Both the position numbers and the translations under genes were made by a program. From contig MU004239.1 of the NCBI GenBank assembly GCA_010405405.1, positions 682,001-746,000 of the forward strand: a DNA stretch of 64,000 nt. Reading direction: 5' to 3'. Positions 1 to 64,000 of this stretch are shown here, one piece after another. The stretch comes from Microthyrium microscopicum. Lineage: Eukaryota. Numbering within the stretch: position 1 is the stretch's first letter; every line of letters starts with the position of its first letter. The notes below the pieces were generated by a model. The model did no database searches, had not been told where the DNA came from, and saw only the letters and a list, made by a program, of their open reading frames with translations.

Positions 1-3000
1 TCCTCGTAACTTAGATTATGCTAAACTCAAGATGTTGGGGCGGAATGAAAGTCCCGGAAACTCTTCGTTCTGTCTATTCTTGCCGAAGTCAAACATTATC
101 AAACATTCTCCCTTACAACATCATTAATCCTCAGTCTCATTGTGATCAAAAAACAACATCCAACATTGTACTATCTTCCTCAGTCGGGTCCAATTCAGCC
201 TTGTAGAGTGATCCGTGGTCTTGTCGTCAACGTGGAAGCTGTGGAACGGCTCCCAACACTGGCGCGTGGTTCTGATTTCTTGTGAATTTGTCTGGCGCAC
301 TCGTAATTGAGATCTTTGACATCCTTCCTATGCTTGAGCTCAACGCGAGGTTGGCATTCAGGCACCGCTACAAGCCTGTTTTCACTATGGCCAACGTTCA
401 GGGTTTTTTTTTATAGAGGACTCTACGCAGTATCTTTCAGTCACTGGGCGAGACATAATTGGTTTCTGAAGATCTCAGGCGTCATGGGTCGTAGGTTGCT
501 AGCAATACGCTTTCCAAACATACGGCCCGTGTGGTAGATGGACTTTCAGTCACGTTTGCGATCTTGGAGTGGGTAGAAAGCAAGCATGTAATGAAGTCAT
601 GGATTTGTTCCATCACTCCCATGACAATGCCTGTTCTTCTCTCGTCAAAATATGTCGATCCGCGCCGCGCGGTACTCAAGAATCCACATGATAGGACTGA
701 AACAGAATGAAGTATTTCACTCGCGGGCCTAGAGTTGAGACAGAGTCGCGGCAGTAGTTCCGATGGACAGCTTCATAATGTTTTTGGGAGGATGGTCGCG
801 GAAACGATTTGGATGGTTGTATGAGACACGTCCGATTGGGAGAATGTCAGCAGCGGTACTCCACGACGGGGAATTTTGACTTTTCGACTAGACGTAATGT
901 AGGAAATTTGTTCTTGACCTTCAAAGGGCTTGCTACGATGTGCTGTGGATTCCGATCGCAAACAGGTCGAGCTCTTGGCTTACGACTATTAGAGCGCTGT
1001 ACTTCGAGTACACTACAATAGGAGGATTCGACCCGTCTTTGGAAAGATTTTGAAATATATCAGGCAACTGGTTGGCCAAAGCTCTTCGGTTGCCTGCTTC
1101 TGTGCAGTTGGATTTGGAGACGGTGAGACTTTCAACCGGACGACTGAGAACAAACATTCACGCAGCCATTGTGAGCATCTGCCGGAGGCTAACAGAAGAG
1201 ATGGAGGACTGGACTTCGAACTGAGGGTAACTTAAATCTCCTAGATCTGACTGAGTTTACTTGATCTATTAGGGCCTATGGAATGGTTTGATTTAAGGTT
1301 GGTCGGTGTGGATGGCGGATCTGCGCATGCGTTTCCGCGAGACACTAGAGCGCCAACGCTGCAAGGCAGATTGAAGCAATGGATTTGGAGAGCCGCGTAG
1401 TAAGTTCTTATCATGAGACTTGTTCGTTATTTGTGGGTCCGGTCGTTACCTTGAAAGAGATAGTTCAGGAGTCGCAACCTATGGCAATTGCAGAAGGAGT
1501 GATTTATACCAGGTGAACAAGGTTTAAAGACCAGGTTATCGTTTTGGACATCTGGAGCAGCAGCCAGTTCGAGGTTTGGAGAACAGTTCATGATAATACC
1601 CACTAGCAATGCATGAACATGCACCTGAGCCTCATCGACGCCCTTCCCGTCGATTCTGTAGTTCGGTTTGCTACAGATGGGCCAACAGCAGAGCAAATGT
1701 CCTTTCTCGCCCTTCCACGCACACAGCCAGCCTTCCAAAATTCAAATTGCTCTTCTTATTCAAAATACCTGCGATCCGGTGGTTCAAGAATATTGAAAAG
1801 TTGATGCTTCTTTGTTTTTGTGGATGTCCAGCTGTCAGCTTTCGTATCTCATTGTTCTTTAAACCCAATTGCCTCTTGTAAGTCGGTGACCTCTTGTATG
1901 TAGCCCGATTTCTTTGGTACCAACCGCTCATGTAGGAAGGCATTTCGACTCAACCTCACAGCACCACTGACTCTCTGTCGCACCAGATCTGGTTGCATAC
2001 TCATTGCAACCAACCCACAGGAAAGTTCCAAGCCGGGTTCACATCATGCTGAGAATTCTCACCAAACTGCCCGTGGGTTGAAAACCCGAAGTATGACTGA
2101 CGTCGCTAAACTGCTCAGGATGCCGAATATGGAGATAATCAAACCGTACGGGTCGGGGAATATGGTCCTTTTACGGTCGAGAAGTCCAAAGCGACGGTCA
2201 ACGGGACCAAATACATCCTGAAATGCCCCGATGGCACTTTGTGGCAGGACGGAGAGTACATCGAGGAGACATCACTCTCCAAAGACGCTTGACATGCCAT
2301 CGACACTACACATGGCATATATTGTTCCGTCGAGCTGCTCTGCCATGAAGTTGATAAATGCTCTGCCATGGCCGTGGCTATAGTGAGAAATTAGACAACA
2401 AATGATCATATTTTGCTCACCAGTTGACTCCAGTGGATGATGTGTACCTTGACGAATTGTATTTCACAGAGTGTTGAAAAGTGCAAGAAGTCCCTGCATC
2501 TAGTTGAAGTATATCTTTTGACGTGGTATCAATGGCAGGAATGCACTTGGTATGTTGTTGATGCCTTTACTATTAGAACAACCTGCTGATTTTACTCCTT
2601 GTACAGACGAAATTGTTTCCCGCGCAGATTTGCAGGTATGAACTCACTCTAAACTTCAGGTCGATATCCTCGGGATTTGATAGAAGTATTTCACAACGAC
2701 TCAAGAGAAAATCCACCACAGTCAACATGATGCATGGCTGCTTCGTGACTCGTGAGACCTTGAGCAATTGTAGTTGAGAAAGGCTACCTCAGTTCAGCCC
2801 TAGTGCTGTAGAAAGTACGTGTTTTCCCCTGGTCCCTATGTTTGATTGGGCTTCGGAGACTGAATTTTAATGGCCGTGTTAGCCGCTAACCGAACGGAAG
2901 GAACGGATCGTTCGGGCAATCATGTGCGACATGACAGGAGGTCTACAATATCGGCCTTAGCCATTTCCGCGTATACACTGCGATATTCTCCTCTGGTTGG

Positions 3001-3900
3001 GCACACAGAGCTTCTCCAACACCATACAGCGCATCGCTATGCATGAGCAACCCAACTGGGCATAGCTCGCGATAGAGCTAGTTGATGAACCCGCTCTTCA
3101 TATTCGGCAACAATATAGTGGCACATTGATTGATAGTACGTCTTGATTGCAGTGAATGTGATCATGGAAGATAGAGACCGCTTTCTTCGCAGCTTACGGG
3201 GTACTCCAGGAACCAGTACCTGTGCTGCCCCTAAAACCCGGGGCGCTGAGATGGTTCTTTCCCACAGTTGGAGTATATCACTCTTCGAACAATTCATACA
3301 GCGTAGCTATGGTTGCATTTCTCGAGCCTGCCATTCTATGCATCTACTAGAGCTATTGGTTCTGGACGCTTGCAGGTCAAATTCTTCATGGCTAGCTGCG
3401 CCCTTTATTGTGCCAACGAGCTACGTCTTGCGAGGTGGGATTACAGCGGAATAGTCATCATAGATCGACTCCTGTCAAGACATGTTTGCGAAGGGCGCAA
3501 CAGTTGAGGATTTTGTATATATCAGTCCGGCCCAACGGTCAGTCTTGGCTCTCCTTGGACGTAGTGCTGCTACAAACACTACTGGAATGGCTACCAGTGC
3601 ACTTCACGACCTGACTGTCGAAGGATTCCAAACCCGGTTCGCCCAAAACCATTCAGAACAATGGACTGCCACTTCTAGTATCGCAGGCGCCCGCACGCAC
3701 AGGTGTGCCAGCCCGGAGGCCAATAGCTTGCAGAGTATGGCAATCCAACATCTCCTGTCGTCTCACTGCACCGCTGCGTGTTGTAGTTTGCAGCCTGACG
3801 TATATAAGAAGCGCCGAAACATTCTCTCCCCTAGGCTGGCCATAATCTCTTGTCCTCCTTTCCAGGAATCAAACTCAAGGAGCGACGATATCGTTCTTCA

Positions 3901-5370
3901 ATGCCTGGTATAACGAAGTCGCAAGCCGTGCTTCTCAGCTGTAAGAGTCTCTGCTCTCCACTTATGCTAGCTAACAATCTGAAGACGACAGACTGCCTGA
4001 GGGGGCTCCTCAAGTAGCTCACCTAACAAGCTTAGATCCCCACCTGAATATCTCTCGGTCGTACGCTTTCCTACGACGCCTCGATCTTATATACTGGCAG
4101 CAGGAATTGGCAGAGTTGGAGAATAGGTTTAAGAAAGTAGGCTTGTCGGGAGAAAGCCTACAGACAGATAAAGTCGTTTCCTCCCAAGGTTAGTATCGTA
4201 TCACTGGCAGTCTCTCAGCCCATGCCATGAACAACCGAACCCCTTAGTTACGTATCCTCCAAACGTGACCCAATGGGTAAAATAATACTGTCCAGTATAT
4301 TGGACTAGACTTCTGTTTGTAAACCTGTCTTACAATATGCATGTTCTAGATAGTAATGCAGACGGCCGTATCGACCATACACCTTGTTATTGATGACTAT
4401 CCCCTTTTGGCAAATCCCAATACTAAAACAAGACAGGTGATATCACGGAGCTGAGAGACAAGATGCGAGAATATCGTAAGTTCAATCTTAATTCTTCTGA
4501 TCATCAAATCACTGTCTAAACGGCAACAGGTCTAGCTCTGATCAACGATTCCCTGGTAGAATCGTTGCCAACGCCAGCTTATAGAGATATCTTGACATCG
4601 GCTGATATGCTTGAAATCGGATACGATCGCAAAGAGAAACAAATTCACTTGGATAGACATGACCTTGTTAGCCTTACACCTTGTCCGGATCATGCCATTG
4701 CTACTGTCTCCAATCTTGTGGCCAGTATCGCTCTAAAAATGGAGTATGTCAGTGAGAACCTCCTACTTGGGGTAAGATCTTAACACTACTTTATGTTGAC
4801 ATATACATATTGACGCCAGCAGCCCCTCGTGGAACGTATAAACCCCGGCCCGGGGAAAAGACCTCGAAAGACCATTTACGCTTACGGTCGCTGGGTGAGT
4901 TTGACGAAATGCTTCCTTCAGGACGTTGAGGGGTGAATCATGTGCAATATCTTGTCTATAGGAGTATCTGGTCTACAAAAGTGGCAAGATGGTTGGGAGC
5001 TAACAGCCTTTAGGTCAACTACATGAGCAGGCTCATCGTAGCTGGAACAATCACGACCGCCATCGTGGGGCCAGTCCTTATACTCGCCAAATTACCCAGT
5101 CCAGGATGGAGACTGGCAGTCTGCGGAATTTCTGCAGCGTTTTACCCTTTATTCTTTTCTGCCATAATCAGACCGAAAACTTCTGAACTGGTGTTCATAT
5201 CCGCGAGGTAGGTAGAACTAACTCATTAAAGCAACATACTGACAGTTTTGAGTCTGATGGCAATCACGGCGATGTTTATCTCTAATAATCTCGATCAGTT
5301 CAATGACTCAGGTGCTGGTTTCCTCCGGAGTAATGGCACACTACCATCTTCAATGAATCTTTGCGCTTGA
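3901..5370 (+). CDS. DUF6594-like membrane protein (multi-exon)
   Basis: Manual splicing from ATG 3901 (TATATAAG at ~3801) gives MPGITKSQAVLLSY|DRLPEGAPQVAHLTSLDPHLNISRSYAFLRRLDLIYWQQELAELENRF. This resembles the DUF6594 'GYP.LA.F...RRF..L....LL..Q.EL..LE' pattern. Later exons give DITELRDKMREY, DLVSL and C-terminal TM helices (ORF 5023-5211). Internal exon boundaries are approximate. Confidence 0.65.
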
Positions 5371-5775
5371 GATTCATGAGCAGGGCTCAATTTCTCTTGC
5401 TGTTTCTGCTTTGCGTAGGATTTGCTTTCAGGGGTGAGCGTATAGTTGATCGAGGTTAGTAAAACATGCTGGTGGCAGGCCACTTAGTGTTTCTGCAATG
5501 AATTGAGTTTCCCATTACCTATCAAGTTGGGTGCTTTTGACTTGGGAATGATTAGCCGGAGAAGTAAAGGTTTTCTAGTTCGCGTTGCTCGCTTTTCAAT
5601 CTCACACGACCACACAAGGCTGAGAATGTTTAGTCGCCAGCACGTGTTTGAAAAAGTGATGAATTAGTATTTACATGCATACCGATGACCCGGCCGTAAC
5701 ATCGTCTGGGCCCTTGAAAACATCCTGGGGTATCGTCGAACTCGCATAATGTATATCCTCAGCTACAACCGGGCT

Positions 5776-6907
5776 TTACTCCATTTCGACAGGATGTCCT
5801 ACTGCGCTGGTGTTTGGCAGCTCGACCGGTCCAGTAGCTTGCATATGTGGGCTATGTGCGCCTACAGGTTGATAATTGCCCGAGTATCGAGAGTCGTAAG
5901 TCGCTGCGGGACTGCCATATGGAACCGGTGCCAATTTGGCATCATGTGGAGATGGGTATTGTTGATTAGGACTTCCATATTGACTTCCATATTGATTTGG
6001 CCCGCCATATTGAGTTGTGTCCTGGGTGGGAGCTGCAGCCACGGCCTTCTTCTTCTTGTTCCGTCGCATGCAGAAGAATATTAGGCCAACAAGGAGAGCA
6101 AGACCAACAATTGGTCCTACTACTGCACCTGCAATCCATGCCTTTGACCCCGAGCTTTTATTTTGTGTCGTGCCTCCACTGGTACTAGTTGGCGATGATC
6201 CCGTCGAAGCCTGGGACTCCGAGGAGTCTGACAGCGTTTCTGTGATATTCGCCTGTAGAACAACGTTTTGGTAGAGTGTGTTAACCACATACCCCGGCTG
6301 GGCGCAGTTTATGAAGTAAGAGGCGGGATCACTGCCTCCACTCGAGGGATAGACTGTGATCGATCGACAGAAATAACCTGTGCCATCACTTTGAAAGGTT
6401 AGGGTTTACTCCATTAAGATCACAAGATGGAAGAGTTTACGTACCAAGTTCTGACTTGTGTCCCTCGCATTAGCGAATTGCCTGTGCAGTATGCTACAAC
6501 AGTGGAAGCGCAATCAGCTGAGTTGGCTTCAGTGCAGCATCTATTAACCGATCAGTCTCAAGTCATCATGCGAAGCTTGCTGTGTCATTAATCTTCTAAA
6601 ATGTCATTCCACAACCTGCGCATAATGACACCTTGATAGAGTATAGAGCACCCAGCAACGATGCGATTTGGGCTGGAGTCCTACTCTAAATGTGTCCCTG
6701 AGCTATAGACACTTCCTGTTCCACAGCGCACCGGCGAAGGTGTGCCAGCGGCATTTAGATAGTAGCCTAGGATAGTTAGCATCACGGCATGGTAACTTGG
6801 GTTAAATGGAAGCATCTACCTTGAAAAGCAGCATCGTTTGTTGGTGGGACCAAGGTTGAAGGGGATTGTGTAATAGTGACATGGGCGCTGGTTACGGTAG
6901 TCGACAT
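5776..6907 (-). CDS. Single-pass membrane protein with Cys-rich N-terminal region, Ser/Thr stalk and TM helix (Mid2/WSC-like architecture)
   Basis: ORF 5776-6288 has an S/T-rich stalk, the TM AWIAGAVVGPIVGLALLVGLIFFCM, a basic RRNKKKK stop-transfer and a PVELP/PVEME tail. Upstream GT-AG exons encode CCTEANSADC...YCTG. The start at 6907 is inferred. Confidence 0.7.
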
Positions 6908-8297
6908 ATTTGTTGATATAGAGTATTGTATATAGTATTCGTTTTCACAAAGAAGGAACGAAAGACTTGCTCAACGCTGCTGAAAACAATTGAACAGTCC
7001 GAACTTTCAAGATGAAGCAAAAAGAGAAGTCGAAACAATACAGGCCTGGGCCCAAGTTCTGGTTTAAACCAAAGATGCATGGTCAAGCACTACTGTTATC
7101 GCTCCTTAAAATAACACAACCAAAAGCTGCGTGCTGTTTGAATCAACCCGTTTTACCGGCAGTAGTCCACCAATACTTGGTCAAGTCAGACCGTTAGTGC
7201 AGAGTCGAGGCTGAGGCCCATGCATAAACTAAGCCACGAACTGGGACGAAAGAAGGTTGGGGAGTCTTGGAAGGAGGTTTGGTCTCCGTGCTCCACTTCT
7301 CAACACCAATGCAATTGGTGGGACCCTGGTAAAACAAAGTTGTTGAGCAAAAGATCTCCACGAGCCGAGCCGAATTGGTAATGGTGTGGATGGCTACGAG
7401 GGAAAAGTGTCTCTTTGGTGGAGATCGTGCTTCCATCATTTTGAGCCTTTTGGAGAAGCTTTTTAAAATTGCGAATGTGATCATTATCCTTTGTTTTTAC
7501 AAATGACAGTTCAAAATCTAACCTTACTACAGTTTTGATATCGACTTGGATCCCATTGATTAGAATATACATAATAAGGAACTGGCCTATCCAAGCCTTA
7601 ATCGGCTTCGCGGTGTAAGAGTGTGGGAAAAGAGTCCATTCTGCACGGCCACGTTGAAGACTTGAAGTGAATTGAGGTATATAAATATAAAATAAGGCCT
7701 GGGTAGTAGTATGGAGTAGCACCGCTATGAAACAATCCTGGCTTCGTGGACTAACAGATCCATGTTTCATTATCACCCGCCACATGGCATACTAACCTTT
7801 TTGGTAGACTTGGTAGACTATATCTTGAGCCGTACCCTCTTGGAGTCGTGGTACAACAACAATATCTACCTCGAAAAGCACATCCTGCGATGTCTGCAAG
7901 AACTTGAGAACAGTGCTGTAGCTTTAAACTCAACGAAGCGTTCAATGCGATACGCGCAGTACAGATCTGATTCTTCTATATGCGCAGCCGCGTTGGGGTA
8001 TGCAGACATGATGCGCTCAAACAATATTGCAGCAGTCTGTTGCAACTGCTGTAATTGCTGAATGCCCTTATTGCATTCAATGGGGTTGCATTCGATGGGC
8101 GTTAATTGCGATATAGGAAGTTTGATGTTTGATATTGATTCACTTCAACGAAGTTTGCGGGAAATGACGGAATTATCATTCGATATCTATCATAACTTAC
8201 CACTGGCACGGAATACTTTGATTGGAGGATTCCGGCGTTCATTATACATCATGGAGTCAATATTTTCAGCTCAGAGCTTTGCCCGGAACTTTGATGG

Positions 8298-9749
8298 CTA
8301 GGACGATGAAGGAGGAGCCGCAGTATTTTGAGTTGCTTCATTCCTTTGAACAGCACCAAAGCGGGTATTTCCCTGGTCGAAGATCTATGTCCAATGTTAG
8401 CAAAAGTTGGCATCTGGAGAATGTGGGAACTTACGGCGTAAATACTCTTCAGGAAGGTATCTCCAAGGATATCGAAATCCATGTCTCCACGGGATTGGAT
8501 ACCGCCGTACACCATTCCGTTTCCAGCATCAGCAAAGCCAAGGTCTTCCTTCTGGACAGCAAATTGCTTGTCTCCAACAGCAAAGGTCACAACTGGTAGC
8601 TGGTCCGCGGTGGTGCTGGATGGGAAGAGATATCCCTGCTGTGTAGAATCATACTTGGAGCCTGGAATGGCGGCATAGATGGCCTTGCAGGTAGCGTCCG
8701 CTGTCAAGAGCAATGTGGTACCGGTATCAGCAATAGCTGTATTGCCAGATTGAGTGATAGTCTTGCCATTGACAGTCATTGATGCCGATGCAAACTGCCA
8801 GAAGCCTTGACTATTATCGACTGGGGTATAGCTTGGCTGAGCATTTCCGTTGGCAGCAAGAACATCTTGGTCAATATAACCAAAGGTGTAGAATGATTTG
8901 CCCTGGTCTGCATCAGCAGTGTCTCTCCAGCTTCCAAGATATGCGGTGAAGAGCTCTGCAGTCTGGGGGATCTCGTCTTCAGTGATCATGTTCTGCACCG
9001 GTGTGGCGACAGCCGTTGGTTTGACAGTGTTGATACTTCCCCATGCGAGGCCGAGAAGACCAGAGCCTGGTCCTGTTGTGAACTGCGTGGAAACCTTGCT
9101 GGCAACTTCAACAGCTTGGTTCTTGATGGTGAGACCACCAAGAGTTACATTGTCGGTGTAGACGTCTCCTGACGCGCTTGAGGAGTCGCCGTACTGAATT
9201 TGCCAAGTGCTGCCTGTACTCTTCTTTGCAGTAGACGACTTGGCTGGGTTGTAAATAGCATGTCCCGAAGAAGTCAAGGAGGACTGAGTGGCCGATGGCA
9301 ATTCAGTGGACAGAACCCAGAGATCGCTGGACCCAGTGTCGAAATCAAGAGGAAGAGTCTGAGCTGGCGTGCCGATTTGGACCTGGACGGTGTATTCAGA
9401 GTCGTTCTGCTGATCGTCCGCGCTCACTGAGGTTCCAGTGGTTGATCCAGTACCAGATGGTTGAGCTGGAGCTGGTGCTGAGCCAGTAGCAGGCTGATCA
9501 GCGGCAGCTCCATGTTTGTGGCTATGGTGGTGTTTGTATGCTTCACTTTTCAACAGCTCCTTGTTTGACCCTCGAACATATGGGCCAGGTAGTGTTGGTG
9601 TGAAATTGTCTGCAAAAGGTCAGATGTGAATTCAAGCAATTTGGACGCTTTGAAGCTATACATTTTCGCAGAAGCCATACATATGACTTGGGCCCGGAGG
9701 GTTTGTAGTGAGTGTTATGCTTGATGGGGATTCTGACGTTCTTAATCAT
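8298..9749 (-). CDS. Aspartic protease, peptidase A1 (aspergillopepsin/penicillopepsin-like), 3 exons
   Basis: Catalytic motifs DFDTGSSDLW and IADTGTT, plus ILGDTFLK. First exon MIKNVRIP...LLRKY; last exon IFDQGNTRFGAVQR...SSS* ends at 8298. Confidence 0.93.
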
Positions 9750-11090
9750 GTTGGTGGTTGTGATACAAGTTTGTGGGAGATGAGTGTCAAGAGGTTAATG
9801 GTTGAAGATCTTGTAGCTGTTGCAAGTTGAAAGGGTAAAGATTTAAGCTTTCAAATAGCAGCTACGTCGGGTAGTACTAGTAGTTATAATAGCTGTACTC
9901 AGCCTACGAAACTGGTCTCAGCCAGCCTACCACAAACGAAATCCGCTTTAATTTCAGGCCTACTGCAATGATGCTCTATGACGAACATTGAAGGCGCGAA
10001 GGCAGAAGGTATCACCGCCTGTCTCGGGCTATGAAGTTGGAAAATCAGCAATCACTCATGTTGATAGGTACTAGCTTCGTCATAATGTGATCGGAGCTAG
10101 TCTGTCAAACAACTTAAAGTGGATGAAGAGTGCGTTGGCGCCTATCACCAATATCATGACGCAAGAAATCAAGGCTGAAAACAGACCACACGTATGATTC
10201 TGCATCCAAAAAGGGTAGTGAGCTGCAAAACAACAGTAGCGGCAAGAAATATGCATAAAAGAAAGCAGCGAAGCGAGCCAGTAACTTTTCGAAAGCAGCA
10301 CCCCAGACAAATAGAAGCCATTGATTTGTCGGCAGTTGTTTGTTGCGAGTAGGTATTTCATCAAAAAGTGCGCAAACGCACGGGAAGCTGTTTTGGAGGA
10401 ACGTGGATAATTACTTGATTTTGCTGCTGTACGCGCAATATTGAACACGCATTTCAAGAATAATTGCATCTGTGTTCGTTATTGGAGACTCTTCCCAACC
10501 ACGTACCACCTGATGCCCGAATGCAGCAGAACCAGATCAGCCTAGAGTTGATTTGGTCAAGTTTAGATGATTTGGTACCGAGACCCCGGATTATATCCCG
10601 GTAAATATTGAAACAAGCTTTCCAAGAAGAAATAAGGTTTTGTGCCTTGCTTGAGAAGTTGAGCACAGCTTCACAGTGGTGGCACTTCCTCCCCCTTACT
10701 TCTTCTCGACCACTGCCTTTGATGATCACCTCCAATGATTCATCTTGAAACACGACAGGAATCTTGATAAGCGAGCAACAAGCCATCGTTCTATGCTGTC
10801 TTTTGTCAGGCAACTAGCCGACGTCTATTTTACGGACAATGTCTTTCAAAGATTCAATACGCAGCAAATTCGTTTCATAAAGAGAAGATACAGGATAACG
10901 ATATTTGGTTGTAAAATGGAAGGAGCGAGAAAGTGCACTTTCCAAAGAACAAGGACAAAACATCGATGGATGGTCGGATGACGCGCCATACAGACTCGTC
11001 TCAGCGACGCGTGGTAAATCAGTCGCAAGCACCTCGTAGCCTGGCCGTCTCCACGCCGAGTAGACACTTAAAAGATTGTTCCCCTCGATC

Positions 11091-12367
11091 ATGGCGACCA
11101 TGCTTCTGGACTTTGATTCTCAAGGAGATGTGATCTTGCTCGTAGGAAACAGGCCCGATGATGGAACCACAGAAGCGACTTCTGGAAGCAAATTTCTCAG
11201 CATCGTGAACATGGGTGTCAGCATGTCAACAGTGAAGCTAAAAGTTTCTTCCAAGAAACTCATTGCTTCATCTCCTTGCTTCGAAGCAATGCTTGATGGA
11301 TCTCACAAGGAGGCTCAAGAGTTGCGAGACAGTGGTACAACAGAGATCAACCTTTGCGGTAAGTGCAAGACAAGTTTCCTTCCTAACGAAAACCAGTGTT
11401 ACTTGAAATCGATCTGGCACACTACTGCTTTGATAGTGTGCTGGCGATGATGACTTTCTTTTCTGTTCTAATCCTAACTCGTCAAAGGCCCAGAGGATGA
11501 TCCTGAGGCGATGATCATCATCATGGGAATCCTCCACGGAACTGGAAGCGATATCAAACCACCAAACACAACCAACCTCTTCCTACTAGAAAAGATTGTA
11601 GATCTTACCGACAAGTACCAGTGCCATGCGGTGGTTCTTAACAGTGCCCGGCAGTGGGCCGACAAGCTCTACAATCTCGAAGGACTTCCGACCACTCTCA
11701 ATCCTGATCTACTGAGCTGGTTATGGATCTCATGGGTATTGGGCCTGCAGTCACATTTCCAGACGTTGTCAGCTGTTGCAATGCGAACTACCATAGGTCC
11801 AATGAGTCTCACTGATGAATCCATAAAAGTGCCTGAAAGGGTTGTTAGTAGGTGCAACTAGCCATATACTATGCTATCGAAGCTTATCACAATGTAGCTC
11901 AGATGAACGACAAACGCCGTTGGGCTTTTAGCCAACTAGAACAAGCAGCCGATCAATTGCTGGAGGACCTAATGAAGCAGAATTGTCCTCTTCCTTCGAC
12001 AGACGACCGCAGTGACGATGAAAACCTCGGTCTCTATCTAACAAAATGCGCTATTCTCGGCTATTCAAGCGCCCAGTTTCAGAAGTTGAAAATCTCTGAT
12101 GTGGATGGCAGCTCTGTTGCAGCCATCCAAGAAGCAGTTGGCAACCTTTACGATTTCGATCCCAATTACAACTACTATCGAAAGTACCAATCATCAAGAA
12201 CCCGAGAAGACTTCGTGTCATTGCTTCAACAATGCCCCCAGTGGAATTTGAAGAAAAGACTACAAGAAGTTTTGGATGGGCTCGACAACATGACTTTGGG
12301 ATTAGACTATGAAACCCTCAGACCGCCGCACCTCGATGCCACTCATCCACCAGGAATTTCGGTTTAA
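11091..12367 (+). CDS. BTB/POZ domain protein (3 exons)
   Basis: DSQGDVILLVG...KVSSKKLIASSPCFEAML...EA...EINL | DDPEAMIIIMGILHG...DKYQC...WLWISWVLG is a typical fungal BTB pattern spread over ORFs 11076, 11511 and 11852, joined by GT-AG introns. Confidence 0.85.
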
Positions 12368-12642
12368 AGAAACAATGCATACCGCAACGAAAGTTCGGAA
12401 CCAATGCTCTTACAGAACAATGAGACTCTTCGCATCCACTGCACCAATCAGGAACCTTTCGCAATCAAATTTATCGTCAGGACTGTTTATTATTCTTTGT
12501 CACTCCACAATGCTAACAAAATGGCAATCAAATGCCACCTTACGAGACTTGCAAGCCACTATAAGTATAGGGGAAATCATCCATTGGACTAGCAGAGGTT
12601 TATGATAGGTAGTCAAGGTAGTGAATTGTTTAAATAGTATAT

Positions 12643-12732
12643 TCCGCGGAGGTGTAAATACTAGAGCGCAGTCCGCAGAGGTGTATATATCGCAGTGCGC
12701 AGAGGTGTCATTAGTACAATCCGCAGAGGTGT
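12643..12732. repeat. Degenerate minisatellite: 4 copies of a T(C/G)CGC(A/G)GAGGTGT core
   Basis: Cores start at 12643, 12672, 12696 and 12720 (periods 29, 24, 24 bp) with variable linkers. Confidence 0.75.
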
Positions 12733-12913
12733 TTGCAATCGCTTATGCTTCTTACCATCAAAAAGCTGCGGATAGCCTTATCGCAGGTCTATATGGTGAA
12801 TCTCACTGTCTGCCGTGTATGAAGGGCCTGGACATATGTCCGGCCTTTGCAAACCAATATGCATATGATGATGCCGGATAGGCTGTCATGTCATCGTTGG
12901 CAGAGATCATACC

Positions 12914-14386
12914 TCACATTCCAACAACAGCCTTGCTTCTCCGTACAAGCTCGCTCGCCATAGCCTTTCTCGTGACCGCAGTTCTCGCACAAGCGTCCTG
13001 ATTCTCCAAAGCCCGTCGATAGAGAAACCCAAGACACTCGCTAACAGTCCCCCAAGTGGCGCACTTGACAGGTTTGAGCACTTCAACACCACCACTGGTC
13101 GACTTTCCCTCCGCCATCTTCGCCTGACTAGCAGCCACCAGCGAGCAAGAAATCTCATCCGCCATGCCCTGCAGCTGCGCAAAAGCACACTCAATCAGTG
13201 GCTCTCCCTTCTCCGCCTGCTCGTCGCGAATCGCCCGTGCCTTCTTCACCGAATCCAAGTTATGTGAAGCCAACACCACTGCAACAGGCGGGAATTCGTT
13301 GTTCTTCTGGTCCGCCGGCTTCAACACATCATTCCACATTCTCTTGAGTACCGCCTCCATAACCCCATCATAAACCCCATGCGTCTCCTCCAACGTCTTT
13401 GTGACCCGGTCCCGTGGTTCACTCCACAAATATGCCCCCCGAACCAACTTCACACCCGCCACAAACCCCTCCTTCCTCGCAATATCCAAGTCCCGTGCCA
13501 CATTTCCCGGCGTGCTCTTGAGATAGCACTGATATGTCGTATACATGACCGGTCGTGTCTTATTATATTTCCTCTGCAAATCAATCGTCCACCGATCGAT
13601 CCCCACATTCGTAACCTCCAACTCCGCACCAGGCAGTAATGCCGCGCCCCTCTCGACGGCACGATCACAAACTTCCTCAATTGCCGTCCTCATCTCTGTA
13701 CTCGGAGGTTCTCCAGCGTCGAGAAGAGCGAGGGCCTCGCGGCCCATACCGCTCCACTTCAACGCCACAAAATCACCTTCATTGGCAAGATCGACAGTCT
13801 CCAACATACCCTTTCGCCATACCCTTAACTCTTCCGCCGGAGTTGCCGTGGCATGTTCACCCTTGAGTAATTCCAGCGCATATTCCAAAATGACACCACG
13901 ATAGCCCGCATTATTCACCCTCGTAGCAGTTCGTTGGACTTCAGCTTTATTTTCGCCAGCGCAAAACTGTGCGTAGAAAGTATGTTTGAAAGCGAATTTC
14001 AGCAGCGGATTGCGGTCCGGACTTAGAAAGCGCGCTTTCGGGTCACACATGCGTGAGAGAATGGCGAAGGAGGCGCGGAGGAGAGAGGGTGTGGATGTGG
14101 CGCGCGTGATGAGATATGAGCGGAGGATTTGGGATGTTGGGAGGATGGAGAGTGGTGGTAGAGCTTTTGACTTGGTGGTTGCTTTGGCGGCGGCGGCGGC
14201 TTGAGAGAGGAGGGGTGGCATCGTTATATCGCTGGGCGAGACTGTGCCGTTCGGAGGGATCTGGATGGAAGAGTGGTTTGAGGGCGTGGTGTGGACATGA
14301 CGATAGAGGAGTGTTGTATGACAGAAAATTCGTTTGGAGCGGAGTGGTATGGCGTTTGATTTCACTGCTGTCATTGACAGTGCCAT
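12914..14386 (-). CDS. PUT1: Proline dehydrogenase (proline oxidase), mitochondrial
   Basis: 490-aa ORF with TFYAQFCAGEN, GVILEYALE, YTTYQCYLK, GVKLVRGAY, ASHN, FAQLQGMADEIS and FLYRRALEN. The Arg/Ser-rich N-terminus is consistent with mitochondrial targeting. Confidence 0.93.
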   Translation of the reverse strand: MALSMTAVKSNAIPLRSKRIFCHTTLLYRHVHTTPSNHSSIQIPPNGTVSPSDITMPPLLSQAAAAAKATTKSKALPPLSILPTSQILRSYLITRATSTPSLLRASFAILSRMCDPKARFLSPDRNPLLKFAFKHTFYAQFCAGENKAEVQRTATRVNNAGYRGVILEYALELLKGEHATATPAEELRVWRKGMLETVDLANEGDFVALKWSGMGREALALLDAGEPPSTEMRTAIEEVCDRAVERGAALLPGAELEVTNVGIDRWTIDLQRKYNKTRPVMYTTYQCYLKSTPGNVARDLDIARKEGFVAGVKLVRGAYLWSEPRDRVTKTLEETHGVYDGVMEAVLKRMWNDVLKPADQKNNEFPPVAVVLASHNLDSVKKARAIRDEQAEKGEPLIECAFAQLQGMADEISCSLVAASQAKMAEGKSTSGGVEVLKPVKCATWGTVSECLGFLYRRALENQDACARTAVTRKAMASELVRRSKAVVGM

Positions 14387-16012
14387 TGCGGGGCCGCTTT
14401 GGGAGTTTGGCGATTGTTGTTATCAAAGAAAAAGGCAGTGAGGCAGTGACTGAGACAAAGGTTTGTAGCGAACAAAGAGTTATAAAGTACCTGAGTACTT
14501 GTGCTTGTTTTAGACACGGGGATATATAGAGTCTCTTATCTCGGAGCCGCAGGTTAAGCAGCAAGGTTTATGTTATGGAAAGGGCGAATGGGCAGATAAT
14601 GCCCAGTGATATCATGAAAGTCATTCCGGTCTCGGATAGGACTCGCTGAAGTCATAAGGTCTAGTAGTCACGAAGTGTGAACGTTGTGTAGCTGCTAAGC
14701 CACTTATAGGGTCACTTGCCGCTGTTTCCATGTCAAAGTGGGAAAGGTACGATATGGTGTTTGACAAGCAGTGGAAGGGGTGAGGTTGGAGAGCATATCG
14801 ATTGAGCCGTATATAGCCGTGCGCTGTATCAAAATGGAAGGTGGGTTGGTGGGCGGCAAACAAATGAATTGCCCCTCTTTAATGATGTAGAGTATAGGAA
14901 GCAAAACTAGCAATTTACTACTGCAGTGTAGTATCCGGAAGAGAGAATAGATCGGCGTAATTTCTCGATATTCAACATGTGTGTTAGACAATAGTTTCAA
15001 TATTATCAATCTGGCATGAATGGTTGAAGTGAGAAGGTATTATGTCAACAAAGGACGCAGAGGAGCTGTCCATTGTTGATAATAAACGCTGTTTAGTTTG
15101 AATTGTTTCTCACTTTAGAACAAGGTCCCATCGAATCAAGAGAGATAAAGTACTGTATGTTGCATGAGCCTATCGTTGGCGCTTTGATAGATGAACATTG
15201 CACTTTATTGGTTTGTATGGGTCTGAGGAACCCCACGTTGAATTTTTCCGAAAAGCTCGAAACCATGAAAGACTCCAAATTAACTTCGAGATAATCCAGA
15301 CTATCATTAGGTATAGATTTGATTAGTGCAAGTAGTATATTTGGAGAACTCCCGCGGTCGGCAATGATATCGTGCGGAAGTACCTGCCAAATTGGGTGAG
15401 CGACGTCCAACGTTCTTGCGACCAATCTGCATAATCCCTACATGTCTAGTCTTTATTGAGGTTAGATGCATAACGCTAGTATCAATCCACGTTGAACTAG
15501 CCGCGCACTAAAGTAGTACCCCTCATTAAAGCAAGAGATACCTTAACCGCCAGGTGTCGAGGCTCCTAGATTTTATGCTTGAGCTACATATGTAATTGCT
15601 CCTGCTGGCTCTGCTGCTGAAGATTTGCGGACCAGCCTTTGCTAGACTGCTAACAGGTAGGAGCCAAAGTTGTCACGAGAGTCGCAAGCAATCTGTCTCT
15701 GTGCCGCCAACTGGAAAATGGTGCCATAGTCTTGGTTTCCATCTTCAGATCCTCTATCTTCAAAATCCTTTTAGGCCTCTCCACTTTCTTGGGCAGTACT
15801 CAGTATTACTCACAATCACAGGCTACAGCTAGCTCCGTGTCACAACTTCTACCCTTTCCTTTATTGCTGCGAACTCGCCCCTCTTCCTCCGTACTTCGCT
15901 ACCACAAGCTGCTCTCTATTTCTTCTGTCCCTCACATCCCAATCATTCTCCCCGAAACCGGAGCTCAATGGCCAATCTGCCACAAAGCTATTAGACTCAG
16001 TGCTATCAGACA

Positions 16013-18355
16013 ATGGATTTCAAACATGATACCTTACTGCCCGACCTTGACCCTCTTGATCAGCTCTCGCCGTGAGTCTATGCCCCCGAAGCTCGTGCTT
16101 GCTGCTTTTACTGCCTGTCCTTTCCCCGCATCCCAGCTATCGACTAACCACAAACCTTTTATAAGAACCCAAAGTGTCACTCCCGCCAAACTTTCGCGCA
16201 AAAGAAAGCATTCAACATATACAGAACATAACAGTGATGACGACCAACATCATGATCACGATGGTTTCGGTCCAAGTCGAAGACAACGTCCTCCCGGAGC
16301 CAAGCGAGCATGCAATCAATGTCGACAGCAAAAGGTAGATCATTCCCTTTGCTCTCCTTTAATTCTTCATGGCTAACACCATAACTAGCTGAAATGTAAT
16401 GTCAGCGAAGACCCATGGCGAGATTGCGATCGTTGTACCAAACACAGCCTGCGATGTGAAATAACTGCCGACTTCAAGCGCATTGGCAAACGATCCCAAC
16501 AAGCCGAACTCGAAAAGACAAATCGGCTCCTTGCAGATCAAGTTCAGCAACTCAGTCGGGAACTTGCAGTTTATCGAAGTCGAGGTGCAGAATTCGAATT
16601 ATACAAGGACTATTCTCATCGTGCCCCAATCGAGCATGATCCCGCTTTGACTTCTGGACCTCAGAGCATGGCTCAGGCAGACGAATCTCATGATGCAGCT
16701 TTACTTTTGAACCTCAAACAAGGCCACGATATTTCTGGTCCTGTTGGTCGAGCCGGCCCTGCCATTCCACAGCGAAAGCTTGGAGAGGTCTACTTGCACC
16801 CAGAAACAATTCAACAACTTTGGGACGAGTATTACAACAATTATCATATTTTTCTCCCAGTGTTAGACCCGGAAGTGGATACACCGGACCTTATTTTTGA
16901 TCATAGCGAATTTCTATTCTGGACTGTTATTTTTATTGCATCAAGACATTTTCAACAGGACGCAACCCTTCTTCTTCGACTTCTTCCCGCTTACAAGGAT
17001 ATGATCAATGAAACGATATCAAGACCGCCGACAAACCATTTCATCGTGAAAGCTTTATGTTTGACTTGTTACTGGCCACCACCTGTTAGCAGCACTACAG
17101 CAGATATGACTTTCACTTGGTCAGGCACAATGATGAAGTTTGCAATGCAATTGGGACTTCATCGTCCATCACATGCCATGGATTTCTCTCGTACTCGAGT
17201 TCAACTTCGAGAAGAGGATATTCATGATCGCCTAAAGACATGGGCTATTTGCAATCTGGTGGCACAGAACATTTCAACAGGCTATGGTCAACCACCAGAA
17301 ACGGTTTACGACTCTACCTTGACAGCAATCCAACCAAACGGGAAATACGCTCATCTCCATACCCGTCTGGAAATTGAGAAATTGGCTAATAAAATTGCCA
17401 TGGAAATATATAGTACGAAACAGCAAGGTCTCGCCGGGATGGAAGAGAACCATATTAATATTCGCGCCAACATCATTGCTCAAGAACTTGCCAACATCAA
17501 CGACATAATTAATCGTAAGTTTGGTCCACTTTTCAAGAACACAGCTAACCTTTGATAGCCATAACTCATCTTTACACAGCGGCAGTCAATGTCCATCTTC
17601 GCCTGTTTGTATTCTTTGACGATCCAGCTTCACCACCATATCAACTTAACCTCAATGAATTGTATAACGCAGCATCCGAATTCCTCAAAGCCACATTCAA
17701 CACTGGCGTAAGCCTCCAGCATATGCCAAACTATATCTACCAAATGATGCTCGCAGCAGCAGTAGCCCTCCTCAAACTCCTCCACTCCTTCTTCGCCGAA
17801 TTTGTGGACCGCGAAGGTGGCGAAGATCTCTTCTGGGAAACCATCAAAGCCATACGCGAAATGTCTGTCAAAACCAATGACCTCCCGCAGCGTCTCGCCG
17901 AGGTCTTCGCCCAGATGTGGCAAGTTGATACCGAGCGACTCGAGTCCGAAGTCGCATCTAACGGCACCAAATCCTCCGACGTCCCCGGCGCCTCTCTAAC
18001 GCTCAAACGTCGCAACCGCATGAGCATGTCTCTAGTCTTTGACAGCATTTGGCGCTGGAAAGACGAAATTGACGGCAAACTGCGTGCCGAGAAGCTTGAA
18101 ACGGCAGTGCAAAACCCAACGAGTCCGCAGGCCAGCCAGCATAGGCACAGCTTTTCTAATGGAAGGAGGCCAAGCAATATGATGGATGAGAATACCACTT
18201 TGCCAGGTATGACGAGCTTTGGGGGCTTTGGGGGATTGACTCTGGGAGGAACGAATGATTTGGCGTATGCTAATTCTTATGAATTCTTTGATCCGGTGGG
18301 CTGGTATTTGGATGGCTTGTTTGAGTCATCGGGAATGGGATATGGGACAGCATAG
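16013..18355 (+). CDS. Zn(II)2Cys6 transcription factor, Leu3/Sef1 (LeuB-like) family
   Basis: Spliced KRACNQCRQQK|LKCNVSEDPWRDCDRCTKHSLRCEITADFKRIGKR. It also has a fungal TF middle homology region (AMQLGLHRP...TWAICN) and an RMSMSLVFDSIWRW motif. ATG 16013 is inferred from a GT-AG intron at ~16071-16145. Confidence 0.88.
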
Positions 18356-18922
18356 TATTCCGGGTGGGGTTGACGCTTATGGGAGGGTTCATTGTTAATA
18401 CTTTAGGGATAGGTGCATGGCTAGGCAGGATTTGATACCCAGAATATAATAACTATTTTTAAATGGAGGTTTGTATGTTTGACTATTATAAACCTTCCAT
18501 TATCAAAGCCTAACGGGCACCTCGTGTACAATACAGTCTTGAACAAGGTTGGCGGCGTTCAAATGTTGAAGTGAAGTCAAGGCAAGGCTGAGGCGGGATA
18601 TGATTGGCTGAGTGTGCCAAGACACGCGATGCGAACTGGGCAGGTGCGACTTGGTCAAAAGTATGGGCACCTTCACTGCTTCTTTCCACTTTTACAACTC
18701 CCATCAGCTTTAATCCAACCTCCCCTTGAGATCCTCAGCCCTCATCTTCTCTTCACCCTTCGCTCCATCTCAAAGTCTTCCCGGATGCCCTCCTCCTAAC
18801 CACATAGCCAACCGGTTCGAACCCCCCTTCTCCTCGACCCTACGCTCTCAATTTGGCATCCTCAATACCTCGCCAACTGCCTTTCATCGCCTGCCAGCTC
18901 GCCTTCTCCTCAAACCTTCATC

Positions 18923-21900
18923 ATGGCGCCAGCACCGCTGCGAAATGGCTCAGTAAATGGCATCGCCGCCTATTCACACACCCTCCGCTTCAGCCATGTT
19001 CCCCCATCCATCGATATTCCCGTCGAGGGAGGTGAAGATCAAGAAGCCGTCGAGCTTGACCTCACTGAACTTGAGAGCGATCCCACAGAAATGTGTACGC
19101 TTCTCGAGAACGAAAATGTCGCCAAGAACTATTGGATGACTATTGCGCTTGCGTATGCGAAACAAGGGGACGTGGATCGTGCGATTGAGATTTTGAACAA
19201 GGGTTTGATAGCGCGACGGAACGCGAATATGTATACTGGCGGAGACGATAGGTTGGGGTTCTTGAATGCGCTTTGCTGGATGTGGTTGTTCAAGGTTAGG
19301 GAGGCGCCGAGATTGGTTCCTGGTGAGTACTTTGAGCAGGCGAATGAGTGATGGAATGAGGACAGAACGCTGACTGTGTGTAGAAGGATCCAGTTCGGGC
19401 GTCCATACGAAAGAGTACTATATCAATCAGGCGACATCGACACTCAACGAAGCATCGCGAGTATCACCTTCATATCCTCCTCTATTCCTTGCGCGAGGCG
19501 TACTTTCTCTCCTCCGCGCATCGACACTCGTATCATCAAAACCTACAACCGGCGCAAAGAACGACATGTCTGAACGAACAGAAGCTCTTCGACAGGCGCA
19601 AAAGTGCTTTCAAGATGCTATGCGACTTTCAGATGGCAAAAATATCATGGCAATGATGGGAACAGCTCGAGTCTTCTTCTCTATGGGTCGATTTGTAGAT
19701 GCGCTCTCCACATATCAACGTATACTCGAGCGCGCGCCACAACTTTCTGACCCAGATCCTCGTATAGGTATCGGATGCTGTTTATGGCAGCTTGGACATC
19801 GGGATGATGCAAAGAATGCTTGGGAGCGCGCCCTTCAAGTCAATGCGAATTCGAAACAGGCCAACACTCTACTTGGTATCTATTACCTCCAGTTGAGCTC
19901 GAAATTCCCAACATCCGACCCCGCTTTTGCGTCAAACTACAAAATGGCCATGCAACAATATACTCAGAAGGCGTATAAATTGGACCAAAAGCTGCCTCTA
20001 GCTTGTGCAACGTTTGGTAGTTATTTCCTTACGCGCCAGACGCTGCATACGGTGGAGAAGTTGGCGCGCGCGGCCATCGAGTATACTGATGTCAATGCCA
20101 TTGCATCAGATGGATGGTATCTACTTGCACGCAAGGAACATCAACAGGGCAACTTGAAGAAAGCAAAAGAATACTACACCAAAGCTGATCAAGCGCGCGC
20201 TGGAAACGACAAGGAAAAGGGCTATCTTCCGGCCCGATTTGGTGTGGCTCAGATCGATGTCATTGAGGAAAAGCTTAGTCAAGTCAAGTACGATCTTGAC
20301 AAGATGGCACAAACAAACAAGAGCGTGGAAGTCCTTACTTTACTTGGAACTTTGTATGCTGAGCAAGTGTTCTCTGAGAAGCTTACTGCGAGTAACAAAG
20401 ACGATATTGCACAATGGCGCAAGAAGGCTATCACTCTACTTGAGAGTGTACGGAATCAGTGGAAAGACAAGAAGGATTCCAAGAGCCAATCTTCGGCGGA
20501 TGCTAGTGTTTTGATCAACCTTGCTCGACTGTACGAGTTGGACCATCCAGAAAAGAGCTTGCAAGCACTAAAGCAGGTGGAGCAGATTGAGATTGATGCG
20601 ATTCCTGAAGAAGAGTACCCGGAAGGACTCGAAGGCGATGCGCAAACATTGGCGTTGCAAGAGATGATTCCTCCACCGCTACTCAACAATGAGGGTTGTT
20701 TCCATTTTCAGGCTGAAAAGTACCAAGAAGCTCGCCATTATTTCCAGACCGCACTCACAGCGTGTGTCAAAGTCGGGACCAAAGATGATGACGATGAACC
20801 AGTCGATACTGATGCATTTGTCACTACCATAAGCTACAACCTTGGTCGAACTTATGAAGCTGAAGGAAATCTGGAAAAGGCTCAAGAAGTCTATGAAGGA
20901 CTCTTGTCGCGGCATCCCAACTATGTCGATGCGCAAGTTCGGCTGGCTTTCATCTCATATCAACTGGATCCCGAGGCTGGCGCAAAAGAGATGCAGGCTT
21001 TGTTCGAAAGCGAAGGTGATAACCTTAATGTTCGTGTCATTTATGGTTGGTTCCTCAATCGTACGAAGAAGCGGACTGCAGACTTTGCTGCTGATGCTGA
21101 ACAACGTCTCAACAAACATACACTCCTCAATTTCGACCGAACGGATCCATATCTTCTCACATCCATGGGCAATATTTGCCTAAGCATTGCACGAGAGATG
21201 CGCGGCGAAAAAGAAAAAGACCGTCGGGGTAAGACCTACGACAAGGCGTTCGAATTCTTTGACTTCGCCCTCAAAGCAGACCCATACAACGCATATGCAG
21301 CCCAAGGTTTAGCCATTGTAGTCATCGAGCATCGACGAGATCTTACTGGGGCTCTTCAAATACTCGGCAACGTCCGCGAAACAATGCGCGATGCCACAGT
21401 CTACATGAATCTCGGTCACGTCTTTCACGAACTTCGACAATTCACACGCGCCATAGAATCCTACGAAGCCGCACTCGCCAAAAAAGAACGAGTCTCCGAA
21501 ATCACCATCCTTACCGCCCTTGGCCGCGTCTGGCACACCAAAGGCCGCACCGAAAAGTCCCTCGTCGCCATGAACCAATCGCTCGAATACTCCCGTCGCG
21601 TCCTCGTCCTTGAACCAAACTCACCACATTACCAATTCAATGTCGCGTTCGTGCAATTCCAAATCGCACAAATCATCTGCTCCCTGCCAGCCACCCAACG
21701 TACCCTCGAGGCCGTCGAACTTGCCGCCACAGATCTAGCCTCCGCCATCGATGCGTTTGTCACCGTCGCGAAACATGCCTATCCACCATATCCTCGCTCA
21801 GACCTCGAACAGCGTGCCAACATGGGCCGCACCGTCGCAAAACAACTCGAACGCGCCCTCGACGAACAGCGCAAACACCACGCCGCCTCCCACGACAAAC

Positions 21901-22580
21901 TCGCCGCCGCCAAAGCCCTCCGCGAAGCCGAACTCCAAAAACGCATCGACGCCCAAAAAGCCCGCGAAGCAGAAGCAGAAGCCCGTCGCGCCCGTGTCCT
22001 AGCCGAACGCGCCGAACTGGAAGAGCAAGACCGCAAACTCCGCGAAGAAGCCATCAAACGGCGCGAAGAAGAGCGCGCCAAAGATGAAGAGGCCTGGACA
22101 ACAGATAGCCAAGGCGAACGCAAGAAACGTGCGCGCGTCAAGCGGGCTCCTGCAGAGAAAGGCGGCAAGCGTAGAAGCAAGAAGCGGAATAGCGAGGATG
22201 TCGTGTCCGATGGCCACCTTAGCGAAGGAGAAGGCGGCGCACCGCGAAAGAGCAAGAAACGACGCTTGGAACGTGGGAATAAACGTGCGGAGCCAAAGGG
22301 CAAGTATAAGAGTTCTGATAAGATTATCGACAGTGATGAGGAGGCTGGGCCGGATGAGGAGATGGCAGAAGGCACGGCTGGTGAGGGCACGGGTGGGGAG
22401 AGCAGTGCTGTTGCCACGCCTGCAGGTGCAGGAGATAGTGATGCGGATGAAGGAGTAGTTGTGCAGCCTAAGCAGCGTGGGAAGCGGAATGTTGTTGAAG
22501 ACGACGATGATGATGAGGATGAAGATGAAGGGGCGGAGAATGGCGATGGAGATGTTCAGATGGCTGAGAATAGCGAGTAG
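18923..22580 (+). CDS. CTR9: RNA polymerase II-associated PAF1 complex subunit Ctr9 (TPR protein)
   Basis: N-terminal SIDIP...VELDL...LLENENV...YW..IALAY, then DPDPRIGIGCC, TPR repeats, YAAQGLAI and a charged/acidic C-terminus. One intron at ~19323-19383. Confidence 0.95.
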
Positions 22581-23150
22581 GACCCGTTTCGAGGCTCGTA
22601 TCACGATATGGGTTGGCGGGACGGTAAAGATATGTGACTCGTTATGTCATTCATTGGTCTGAATGGGTCGATAAGTTGAAGTCTGAAGACGCGGCATTGC
22701 GTGGAGTTTTGCTGTATTGTAATAGATATCATAATGGTCATAATGTATTGATCTGATGTGTTCCTCAATGAGCAGTTTAACTTGTGTTTCTACGAGAGGT
22801 GATGTCAATTCTGTTTATTTTTCAACCGATACACGAGTACACTTCAACTCCCCCTTTCATACCCTAATGATAAGCCCAAAGAGAATGAGACGAAAAAACA
22901 AGGGAAAAATCATACAAAAGACAAGCAATAACAAGCCTGCATTGGTTTCAAATCATTGCCAGCAGGCCCAGCGCACAACAGTTCAACGCGCATCCAGACC
23001 CTCAAGGAATCCAGAAAAATTCCTTGTTCTAACGCGCCCAAACATCTATCTCCTTTGCCCCAAACCCATCGATGCAACTACGGATGTTTTCGGCACAGGA
23101 CAGTTCCTTCGACGCTTCTTTGCACCATGCGAAGGAAGTTTGCGATACAC

Positions 23151-23857
23151 CTAAGCCTCGATAGCCTTCTTGCCCTTCTTCTGCTCGACCTTGAGAAGTA
23201 GTGCGCGATTGATATGTGGCAACACACCACCGTGGGCGATGGTTGCGCGAATCAAGGTATCGAGCTCTTCGTCACCGCGAATGGCGAGCTGTAGATGGCG
23301 GGGCGTGATACGCTTGACCTTGAGATCCTTCGCAGCGTTGCCAGCGAGTTCGAGAACTTCGGCAGTGAGATATTCGAGGACGGCAGTGAGGTAGATGGCT
23401 GCTTTGGCGCCAATACGGGTCTTTTGGCGCGTCATGTTGCGCAAGTGGCGCTTGACACGACCGCATGGGAACTATGGAGATATATGGTTAGTTTGGATGA
23501 TCGAATAGAGACGAAGAGAGTAGAGTGAGAGTGGTTTGAGTAATGCGCTGGGTGGAAATGCGCATCTGGTACTGGATAAGGGAATTGCCTAGTGTTGTGG
23601 TTGAACGCGGATAGCTCATCCAGCCACCCAAAAGGCCATCTCCATGATGGCGATAAGTCGAATAATAACATACCTGAAGTCCAGCGCGCGCAGAGTGCGA
23701 CTTGATGGGTTTGCCGGTAACATCGCCAGACTTGCCACCCGTTTTACCGCCAGTCTTTCCTATTGAGACGAAGTCGAGTCAGCGATTCTGGAGACCATAA
23801 CAAAGCAGCGCATGCGCGTCTTGCGACAAAAAAACACGTACCTTTTCCGCCAGGCAT
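23151..23857 (-). CDS. HTZ1: Histone H2A.Z (4 exons)
   Basis: [18 protein letters not shown]...[17 protein letters not shown]...[61 protein letters not shown]. Confidence 0.97.
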
Positions 23858-25729
23858 AATTGATGATGGAGATGAGAATTGGAGGATGGATTTTGGGTTG
23901 TGGTGTGGTTGAAACGCGAGATTGTTGGCTTGTTATGAAGTTGATGGAAGTGGTGGAGGAAGCAGTGGGAGAAAGTGGTGGTTGAAAAAGCGACTTGGGA
24001 ATACGTAGAGTTGGGGCTCAGGCAGCAAGAGCGAATCAGAGCTCGGCAGGGAGTCTGGGTGCCTTTTCCTTGGTGCTGCCTGCCCATTGACCAAGCAAAA
24101 TAGACCCTTGAACTTTTGTCCTACACAGCACGAGCCTCGTCAAATCCCTTGAAAGGGTTTTCAATGATGGTTTCTGTACTTGTATGATAATCGCAGTCTA
24201 GTAGCGATCATGAAAGCTTCGAGGTCTGAAGTGTTGGAGCTGCTGTGTATGATAGGTAGTCTGCCAAAGAGCTTTAGCGGGACAGCCTTGTGTATACAGG
24301 CCAGGAGAGCCCAACACTCGGCTTACCTGGCATATTGCGACCGGATGGAATTGAATTGCAATATTTTCATGCATTGAGCTTGTTTGACCGATCCATGTTC
24401 TTGTTCAGAAGGAAAACAAGGCGAATTGCATTCAAAATTGAATATTCGCGTGGGTGTAATCTGACAGTACGGATATACCGGTCTGCACCGGTTGAGCTGA
24501 GTAGTCATCTAGAGATCTAACGATATATCAACATAATGATCAAGGCATGGGATCCAAAGGAAACTTACCATCTAGGAGCAAGTATTTGGCGCATAAGATA
24601 TTGTTGAGAGGTACGAGCTGCAGAGTTGCATAGGCTCAAACGGCAATCTCAACTTCACCCTACAGCAACTTTCATCACTGCATCGCCATCAAGGCAACAA
24701 CGTTGGCGCATCTGTAAAAATAATTAGAAATGGTCTCTATGCGTACTACAAGTAGCGCCAACTTCTTTTATGAAGTAAAAATGCTTCTCGGCCTATTGAG
24801 TGCGCCGGTTCTGGCATCTTTTGGCGGTGCGCTGAGAATGGCGAGATGAAGAATTGCACTTACCGTGATTCCAACTTGATGAGACTTTTCATCTATGGGG
24901 CGCCTACCGGTACCTCCGAAGCTTTTCAGCTACTTTCCCAACGTAGCTTTGCTGGCATAAGGAAGTGGTGAAAGTTGGTTTAGGCGAGTTGCTGTTGAGC
25001 TTGAGAGCTGGATTGAGAGTATTGAAGGACCCGTGCGCTAAGGCTTTTCGCACATCTTCGGGCCGAACTGGTCCACACCGGTCCACGCTACGCACGCGCA
25101 TGATCGGATCGTGAATCAGATCCGCGACTGCCAATTTTATACCGAATAATAATATTTCCCAGCAACATTTGAACTACAGGCGAGGATATCCATCAACACT
25201 TCAGCGCCTACTGTTTTGACGCCAAGCTGATTATCTGCGCGAGTATAATCAACCATTCCTCAAGTCCAAGGATTCACCCACTCCCTTGACAACCCCAATA
25301 GGCACCAAAGAACATGCTTCAAGATTGACCGCGTACCCAGACTTTGGTCAGCATCCGACGTCCGTACTGTAGCTACCCCAGAAAGATCAGCAACGCCAGT
25401 GATCTCTCCGATCCAAACATTGCATTAGTTAATCGTCTTACCAACCGCTAAGAGACTACAGATTCGTTCGACGATTGGTGTTGGAATAGCGATTACCTAG
25501 CCAGTAAATACCCCTTTACCATGATGTTTGTATCCCTTGGCCCATACCCGACAACAAGCAGCGGTTCTTTTACGAGACTTTGCGTCACTGCATCCGACAT
25601 TGGTCACTTGAGCTGCATTTCTCCGCACCTATGAAACATCGTTATTTCCAACAACTCTTGTCATCAAACTGATATCAACAAGCATCAAAGTCATTTGCTA
25701 GCGTATACTGAACTCATCCTGCAAACACA

Positions 25730-26031
25730 ATGTGTCATCAGCCCATTAGATCCTACTCATGCGGCCACTCGGAGGCCTTGAAGACTGCCTACTGCCCGCT
25801 TTCACTCAGTAATGGCGGACTTCCATGCGATCAAATAGATCTACTACCAAGGCAAGTTTATTCCTTTCTGTCACCCTTGCGACGCGCATTCTGATGTTCT
25901 TGCATAAATCACCTTTCATCAACCTAAATTTCATCTGGCGTTCCGATCTAACAATTGGTAGAACTTCATCAGATCTCTGCCCAAACTGTGAAGCTGAAAA
26001 GCCACAAGAAATGGACACCAGCGCAGGTTGA
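25730..26031 (+). CDS. Small Cys/His-rich protein (~63 aa, MC...CGH...C...C...CPxC), with a GC-AG intron
   Basis: Exon 1 25730-25851 (MCHQPIRSYSCGHSEALKTAYCPLSLSNGGLPCDQIDLLP). Intron 25852-25961 has a GCAAGT donor, CTAAC branch and TAG acceptor. Exon 2 reads in frame as RTSSDLCPNCEAEKPQEMDTSAG*. Confidence 0.7.
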
Positions 26032-27764
26032 CAACTTTACAGCACCAGCCTGTCATCCAAGAGGAAAGTCAAGGACAAAAATAACACTACGGAGGAATAA
26101 GTGGTTGCATGAAGCATAATTCAGCATACACCAATCAACATTCATGTTTCATGTGTCCAGCGGCCTCTTCAGATCTGTAACCGCAAACACGATCTTTCAG
26201 TCTCAGCTAGATGGATATTGGATATTGTTGGTAGTTTGGGTTGGTGGTTGGTTCTATTGGCTCAGCTGTATCGATATACCGATGACTGGTAGTACAAGAG
26301 AGAACAATTGGAGTCAGGACAGCAGAATATGCGGTGAACAGGGTGAGATAGGAATCAATCTGGCAGAGGCTATATTTCAATGGGTTTTCTATGGTGACTT
26401 GCTTCCAGCTAGGTGTGGCTTGAATATAATCTTTCGAGATCTGACATGCCAGATATCAGCTCCTGGCAGCGTGCTCAATGTCATCTGCACAGAGCCAACA
26501 GCTCAATCGATCCAATTGATGTCGTCAGAGACGGTCCAGTTCCCGTCTTTTCAGAAAACCATTGAATCTCGACTCTTCAATCGCACGCCTTACCCGCCTC
26601 ATCCCGTAACTACTGCACAACGATGTCAGAGAGGAGCTGAGAGAGGACCAGCGAATTGGAACCAAGAGCTCAACAACTCACAATGATAGACTTTCAGCCC
26701 TACGCATTGTCGATCACGAAAAACCCTTAGGTACAATCGAAAACGTGGAAAGATTCAAGGAAAAAAGGCGGTCTGATAATAATCGGGGGACAAGTTTCCG
26801 TGGCGCTCATGCAGCACCGCCCGCCGTGGCAGTGCAGATCTGATTTCCTTTACCGTGAACACCACATTGGTTCCTTTCCCGTCTTCAACACTGCGTGCTG
26901 CATTTAACGTGCATTAGCTCAACCTGTTCAACCATTTTCGTGCTTTGTTTCGTGCTCGTTTGGCGGTCTCTGCTGTTTTAAAGCCACTCCAGATGTGGCT
27001 AGAGACCGAAGCCGGCTCCAGGAATAAGTGGCAGGAAGAAAAGCTCAGAGGCAGGCTTCACACTGCTTTACTCTTACTGATTGGCAGCATATCCAGCCTT
27101 AAAATTCTAGGCATGCAATGCAATTGCTTTCAACTCCTTGTCCCTGCTGTTGAAGTAGCTGCTGTGCTAGTTGATAGGCCGTTGGCGCTGTGAAGCTGAA
27201 GCTGCCTTCTCAGACGCAAACTCCACACTTTGTGCTCCAAGCACTAAAGCTCTCTTCCCGCTTTCCCAGCCAGGACGTCGGTGTGCACTACATCAAAAGC
27301 AATAGTAGTCTTTTGCACTGCCAAACGAATTAGGCCAAGTGTATGGCTACCCGTCTTGCTTGCACGATTGTATCTTTGTCGAGAATAGTGGACCGTCAGC
27401 TGGTCTGTCCCCATCAGCTATGCAGCACTTACTCGACTATCCATCGTGCAACCCATCGCTTTTCTCCGAGTCTGCTACACTGAGCGGGATCATAAGGCTA
27501 CACTTTGACCATCTTGTCAAAATGAGGTAAGATATAAGGTGCAAGGTAGGCTCACCTTCGTAATGCTTCTATCACCACTCACAATCAATACACACTCTTT
27601 CCGACTTTTCCGCTTCACTCTGTCTCTTTCACTACTTGCAATATACCTCATTGGGGCAGTCCTTTCCAACCTCTATCTTCGACTCATTCTTTAGCTCTGG
27701 GAGCATTATCATACGTCTGCATTCAAATCCGCGCTCACTACGACTTTCATATCTCATTATCATC

Positions 27765-27911
27765 ATGTGTATACGCGTCATTGAAGTTTACGCCGTGTGC
27801 GGATGTATTTACCATGTACACAGCGTTGACGCTTGTGCTGCCGTTGGACAACACGCCGTTACAGATAAGAAAGTTCAAGTCGGCTATCTTTGCGACAGAC
27901 ATGGCGCTTGA
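27765..27911 (+). CDS. Small Cys/His protein (48 aa), putative metal-binding microprotein
   Basis: MCIRVIEVYAVCGCIYHVHSVDACAAVGQHAVTDKKVQVGYLCDRHGA*, with a good start context (ATCATG). It resembles a small fungal 'MC..V.E.Y..C.C.Y..H..D.C...GY.C..H' family, recalled rather than searched. Confidence 0.7.
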   Translation: MCIRVIEVYAVCGCIYHVHSVDACAAVGQHAVTDKKVQVGYLCDRHGA

Positions 27912-28485
27912 AACAGATCAGATCTCCAAGCAAAATCTAGTCACGAATGGCCTGGACTCAACAACGACACTCCTGGCCTTCATTTCATATTTCTCAAAGT
28001 CCCATATCAAAAACTATCTACCAGCCTCTCTGCCAGATTCGCAGAATGAACAGCGATTGTTTCGGATATTTATCTCTCTACTTCTCGGAGCGCATGCGCT
28101 CTTACCTGGACACATCCAATTTTCCTATCGAACGGCGTTCAATCCTTGAAGGATCACAAACTTATGCCGGGATTGATAGAGACTCACGAGCAACGACCGG
28201 GCATAACAAAGAAGCATGATGAACAACAACATGGGGATGAGGATCTCAGAACGATTACTGAACACCGACGGGTAACCCGGGTATCTATCTGTATGTAATT
28301 TTAACTTCTACTTTAGCAATTTCTACGATTCAGCGAGATGGTTGATCCACTTGCTGTTAGAAATCCTTCTACGAAATGGTAAATCCGGTTTACTATATCA
28401 AACCTGCTATCTTTGGTATGACATGAGATTTCGGTGCCCCAAACAGACACAATAATGTCGGAACTCAACCAAGAAGAGGAGTCTT

Positions 28486-30018
28486 TTACCGTCTCAAATC
28501 CTTCAATTTTACCATAATGATCGACCTCTCCCAAACCATGAAAGCCGTCTTGTACATCAAATCGCCCTTTGGATTCCACAACGGTGCCCCATCCACAGAA
28601 AGAACATCGAAGTTCCAAAACAGCCTTGCAATCATCACCCGCATCTCCATGTACGCCAAATTCCGTCCAATACAGTTCCTTGGTCCGACAGAGAATGGCT
28701 GTACTGCTTTTTTGTTATCACTATCAAATTCCGCATCAATCCACCGCTCTGGCAAGAACTCATCGGGCCGCTTGAAATTTGCTGGATCATGACAAGACGA
28801 CCACTGACCTACAGATACCGTGGTTCCACCCGGCACCCAGATTCCGTCCACGGTATCTCCACCTGGAGGAACAGCACGTGGCGGCCCAGCTGGTACAGGT
28901 GGATGAACACGCAGGATCTCCTCGATACACGCGTTCAGATACGTCATTCCATTCAAGGCCTTGAACGTGATCGAGTCCTCCGTAGGAAAGGCCTCCCGGA
29001 TTTCCGTCACCAACTTCTGATAACAGCTTGGATTCCAGACCAACCTTGCGATAAGCCCAGCCAACGCACTAGCAGTCGTCTCACTACCCGCCGTAATAAA
29101 CAGCCCTGAATTCGCAATAATCTCATCAGTCTTGAGCTCATACTTCTCGTTCTGTCGCAGTATATACCAGATGAAATCACGATGTTTGGTCTCCTGTCCC
29201 CTTTCCAGTCTCGCCAGCACTTTGCGTCGTGTATGCTCAACATGGTATGCGCCGCCCTTGCCCAAATCCTTGATGCAGAATTGGAGTGCGCGCTGGAGTA
29301 CTGTGTTGACGCCTGCGATGCGGCGCGTAGCTTGGATGCGTGCGCCATCTTGCACGGCGTAGAAAAGCATGTGTACCCATTCCTGGTACGTCCCGTTGTC
29401 GAGACAGCCAAATGGTTCGCCAAAGGCGAGATCGCCCATGGTATCGAAGGTGAAGTAATTGAACCAATCGCAGATATTGAACGTTTCTTGCGATGTTGCG
29501 AGACGGCGGAGGTTGAAGATTACTTTGTCCATGTAGTCCTTGACGATTGGTTCCTGTTCCATGAGAGCGTGCTGGGAGAATGAGTGAGATAGGGCCTTGC
29601 GCTGGCGAGCGTGATCTGCATCGCTATCCACGTATTGCAAAGTTGTGGTGCTGCCGACTTTGACGGGCCCGGTGTGAAGGGGTGATTTCTTCATGTTTTG
29701 GTGGCCAGGTCGGAATCCATAGATGTCCTGCGTTGCTTGGGCGGAACTGAATACCAGCTCATTGGGAGATAGGCGGAAGACGGGGCCATATTTCTCATGG
29801 TGGATTTTGTTGTCGAAGGGAAATCGACCGCGGAGCAGAGATAGAGCTGCTGGGAGAGCAGATATGGAGTTCAAGAATGGACCAGGGTATTTGGCGAGAG
29901 GGTGGAAGAACACTCTGTAGATAAGGGTGCCGACTTGCTGGAGGATGACGATGCCCGCGACTACGACAGCTAGCGAGCCATACGATAGGCCCCCAGAATC
30001 ATTCCTAAGGAACTCCAT
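28486..30018 (-). CDS. Cytochrome P450 (CYP65/Tri11-like), intronless
   Basis: N-terminal TM then FFHPLAKYPGP, AGSETT (I-helix), EEILR (ExxR), PERW and the heme motif FSVGPRNCIG. The start is taken at MEFLRN (30018). Confidence 0.95.
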   Translation of the reverse strand: MEFLRNDSGGLSYGSLAVVVAGIVILQQVGTLIYRVFFHPLAKYPGPFLNSISALPAALSLLRGRFPFDNKIHHEKYGPVFRLSPNELVFSSAQATQDIYGFRPGHQNMKKSPLHTGPVKVGSTTTLQYVDSDADHARQRKALSHSFSQHALMEQEPIVKDYMDKVIFNLRRLATSQETFNICDWFNYFTFDTMGDLAFGEPFGCLDNGTYQEWVHMLFYAVQDGARIQATRRIAGVNTVLQRALQFCIKDLGKGGAYHVEHTRRKVLARLERGQETKHRDFIWYILRQNEKYELKTDEIIANSGLFITAGSETTASALAGLIARLVWNPSCYQKLVTEIREAFPTEDSITFKALNGMTYLNACIEEILRVHPPVPAGPPRAVPPGGDTVDGIWVPGGTTVSVGQWSSCHDPANFKRPDEFLPERWIDAEFDSDNKKAVQPFSVGPRNCIGRNLAYMEMRVMIARLFWNFDVLSVDGAPLWNPKGDLMYKTAFMVWERSIIMVKLKDLRR

Positions 30019-30938
30019 GCTCGAATCTAAGGTTTGACAATAAGGAATAGTTTGAGTTCTGATTGCGGTATATGCACAATATAGTGGACTTTGCGGGGAA
30101 GTTATAGCTTGTATAAGATGGTTCACGATCCGGGAAACTTGACCCGAAAGATGCAGGTGGTCATTACTCGCTATGGCTGCTAAACAGCAATCAGACTCGC
30201 GTGGCTTGCATCTCCTACTACCTGACGTTGACTAGTCCAATCATTGATAAGTTCGTTCTCGATTTTCGATGCCGTGGGAGCCGATAGTATCTCTTAGGTG
30301 TCACAAGAATAGGCTGGGTTGGCAATTCGGGAACATGGAGATGAACTGAGAGTTTAAGGAAGTTGTGAACAGAAATGGAAAATTTTATCAACAATCAGCT
30401 TGTTATAGTATTCTTGAACTGTGTTCCCAACCTTCAATAGATATTTCCGGAATTTGCTTAATGTTGACGAATCAATTCGCTCAATGTGCAATTCAGCCTG
30501 ATGAGTGATATGTACCTCAGCCTTATTCACGAGCTCCATCTTCCAGATGACTTACATCCCTTCTAGATCGCTCGATATGTGGTGGCACCATATGTGATAG
30601 AACAACACATTATCTGTTCGTGGTTCAGGTTTCGCTTTATATTCTACTTTATCCTGGAATGAAAAGCTAGAAAATTTGACAGTACCAGCCACCAGATTGT
30701 AACTGGATGCCTATTTCTTGATTGTGGTCAATATCTCTATCTCGTCGTTAGACAGGAAGCTTCTGCCACTTCGGGTCTGGTGAAATGTGATTGGTCTTCC
30801 AAGTACCTTCATGCATAAGGCGCCGACTCGCCTCTGCATTATGCAGCGAGTTGATGCGGCTGATGGTGGGGTATAGAGGTTTTGCACTTTGTCTGCAATC
30901 GATTTGTGATTGCTGAAGTTCGAACGACTATCTCCATC

Positions 30939-33555
30939 ATGTCAAGTGGGCCAGATATCACCAGCGAGTCTCCTCGCAGCAATGAGGATGACCTGTATTC
31001 GAGGGACGCTCCAGACAACAGAGCTACCGCACATGCCCCTGCCGAACCGCAAGCTGTCGACAATCTCGCAGATTTTATGATCAGCCAACATGGCATACAT
31101 TCATCGGTTCACGATAATGCAGCGCGCCATGCCCAGCTCAAAGCGAAGCTACTCGCAAATACTGCACCAACAAATCCTTTGTACGTCGACCAACTTGGTA
31201 CCAACGGATTGTCTCCATTGCATATCGCGATAAAACACCGACGAATGGGTTGCATCGAACTACTGTTGGCACATGGTGCCAGTATGTATGTCCGCGCGAC
31301 GGGACATGATAATGTAACAGCTCTGCAATGGATCTGGGATTTTGCGCAATCCCAACAGAGTATTTACCGGAAGCACTACTTGTATGATGTCGTCCAATTT
31401 GGCGTGTTTGTAACCAAGTTTCCCAGTGAGAAGCTTTGGATAACTTCTAATCCAGAGGTTAAGGACATACCGGGCCGCGAGGATGAGAGCTCATATCGCA
31501 CGACTGTAAGCCAGCTGGAAGACGATACATTTGCCAAGTACATAAAACCATCGGGCCATATTCGTGAACGTTTGACCTGGATTCATGTCTCCTCAGGCAA
31601 TGTAAGTGAGCTCACAGAGTATAAAGATGGTGCACAAATGATGACCAAGGGCTGACCATTTTAGGGCATAATACTCGCAGTGAGCAATGAGAACAGTGCC
31701 TATGTTACGTGTGGCGTCTAGCTGACGAACGCCAGAAAGTATCAAGAGTCGTAACAGCCGCACTGAAAGACCGATTATTGAATCCGAACGATATGCCAGA
31801 CATTTTCTGTCGCGGGCCAGAAGTATCCACTACTATACCTGGGGACCCATTGTTGAGATACAAAGAACCCGTTTATCTACGGTATGACATGAAGTCCAAA
31901 CCTCCTCTCACGAGCCGTGGAATGAAATATAGTGTTATCGTAGTAAGAACCGCGTTATGCACATCATGCTCTCAGCGAACTGAATTTTGACAGTTTCCAT
32001 GCTTGGTTCTTGGAACCGTTCAGGAGAACGAAAAGAGCCGACGGAAGGCAGAGGCGATGAGTGACTCCCCGTTATCGATACCCGGCAGACCCAGCTTCAA
32101 AACCTTTATCCAGATGGAAAGAACGTTGGATGAGGCCTATTACCCGGGCCTTGGGAGAGAAATCTTGAAGTTGAGAAACAAAGACCAAGTCGTGACAAGA
32201 TCGGTGAAGTCTCAGATGTTGAGAGAACGAGGGCAAGAAACAATCAAATTATCACCTATTGTTTTGGTTCCACAGCTGTGGCTTTGGAGACTAGACGATA
32301 TTGTGGTTTCCGCCTTCCCCGAGAGGGAAAACATATCACTCTGGCATACAGAAGCTCCAAGGAGCTTGTATATGAATCCCGTTGTAGAAACTGTGTCGCC
32401 CGACCTACAATTGGGACTGATCATTGCATATCACGTCGAAGAATTCGCCAATGGATACCAGAACTTGAATGTCACGTTCCCTCCTGTTCTGAACATATTT
32501 GAGACGGAGGTAGTGTCGATTTTATCTGAAGTCGACAACTACATGAGAGTATCAAAATCGTCATTGCCGAACATTGAAGTAGAATCCGGTTTCATGCACG
32601 ACATATCAGACATTCGAGATGAACTGGCCATGATACAAGATGTCCTCAGTCAACAAGAAGATGTGCTAGCAGACCTGGTAGATGACGCGGACCCAACCAG
32701 GAATATTACGTCAGAAGAAATGTTTTGCAAGCTCATGGCCGACGGCAATGTCGATAAAGAGCATTCTCCTTCAAGTGCCCAATTCGATCAAGAAGCGGCA
32801 CTCTGGGAGAGAGTCCATCATGCTCAAAAGAGCTTGGTGCAATACCGTAAGCGAATCGAAAAGATTGATCGAGATGCTGAAAGATTGCAGCAGCTAGTTC
32901 AGAGCAAACTGGATCTAAAAAGAACCTTTGCCAGTATGCAGCAAGCCGAAACTAGTATACAAGAGGCGCGTGATAGTAAACTCCTCTCTCTGGTAGTAAT
33001 TGGTTTCACTATCGTCACTATCATTTTCACCCCTCTTTCTTTCATGGTCGGGCTTTTCGCTTTGGACATTGATCAGCTCAGTGGATTGAAGCGTTCGGAT
33101 GAAGGGGGTACTGACGTTTACTCGGGCTCAACATTGGCGGGAATATTCAGTAAGTTGGAACATCTGACACTTTCAACCAACGCCACGTTGATTCTAACAG
33201 TTTCGCAGTCGGAGTAGAGATCTTTACCCTCCTCTTTACTGTTGCCCTTGGATATGGCACCTTAGTCGGTGCAAGGATGTGGCTGAAAAGGTACGGCCAG
33301 CCCACAGGAAGTCCTGCACCAGCAGTAGACGAAGACGTGGCGAACGATGCGAATCCTCCAGATGACGACGTTGTTATTATTGGCACGGATGTCGGACCAG
33401 AAGAAGCACCTGCTAATGTCCCAAACGTGGCAGAACAGCAAGTAGCCACTGAAACTGCGGGAGCTGCAGAAGAGAGGTATACAGAGAAGTCATCTTTACG
33501 TCAACGACTCTTTGGGACGACGATAGGAAGGCACAAGCAGAACAATGCAGCTTGA
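30939..33555 (+). CDS. Ankyrin-repeat plus CorA-like Mg2+-transporter-domain protein (multi-exon)
   Basis: Ankyrin repeat GLSPLHIAIK...IELLLAHGA, then RTLDEAYYPGL...RNKDQVV, VPQLWLW, DIRDELAMI..VL..Q, and the CorA-like TM region GFTIVTIIFTPLSFMVGLFALD. Includes a 15-nt microexon at 31665-31679. Confidence 0.85.
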
Positions 33556-33607
33556 AGAAAGAAGCACAGCAAAAACTAGCCACCGCGATGTGCTGGATTT
33601 AGTCTCT

Positions 33608-34388
33608 TCAGCCGAATGCGTCCCCTCCAGGCTCGTCCAGAAGTCGACCTAGTGGTCCACATATAAGGGCTTGAGCGATTCTTGAATCATGGGCTGAATA
33701 TAAGTCTTCGTTTACGGACAGTTTGTTCCATGATACGTTGTTTAAGAATGACTTGTTTGTTGTACCGGGTGAATACTGTCCCTGACTCCCGGTCTCAACA
33801 TTCCAATCTTCAGGGGTTTGAGATAGTCCACCTGCTCTATCTCGCACAAGACTTATTTTGGTATGTAGCTTGAGAGCTGACGTGTATGTAAGAATCCTCT
33901 GGCGCAATAGAGGCAGCTCTTCTGATCTCCACGAAATCGTAAGATGTTTTTGAGCCTCTTCGAGTTCAGAAGTGCTCCGGACAATTTCTTGAAAGAGATT
34001 CTCCAGGCCCAAGACTGCTTTCAGTGAATTTACCAGAAGCGCATTCGGGTTTGTTGAGCTGAACCACTGTGCGGCTTGTGAAGACTGGTTCTCCAGCTCA
34101 GCTTCAGTGATAGCCAGTTGTGATTGAAAATCATTCAAATCAGCTGGTAGAAAGGCGCCGTCCTCATCAACGTCTTCGATAACCTCAAGTAAAGCACGGA
34201 TACTTGATATCTGAGTCCGTTAGTATCTCATCATTCCGCATAACCAGACGTTTTCGCGGTTTCGACGGGATCAGGACCTAGCTTTGGGCTGGCTCGGAAG
34301 ACCGATAAAAGATAATACTCACTCCTTCCCAGATCAGACTAATAGTTGTGGCTGAGGTGGATGTGCTCGCATCGCGGGCTAGATCCAT
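33608..34388 (-). CDS. HeLo-like (fungal STAND N-terminal-like) domain protein, paralogue A, 222 aa, C-terminus DEPGGDAFG
   Basis: Exon 1 34388-34323 (MDLARDASTSTSATTISLIWEG), intron 34322-34211 (GTGAGT..CTAAC..CAG), exon 2 34210-33608. Helical pattern ADLNDFQSQL...W....LPLLRQRILTYTSALKLHTKI. The family call is by pattern only. Confidence 0.75.
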
Positions 34389-34752
34389 CTCGGAAGGTCG
34401 TTGAGCGAGCCGTGTTTGGCACAAAGACCGTTGACAACAAGCTCCATTTTATAGATTTTATTCCGCCTGATTTCTTAATGTTAGGCAGCTTGCAAGGCAG
34501 ATGGAGAGGTTGACACGGATTTTTAGATGCACGTGAGGCCTCCGCAAATTAAGTCCAGAACCTATGGCGTATGGCGGAAGTGTTAAAAGCGGTTTGTATT
34601 CAGTACCGGTAGGTGGTTCGTAGATGAGACTTAAAGGCAGTCTTACTCGGCTCATTTGATTCGAACTGCAACTTGACCACCATTACATAAGGCTTAGGAC
34701 CAAAAATGTCTCGCTATGCGGCTCCTTCGCCGCACGGGGTTGAGCAATCGCT

Positions 34753-35556
34753 TTACCCAAATGCGTCACCTCCAGGCTCGTCTGTAACCCGGCCTGCTGT
34801 CCTGGCTGGCATGTTGCCGTAGACTTCCTCAATAGAAACTTCTTTACCGGCGATATTGACTGAGCGTGCTTCGCTTGTCGTATTGTTTGCAAGCCGCATT
34901 TGCTTTCCTCTCGGACGTGTCCACTTTCCAACGTTTTCTGTGATTTCATCTGAAGTACCCTTGATGAGGCGTATTTTGATGCGCATTTTAAGAGCCGATA
35001 GGTCCATGATTAGCTGTCCGCGCAGGATACCGAGCATTCCTGGTATCCATGACGGTGACCCCCCGAAATAAGTTGCAGTTTGATCAACAGTAAACGCGCT
35101 CCCCTTGGTTTCTCGGATCTCTTGCTCAAGGCCCAGTATTGTCCCTGGCGAGTTGGTTAGAAGACCATCCATCTTCAATGTGTTGAAGCACCACGCGCAC
35201 TGTGCATCTTGTACAGAGCGAGTTTTTAGCTCGATTTCCACAGTTGCAAGCTGCGATCGGAATGTGTCCAGATCTGCTGCTAGAGCGTCGGTGGTTTCAT
35301 CGGAATCTCTGAAGCCCGGGAGTAGTACGTGAACAGCTGATTCCTGATCATGTTAGACTTTCTATATCTCGTATATACCAACAGCTTCGTTTTTTGACAA
35401 GCCGTCCTAATTGAGCCTACAGGACTGACTGAGCGCTTGCGGCTTCCAGCTAGAGATCAAGAAATAGAGAGAACTTACTCCTTCCCATAGCAGCTCGATA
35501 AGGACAGCCGAACTTGATGTAGCCTCAACCTCTTCAGTCATGAAGGATGAATTCAT
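34753..35556 (-). CDS. HeLo-like domain protein, paralogue B, 217-222 aa, C-terminus DEPGGDAFG
   Basis: Exon 1 (ATG 35556 or 35541) to 35479 ends ...IELLWEG. Intron 35478-35344 (GTAAGT..CTAAC..CAG), exon 2 35343-34753. Collinear with paralogue A (ADLDTFRSQL, LL.NS...LGLE, SW....L..LR.....SALK...KI). Confidence 0.75.
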
Positions 35557-36032
35557 CTTAGCAGATTGCTGTACCAGCCGGTCCTGGCACACTGAATTCT
35601 GCTAATGCTCCCCATCTTATAGGTCTTATCAACTTGATCTGCCTTGCTCCTTTGATGAGGCTGTTGTCCACTCGTGACAAGGCAGATGTTGAGGCAGACA
35701 AGGCACGTCAGCCAATTGATAGATGAAGTTGGAGATGCATGCCAAGCCTCGCCCGATTCAAGTCCAAGCTCTGCTATTGATAGACAACTCTAACAAACAA
35801 CACCATTCTATCTCGTCACTGTTATCGTAACTTCAATCGCAACTGTTCTTGAATCATTTAGCAACACTGCATCAGTCAGCCTGTACGGCCAGTCATCTAA
35901 AACGACTCGCCGCCCAGACAACCACCACATACCTGTTGAACACAAGCTCCACCCCTCTCCACTTGAACCAAACACCAATCACCATCGGACAGCTTGCTGT
36001 ACATTATATTCGACTGCCAAACGACCGCAATT

Positions 36033-37531
36033 ATGGCACCCAAAGCGCTTACCGACGATGAACTCCTAGCCCAACTCCAAGGCCTCAACACCAACGACAG
36101 CAGCACCCCCAAAGCAACCAAACCAAAGCCAAACCCCTCTTCCGCCGCCGACCCTCTGGCCGCTCTCGAATCGCTCGCAGCTGCGAAACCTCTATCCCGT
36201 CCCAACACCCCCAAACTCGCCGGTGCATCTCGCCGCTCTGGTACAACCACCACCACCAATTCCACTGGCGATGCGGCGCATACGCCAACCAGCAGCGCCC
36301 GCAACAGCGAAGATCGCACACGTTCTGCAGCCCGACGCAGCGCAGAGAGCTCTACGCCACTCGCACATGAGTTGACGCCGACGAGCGAGGATGAGGTGCG
36401 GGAAGAGGAGCAGCAGAGCGGAGGAGGAGGGTGGTGGGGTGGACTGATGAGTGCGGCGAGCGCGGCGAGGAAACAGGCGGAGGCGGCAGTCAAGGAGATT
36501 CAGCGGAACGAGGAGGCGCAGAAGTGGGCGGAGCAGGTTCGTGGAGGGGCGGGAATGTTGACGAGTATTGGTATGTTGAAGACACAAACAGCTGAGAGTG
36601 GGAAAGCTAATGGAGTATGGTAGGAGGCGAGCTACGATCACGAGCACTGCCGACGTTCACGACGCTACTACATACAATTGCGCCGCCAATTTCACAGCAC
36701 GAACGGTTGCAGATCCACATAACGCATGATTTTGTTGGCTACCCAGCATTAGATCCGACTATCTATAATATCTTCAGCCGGGTCATGAACCAAGTCGAAG
36801 GTGGTGACCTGCTCGTCATCCAGCGCGGATCCGAGTCGCGAGGCCCAAGCGGTTCTTCAAACGCCGGCTGGAACGACGGGCCTTGGTGGCGTGATGGACA
36901 GAAGAAGCGCGATCTGGGAATTATCAATGGCTTATCTGAGGGCACCAAGTTGACGCGCGTAAATGCCGAGGCCTACGCACAAGAATACTTCTCCTCTCGC
37001 GGCGGATTGGAAAACGCGCACAAGCAGGCGACCGAGATTCCCAACGAGGACAATCCAGTGCGCAGCAGTGATATATTCATCGCGATCCAGGCGATTGCCG
37101 TTGAAGACGACAACACTTTGTTCCAGGTAGCTACAGCTGAAGAGAAAGATACGAGCGGTATGGTTGAGGATAAGGCGGATGAGCGCGTTTGCTTTGCTAT
37201 CTATCTGCATGATCCCGTGCACGGCATTACGTTCAGTACGGTCACCCAGTCCTTCCCTCGTAAGTGGGCCGAGTGGCTGGATGCTGAGCAGGATGTTGCT
37301 AGCGAAACGCAGTTGCCTGCTGAGATTTCTGAGATCGTGATGAATGGTGGCATTGATCCACGAGAGTGGGTGAGTGAGTGGGTAGAAGAGGCTATTGGCC
37401 TGGGTGTCGGCATCATCGCGCAGCGATATGTTGCGAAGCGCATGGGCGTGGGTGAGGGTGGTATTGGAAAGGGTAAAGCTCGACAAGCAGCTGTCGAGTC
37501 GGGCGCTGGCGAGCTCGCGCGAGCGATGTAA
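36033..37531 (+). CDS. MTC1: Maintenance of telomere capping protein 1 homologue
   Basis: GGWWGG..SAAS.A.KQAEAAVKEIQ.NEEA.KWAEQVRG | ELRSRALPTFT.LLHTIAPPISQHERLQIHITHD...VEGGDL...DPREWV.EW.E...QRYVA.RMGVGEGG. One intron at ~36571-36623. Confidence 0.88.
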
Positions 37532-37639
37532 TATTGATGTTGGGTAACAGTCCTTGTATGGAGTATGGATGGGCGTTGAGCCTTTTTCTTTACGAAGCAA
37601 ATATATGCTAAGTAGTCATGATTTCGTGAATGTAATTGT

Positions 37640-37959
37640 TCATTTCGTTCCCTTCTTCTTCGCGTCCCTTCCACCTGCACGATCTTTCTTGCCACCTTTG
37701 AGAATTTCGAGATGGCCAGCTTTCTCCGCCAGATTCTTCTCCGTCAAAGCGGTGAGGCCAGATGTGTTTCTCTTTAGCATTTTACTTTTGCTGATTAGCT
37801 TGGCTTTCTTTGGTTTGATCACTTTTGCGCCTGGTCGTGGGCCAGAATTTTTAGATCTGGAGGAGTTAGTCTTGTGCTAATGGGGAATGTGTCTGATCTA
37901 TACCTCTTGCCCTTTGCGAGAGCGGGATTGCTCGACTTTTTAATTGCGCCTTGAGCCAT
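37640..37959 (-). CDS. UPF0390/DUF2462 small basic protein (Leydig cell tumor 10 kDa protein homologue)
   Basis: MAQGAIKK...|...GAKVIKPKKAKL...SGLTALTEKNLAEKAGHLEILKGGKK; one intron. Confidence 0.85.
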
Positions 37960-38591
37960 AATTACCTGCTGTTAAGTACGAGTGATAAGCAGGCAAACAG
38001 AGAAAGTGGTTGGAGTTTGATGGCTGATTTCCCCACCAAAAAAAAATCTGGAGTTGAGATGGAATCTACACTGGAGCTAATCTCGAATAAGGCTAGTGTG
38101 GCTTTTGGACTCAACACACCCCTGTCTAGTAAGTCGGCGTCAAGTCTCCTACGGTATCCGAGCTATCGCCAACTTCAACCCCTTTTTCTCCTGTTTACCT
38201 TTATTTCCCCTCTTGCAGGTATCAGAGACTTCGAAAGATTTCACACAAGACTTTGTATTTGGGTGAGCGGACTTCGAATCTACTGGAAGATATCTGTTTC
38301 TAAAATGGGGATATGGAGTTTCAGCAGAAAAAATCACCAATATCTAGGGCAGTAAGGAGAGTTATCAATACGTCGAAAGTGAATCAAAAAAAATTCTAGT
38401 ATATGGAATCTTACATTTTGATCAAGCGACGAAGGATGCAAAGTTCTATCTAACAAGACCAGACCATGAATATGCTTCTCTCATTACAGTAAGCCTTTCA
38501 AGAAATTGGTGACAATGTTGTAGACAATCGTTCCTATCGCGGAAATATTAGCAACTTAGCAACCGGAATACTAGAAACTGTATGATTCAAA

Positions 38592-39641
38592 CTAACCCCA
38601 AGGTTTAGACTGAGTCTTTGCTGCCGTAGTCATCGCAATCCATGCAGTATCATTAGAATTCTTGTATGATTTTGGAAGTGGCTGTCCACTAAATCCAGCA
38701 AGAATGAAGGCTACTGAGTCCCTTTGATAAGCACCTTCAACATATGTAAGATGATTCTGGAATCCGGAGCCAGCAGGATCACAGACCTAGAAGCAAGGTT
38801 AGCCACGAAAAGACAAGCGTAAGTTGAGACATACCGGATCGCCAGGAGCACAATTTTCTCTGAGCACAGCGTTGATAGCGCTAGGGAACGGAGGAGAATA
38901 TGTGTTCATTGGACCTTCGGTGCCTTTGAATCCAGGATCTCCAAACATGACAAACGCTTTAATCTTGGGTATAACACTCGCGTCCAGTTTAGGTCTTGGA
39001 CTAGGTAATAATGGTAGCGGCGCCCCTGGTGATGGTCCCAAAGCATTGTGCCATACACCTGCCCCTTGAGAGTAGCCGACGGCCACGAAGGTTTGGTCTG
39101 GGCATTCTTTGTTTTGGTTGTTCAGGCGATTGATAACGTCATCCATGCCTTGCTGAGGAGAATATTGAAGGTTGAAATTGGCTGGGTACTTTGATCATTG
39201 ATTACAGTTAGTGCTACAACGAACAATCCGCCGAGTTCTCTCGTGGTATTACTCACCTGTACAGCATATCCTCTCGAGCCTGGCAGTGTCTTTGTTACAG
39301 AAGCGACCAAAGGGTCTCCAACGATGGTACCGAACGGTCCTGGCTCACCAGTTCCTCGAGCTGTAGTAGATGATTTAGCTCTAAAACTTTTGACAATGAT
39401 AACCAGCCGGAGACTAACCGACTATCAACTCGTATTTGGAACATCCTTTCGGCGCCGGCCCGTTGGTGACATTCCCGAACGACAATAGCAGTCCTCCAAG
39501 AATACCATTTGGTGCGAATGGATCGGTGCTAGTCCCCGAAGTAAACGGATCAGGCTTGGTTCCCGTGGGTGCTTGTGGCAAAGGTGTTGCAGAAACCAGA
39601 GCAATAGTTGCCACGAGGGCAGTCAGGCGGTCGGCATGCAT
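38592..39641 (-). CDS. Secreted cutinase (CE5), 4 exons
   Basis: Signal peptide, then ARGTGEPG, GYAVQYPA, the nucleophile motif GYSQGA, MFGDP and C..GDPVC..H. Stop at 38592. Confidence 0.92.
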
Positions 39642-40436
39642 ATCAAGTCCTAAAACTTAGGGATCTTGGTTGTCGTACTTGTTCAGGAGTTTCTTAGCAC
39701 TTCATACTAGATTTATGCCTCTCTCAACACGCACGGATCATGAATTTCGCGATACTCCTGCCATGTCTGATATAGCGTCAAACACTGAGGTGTATTTATG
39801 TTATCGTTAACTTATTTTCGGACGACTTTAACTGATTAGTAGAGGTATTTCTCATAGCAATTTGGGTAAGTTTGGGTAAACAATAACATGGGGGCAGATC
39901 AAGCTCATGGGAACTCTGCTAAAGGCATTGATGATGTATATCTACGCTAGAACCAAATCGGGAATCCACATCGCCAAAAACACGAACCCAACCATGCAAA
40001 TTACCAAGTAATGCTTTCTTATCCATATGATTGGTTAGGAGACATGACAATTCTTAAAGTCTGAATGAGCTCAGACAATTCCAGCCACATATCCTAGACC
40101 CGAGCTTGAATTTGTTCAAATCAGTTACTTGGCCGATAATATTGAGCAAACCTGTTGAATTCATTCTCCTATTAACTCGAGAATTTCAACGCATACACAA
40201 TACTTGCTGACCTTTCCAGATCAATATAATTTAGGGTTGTTGTGGGCTTGTGATTAGGTGGACCTGAATAGGTCAGTCAAGAACTCTCTGTATGGTTCCA
40301 TAAGGCTCATTTAATCCGATACAATCCTCGATCAGAACCCCTTTCCTTGCCACCTTGAGAATCTCTGGAATTGTTATATCAACACTCGCATCGTAGCCCA
40401 TAAGTCTCATACAAACACTCAACAATCGAAAGGAAA

Positions 40437-40466
40437 ATGCTACAAATGCTACAAATGCTACAAATG
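40437..40466 (+). repeat. 9-bp tandem repeat (ATGCTACAA)x3 followed by ATG at the gene start
   Basis: atgctacaa atgctacaa atgctacaa atg encodes MLQMLQMLQM. Confidence 0.9.
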
Positions 40467-41994
40467 TTGTTACTAGGGACGTTAGGGCTCTCTATAGTCT
40501 CAGCTGTCCTTGCGCGCCCAGATGGCACAGCTGCTGGTTCCAAGATGAGCCTCATTCTAGCCAGTAAATACTCCTGTCAAGTTTTATCGCGGAGTTTCCG
40601 ATTCATGCGACTAACATAAGATATCTTTAGGACAATCTGGCTATGGTAAAGTCGCAGATCCTCCAGGCGCAGCACCTCGTAGAGTAGACATGCCAGCCAG
40701 GTCAAAGATACCAGGAGCAAAGAGGGTTAAAATACGATCTGGTCCTTATCGCGTGCCAAACATGTCTACTAAAATTATGGGTCATGCTGGAATGTTGTGG
40801 AATTACCCAGATACCAAGGTTGAAAAGCCTTGCGATGGAGAATGTACACTCCTACAGCAACAAGCCGGGCTTGAGTATCCAAATGGCACCAATGGTAAGA
40901 TCATCTCGCCTTTTCGCTTTATTTTCCTCGCGTTACGTAAGCCTTGCTAACATAGAGGTGCGCTTGAAGCAAATATTGACAGTGGAATGTGGTTAGTGTT
41001 AAGCCTAATGATGCTTCACCTCAGCAAAGCTAACAGTTGTAAGGCTCCATCATATGGTTCACTTCAATCAAGGCCCGACTCGTTGGGATCCAGTGGCCTG
41101 GGACTACGGGATGGCATGTATTCCTTTCTACCCAACAATGAACTCTCCAACCAAGTCGGAGCGATTTTATACCGCAGGCAACGAACGAAGTGTCTTCAAT
41201 TACAATCCGCGAGATAACGGCCTTCAGTCCGGCTCAGGATACGCCCTCAAGAAAGAAGATCGATTCTCCTTCCTCGTGGAGCTGATGAACATGAACATGG
41301 AAGACAAAATAGTGTACATGACCATGACCTACGAATATCTGCCCGGTGCCCTACCGAAAAATTGGTACGAGACTAAGAGTGTATGGCTCGACGCTTTCCA
41401 GTGTGGAACATCAGAAGTCAAATCGCCTCAGCAGAATGGCAGTTTTTCAATAAGAAGTGGGCGGTGGTCGCCCAACTTCGAGGGTAAAGTGATATCAGCA
41501 ATGGGCCATCTTCATGATGGAGGTGTCGAGGTTGATATTCAGATGACGGCGGACAAGTCGCTGTGTAAGACACAGACGCAGTATGCCGAAACACCAGAGT
41601 ACATTTGGAGAGGAACTGATATGGGCACTGACAAGGTTGCTACTAAACACATATCGTCCATGAAGGGCTGCACGAACGCAGACGTCGGGCCGGTAGAGCT
41701 CAAAAAGGGGCAAAGCTGGATGGTCCAAGGAAATTATGATTTTGCGCAGCATGATGGTAACCTTGAGGGCGGGAAACAATCAGAGGTGAGTGACTTATAA
41801 TGATAAACTTCGGTAATTTCTCCTTGCTGATGTGTAATTTTGAGCAGATCATGGCCATCGCTGTAGTCCTCATCCAGGTTTCTCCGGGACCATTATTGCC
41901 TCCAGGCAAAACAGTAGCTGCTCCAAAAGCAGCAATGACTGGTCGGTGGATGCTGGAAGAAGATGGGTCATACAAGAGAAGTGTGTATGATTAG
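40437..41994 (+). CDS. Secreted protein with PHM/DBH-like copper-ligand motifs (SURNod19-like), multi-exon
   Basis: Signal peptide. Spliced motifs AGLEYPNGT|NANIDSGMW|LHHMVHF, FYTAGNER, GHLHDGG and QSE|IMAI. Confidence 0.75.
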
Positions 41995-42790
41995 ACAGAT
42001 TCGCTGGGCTATGAGCGTACCTTTTAAATGCAGTTTCGTTGCCGTGAACACCAAATCTTTCTTCAAAGTAGATCTCGGAATCTTTGGACTCTGGTAATAT
42101 ATACAGTTGTCGCGTAGACGTCACCACTTGATAAGTAGGTACCTACACTTTACTTACTTGATACCGCTCTCATCTTACAGTGAATAGCTCATGATATCAG
42201 ATCATCATATAAATGCTGCAATCTCAAAGACTGCCCTGGAATCAGTCGATTTTTTGACTCGGTTGTTCTAATTATCTTCACCCTTCAAGCTTATTGTTAG
42301 TAGCTTGTTTACATAATACTGGATGGCTCGCACTCGAGCAAGTGTGGTGTCTCTGATCGTACTTCGGGGTCATCCACAAGGTGGCGTATTTCCCAACCTA
42401 CTAAACACGAACAGGATAGTTCAATCATTATACTCAGAGAAAAGCGCCTTAGTGTTGAGCGGAGTCACTAACTAATCTCAGACATTGCAGTTGACGGGGA
42501 CATGGTGTCTACCTACTGTGTTGGCATGTTCACTTTGATTTAGTCGCTTTAACGGCAAGTATTATAACTCTATTAGAACTTTACAGTGTATATGGCGATA
42601 ACAACTACTGAGGCGCGCATCCTCATCCTCCTTTGCACCAATAACCAACCCTACATAGTCGCTTTCACGATTTTCAACGCCTTCGAAACCAGGCGTGATC
42701 TTACAGAATGTGAGAAAGCTTAAAAAGTGCCGACCTTCCATTAGTAAAGCTCCTAGTTTTCGTGTTGAAATACACCCACTATAGCACATC

Positions 42791-44211
42791 TCACTGTTTT
42801 GGGGGATCTGGTTTCACAATTCCCGCAATACCAGCGCCTCTAATGGCGTTTAGGACCTGGTCTTTGATAGCTGTGTGTCCGGCCTCCTTGGGATGAAACA
42901 TGGGAGTGCCAATGCCACCACTGCCGCCACTGCCACTGCTGTCAAACGTTCCAAGTCCTCCTTGTGCGATGAGAGCTTGGATTTTATCAGTCTCTTGGCC
43001 CGGACCGTTTGGCCAATCCTGATTATTCTTATCCTGCGGTACATCGGTCGATAAGTTCCACAACCAGACGTCGTCGCTGTGGTAGTTATCATCCTTGGAT
43101 TTACCTGGCTCGCAAAAGCGATGACCCTCAAATTGAGGAGATACATCGACATAATGGTCATTCGATCCAGATGGGTGGCGATAACCGTCGAGAACGTTGA
43201 CATCCCATACGGCCCAATAATACTGCGAGTTGATAGCATCAACAAGACCATTGAGTGCTCTACGAAGCTCTTGACTGAGCTTCGGCTGACGACCACCCAA
43301 CCAGCCTGGAATTGCCCCAAAAGATAGATCATTACATGCCGTATCATCTTGATTGAAGAATTTGACGTAGCCTGTGAGAAATAGATCAAACCGGGGGTTA
43401 GGCTTGGTACGTAATTGACCTAAACTATCAACCATTGTCTCGCGAATCCATCCTCTCATTTTATCATGGTGGTAGTGGCGTCCTTTATGCGTGTCGCGCA
43501 GAGGCTGTTTTCTGCGTCGTCTTTGAAGTCTTTGCCGTAATCTACATTTGGATATGGTTGGTATATACAGGCTTCTGCAATGCCTGCAAAGCCAATATTT
43601 TTCCCGCCGACAGTGAGAGTCACTATTTCTGAGTTAGCGAGAACTCTTTGCGATTAAGACAAAGCATACTCAAGTTGATGTCCTTGCTAAGCTTCGCCAT
43701 CTGTCTGTACTTTTCGTCGGTGTTGATATCCGAAATGTTGTGAAACTGAGAGCCGGAACATGCCACAAATTGATGATCTCGTGGTCCAGAAGTCCAGGTG
43801 CTATCGTCTTGCATTTGGCGGCCCCATGCATGGGATACACGATGACAATTATCTTTGTTACTGTCGTACTGCGTCGCGGTGGAATATGCCTCTCCAGATG
43901 CCCTGGTAATGATTAGAACGGTGCTCTGCCAAAGCACCTGAAGATCTCTTTATTCTTGGGGAGCATGAAACACAAAAAGGGAAGTACATAAAATAATAAC
44001 CTGCTAGATTCTGCGCGATATAAAGGCCACAAGATCAACACACTTACCAGCTATCGCCAAAGGTCGCGAAATTCAAGGTTGGACACTCTGGATTGTTGAT
44101 TTGGTTGTCGCAATTTGCTAAACCGCCTTGATACCATGGTGCCTGAGCCGAAGGTGCTGCTAATGCCAGGAAATTAAGAGTCGATATGAAGGTCAGAAGC
44201 TGAGTAAGCAT
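42791..44211 (-). pseudogene. Secreted SGNH/GDSL hydrolase, frameshifted
   Basis: Signal peptide, FGDSW|ASG, ACSG, TVGGKNIGF, FEGHRFCEP and FHPK..GH are all present. The upstream frame stops at TGA 43458-43456, overlapping the ATG of the downstream frame (43459). No intron is evident there. Confidence 0.75.
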
Positions 44212-45129
44212 GATTATGTCTGAAGAAGTTGAAGATAGAAGTAGCAGGCTTCAAAAGTGTAGTTTGGATATTGGTTGCATTATCGAATCGTCGACTTTAT
44301 ATCTTCAAGCTCCCTCCTACCTGTTAGTATATCAACCAAAGGCATGCTCTGAACCCGTTGATAGAAGTCCCAACAGTAATGCGCCCCCCAAAATGCTTGA
44401 TGTTGGACTTTGCTCCAACATCTCGATCCAATTTCAGGCCTGCGGCATATCTTCAGGAGAACCTGCTACGGCGTCCAAGTGGCAGACATTCGAGCTTGGC
44501 AGATTTTCCAGCGATACAGATCTAAATGCCCTCCTAATGCTATTGTTCCTAGTGTCAAGGGACCGTCGATCTTGGTCTTGGATTGGCCCATTTTTTCTGC
44601 TTCACGTTGGTGTTGGAGCCAACTGATCGCAATTCTTGCCACAACAACATCTAAAAATATATAAACCGGCGGCGTAAGATATGGATTGTGTTGATAATGG
44701 TTCACGGTGCGGTGCTGAAAGACAAATTAGCGAATAAGAAGCTGCAAGAGTTGGTTGTATATAATTGCGGCGAAGCTAGGCGTGTAAGCGCCAGAGGTTT
44801 GGTGTCAGTTGGTGGCTTCATGTCTTTCCAACACCAACTGTTTTTATCAAGTTTGCTTGTCAACCTTACAACAACTTAGCTATTCGCGGATTGGTCTATT
44901 GTTACGGCGCGAAAGAACCAGGTGGCATCCAGCACTAGAATATAAGACTCTCACCATAATAACCGAGTTGGGTTATTTACCTCGCCTCTTGTCGCTCATT
45001 GTGAGACTTGGTACTTTACACATCTCTTTACATACTCTATCACTTTTCTCATCCGCTTGCAGTAAACGAAGACAATCAAGGCTAAAACTCTTTCCATCTA
45101 CATCGCACAAATCTCTAGAAGCAGCTGTC

Positions 45130-46268
45130 ATGCTACTCACCTGCTTGGCAACAACCCTTTTTTGGGGGTATTCCCTCGCAAGTAATGCATATCAGCAACC
45201 AATAGGCATTGTAAAACCTCATACCTCAGGAATCGGCAAGCCCAAAGATAATTTTGGTATTGGCTTCGATTTCTCATCTACCTTTGTGTAAGCAGTCTTC
45301 GACTTGCTTTAACATTAAATGGCTGATCACTATCATACAGCACTGTCGCAATAAGCTATCCGAATGGTACCAATCTTGGACTTGTAAAGAAGGCAACCAA
45401 TAATGAGTACCGCCAAATCTTTCATCACTTGGCTTCATCCTCTTCTCAGCATACATCGCCCCCATATAACGACATAGGAGAAGGGTTCAGAGATCAACCT
45501 CGACAAATGTGGCGCGGCTTTCTGAAGCGCCTTGGTCAGCCGTCTTCAAATGAGGCTCGCATTCTGGGTGAGATGCTGAAAGAGATTATTCCAGAGGTAG
45601 AGGACAGGCTTGGGTACCCTATAACCCACGCGGCAGCTTCGTTCCCTCAGCTTATTGCCCTATACTCGGAAGATATCTGGGATGCTTTTGAGTGGGCAGG
45701 TCTTATCTATCAACAGATCATCTGGATGTCACGACCGATACCAGATTTTAGCGCTGCATATGCTGGATTTGGATTCCAACTCTGCAAGGACTACAAAAAC
45801 CCGGTAGCCTGTCAAAAAGAACAGGATGAGATCGACAATAGGGCCGACAGAGAATCAACTGTGAACGTTCTGCTGAACGATGACGCTCTCATGCTGGCGT
45901 GGCCAGTCATGTACTCGCCTTACCAGTATTTCACATCAGGAGGAAATGTTGCTCAAGACTTCAATCTTGGTTTGAAAGCCTCAAAGTCCAGACCAGATTA
46001 CTGGAATCTCATAGGAATGAGACTTGAGGAATTTTTCCAGGCAACAGAATGGAAGTGGGAAGTTTACAAGCCGGAAAAGGTGTTTGTTTATGGTGAAGGA
46101 GTTTCTCTTGAGCTTTTAGACATTGTAAAGAAGGCCTGTTCGCGGAAGAATGCTCATCCCAAACTCTTTGTTGATGAGGCTGATACCTTAATGTTAGCGA
46201 AGGGCACCGCGGAGCTGGCGAAGCGCGACCTGTACTTATATCCTGGCAAACCTCATCCAAAGTTCTGA
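45130..46268 (+). CDS. Secreted hypothetical protein with remote actin/Hsp70-like pattern (2 exons)
   Basis: Signal peptide MLLTCLATTLFWGYSLA, then GIGFDFSSTFV|TVAISYPNGT, EDIWDAFEWAGL, AAYAGFG, VFVYGE and AKGTAELAKR. Intron 45288-45340 keeps the frame. Confidence 0.7.
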
Positions 46269-46344
46269 ACTAGCGAGTCATTCGAGTCAATACAAAAATG
46301 GTTAAGGAAGGTTTTGCAATCTGGATATTGCTTCACTCAGATAT

Positions 46345-47100
46345 CTACTTGACAACCTCAAATTCGACGCCCTCGCCTTCAGGTACCATGGCTAGCATTT
46401 GTGGTTCTTCACCAAAGCTCACTGGGCCTTTTCCGTACTTCTGAATACGCTCCTCTTCATCAAGCTTCCACGAAGCTTCGTATTGTCTTTCTCTAGCCCT
46501 GTCTTCCTGAGACTCCCACTGCCGCAGTCTTATGCCTTCTAAGTCTGTTAGACTGCCATAACACCACCAAAATGTCCCGAGACACTTATCGGTCAAAGTG
46601 ATGTGGTATCTTTCACCTTCCATGAGATCAACGGCCTCAAGCTTGTCCCGAGGAACCTCAAGCTGTGTCGTAAAGACCCCTTTGCCTGGTGGGGGAATAG
46701 TGACAAATTCCCAATCTTCTCTCAAATTATTCATATCGAAGAAAAAGTGTGGCCAATTGATCGGGTAGATTTCAATCTTTTTTTCGGAGTTATTACTGCA
46801 GATTATGTCTGCGAATGAGCGGTTTTCCAAGGAAGCCAACGGTGACAAGCGTTTTGCAAGAGTAATGCATTGGCCTGGGCGTGGAGTCTTGATGACCCGG
46901 GCAGTCACAACTACGTAAAAAGAATTGGTAGACAACGACGACAGAGAGAGCTGCGAAGGCGAGGTGCTCAAGGTGAGGCCAATGGTAACTGATGGGGTTG
47001 ATGACCTGAAGCACTTTAGTAAGTAGGTACATAACAGGGTGTTATGGAATGACTTAGATGCGTACGTTCTGATGAGAATAGACTTTCCCCTTCCCGACAT
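46345..47100 (-). CDS. Hypothetical protein
   Basis: 251-aa ORF, possibly including a short in-frame intron near 47028-47005. Motif GERYHITLTDKCLGTFWWCYGSL. Confidence 0.6.
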   Translation of the reverse strand: MSGRGKSILIRTYASKSFHNTLLCTYLLKCFRSSTPSVTIGLTLSTSPSQLSLSSLSTNSFYVVVTARVIKTPRPGQCITLAKRLSPLASLENRSFADIICSNNSEKKIEIYPINWPHFFFDMNNLREDWEFVTIPPPGKGVFTTQLEVPRDKLEAVDLMEGERYHITLTDKCLGTFWWCYGSLTDLEGIRLRQWESQEDRARERQYEASWKLDEEERIQKYGKGPVSFGEEPQMLAMVPEGEGVEFEVVK

Positions 47101-47923
47101 GACGATGAAAGAACGCAGAGTGACAGACAGAGAGGCAGAGAGGCAGAAGGAAAGATGTTTATATGGCTGTATGACTTGTCCCTGTTTATTCTACTAATCG
47201 CTGATTCTGTGGAGTTGAGACGGGCAACTTACAAAGTCCCTGCGGGCAATTATGGAGTGCAGTACAGCTCTTTCCAAGAAGCTCTCTATGTCATACAGAA
47301 GTCCGCTTCGACTTACCAGAACCGCTCTGGCACCCCTGTGCTTTAGAGACTATGCGCTTCGTCAGGCTCACCACCACTTGTTTGGCTGCGCAACGAGATA
47401 GCTTTAGATCGTGTGTTGCACCCTTATTTGAGAACTCCAGAAACTGCGAGCCTGCATACAGCTTGAAACAAATCGTTCGACCTCCTGAAGGTTTTTGATT
47501 TGATCAGGCTCTAGGCGCTGGCATTGCCTCAACTCGCCAAATAAGTCATGAAGTCACTCATCTACACTCGCTGGCTAAACAAGCCGGCTTGGACCCAGGC
47601 AAATTGGGCCGTTGTGGTACTGAAGATGCGTCGAGCAAGTGCGAGCTGCTCGGCGCGCGTCAGTCCTCAGGGACACCATAGGGAAGCCCATTGACGACAC
47701 GACATTTCCAGATTACAATGCGGAGAGCTACGCAGCGGCAACGACTGAGATGTACTTCATGGACAAGTGCGGTTTTAAGGATATAAAAGAAAATTGAATA
47801 GAGACTTATTGATGGGGAGACTGGAATCATCCTTGAATATTCCGTTCGAGCAGTGATTGTAAAATACTCGTCGTTCAGAAAACGCAATTACATATCTGAC
47901 ATTTGCTGAATTCTTGTTGTTTA

Positions 47924-49115
47924 TATGACGGCTCATAACGGCCACCCTGGCCACTTCACCAAAGATCGTTATTAAATTCCCGCCCAAATAATATTATTTT
48001 CCCACCCGTTTCTCTTATTTTCCCACCCTTTTCGGACTGCCATACAGTTCTATCACGATAGCTAGTTTCTAGAAGTTTTAAATGATGAACTTATAGAATA
48101 GCTTCTTCTCTATCTTTTGGCCTTTTCAGAATTCTATTACGATACCTAGTCGTGAAGTTATAGAGGATTGAAAACATAGACTAAACTAAGAAGATGAGGC
48201 CGTTAAACTGCCCTTTAAGATAAGGCTGTTAAACTGCTCCTCTTGAAAATAAGGCCTATTAACTTTACTAGGCATTTATATAATAAATAGAAGAGTTATG
48301 AAAATTCTAAAGAAGCCAAAAGATAGAGAAGAAGTTATTCTCTAAGCCTACACTTTTGAATTCTTAGTAATTAGCTATTATGAAAGAGATATATAGCAAA
48401 AGGCATAGAAGCAAAGGAAGCTACTGAAGCCTTTTCTTAATGGAAGCAACTTAGTCACTAGAATAGTAAGGAAAGCCTTAGAAAGCCGCTGATTCTAGTG
48501 AGAGGGGTGGGAATCTAAGAAAAAAGGGTGGGAAAATAATATTGTTTGGGCGGGAATTTAATAACGATCTTCACCAAAATCCAAAAACTAAAAATCTACG
48601 TGTTTACAAATTAATTATTTACACCACAAAGAGCCCAAATTTGAGGATTCTGAAGAAGCTAAATAGCAAATTGAATTTTTCTACATTTTTGCAAAGTCTA
48701 GAAATATTATATTTATATATTTTGCCGCATTTATGATGGTTGGTTATTTCTGAGATCTTTTTGCTTTTTGACAAAAAGTGGAGCTTGATGGGAATACCCT
48801 TTAAGCTTACTAAGTTAGTAGGGTCTATCCCTAAGTTAGTGAGCATAAGCGCCCCTAAATTAGCGAGTCCTTTATGCTCCAAAAATGTTAAGAAAAGATA
48901 CATATTTCTTAAATCAAAGATTCAACTTAAACAACCATAATTAAATAGACTTTTCTACCTCTTAAAAATCAAGCAAAATTCAACCTTTATTATGCATATC
49001 AAAAAACCATCAAAAACGTATTATTTGTGGTGCAAATAATTGATTTGTAAATACATAGATTTTGTACTTTTTGGTTTTGCTGAACTGGCCAGGGTGGCCG
49101 TTATGAGCCGTCATA
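47924..49115. mobile_element. Non-autonomous TIR element (MITE-like), AT-rich/RIP-like, 5-bp TSD GTTTA
   Basis: TIR TATGACGGCTCATAACGGCCACCCTGGCCA(C/G)TTCA at both ends (34/35 match), extending imperfectly to ~90 bp once the nested insert is removed. GTTTA lies at 47919-47923 and 49116-49120. Confidence 0.9.
47964..48569. mobile_element. Nested Mutator-like (MULE) non-autonomous element, 9-bp TSD TTCACCAAA
   Basis: ~65-bp TIRs GATCGTTATTAAATTCCCGCCCAAA(T/C)AATATTATTTTCCCACCC... TSD TTCACCAAA at 47955-47963 and 48570-48578. A second internal inverted-repeat pair lies at ~48040-48140 and ~48295-48398. Confidence 0.88.
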
Positions 49116-50178
49116 GTTTACATTCACTTAGCCTTGCACAACAAGAGAGTGTTCCATAACCAGTCACAGTTCATTATAACAGTATCTGCAAGTACTCAGA
49201 CGTCCATGGCTTTGGAGCAGTCTCGCCAAGGTAATAATTGATTCAATATACAGTGATGGATGTAATGAAGAGCAAGAAACATACCTAGTCTCGTCGATTC
49301 ATTACCACTTTGACGTCGGATTCATTTCCTTGATGCTGCAGCAGGATACTGGGTTCTTCATACTCTGTGTTAGCACAGCGGGAGGCTGTTTTAGAGAATG
49401 AAGTGATCAATCTGATTCCTTCTCTCATCGGCGTGACACCGTTTTAAAAAAGATTGAAAAGCTGTAAATATCGAAGCTGGCTGACACTACAGGCTCTGTG
49501 ACTCAATGCAAGGCCGATTACTGAACAATATTGTGCTAGACTTAGGCTCTGCGACGATAGCTGTGGTTTACTTGATTGGGAGGTGAGAACTTGTCCCCAT
49601 TACTTAGCACCAGATATGGTTGAGAATCTTATGATGAGAGTGCAAGAATACTAAGTGATCATTTGAGTACTTGAAAAGATGGTGTTCGACATATGGTATG
49701 ATCAGAGCACCGTTCTATCTTGTCGATCATGTATGGAGAGCTTTGGGGTGTACATTAACCCTTTCTATAGACGCATTATCCGCGGACCTTTTTCCGACCT
49801 GTTGATTCTGGAGGCGGAATTCTCGAAGGGACGCGCTTCAAATTTAAAGATCAAGCTCACCAAGCTGACTGGATTTGCAGATCTGACGATAGCATCGGGG
49901 ACAGCGATATCTCACCTCATTGGGGCGCAGTCCAATCAGAAGAGTGTAGGATTCAGCCTCTCATGGTCGCACGATCACTTATTTTCGGAGTGTAGGAGAG
50001 AATGTCGTGTTTACGTTGGGTATATAGAGGCCATACATTCTAAAATAATGGCTACAAATTTAAAACATTGTATTTGTGTGCTCAAGAGTCAGTATTCCAC
50101 ATTCTTCCAATCCACGAAGAACACATCCTCTTTGTCGACTTTTGTGAGAGAACCTACAGCTATTCAAACTCCTTCGTT

Positions 50179-51900
50179 ATGTTGCGCCACATAGCTCGCC
50201 TCTCTCTGCTAGTAGCGACCCTCGCCCTCGTGGTGTCAGCACGGCCTTCTACTACAATAACCCAACACAACGTGAACACAGCGGAGTCAAATGTCGAAAT
50301 GTTACCTCCAATCCATGGATTTGGTATCGCACGAGATACTTTCAGCAAACGAGATCAGATGTCGAATCCCCAACTCCAAGATTCTATCAATTTCTACTGG
50401 GGACCGTCCATAGAAAACCCGATACTCAACTATACAACTATAGCCAAGGATCAGAATCAACGATATTTAGGTATGGAAAATTTCGCCAACATCATCAGCT
50501 CTGCTAGCTGCGGACCAAGCGATAGAACTCCATACACGGTACAGGCCGTTTCCTTCATTGATCAAACTTGGACTGCAAAATTTTCTGCCCAGAAAGGAAC
50601 TTGGGAAACCGCTGTCCAGGACTGGCTCATTTATGCCAACAGCAGAGGTATCATGGCCAACTCCAATAACTTGCTGTTGGCCAATGCCAACGTCACTGGA
50701 GCTTTACACAAGCGTCTTACTGCTGTCGACAAGAAATTTTCAATCGATCTTACTCAAGACTTTTCCAACAAGAACATCGTTAAAACGACCATTGAAAACA
50801 ATGTTCAGCTCTCTCTTGACTGCGTCACCTGTGGAACCAAAGGTTCACTGGATTTTGAGGTTTCTGCTGGACCAGACATTTTCTTTCCATTTTTCTTTGC
50901 AACCGCCAAATTGACACCCAACAATGTTGAAGCATTCACTACCATCGGCCTCACGGCATCGGGGTCTTTGCAGGATACAAAATCCTTCACTCAGACACTT
51001 CTTGCTGTTCCTCTACCTGGAGGCTTCGGCACAGCTGGTGGTCCACTCTTTATCGGGCCAAGTTTTGATGTTGCCGCAGTTGCTGAGCTCACAAAGCTCT
51101 CAGCGGAAGCCACCATCCAAGCAGGAATAATGATGAGCGTGCCAAATTCTGCCATCGCTCAGCTAGGTGTCAACACCGATACCAAGTTCAGTGGCTGGAC
51201 CCCAACTTTTACTCCCATTCCGCCTTCCATCAGTGGACAACTCGAAGTTGCCTTCGATGTTACTCCAAGGTCAACCATATCGCTGGACGTCCAGATTCCC
51301 GGATTCGGCCTGACTGCCGGACTCGCCCTCAATGCTCCAGAAGTTAAGCTCGACCTCATAGCCCAGGCAAACTCAGCCGGTGGAGTGTGCGGCAATCCCA
51401 ACGCAGACATCGGCGTTAGCGTCGAAATCGATCTGGCAGCCGAACTCGATGCATTTGCTGGCCAAGGCAAAGTTGGTGACCAACCCAACAAAGTCGATCT
51501 CATCTCCACACAAGCTCAGCTCTTCAGTTCGTGCTTCACAGTCGCTGGTGCTTCTTCTACAACCATGGCAGCTCCCCCAACTCAGACGACCGCAACATCA
51601 GGTCCTGTCCAGGTCAACCTGTTCCTAGCGCAAGATTGTTCTGATTCTGCAGCCTTCGCCGTGTCATCTGACGGAAAAGACGCTTCCTGCCATGCCATTA
51701 CTGGTAATCTTGCAGCAGCTGTCAACGGAGTAAGAACCAACACTGCACAGTGTACGATTCTGTTCTTTTCTTCGGGTGATTGCAACCAAAATAGTCAAAT
51801 TGCCAATGTTGTGCCAATGCAAAATCAGTGTGTGGGTCAAGATTCCAGCACGAACAACTTCAGCAAAGCCGTGGCATTCGAATTTGCCTGCGGTGAATGA
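50179..51900 (+). CDS. Secreted Ser/Thr-rich beta-structured protein (DUF7029/DUF7223-like), intronless
   Basis: Signal peptide MLRHIARLSLLVATLALVVSA, Kex2-like KR sites, the LDCVTCGTKGSL motif and a Cys-containing C-terminal domain after a Thr-rich linker. Confidence 0.75.
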   Translation: MLRHIARLSLLVATLALVVSARPSTTITQHNVNTAESNVEMLPPIHGFGIARDTFSKRDQMSNPQLQDSINFYWGPSIENPILNYTTIAKDQNQRYLGMENFANIISSASCGPSDRTPYTVQAVSFIDQTWTAKFSAQKGTWETAVQDWLIYANSRGIMANSNNLLLANANVTGALHKRLTAVDKKFSIDLTQDFSNKNIVKTTIENNVQLSLDCVTCGTKGSLDFEVSAGPDIFFPFFFATAKLTPNNVEAFTTIGLTASGSLQDTKSFTQTLLAVPLPGGFGTAGGPLFIGPSFDVAAVAELTKLSAEATIQAGIMMSVPNSAIAQLGVNTDTKFSGWTPTFTPIPPSISGQLEVAFDVTPRSTISLDVQIPGFGLTAGLALNAPEVKLDLIAQANSAGGVCGNPNADIGVSVEIDLAAELDAFAGQGKVGDQPNKVDLISTQAQLFSSCFTVAGASSTTMAAPPTQTTATSGPVQVNLFLAQDCSDSAAFAVSSDGKDASCHAITGNLAAAVNGVRTNTAQCTILFFSSGDCNQNSQIANVVPMQNQCVGQDSSTNNFSKAVAFEFACGE

Positions 51901-52275
51901 TAATCTCCATTGGTAAGAGTGTATGCTTCAAAGCAAGAAAAGATGCGAACATTAGCATTTGAGGACCTGAGCGTTTGATATCTTCTTGGCATTAGCAGGA
52001 GTCTTTAGGATTGGATTTGTACTTGCTTTGGATTCATTGTGCCTTTTTCGGCTTTTTTTTTCGTTTTTGTCTTTTATAGACTGTAGATATAGATACTAGA
52101 ATAGATCACACGAATGTTGATCCATCAACGGCTTCTCGCTTGTACTAAGAGCAGTTTCATTAATCAATAAGGGTTACGGAAGGGTGTTTGATTGGGCTTC
52201 AAGCAAAATAATCTAGAAATGTCCAGTCCTAATCAATACTGCTCTGCTTGGTCCCCTAACTCAAGCGTAGATATA

Positions 52276-54131
52276 CTAACCACTTTTGAGGTGCGAAGAC
52301 ATCTCGGCCTGCCATATTTCATCTTCTTGACGGCCCGTGATCAAGTCCATGTCAGCAGCTTTGACTCGTTTAGTGCGCTTGTAGAGTTTCCACCAGGCGC
52401 AATTGAGGCCAAACAGCACAGGACCTAGATATTTGAGAACGAAAGTTCGAGCAACAAAGCCTTTACCAACGAACGCATCATAACCTGTGTTTATGCATTA
52501 GTAAAGAACTTTGGGAAGTCGCGACTGGAGCCTTTACTAACCGTTGAATATCAAAACCAGAAACGCAATGAACAAAGCGTAATATGAGCCCCATGGCTGC
52601 ATCCAACTCGTGTATGGCAGTGCTTTGAGAGGGATACCCTGGACCACAAGAGCTCGACGGAACGACAAGTGCGACAGAAGAATTGCCATCCAGTTCAGGA
52701 CGGAGAAAGGCGTGACGAGACTGACAAAGTATCCGAACACTGTTGATGCAGACTTCGACGAGTTCAAGAAGCCCAATGCCATAAAAACGGATGCTGTTGC
52801 GACTGCGAAAACAGGACTGCCATTTTTCAGGGTTCTTCCTGTTATTTCAGGTGCTTGGCCATCTCTAGCCAATCCGTAGAGTGACCGTGAAGCACAGTAA
52901 ATATCTAGAAGTCGTCAAATTCGGTCCAGAAACTTCATAAGTATGCTTACCTGAGCTTGCGGCACTGAGTGTGAAAATCAGTAATCCGGCATTGATGACG
53001 CCTGGCATCGTGTGTATCCCCGCAAGCAGAATTGCGACTACGAATGGCGATGCAGCTTGATACTGTCAGCAGAATATCGTTATTTATGTATGGTCTTTAC
53101 TTACCAGCACTTGTGGACTTGGAAGTGGCTTTGACCAATTCCTTGCTGTTATATGGTACTGTCATACCAACAACCACTATAGCAAGGACGTAGAACACCG
53201 TAATCCGCCAAAAGGTTTGCCGAATTGCTCGAGGCACGTTCTTTCGAGGATTTGGAGTTTCACCAAATGTCATGCCAACAACCTCTGTGCCGGTGTAAGA
53301 AAAGCATGCTTGGCACATGCATGCCCACCATCCAAGAAATCGACCCTTTGGTCCTTTGAGAATATATTCCGCAAAGGCTCCGGGCTCGTTCCAGTAGCCA
53401 AATCCAGTTCTCTGATGATGTGGATTGCCGCCCATGGAAATGATAAAGCAAGTCAGGATAAGAGTGACAAGGACAACGACCTTGACAACGCTTGCGCAGA
53501 ACTCAACTTCGCCAATCCATCGTACGTTGAGACACTAAATTAGATTCAATATCTTTAAAACCAAAAGATTAGTAGGAAAAATTGTCTTACATTAATGAAA
53601 ATTGCCATGATCGCAAAAACCGCCACCCAAATGCCTACATTCAAATCAGGCCGCCAGTACTGTATGATCAATCCGGCTGCAGTGAGATTGGTTGGTGCTG
53701 CGATGATATACTTGAAGAAATAGTTCCAGCCCGTAGCAAATCTAAAGACATAGTCAGCAATAACTCAGCAAGTTTGGACCCAATGTATCAAACCCAAAAG
53801 CAGGATCCACCATGCGAGATGCATAACCACCAAAACCCTTGTTCATAGGAAGAAAGGCAGCCATTTCTCCTAGAGCCGTCATGACGAAGAAAACGGCAAT
53901 ACCAATAGCGATGTAAGCAATCAAAAGGCTGCCTGGCCCTCCAGCTGCTAGAGCACTTCCCGATCCAATGATTAATCCGGTTCCAATCGCGCAAGCAATA
54001 GAAAACATGAAAACTTGACGCGGCTTGAAGTCACGATGTAGCTCATCAGATGTGGCTTCCTCGTGAGACTCAACCATGGTAACCGGGGACTGATGAGCCT
54101 CTTTATGGCCCATATCGTTGGAATCGGACAT
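52276..54131 (-). CDS. Amino acid permease (APC/YAT family; Dip5/Put4-like), multi-exon
   Basis: RQVFMFSIACAIGTGL, ALGEMAAFLP, GFGYWNEPGAF, YTGTEVVG...GETPNPRKNVPRAI, SRSLYGLARDGQAP and MDLITGR. The 3' end is approximate. Confidence 0.93.
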
Positions 54132-55746
54132 CTTTAGGCGACAAGTTTGGTTGAATATGTTGAGCTTGTCTGTCCTCTCTGTTGTTGTGAGGGGAAATGG
54201 AGAGTTAGACAGTAGAGAGATGGCTGCGACGCGATGATGAAAGACATTTGGATACCAGACTGAAAAGCTTATCTTCGCGCCTCACTGTCACTGCCTCATT
54301 AAGAATTTGAGACGATGTCGCCTGACATGGATGTTACGCCCTGTGGGTGGGAAGGTGTGATGTGAAGGGTTTCTCAATTGCTCCTGCCGCCCTGGTTAGC
54401 TTTCACCCGCGATGCATGAAAACAAGACTGCTTGGAAGTAGCCTCCATTACTTGACGGAATATGTGAAATACAGTATGCGAGTCAAGTTTGAACGCCCAA
54501 TTGCAGCGATTACCGAGGCCACCCGGGGCGATCGCCATTGTGCGACCTTCATGCCCAATTAGAGGTCATCTATCCTTGGCCATAGCATATCTTCACTAAT
54601 TCCCTTTCGTGGTGTTGAGGTTGCCGCTATCGTCAAAAGGTATCCAGTGTTCGCCATTTGGGAAACTGTATTGAAGGTTTCTTTGACTTATTTTACCAGT
54701 CTCTACACTGGAAGCTGCTGGATTGACTGATTTCAAGCACATTGGTTGGATCTCGATTCATCTAATAGACTGATTTACAATCGGTCAACAAACAATTATT
54801 GTATGATACATCTGTGCTCTTACCGATTGAACAAGATACAGAGAGATCAGATTCTAGTCAAATCACAATATTGCTTCGAAACAAATATAAGTCGAAGTGA
54901 AAAGTCTACTCTACGCCTTGCTCGCAACACATTAAAGCACATTTGCTTGGCTGCAGACTTTGCACTTTTTTTGCATGAGATCTAGCTAATGAGATCTAGC
55001 TACTACCACTCTGCTCATTGTGCTTATGATAATCAACGCTAGTCTTTTTGTCGTTGCTATTGGTCTTGCCATCAAGTCCAACGCAGTTCTCTCGCTCCTC
55101 TGGCCATTCACTATTCGGGTCATAGTATACTGGACAATCATTAGCTAGGTACTCTATGAGCTGATGGGTGAACCCCAACCTCTCATTTCCAGCGAACCAA
55201 ATGGTCATCAGCAGCATGAACATGACGCAAAGAAAAATCAAGCAAATTCTTTATACCGACTTTTAGCAATATTTCTGATCGAACACAAGACTCGCTTACC
55301 TGACTCTGCAAATCCAGTAACAAATGTCACACTTCCGTTGAATACTTCAGTCTAGTGACTGAATAAGTTCTTACAGTAGGACGATGCGAGTCCAGTGGGG
55401 GTCTTCTTGGCCCATTACGCCATAGATCCAGAATGGATCGTACTGCAGTCATGAAGTACGCACAGCAAGTAACTTCCTCGAATGTCTCCTTTCCAGCCGT
55501 TGATGAGATTCCAAAGATGGACGACAAGATATGAGTGATATCATTCGAGGCAAGCACTCTCCCAGATATATCTCTAAGCTTTGCTAACAATCCAGTCTGC
55601 TTTAGAAGGCAAGCACTTGGTCTTCCATAGGTTCAGCAATCATCAACTACTCTATAACCATTTCTCACATCACAATGGCAGGATTTCTTGTCCAATACGT
55701 CGAAACCCGAATTCATGACAACCTAAGGGCTTGCAATTGCTAAAAA

Positions 55747-56661
55747 TTAGGCCCGCCTAGGCCATCTGTTGAGATCTGAGAGGAATTGGATGACCATATC
55801 GTAAGCCTTGTCCCTGACTTTCGCGTCAATTGAATCTTCATCCTTCGTTTTGTCCCAGCCATGACCAACGCCATTGAATCTCTCAGAAACTACTCTTTTA
55901 CCCGCCTTGCGCAGCTTCGACGCAAGTTCTTCACCTTCAAACGCCAGAACATCTTTCTCAGCTGTCGCAATGAAGATATCCTTTGGGAAATTACTAGGAT
56001 GAGCATTCAATACTGAAAGACGTGGATCCGCAAGATCCGTTCCAGGAAGCGTATAAGCGGCTCTAGACGCGTTTGATATGGGAGGCGGGATTTGTGCAGT
56101 TGAACCGTCCGGTGCCGTCTTCTCCAGCTGAGAAATTGTGATCTTGGTCGGCAGATAGAACGCACATACTGGCCGAATAGTGTCTTTAGGGGTTGTGGTG
56201 ATGTCTGGATTTGAAGCAGCTGCCACAGCGAGATTGGCTCCGGAACTAAAGCCAGAGAGGACTATGTTCTGGACATCATATTCCTCAGGTTGCAGGAGTA
56301 CATGTTGAATCATATCCTCCACATCTTCCAGACCCGCTGGGAAAGGATACTCTGGGGCCAACGCATAACTAGCGTCCAGTACAGTGTAGATTGTCTGATC
56401 AGCAATTCGACGACAGAACAGATCATCCGATCCATGGCCTGTGAGAACAAAGCCGCCCCCGTAGAAGTTCAGAACTACTGCTTTGGGGCTAGAACTCCAT
56501 TTCGACCGATATACGTTGACTTTGATATTTCTAGAGCCATCGCGAGATCTGAAGCTGTAAGAGTCATCTGGCTTCGGTGGGGTTGCGCTCCAATTTACGA
56601 GGAGTCGGATTGTCGTAAAAATCGTTTTTAGTCGAGCGTACTCCAGAAATGAATGTGCCAT
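55747..56661 (-). CDS. Alpha/beta hydrolase, HSL/GDXG esterase-lipase family
   Basis: NFYGGGF (HGGG-like), YALAPEYPFPAGLED, GFSSGANLA, EKDVL and GVGHGWD. Confidence 0.9.
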   Translation of the reverse strand: MAHSFLEYARLKTIFTTIRLLVNWSATPPKPDDSYSFRSRDGSRNIKVNVYRSKWSSSPKAVVLNFYGGGFVLTGHGSDDLFCRRIADQTIYTVLDASYALAPEYPFPAGLEDVEDMIQHVLLQPEEYDVQNIVLSGFSSGANLAVAAASNPDITTTPKDTIRPVCAFYLPTKITISQLEKTAPDGSTAQIPPPISNASRAAYTLPGTDLADPRLSVLNAHPSNFPKDIFIATAEKDVLAFEGEELASKLRKAGKRVVSERFNGVGHGWDKTKDEDSIDAKVRDKAYDMVIQFLSDLNRWPRRA

Positions 56662-57030
56662 TGTTCGTAATTGAGTGTCGAGGTGGTGATGTTCAGACTG
56701 ACAAGTCCGGAGGGCTGTGCCGTACTAAATTGTAATGACATCCTTTGGGATTTCGCCCTCAACTACCTTGAAAATATCCCTGTTTATTATCGCTTCGCAT
56801 AAGTATCCCTATTACTTCGCGATACAAAATAACAGAATCCCTTCCCATCGTATGAGCGTACTTGTAACCCTTCTTGTCTTCTATACATTACCTATAATTT
56901 ACATATGATTCCAGGAGTACTCTAATACGTCCACTGAAACTGTATCGATTTTCTTCCGTACCTTTCTGTTTCAATATATATGCCCTTCCACTCTCCAGTA
57001 CATACACATCATTGATTCAGCACTTCTAAT

Positions 57031-58701
57031 ATGGTCACAAGTCCGGAATTCCTCGTTGCCGTTGGCGAGCCTGACAAGGTGCGCAGACTCCTTGAAGATG
57101 GCTTATCACCAGCGCCAGAGGCCTTATACGCATGTATCGTTGATGAGGATGAAAAATCCGACATGTCACTACAACTGATGCTTGAGAGTGGTCTTAGCGC
57201 GGACGCCAGACCAGACTACGCGGACGGTACCAATTCATTGGGCGTAAAGCATGACTGGGCCATGGGAGACTGGTCTACTTTGCGAAGGTTCGTACCGTTT
57301 CGTCGAGAATGGAATGGTCTTTATCGAGCCTCGACTATCTCTGGCGTCAAGTCCCGTGTACAAAAGCTTCAAACGATTTTCCTAGCTCACGGAGCCGATC
57401 CATACGCGCTGTTCCGCCAGCCATTACAACAAACACAGCAGCATTCCGGCTTTCCAGACTTTTATACTAGCTATGACTTGGACGATGTTGATGCTCTTGA
57501 GCAGATGGATCTTGAAGTGTATTTTGATCAACAAGATGACTTCGAGACAATCAGATATAATCCGCACTATCTAAATCGAGACCGTGCAATCAAAGCCAAC
57601 AACAATGAATCTGATGGGGAAGAACTCTACTTTGAGATTCTTCCGGATCCTACATCAGTTTTCAAGCATTACGGCGTACGTAGCGTTATCCACGCGCTAC
57701 TTGAAGAAGGTGCATACGTAAAGCCAATTTTGGAACTGCCTGGTATCGATCTAGAACATCGAGACCCTCAAGGAAGGACTTTGCTTCTCTCAGCGTCTAG
57801 AAGTGCTATGGGTACTGATGCTTCTGTTGATGCCCGAATTGCAGAAGTGAGGGCAATATCTAGGGGTTATGCGCGGCAGAACCCTTTGCTAGCAGGAACC
57901 CAGACAACATCCTCTCTGGCACAGTACCTTATTGATAAAGGCGCCGATCCCTTTGCCGTTGACAACTACGGCAAGAATTGCTTGTTCGGCCTGCTGGAAG
58001 CCTACGATAACGAATATTCCGGTGCGCCGCCTATTGCAGATCAATCTCTTCGGTACCTTTCGAAACTTCACCCGGAGCTTGTGAATCAACCCGATAACGC
58101 AGGGAATTACCCTTTACACGCAGCACTACGGCGTCGTCTACTGTACTATCACGGTAACTCATCTCAACAGCCTAAGCAGCTCGAAACATCTGTTTTCGAT
58201 TTGCTGGAGGCTGGAGCCGATCCGCATACCCTAGATGAGCTCGGAAACAGCGTATTTCATTACCTAGCCGACAATGGTCTAGCTGATCCCACACGAGAAA
58301 GAGAACAAAGAAGGTTGTTTGAGGAATTTGCAAAGCAAGGAGTGGATCTGAACCTCCGCAACAAATCAGGATATACAGCATTGCAGTTGCTGATGAAAAG
58401 TCAAGACGATCGAGACTGCGGAGCTGCTGTATGGACTAATGGCAAAACGCCCGTAGAAATAATCCGGCTGTTCGAAAATGCAGGAGCTCGCCTAGATGAT
58501 ATTGGACCAGATGGTCAGACTTTGCTCCATTTGTTGAGTCTAGGAACGGAAGATAAGGCTTGGGGTATGGCGAGGTATCTCTTAGGCATGGGGCATGATC
58601 CTCTTATCAAAGATGGGAACGGAGAGACAGCAGTGGATGTTGTACGCCGTATTCAAGTCAAATCTCTCATAGAGGTCTTCACGACTTTTGGATACAAGTA
58701 A
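57031..58701 (+). CDS. Ankyrin repeat protein
   Basis: 556-aa ORF with repeated D..GRTLLL, GADPFAVDNYGKN, GNYPLHAAL, GYTALQLL, GQTLLHLL and GETAVD motifs. Confidence 0.85.
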   Translation: MVTSPEFLVAVGEPDKVRRLLEDGLSPAPEALYACIVDEDEKSDMSLQLMLESGLSADARPDYADGTNSLGVKHDWAMGDWSTLRRFVPFRREWNGLYRASTISGVKSRVQKLQTIFLAHGADPYALFRQPLQQTQQHSGFPDFYTSYDLDDVDALEQMDLEVYFDQQDDFETIRYNPHYLNRDRAIKANNNESDGEELYFEILPDPTSVFKHYGVRSVIHALLEEGAYVKPILELPGIDLEHRDPQGRTLLLSASRSAMGTDASVDARIAEVRAISRGYARQNPLLAGTQTTSSLAQYLIDKGADPFAVDNYGKNCLFGLLEAYDNEYSGAPPIADQSLRYLSKLHPELVNQPDNAGNYPLHAALRRRLLYYHGNSSQQPKQLETSVFDLLEAGADPHTLDELGNSVFHYLADNGLADPTREREQRRLFEEFAKQGVDLNLRNKSGYTALQLLMKSQDDRDCGAAVWTNGKTPVEIIRLFENAGARLDDIGPDGQTLLHLLSLGTEDKAWGMARYLLGMGHDPLIKDGNGETAVDVVRRIQVKSLIEVFTTFGYK

Positions 58702-58882
58702 TATTTCCAAGATTTGGACTGTGTAATGGCCCTGCATGCTGCTAGAGAATGTTAGCATGTTTATAGGGAAACGAGAAACAATACTGATGTTTAACGAGGA
58801 AGATTATTATTGTTGTAATCTATACGTTCAAACAACGCTTATGCATATGGGGGGTATCATAAATCAATCAGCAAAATGTCCA

Positions 58883-59641
58883 TTACTCCTGCGAGAGCTT
58901 GGCCAACTGAGCAATCACCTCATCCACCTTTCCTCGCAAAACCTCCAGTTCTTGACTTTTCATTTTGCTTAGAACAAAATCAGAAACCGCGTTCTGGTCT
59001 CGACTATTCGGTCGTCCAACTCCTATGCATATCCTCCAAAACTCCTTTCCGGGAAGCTGCTGTTGTATGGACTTGATCCCATTATGGCCTTGTGCGCTAG
59101 TTTTTCCCGCCCGTACTCGGACACTCCCCAAATCTCGTTCCAAATCGTCGTGTAGTATGACCAGTTGAGCATCCGCATTCTCCTTTTTGATGAGTTTGGC
59201 GACAGCTGGTCCGGACACGTTCATGTATGAGGATGTTTTTCGTATAGACCAGTTGCTCGGAAGCTCTAATGATCGTTGTGAGAGCATGCTGCCCATTATA
59301 TGACCCGCATTGTGCCGTGTGAGGGAGTAGTTCCCGCCTGGATTGCCCAAGGATATGATGAGAAGTGGTTTTGTTGCTTGGCCAAGAGCCCGAGCTGCTA
59401 GGCTCATATCTTGAAGGGAGGCTTCGATGCTAGCGTCGGAGTCTTGAATTGATTCATCTATGAGGTCATCGGCCAGCATAGGATTGCGTCGTCGACGTTT
59501 TCGTTTTGAAGGTGGAGAGATCGCGTCTTGATGTTGTGTCGCGACTGAAAAATCGGTGTCGCATGCGGATCCCTTTTCAGGCTTAGGCTCCAAATCCATG
59601 ACCATAGATAAATTGCTGGATTTCAATGTTTGCTTGGCCAT
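58883..59641 (-). CDS. PTH1: Peptidyl-tRNA hydrolase (Pth1 family)
   Basis: LIISLGNPG..Y..TRHNAGH, YMNVSG, LVILHDDLE, SAQGHNGIKSI, RICIGVGRP and VSDFVL. Confidence 0.9.
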   Translation of the reverse strand: MAKQTLKSSNLSMVMDLEPKPEKGSACDTDFSVATQHQDAISPPSKRKRRRRNPMLADDLIDESIQDSDASIEASLQDMSLAARALGQATKPLLIISLGNPGGNYSLTRHNAGHIMGSMLSQRSLELPSNWSIRKTSSYMNVSGPAVAKLIKKENADAQLVILHDDLERDLGSVRVRAGKTSAQGHNGIKSIQQQLPGKEFWRICIGVGRPNSRDQNAVSDFVLSKMKSQELEVLRGKVDEVIAQLAKLSQE

Positions 59642-59800
59642 TGTACTTGTGTGATATGGGAAGAATTTTTATATGCAAGAAAAACTATCTGAAAGAGCGA
59701 CTAATAGTGATTTTAAGTTCTTTGTCAGATTTTCGTGGGAGACAATGGGTTTTCACTGCGACGTCTACCATGGTTCAGACGAGGCTTTGTCACCATCTAG

Positions 59801-60523
59801 TTATCTCAGTGGACTCAGCCCGCGCTAAGTCTCCGCTAGCTGCGACGTAGTCGCGTCTAAGGACAACTAGAAAAATTAACTAGCAACTCGCTTCGTAATT
59901 TTGACATTTCTATAAATAACTTAGCACTACTATGGTTATAGCTTTATAGATTAGAATCTAAACTATGTAAACCTAAAGCTAAAGACTAGCTTTTTAATAT
60001 ATCTTTTCTATAAAAATTAGGCCTAAAACCACTAAATTAAACTATTCTTTCTAAGGTATATAAAAAGTTTACTCGCTTCGTCTTACTATAAAGTAACCTT
60101 TAATAAGAGATAATATAATAATAAGTAGACTATACTTCTTTATAAGATATTCTTTTAAAAGAGAAAACTCTAAGTTATATATCTATAATAGGTTTTAGAA
60201 AGAAATCTTATTTTAAAAGAGTAATTATAGTTTAAAAATTTAGATTAGACTAAGAAAGATAAAGTTTAACGTTAAATTTCTTAATAACGAAAGGTATTAG
60301 ATAAGCTAAAAAATATACATTATAAAGGCTAAATTTTAAGCTTCATAGAGAACTAAAAACGAACGCATAAAAGTATATATTAATAACGTAGGTCTAAGTT
60401 AAAGTTTAGCTAAAATGCTTCCTATTATAAAATGTGTCGCTACTAAAAAGTCCAAGTTGTCCTCAGACCCTCCTGCGGAGGAGAGCCTACGAGCAGGCAG
60501 GATAGTTTGATTGGCTAAGATAA
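59801..60523. mobile_element. AT-rich RIP-like non-autonomous element with 8-bp flanking direct repeat CCATCTAG
   Basis: CCATCTAG at 59793-59800 and 60524-60531. Short termini TTATCTCAG / CTAAGATAA. Inner inverted repeat GTCT(A/G)AGGACAACT at ~59855 and ~60468 bounds a strongly TpA-rich core. Confidence 0.75.
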
Positions 60524-60865
60524 CCATCTAGGGGGCTGAGCCATCATAGATTTGACTCATCCTTCTTGACTGCGGTGACCATTCTGGGAACTTCTATCTT
60601 CCTCCTCGATAGGAACCAAGTCCGTCTATCCCGCAGGACTCTCCATCACCGAGAATCGAAAAATTCGACATAAAAGCCCTGGTCTCACGCTCTTAGAAGT
60701 ACATGGTGTTCCAGCAGTCAACATGATCACTTGGGGCATTGTCACATTGCTAACATACTCCTACTCGACCTGGAGTATACCTCGGAGAGAAATTCAATAA
60801 TAAGACTTTAATAATGCAACCTATTCGGCTTTTAGAGAGTTTCACACGCCAGACCTATGGCTATA

Positions 60866-61742
60866 TTATGCCCCTTCCACATCTGCCTTAGTGCGACTGG
60901 AGAAGAACCGATCATGGATTTTCGTCTGGTACTCCAAAAGCACTGGAAATCCCTTCACGACCTCTTGAGATACTGGTGCCCTGACTGCACATCAGCACTT
61001 ATCCTCAGAGTAGCTCGCCATCAACTTACGCCGTGCAGACCAAAACAGATGTAATGAAGCCAAAGACTACCATATCTGCCTGCGTTGGCTTGTCCTTGCC
61101 GAGAAGCCAGAACAGCCCATCAGAGTTGGAAGAGGCCTTCTTGGATTCACTCAACAAATCACTAATGCTTTGCCATATTTCACGCCGGAAGATAGCAATT
61201 TCCTCGTCAGTGAAACGACCGGTACCCTGGCCATAAAGTGTTTTCTGGTGCGTCTCTTTGGCTCTTGATCCAACTTTGCCTCGAGCAGCCTCCGGAACAG
61301 CCTTTGGGATATGTTCTCTCATCGCATCGTGATCGTCAATCCACCGTTCACGAGTCTGAAATTATCAGCGGTAAGTCTCAGGTCAACAGGTTTGGCATTA
61401 ATTACATGATAGAAATACAGCTTGTCTTCCATCAAGGCTTTCGGAGCCAAATCATATACGCGCTCACTTGTAGACAGTCTGGCATCGTCATTGAGATTTG
61501 GCAAAAGCTCCTTGATGATTGAGGTCGAGTCGGAAAATGTTTTGGGGTTTCCCTGGCCAGAGATAACGAGGTATATAGGGAAGCTTTCCTTTCGGGCTAT
61601 CTACCAGTGAGCCATGCTTAGCCTCCTACCCGATTCCAGCATATCGCATCGCCAGCTCTAGCTTGGTAACGTATGGACTCCAGTCATATTTGTTTTCATC
61701 ACCTTCGAAACCACTTCCATACGGAGTGTAAAAATGCGCCAT
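60866..61742 (-). pseudogene. Glutathione S-transferase / metaxin-FAX-like gene with premature stop and frameshift
   Basis: WSPYVTKLE..MRYAGIG*(TAG 61628-61626)EAKHGSLVDSPKGKLPYI, then a frameshift to ...DSTSIIKEL...ALMEDKLYFY|TRERW...LYGQGTGR...PTQAD.VVFGFI|...IHDRFF. Confidence 0.8.
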
Positions 61743-61951
61743 ATTAGGAAAAATAAAATCTTGCTATCAATGCGGTCAACAAAGAACAGTTCACGATGGA
61801 GTCTGGTAGGCCTGATATTCCTGCTGAGCTATGACCAAGTGATGGGCAGCAGTGACGTTCGTGGCTGTGCCAACTCCTGAATGAGGCGAAGCACTAGCGA
61901 GCTACTTGCAAGTAAGGAAACGATAGACTGATTTGAAAGACGAATTGTGTA

Positions 61952-63191
61952 TCAAGATTTGTCTCTCCTGGTCACTAGAGGCAAGTCAGCAATGCCTGCG
62001 GCGGAAAAAATAAATAGTTCACTTACATCTTATTTCTTTGTTGCCGAAGTCAAAGATACCCATCCACTCCTTCATAAACACTCTTCCCAATACGACAGCC
62101 ACATCTTCAAAACCTTCGCCTAATGCCCCTTCTATATGATAGACATAAGGAAAGCAAGCGCCTGCCGAGAACCACATGTAGTCCGAAGCTGCCAGGACCA
62201 GACGTCTAGGACCGCCAATGTCAATTGTAATATTTGGCAGTTCATCCAGCTTATCACATTGATACCCACGAATTGCCGCATGAAACATAAGGTATTGCTC
62301 TTGTGGAAGTAGAATTGGCCAAAATACTGTAGATAGTCCTATAAACTTGCCTTCAAACTGCCACTTTGTGTCGAGAAATGATACCGATCTGAGATTCGCC
62401 AGCCAGCTACCCACCTGGTAGCTTATGGGATTTATTGCCATTGTTGTAAAAGGTCGGCTTGGATTAGAATATTGCTCGGGTATAGCACCAAGAAGCAATT
62501 CGCCGTCTTTTTCGTATGTCGGAGGCACGAGGCTGAATAAATTTTGCTCAAGTTCGTGACTTGACGCAAGCGCCTTTAGTGGATTTCGTAGGCTCTGCTT
62601 ATCATCGGGATCGAAAGGTGACAATCCAAATACTGCATCATAACCACCGTAGAATATCCAGTCGCCTTCGATGCGATCGAAATTCAGAAATTCGACTTGC
62701 TTAGCTTGAATAGTTCCCAGGCTCACGATGTCTCTTGCCCAGGTACCTTTGAACGCTCCTGCTGCGGGAGGGTAGTATAATCTTCCCTCTTTAGAAAGAT
62801 CCCAATATGTAGTAGATTTTGCGTAGTTGAACTTGTGATGGCGTATGCATCGATCGCATTGCTTAGAGGGCACGAAAAGATCGGACCAACTTAAATCCAA
62901 GGTAACGTCGATTTCCTGCGCTGGAGTTCCTATGGTCATTCTAGCTACGAAGAGAGGGCTAAACTATAAACATGATTAGCTGTCTATCGGAGAAGCTTTC
63001 TTGGCTTATAATACGGGTATTGATATCTTCTGATTCACAGTTTCTGCAATAGAAGGCTTTAAGGGTGTTTGCTCTCCCGAATATGGCTGCGGCGACCAAA
63101 CGGTTAATGATGGTTCTCCTTGGGAGGATATGAACAGGAGCGAGAGGAGGCATAGAGCTCGCCATAGCCAGTGCCTTGGTGGCTGTAGCAT
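61952..63191 (-). CDS. Secreted pepsin-like (A1) protein with degenerate catalytic motifs, 3 exons
   Basis: Signal-like N-terminus, then IGTPAQEIDVTLDLSWSDLFVPS..C..C, DAVFGLSP, LFSL, GELLLG and VLGRVFMKEW..IFD. The second Asp motif appears as GLSTVF. Confidence 0.8.
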
Positions 63192-63470
63192 ATTGGTCCA
63201 ACTCATCGACTAGAATCAAGATTTCATCACCGTTCATTTAGTGAAGCCAAAGCTGAGAGCAGCATCGAAGTTTGCATCCTTGCGAAAATGAGGCGAAAAC
63301 CATGTTGTTGGTTTTCCGTGTTGCTGTCACCACGCCGCAATCCTTCCAAGGAATTATATTGAAAGTGCCCTTTACGCTACAGGGTCAGGTAGATCTATTA
63401 ATTACCTGTCCCTATGCAATCCTTTTGGCGTTCCCAGAAGTATACAGCAATGGGCGAATTATAGATTCCA

Positions 63471-64000
63471 TTAAGGTTGAGCTTTCAATACGGTCCAGTC
63501 GCCTTCAATCCTTCTCAGCAAGGGCAAGGTACTAGCACCTCTTTTTACAAATTGGCCATCCTCTTGGCTTCCTAAGATCTTGCCGTCTTTGAAAATCACT
63601 TTTCCTCTCAGTATAGTGATTTTGGGCCATGATTTGAATTCGACACCCTCATACGGGGAGTAGTCGCAATCTGTATGATGTGAGCAGGATGGAGACATAG
63701 TGAGCGAATTGAAAAAGATGAATTCTTCACAAAGCATGATTTTCGTTCGAAGGTGACAAACAAAAGGACTTACTATCGTGCAGGTCGCGAGCATGCTTTA
63801 GCACCATCGGCTTGAACTTATCGGCGGAGTGCCATACTACCAAGTCCGCATCTGACCCAATCTGTATGGCACCTTTCTTTGGATATAACCCATATAGCTT
63901 GGCTGGGTTCTCGGATGTCAATTCGACGAAGCGCTTCACGTCGATGCAACGCCTTCGAAGTACACCTTCAGAAAAGAGGATAGGCATGCGAGTTTCCACG
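63471..64000 (-). CDS. Dihydropyrimidinase / D-hydantoinase, 3' part (runs off the window)
   Basis: ETRMPILFSEGV...RFVELTSENPAKLYGLYPKKGAI..GSDADLVVW and H..CDYSPYEG.....WP..TILRGKV. Confidence 0.9.

Follow-up and report, generated by a model that had tools for sequence, protein, structure and literature searches.

A tandem pair of old paralogues in Microthyrium microscopicum, putative remote relatives of HeLo-like domains, with an identical nine-residue C-terminus

Two adjacent genes, each interrupted by one intron, lie on the reverse strand of the window, by which the whole 64-kb stretch of Microthyrium microscopicum DNA analysed is meant. Exons and introns were read from the sequence, and the complete genes were placed by the sequence reading together with the identity of their products, as follows:

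33608..34388, reverse strand: gene A, product P0001 (222 aa)
34323..34388, reverse strand: exon 1 of gene A
34211..34322, reverse strand: intron of gene A (112 nt, GTGAGT...CTAAC...CAG)
33611..34210, reverse strand: exon 2 of gene A, with the stop codon TGA at 33608..33610
34753..35556, reverse strand: gene B, product P0002 (222 aa)
35479..35556, reverse strand: exon 1 of gene B
35344..35478, reverse strand: intron of gene B (135 nt, GTAAGT...CTAAC...CAG)
34756..35343, reverse strand: exon 2 of gene B, with the stop codon TAA at 34753..34755

After splicing, the products are identical at every residue to P0001 and P0002, both deposited at NCBI as hypothetical proteins of this fungus. The initial annotation had described same-strand neighbours of about 222 aa with a single intron at a matching place, and this was confirmed, the intron being of phase 0 and directly after W-E-G in both genes. 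The low end-to-end identity that it had estimated by eye was measured as 68 of 204 positions (33%, E 4e-30) between the exon-2 products by BLASTP and as 35-36% by MAFFT; over the aligned DNA outside the longest shared run of the tail, the genes are about 60% identical. The description of the genes as diverged tandem paralogues holds as well, A and B being old tandem duplicates of one free-standing protein. No third paralogue was found in the window, where an HMM of the family itself, searched against 880 ORFs of at least 40 aa, matched only the exons of A and B. The predicted-complex score of A with B was 0.31 against a mark of 0.34, a value which is taken neither for nor against a complex.

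Transcript evidence came from a contig of run X1, which is called RNA-type on the basis that the run was classed 'RNA?' by guess. Exactly the predicted 135-nt intron is removed from gene B, the upstream gene, in this contig, and the intron of gene A, the downstream gene, is retained; this is the one RNA-type contig that was compared, and the spliced protein A is a predicted product. The contig spans both tails and has no additional joint within either gene.

Short blocks common to both genes were located by alignment of the upstream regions:

34493..34503, reverse strand: 11-mer CATCTGCCTTG of gene A, 105-115 nt before the ATG
34447..34453, reverse strand: TATA-like TATAAAA of gene A
35678..35688, reverse strand: 11-mer CATCTGCCTTG of gene B, 122-132 nt before the ATG
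35616..35621, reverse strand: TATA-like TATAAG of gene B

The 11-mer occurs twice in the window, both times upstream of the pair, against 0.03 occurrences expected. The global DNA alignment of the 300-nt upstream regions scored 7.5, which is within the range of the shuffles (mean 2.8, maximum 9.5), and the promoter similarity therefore consists of short blocks and not of overall identity. Such blocks would fit a common regulation of A and B.

The pair is flanked by an Ank/CorA-like gene and a DUF5427 gene. Other ordinary neighbours in the window include a P450, and two aspartyl protease ORFs lie each more than 24 kb from the pair. The window contains 47 stop-to-stop ORFs of 150 aa or longer, of which 37, and in addition one ORF of 133 aa, were subjected to the Pfam scan, the remaining 10 overlapping longer ORFs; none of the scanned ORFs showed a domain of NLR type such as NACHT or NB-ARC.

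The two proteins end alike. The C-terminus GR-x-x-DEPGGDAFG-stop, reported by the initial annotation for both, was read again in both gene models, with the codons at the following positions:

33611..33637, reverse strand: DEPGGDAFG codons of gene A, with the conserved G-R codons at 33644..33649
34756..34782, reverse strand: DEPGGDAFG codons of gene B, with the conserved G-R codons at 34789..34794

This run of nine is the longest stretch of identity between A and B, the next longest being four residues, and a run of at least nine had P = 0.008 by permutation of the identity marks over 191 aligned columns. The back-translated motif pattern, with as many as 2 mismatches permitted, still matched just twice in the window, against 0.00 expected from 100 shuffles, and no further copy was found there, all other six-frame sites having at least 4 mismatches in 9 residues. 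The nonapeptide contains three acidic residues and one proline, and neither N nor Q. It closes a tail of about 75 aa which is acidic, Pro/Gly-rich and mostly disordered in prediction, and which is therefore not amyloid-like. That the tail differs from N/Q/G-rich amyloid motifs, as had been proposed, was thus borne out by its composition and by the lack of the PP core G-phi-Q-phi-G; this core is quoted in PMC7885112, and the consensus sequences of HRAM and sigma served for comparison as well.

For relatives, a profile of A and B was searched exhaustively with hmmsearch against 1.84 billion representatives, and 20 proteins were obtained at E <= 1e-3, namely the pair itself, 17 fungal-type relatives and P0018, a repetitive coiled-coil protein which was taken as spurious. 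The E values of the relatives range from 2e-19 (P0003, the best) to 9e-4. All 17 align only to profile positions of about 8 to 160, and neither the tail of about 75 aa nor the motif is present in any of them. In most, the domain heads a longer protein, as in P0005 (915 aa, E 3.8e-11), where it stands ahead of WD40 repeats, whereas the domain of A and B carries only the extension of about 75 residues.

The tail was further searched by itself. Residues 178-222, compared by word index with proteins of 122-389 aa, gave two candidates, of which only the query was returned, so that the paralogue B was missed too; against proteins of 390-2000 aa seven candidates were obtained, none at E <= 10, a value which a nine-residue match cannot reach there. 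A tail-only Atlas search gave no usable match. In JGI metagenome contigs the back-translated motif was found at 20 loci with GC of 0.50-0.78, none of which is a relative. These are chance-like bacterial matches: at 19 of the 20 the motif is inside a longer open frame and not C-terminal, many of the frames resemble the antisense of bacterial genes, and one locus (L017) is a frame of 14 residues. The conservation in orthologues that the initial annotation had called for was accordingly not obtained, no orthologue with the tail being present in any library searched, and within these libraries the tail is specific to the A/B lineage. As the motif is known from two proteins of one genome only, the word 'conserved' stands for a single comparison.

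The N-terminal part of each protein was modelled with AF2, and together with the profile search the models delimit the following regions:

33947..34388, reverse strand, intron included: predicted four-helix-bundle part of gene A (residues of about 1-148)
34921..35556, reverse strand, intron included: predicted four-helix-bundle part of gene B (residues of about 1-166)

Helices were predicted at 6-34, 38-62, 68-74, 77-101 and 106-148 in protein A and at 7-37, 43-68, 81-118 and 125-166 in protein B. The mean pLDDT of A and B was 60-62, with block means of 50-82 (mostly in the 60s and 70s) in the bundles and values largely below 50 in the tails. The AlphaFold check suggested by the initial annotation thus returned four long helices for each protein, and the N-termini of A and B are predicted, with moderate confidence, to be four-helix bundles. 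Foldseek gave no match at E <= 1e-3; coiled-coil domains of NRC2/NRC3 at E 3.3 were regarded as noise. With VIA-align, up-down four-helix bundles (6n63_A) were best for both models at Z 11.1 and 12.4, values usual for any helical model. Neither model matched a cell-death bundle in particular, and no MLKL, HeLo, HET-S or RPW8 chain was among the fold matches listed. A profile search of the sequences of solved structures returned nothing relevant, the best match being a designed three-helix bundle (E 0.0023).

Pfam comparison of the pair itself gave no PF17111, SesA or HeLo row at E <= 10 for the full product of gene A or at E <= 1 for that of gene B, and no PF17111 match at E <= 10 for the exon-2 products; a PaaX-like match to the pair (E 0.18-0.22, 12 bits) was judged to be chance. 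The relatives were compared with the same models, for which the gathering cut-offs are 27.2 bits (PF17111) and 26.3 bits (PF17107, SesA). PF17111 was matched at E <= 1 by at least 6 of the 17, among the matches listed only P0019 exceeding the cut-off (33.6 bits) and P0003 remaining under it (24.3 bits). SesA was matched by at least 3 of the 17, all below the cut-off (P0004, 23.2 bits; P0017, 20.6 bits; P0019, 16.0 bits), and P0009 bears the UniRef name 'Fungal N-terminal domain-containing protein'. Weak matches to DUF4298 in at least 9 relatives were attributed to coiled-coil bias. The clusters that a language model places close to A are from Ascomycota and carry PigL_N and SesA (0.93-0.94, 175-188 shared features). 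Taken together, the N-terminal 145 aa or so are a divergent, remote member of the HeLo-like four-helix-bundle superfamily (PF17111, Helo_like_N, now PigL_N; related SesA). This membership is only transitive because the pair scores nothing against PF17111, SesA or HeLo, and the HeLo-like label of the initial annotation stands in part: the relatives reach PF17111 and the models are four-helix bundles, but the proteins themselves match none of the three families. The relatives begin with MDPxSIxG followed by a hydrophobic stretch, whereas A and B have polar, partly acidic residues instead, which weakens the analogy with membrane insertion.

These results are brought together in a reading in which old tandem duplicates of a HeLo-like bundle carry a lineage-specific tail, with the invariant DEPGGDAFG-COOH as a docking short linear motif; the chances for and against it appear to us about equal. 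The nonapeptide and the G-R four residues upstream would form the short linear motif; a folded partner that A and B have in common would recognise it and might regulate the bundle, direct its localisation or activate it. The role of the motif would then parallel that of the C-terminal amyloid motif of HET-S, HELLF and HELLP, by docking instead of amyloid templating, and the bundle, if HeLo-like effectors are taken as the model, would act on membranes. More broadly, the tail may serve as a short linear motif for a common partner, as a latch or as a signal for processing. A stronger form, which we consider distinctly unlikely, takes the nonapeptide as a new non-amyloid C-terminal signal of HeLo-like death effectors, with an NLR-like or repeat receptor encoded elsewhere that would bind DEPGGDAFG-COOH and activate two co-regulated, perhaps jointly transcribed bundles.

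Other explanations act at different levels. An identity of DNA or RNA origin, by a short gene-conversion tract or by a conserved 3' regulatory element overlapping the stop, might be suggested by the 14 identical bases in a row (GACGAGCCTGGAGG) within an otherwise divergent pair. The codons argue for the peptide, however. They differ exactly as listed in the initial annotation (GGG/GGT, TTC/TTT, GGC/GGG; GGT CGA vs GGC CGG; stops TGA vs TAA): in the 11 conserved tail codons the third position differs in 5 and the first and second positions in 0 of 22, all five differences being synonymous. Identical residues use the same codon in 6 of 11 cases in the tail and in 21 of 54 elsewhere, so that the tail is of the same age as the remainder of the gene, and the similarity ends right past the differing stop codons, 150 nt downstream being unalignable. 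Since the synonymous divergence in the motif resembles that of the rest of the gene, constraint on the peptide, which had been claimed initially, is favoured over recent DNA copying, and a cause in the nucleic acid is hardly to be expected. It is rather unlikely, in turn, that the proteins are functionally not HeLo-like but belong to a generic helical-bundle or coiled-coil family, for example of scaffolds, with the C-terminus as a structural or targeting end-piece. The missing Pfam match of the pair, the generic structural matches in Foldseek and VIA-align, the polar N-terminus and the ordinary neighbours (P450, Ank/CorA-like, DUF5427) are all consistent with such a family; significant profile homology to proteins that have a PF17111 or SesA match or a corresponding name, and language-model neighbours in the same families, speak against it.

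Two further alternatives keep the bundle as an effector and differ in how the tail would control it. In a classical NLR-effector pair the tails would act as templating motifs of prion-like or amyloid type, with their match at the N-terminus of an NLR elsewhere in the genome. HET-S, HELLF and HELLP indeed have this layout, a HeLo-like bundle with a flexible stretch behind it and a short element conserved at the C-terminus (PMC7885112, PMC9815663), and a small hairpin was modelled at 187-196 of B with low confidence. Against this, known pairs are adjacent genes (PMC7885112), and the scanned ORFs (37 of at least 150 aa and one of 133 aa) contain no NACHT or NB-ARC; the motif has no other copy in the window, and the conserved piece is nine residues long, three of them acidic and one proline, without N/Q and without the PP/RHIM core. 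We regard such a pair as very improbable. Alternatively the tail could be an intramolecular latch or a processing signal, the bundle being inactive until its removal, for example by cleavage after the Arg of G-R, or a C-terminal degron that sets the half-life. The position of the motif at the extreme C-terminus with Gly last, the G-R kept upstream through synonymous changes and the disordered linker between bundle and motif in the AF2 models would suit this mechanism, and a parallel is offered by gasdermins, pore-forming death effectors of which a protease frees an inhibitory C-terminal piece. The tail is not docked on the bundle with any confidence in the models, however, its pLDDT being largely below 50, no protease gene adjoins the pair (the aspartyl protease ORFs are the distant ones mentioned), and we know of no precedent for such a tail in a HeLo-like protein. 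This alternative is therefore considered unlikely.

Among known systems, the proteins share their general layout with HELLP/CgHELLP and HELLF, cell-death effectors of HeLo-like type (PF17111) from Podospora anserina and Chaetomium globosum; these too are free-standing proteins of about 220-280 aa in which an N-terminal HeLo-like bundle precedes a flexible stretch and a short element conserved at the C-terminus (PMC7885112). In HELLP and HELLF the tails are N/Q/G-rich amyloid motifs (PP or HRAM) whose counterpart stands at the N-terminus of the NLR that the neighbouring gene encodes, whereas A and B have a nine-residue acidic Pro/Gly element, no NLR gene found in the 64-kb window and a bundle that has diverged beyond the reach of the Pfam model. 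HET-S/HET-s of Podospora anserina (HeLo, PF14479) likewise has a bundle with a switch region behind it at the C-terminus, and HET-S has two 21-residue amyloid repeats (PMC4518210); no sequence or fold match to HeLo was found for A and B. With the PF17111/SesA domains of fungal STAND/NLR-like proteins (e.g. P0005) homology extends over about 140 residues, but there it forms one part of a fusion with a long body of receptor type, whereas A and B stand alone with their own unique tail. The four-helix-bundle executioner domain of MLKL in mammalian necroptosis has four long antiparallel helices, as are predicted for A and B, and HeLo-like domains are reported to be homologous to it (PMC9815663 and PMC7885112), but no MLKL chain was among the matches listed for the models of A and B.

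The ending itself has a counterpart in short linear motifs which repeat domains recognise at C-termini, such as EEVD-COOH by TPR co-chaperones and PTS1 by PEX5. Proteins that have diverged elsewhere but share an invariant acidic peptide at their free C-terminus would be a comparable arrangement, but the sequences are unrelated to DEPGGDAFG, and the parallel is pure analogy with a hypothetical reader domain.

In the fungal HeLo and HeLo-like effectors studied so far, activation is, to our knowledge, brought about by an adjacent NLR through amyloid templating. Two free-standing proteins that keep a short acidic terminal peptide instead would hint at control by peptide docking, a latch or processing, and direct binding of DEPGGDAFG-COOH by a receptor, if true, would be a second mode in which such effectors are wired to sensors. 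Because its basis is two paralogues of one saprobic fungus, the locus is a lead, not a result, for those who catalogue fungal cell-death modules. The observation is genuine but of limited weight: two remote relatives of a cell-death bundle domain have kept an identical nine-residue tail. For annotation, the gain is that two 'hypothetical proteins' can be relabelled as divergent HeLo-like proteins (PF17111 superfamily) whose tail is lineage-specific.

The studied span extends on the minus strand from the start codon of gene B (35556) to the stop codon of gene A (33608). Exons and introns were read from the sequence as follows.

35556..35479, minus strand: gene B exon 1
Between the gene B exons, minus strand: gene B intron of 135 nt, GT..AG with a CTAAC branch site, as in A
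35343..34756, minus strand: gene B exon 2
34388..34323, minus strand: gene A exon 1
Between 34388..34323 and 34210..33611, minus strand: gene A intron of 112 nt, GT..AG with a CTAAC branch site
34210..33611, minus strand: gene A exon 2

Both introns are in phase 0 immediately after W-E-G, and the spliced translations were identical to the database proteins P0001 (A) and P0002 (B), 222 aa each and labelled by NCBI as hypothetical proteins of Microthyrium microscopicum. The initial annotation had described adjacent same-strand paralogues of about 222 aa with an intron after W-E-G and low identity; gene models and database proteins agree with this, and identity was 33% between the exon-2 products (68/204, E 4e-30) and 35-36% between the full-length proteins. 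A and B are old tandem paralogues, and a family HMM search of the window detected no third paralogue.

Neither protein matched a Pfam family. When 1.84 billion representatives were searched exhaustively with the A+B profile (hmmsearch, E <= 1e-3), 20 proteins emerged, comprising the pair, 17 relatives (E 2e-19 to 9e-4) and P0018, a repetitive coiled-coil protein with three short matching stretches that was dropped as spurious. In the alignment the relatives showed the pattern MDPxSIxG...GIRDIDET...AF.F.L...WW...LL.NA.KTFS.LE...HLRLRI.TYT, and by sequence they have the look of the fungal 'N-terminal domain of STAND proteins'. PF17111, which an excerpt of PMC9815663 equates with the Helo_like_N (HeLo-like) family, was matched at E <= 1 by six of the 17, one of them (P0019, 33.6 bits) over the curated cut-off of 27.2, and SesA (PF17107) was matched by three. 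P0009 (Eremomyces bilateralis) bears the name 'Fungal N-terminal domain-containing protein', and P0005 (915 aa, from a Geoglossum umbratile MAG) carries WD40 repeats downstream of the domain. Language-model look-alikes of A were Ascomycota clusters with PigL_N and SesA (0.93-0.94). Because some of the relatives match PF17111 or SesA and the look-alikes carry PigL_N and SesA, we place A and B as a very divergent branch of the HeLo-like superfamily; the HeLo-like assignment made earlier thus holds through transitive homology and not through a direct model match of either protein. Six relatives (P0003, P0006, P0011, P0013, P0014 and P0016) ended at one column of alignment A3 (A, B and relatives) in '...AM', as expected if an intron-blind caller mistakes AT|GTAAGT or AT|GTGAGT for an ATG codon followed by a stop; these six probably represent the initial exons of longer proteins, like P0005.

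AF2 models built with an 18-sequence alignment contained four long helices in A (6-34, 38-62, 77-101 and 106-148) and in B (7-37, 43-68, 81-118 and 125-166), with moderate confidence (mean pLDDT 60.1 and 62.3, respectively; tails mostly <50). Foldseek gave no match at E <= 1e-3, and VIA-align returned generic up-down four-helix bundles (best 6n63_A, Z 11.1 and 12.4), within that tool's range for any helical model. A four-helix bundle is supported by these models for both proteins, in line with the fold expected initially, and the matches speak neither for nor against a resemblance to MLKL or HeLo specifically; that they are generic bundle proteins devoid of a death function is rather unlikely. 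At the N-terminus, where the aligned relatives carry a hydrophobic signature, A and B have polar and acidic residues instead.

All 17 relatives matched profile positions ~8-160 only, and none aligned with the last ~75 residues of A and B; this tail is lineage-specific. Similarity between A and B in the tail is about as elsewhere (W158, G163, Q165, T172-T173, an (L/V)-S-(V/I)-x-E-(D/E)-(L/V)-Y patch and G-R), and its sole perfectly matching part is the nonapeptide, both proteins ending in GR-x-x-DEPGGDAFG-stop. The run of nine identities, given 68 identities in 191 columns, was unlikely by chance (permutation, P = 0.008), and no other run exceeded four residues. The motif pattern occurred twice in the window vs none expected, and the closest other six-frame site had at least 4/9 mismatches. 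In JGI metagenome contigs the back-translated motif was found at 20 loci, all bacterial-looking (GC 0.50-0.78) and within unrelated frames; a motif-only match lies beyond the reach of word-index searches with the tail. Among the 11 conserved codons (G-R plus motif) the third position differed in five and the other positions in none, and the codon was shared by 6/11 identical residues of the tail vs 21/54 of those in the remainder of the gene. Synonymous sites of the motif are as diverged as those elsewhere in the gene, a pattern that favours selection on the peptide over a recent conversion tract; a DNA-level cause of the identity is most improbable. In this one paralogue comparison from one genome, the terminal peptide is constrained as a peptide; each codon detail of the initial annotation was confirmed, and its view of purifying selection instead of recent DNA copying is supported.

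X1, the sole public sequencing run covering the stretch, is RNA by a guess ('RNA?'), and gave one contig of 3625 nt on 33000..36200, beginning at 35551. It precisely excises the predicted gene B intron, continues through the B tail, a 360-nt spacer and the whole of gene A without another joint, and omits 33060..33115, whose minus-strand ends are GT..AG. Since two minus-strand introns are removed, spliced RNA presumably contributed to the contig, which supports the gene B model and the presence of both tails in RNA; gene B, the upstream gene, would be made as spliced RNA. The gene A intron was retained, and therefore a spliced A form is not shown by X1; contigs tend to lose rare forms. Beyond gene A the contig (33000..35551, minus strand) runs antisense into a convergent Ank/CorA-like gene; 33060..33115 lies within a coding exon of that gene, whose own plus-strand intron 33150..33207 is retained. 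Over B, spacer, A and this neighbour the contig resembles a long read-through/antisense RNA, but origin from a single molecule is not provable from a contig.

Elements surrounding the pair are listed below.

34493..34503 and 35678..35688: 11-mer CATCTGCCTTG, 105-132 nt before each paralogue's ATG, adjoining TATA-like boxes
30864..31655, plus strand: ankyrin repeats of the convergent neighbour
31991..33555, plus strand: its weak CorA-like membrane part, with a TM-like stretch after intron 33150..33207

The upstream regions of A and B have short blocks in common, with TATA-like boxes; CATCTGCCTTG (2 occurrences in 64 kb vs 0.03 expected) may be a common regulatory site retained since duplication. 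The convergent neighbour (30864..33555) is apparently one gene, with its stop ~50 nt from that of gene A. A divergent DUF5427 gene (35967..37531, plus strand) lies ~400 nt upstream of gene B in two frames (35967..36623 and 36611..37531), presumably split by an intron, and a second X1 contig covers 35881 onward. GC content was 0.38 in 48001..50000 vs 0.45-0.54 in the rest of the window. The window also encodes two aspartyl proteases, proline dehydrogenase, a large TPR protein, a P450, ankyrin proteins, a CorA-like membrane protein, DUF7223, a permease, a hydrolase and peptidyl-tRNA hydrolase. A Pfam scan of 37/47 stop-to-stop ORFs >=150 aa (those unscanned overlap longer ones) and one 133-aa ORF detected neither NACHT nor NB-ARC domains.

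Amyloid motifs hold the regulatory place in HET-S, HELLF and HELLP, according to an extract of PMC7885112. By analogy, the nonapeptide would fill that role without amyloid chemistry, as a short linear motif at the free C-terminus read by one partner common to A and B. That the pair works as a true amyloid system with an NLR encoded farther away is very unlikely, as the scanned ORFs of the window include no NACHT or NB-ARC gene and the nonapeptide is short, acidic and proline-containing with no N or Q, which bears out its initial description as not amyloid-like. That the tail serves as a latch or as a cleavage/degron signal is unlikely. Known NLR-effector signalosomes are defined by an adjacent NLR, a motif of amyloid type and effectors that match the family model directly, whereas A and B have none of these in the window, tail and proteins, respectively; a fourth defining feature of such systems is presence of the motif on a receptor. 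HeLo-like effectors are their distant kin, and likeness in working is by analogy. That the pair represents a new non-amyloid way of wiring HeLo-like effectors is quite doubtful, and we count A and B as new and divergent additions to a known superfamily, with an unexplained private tail.
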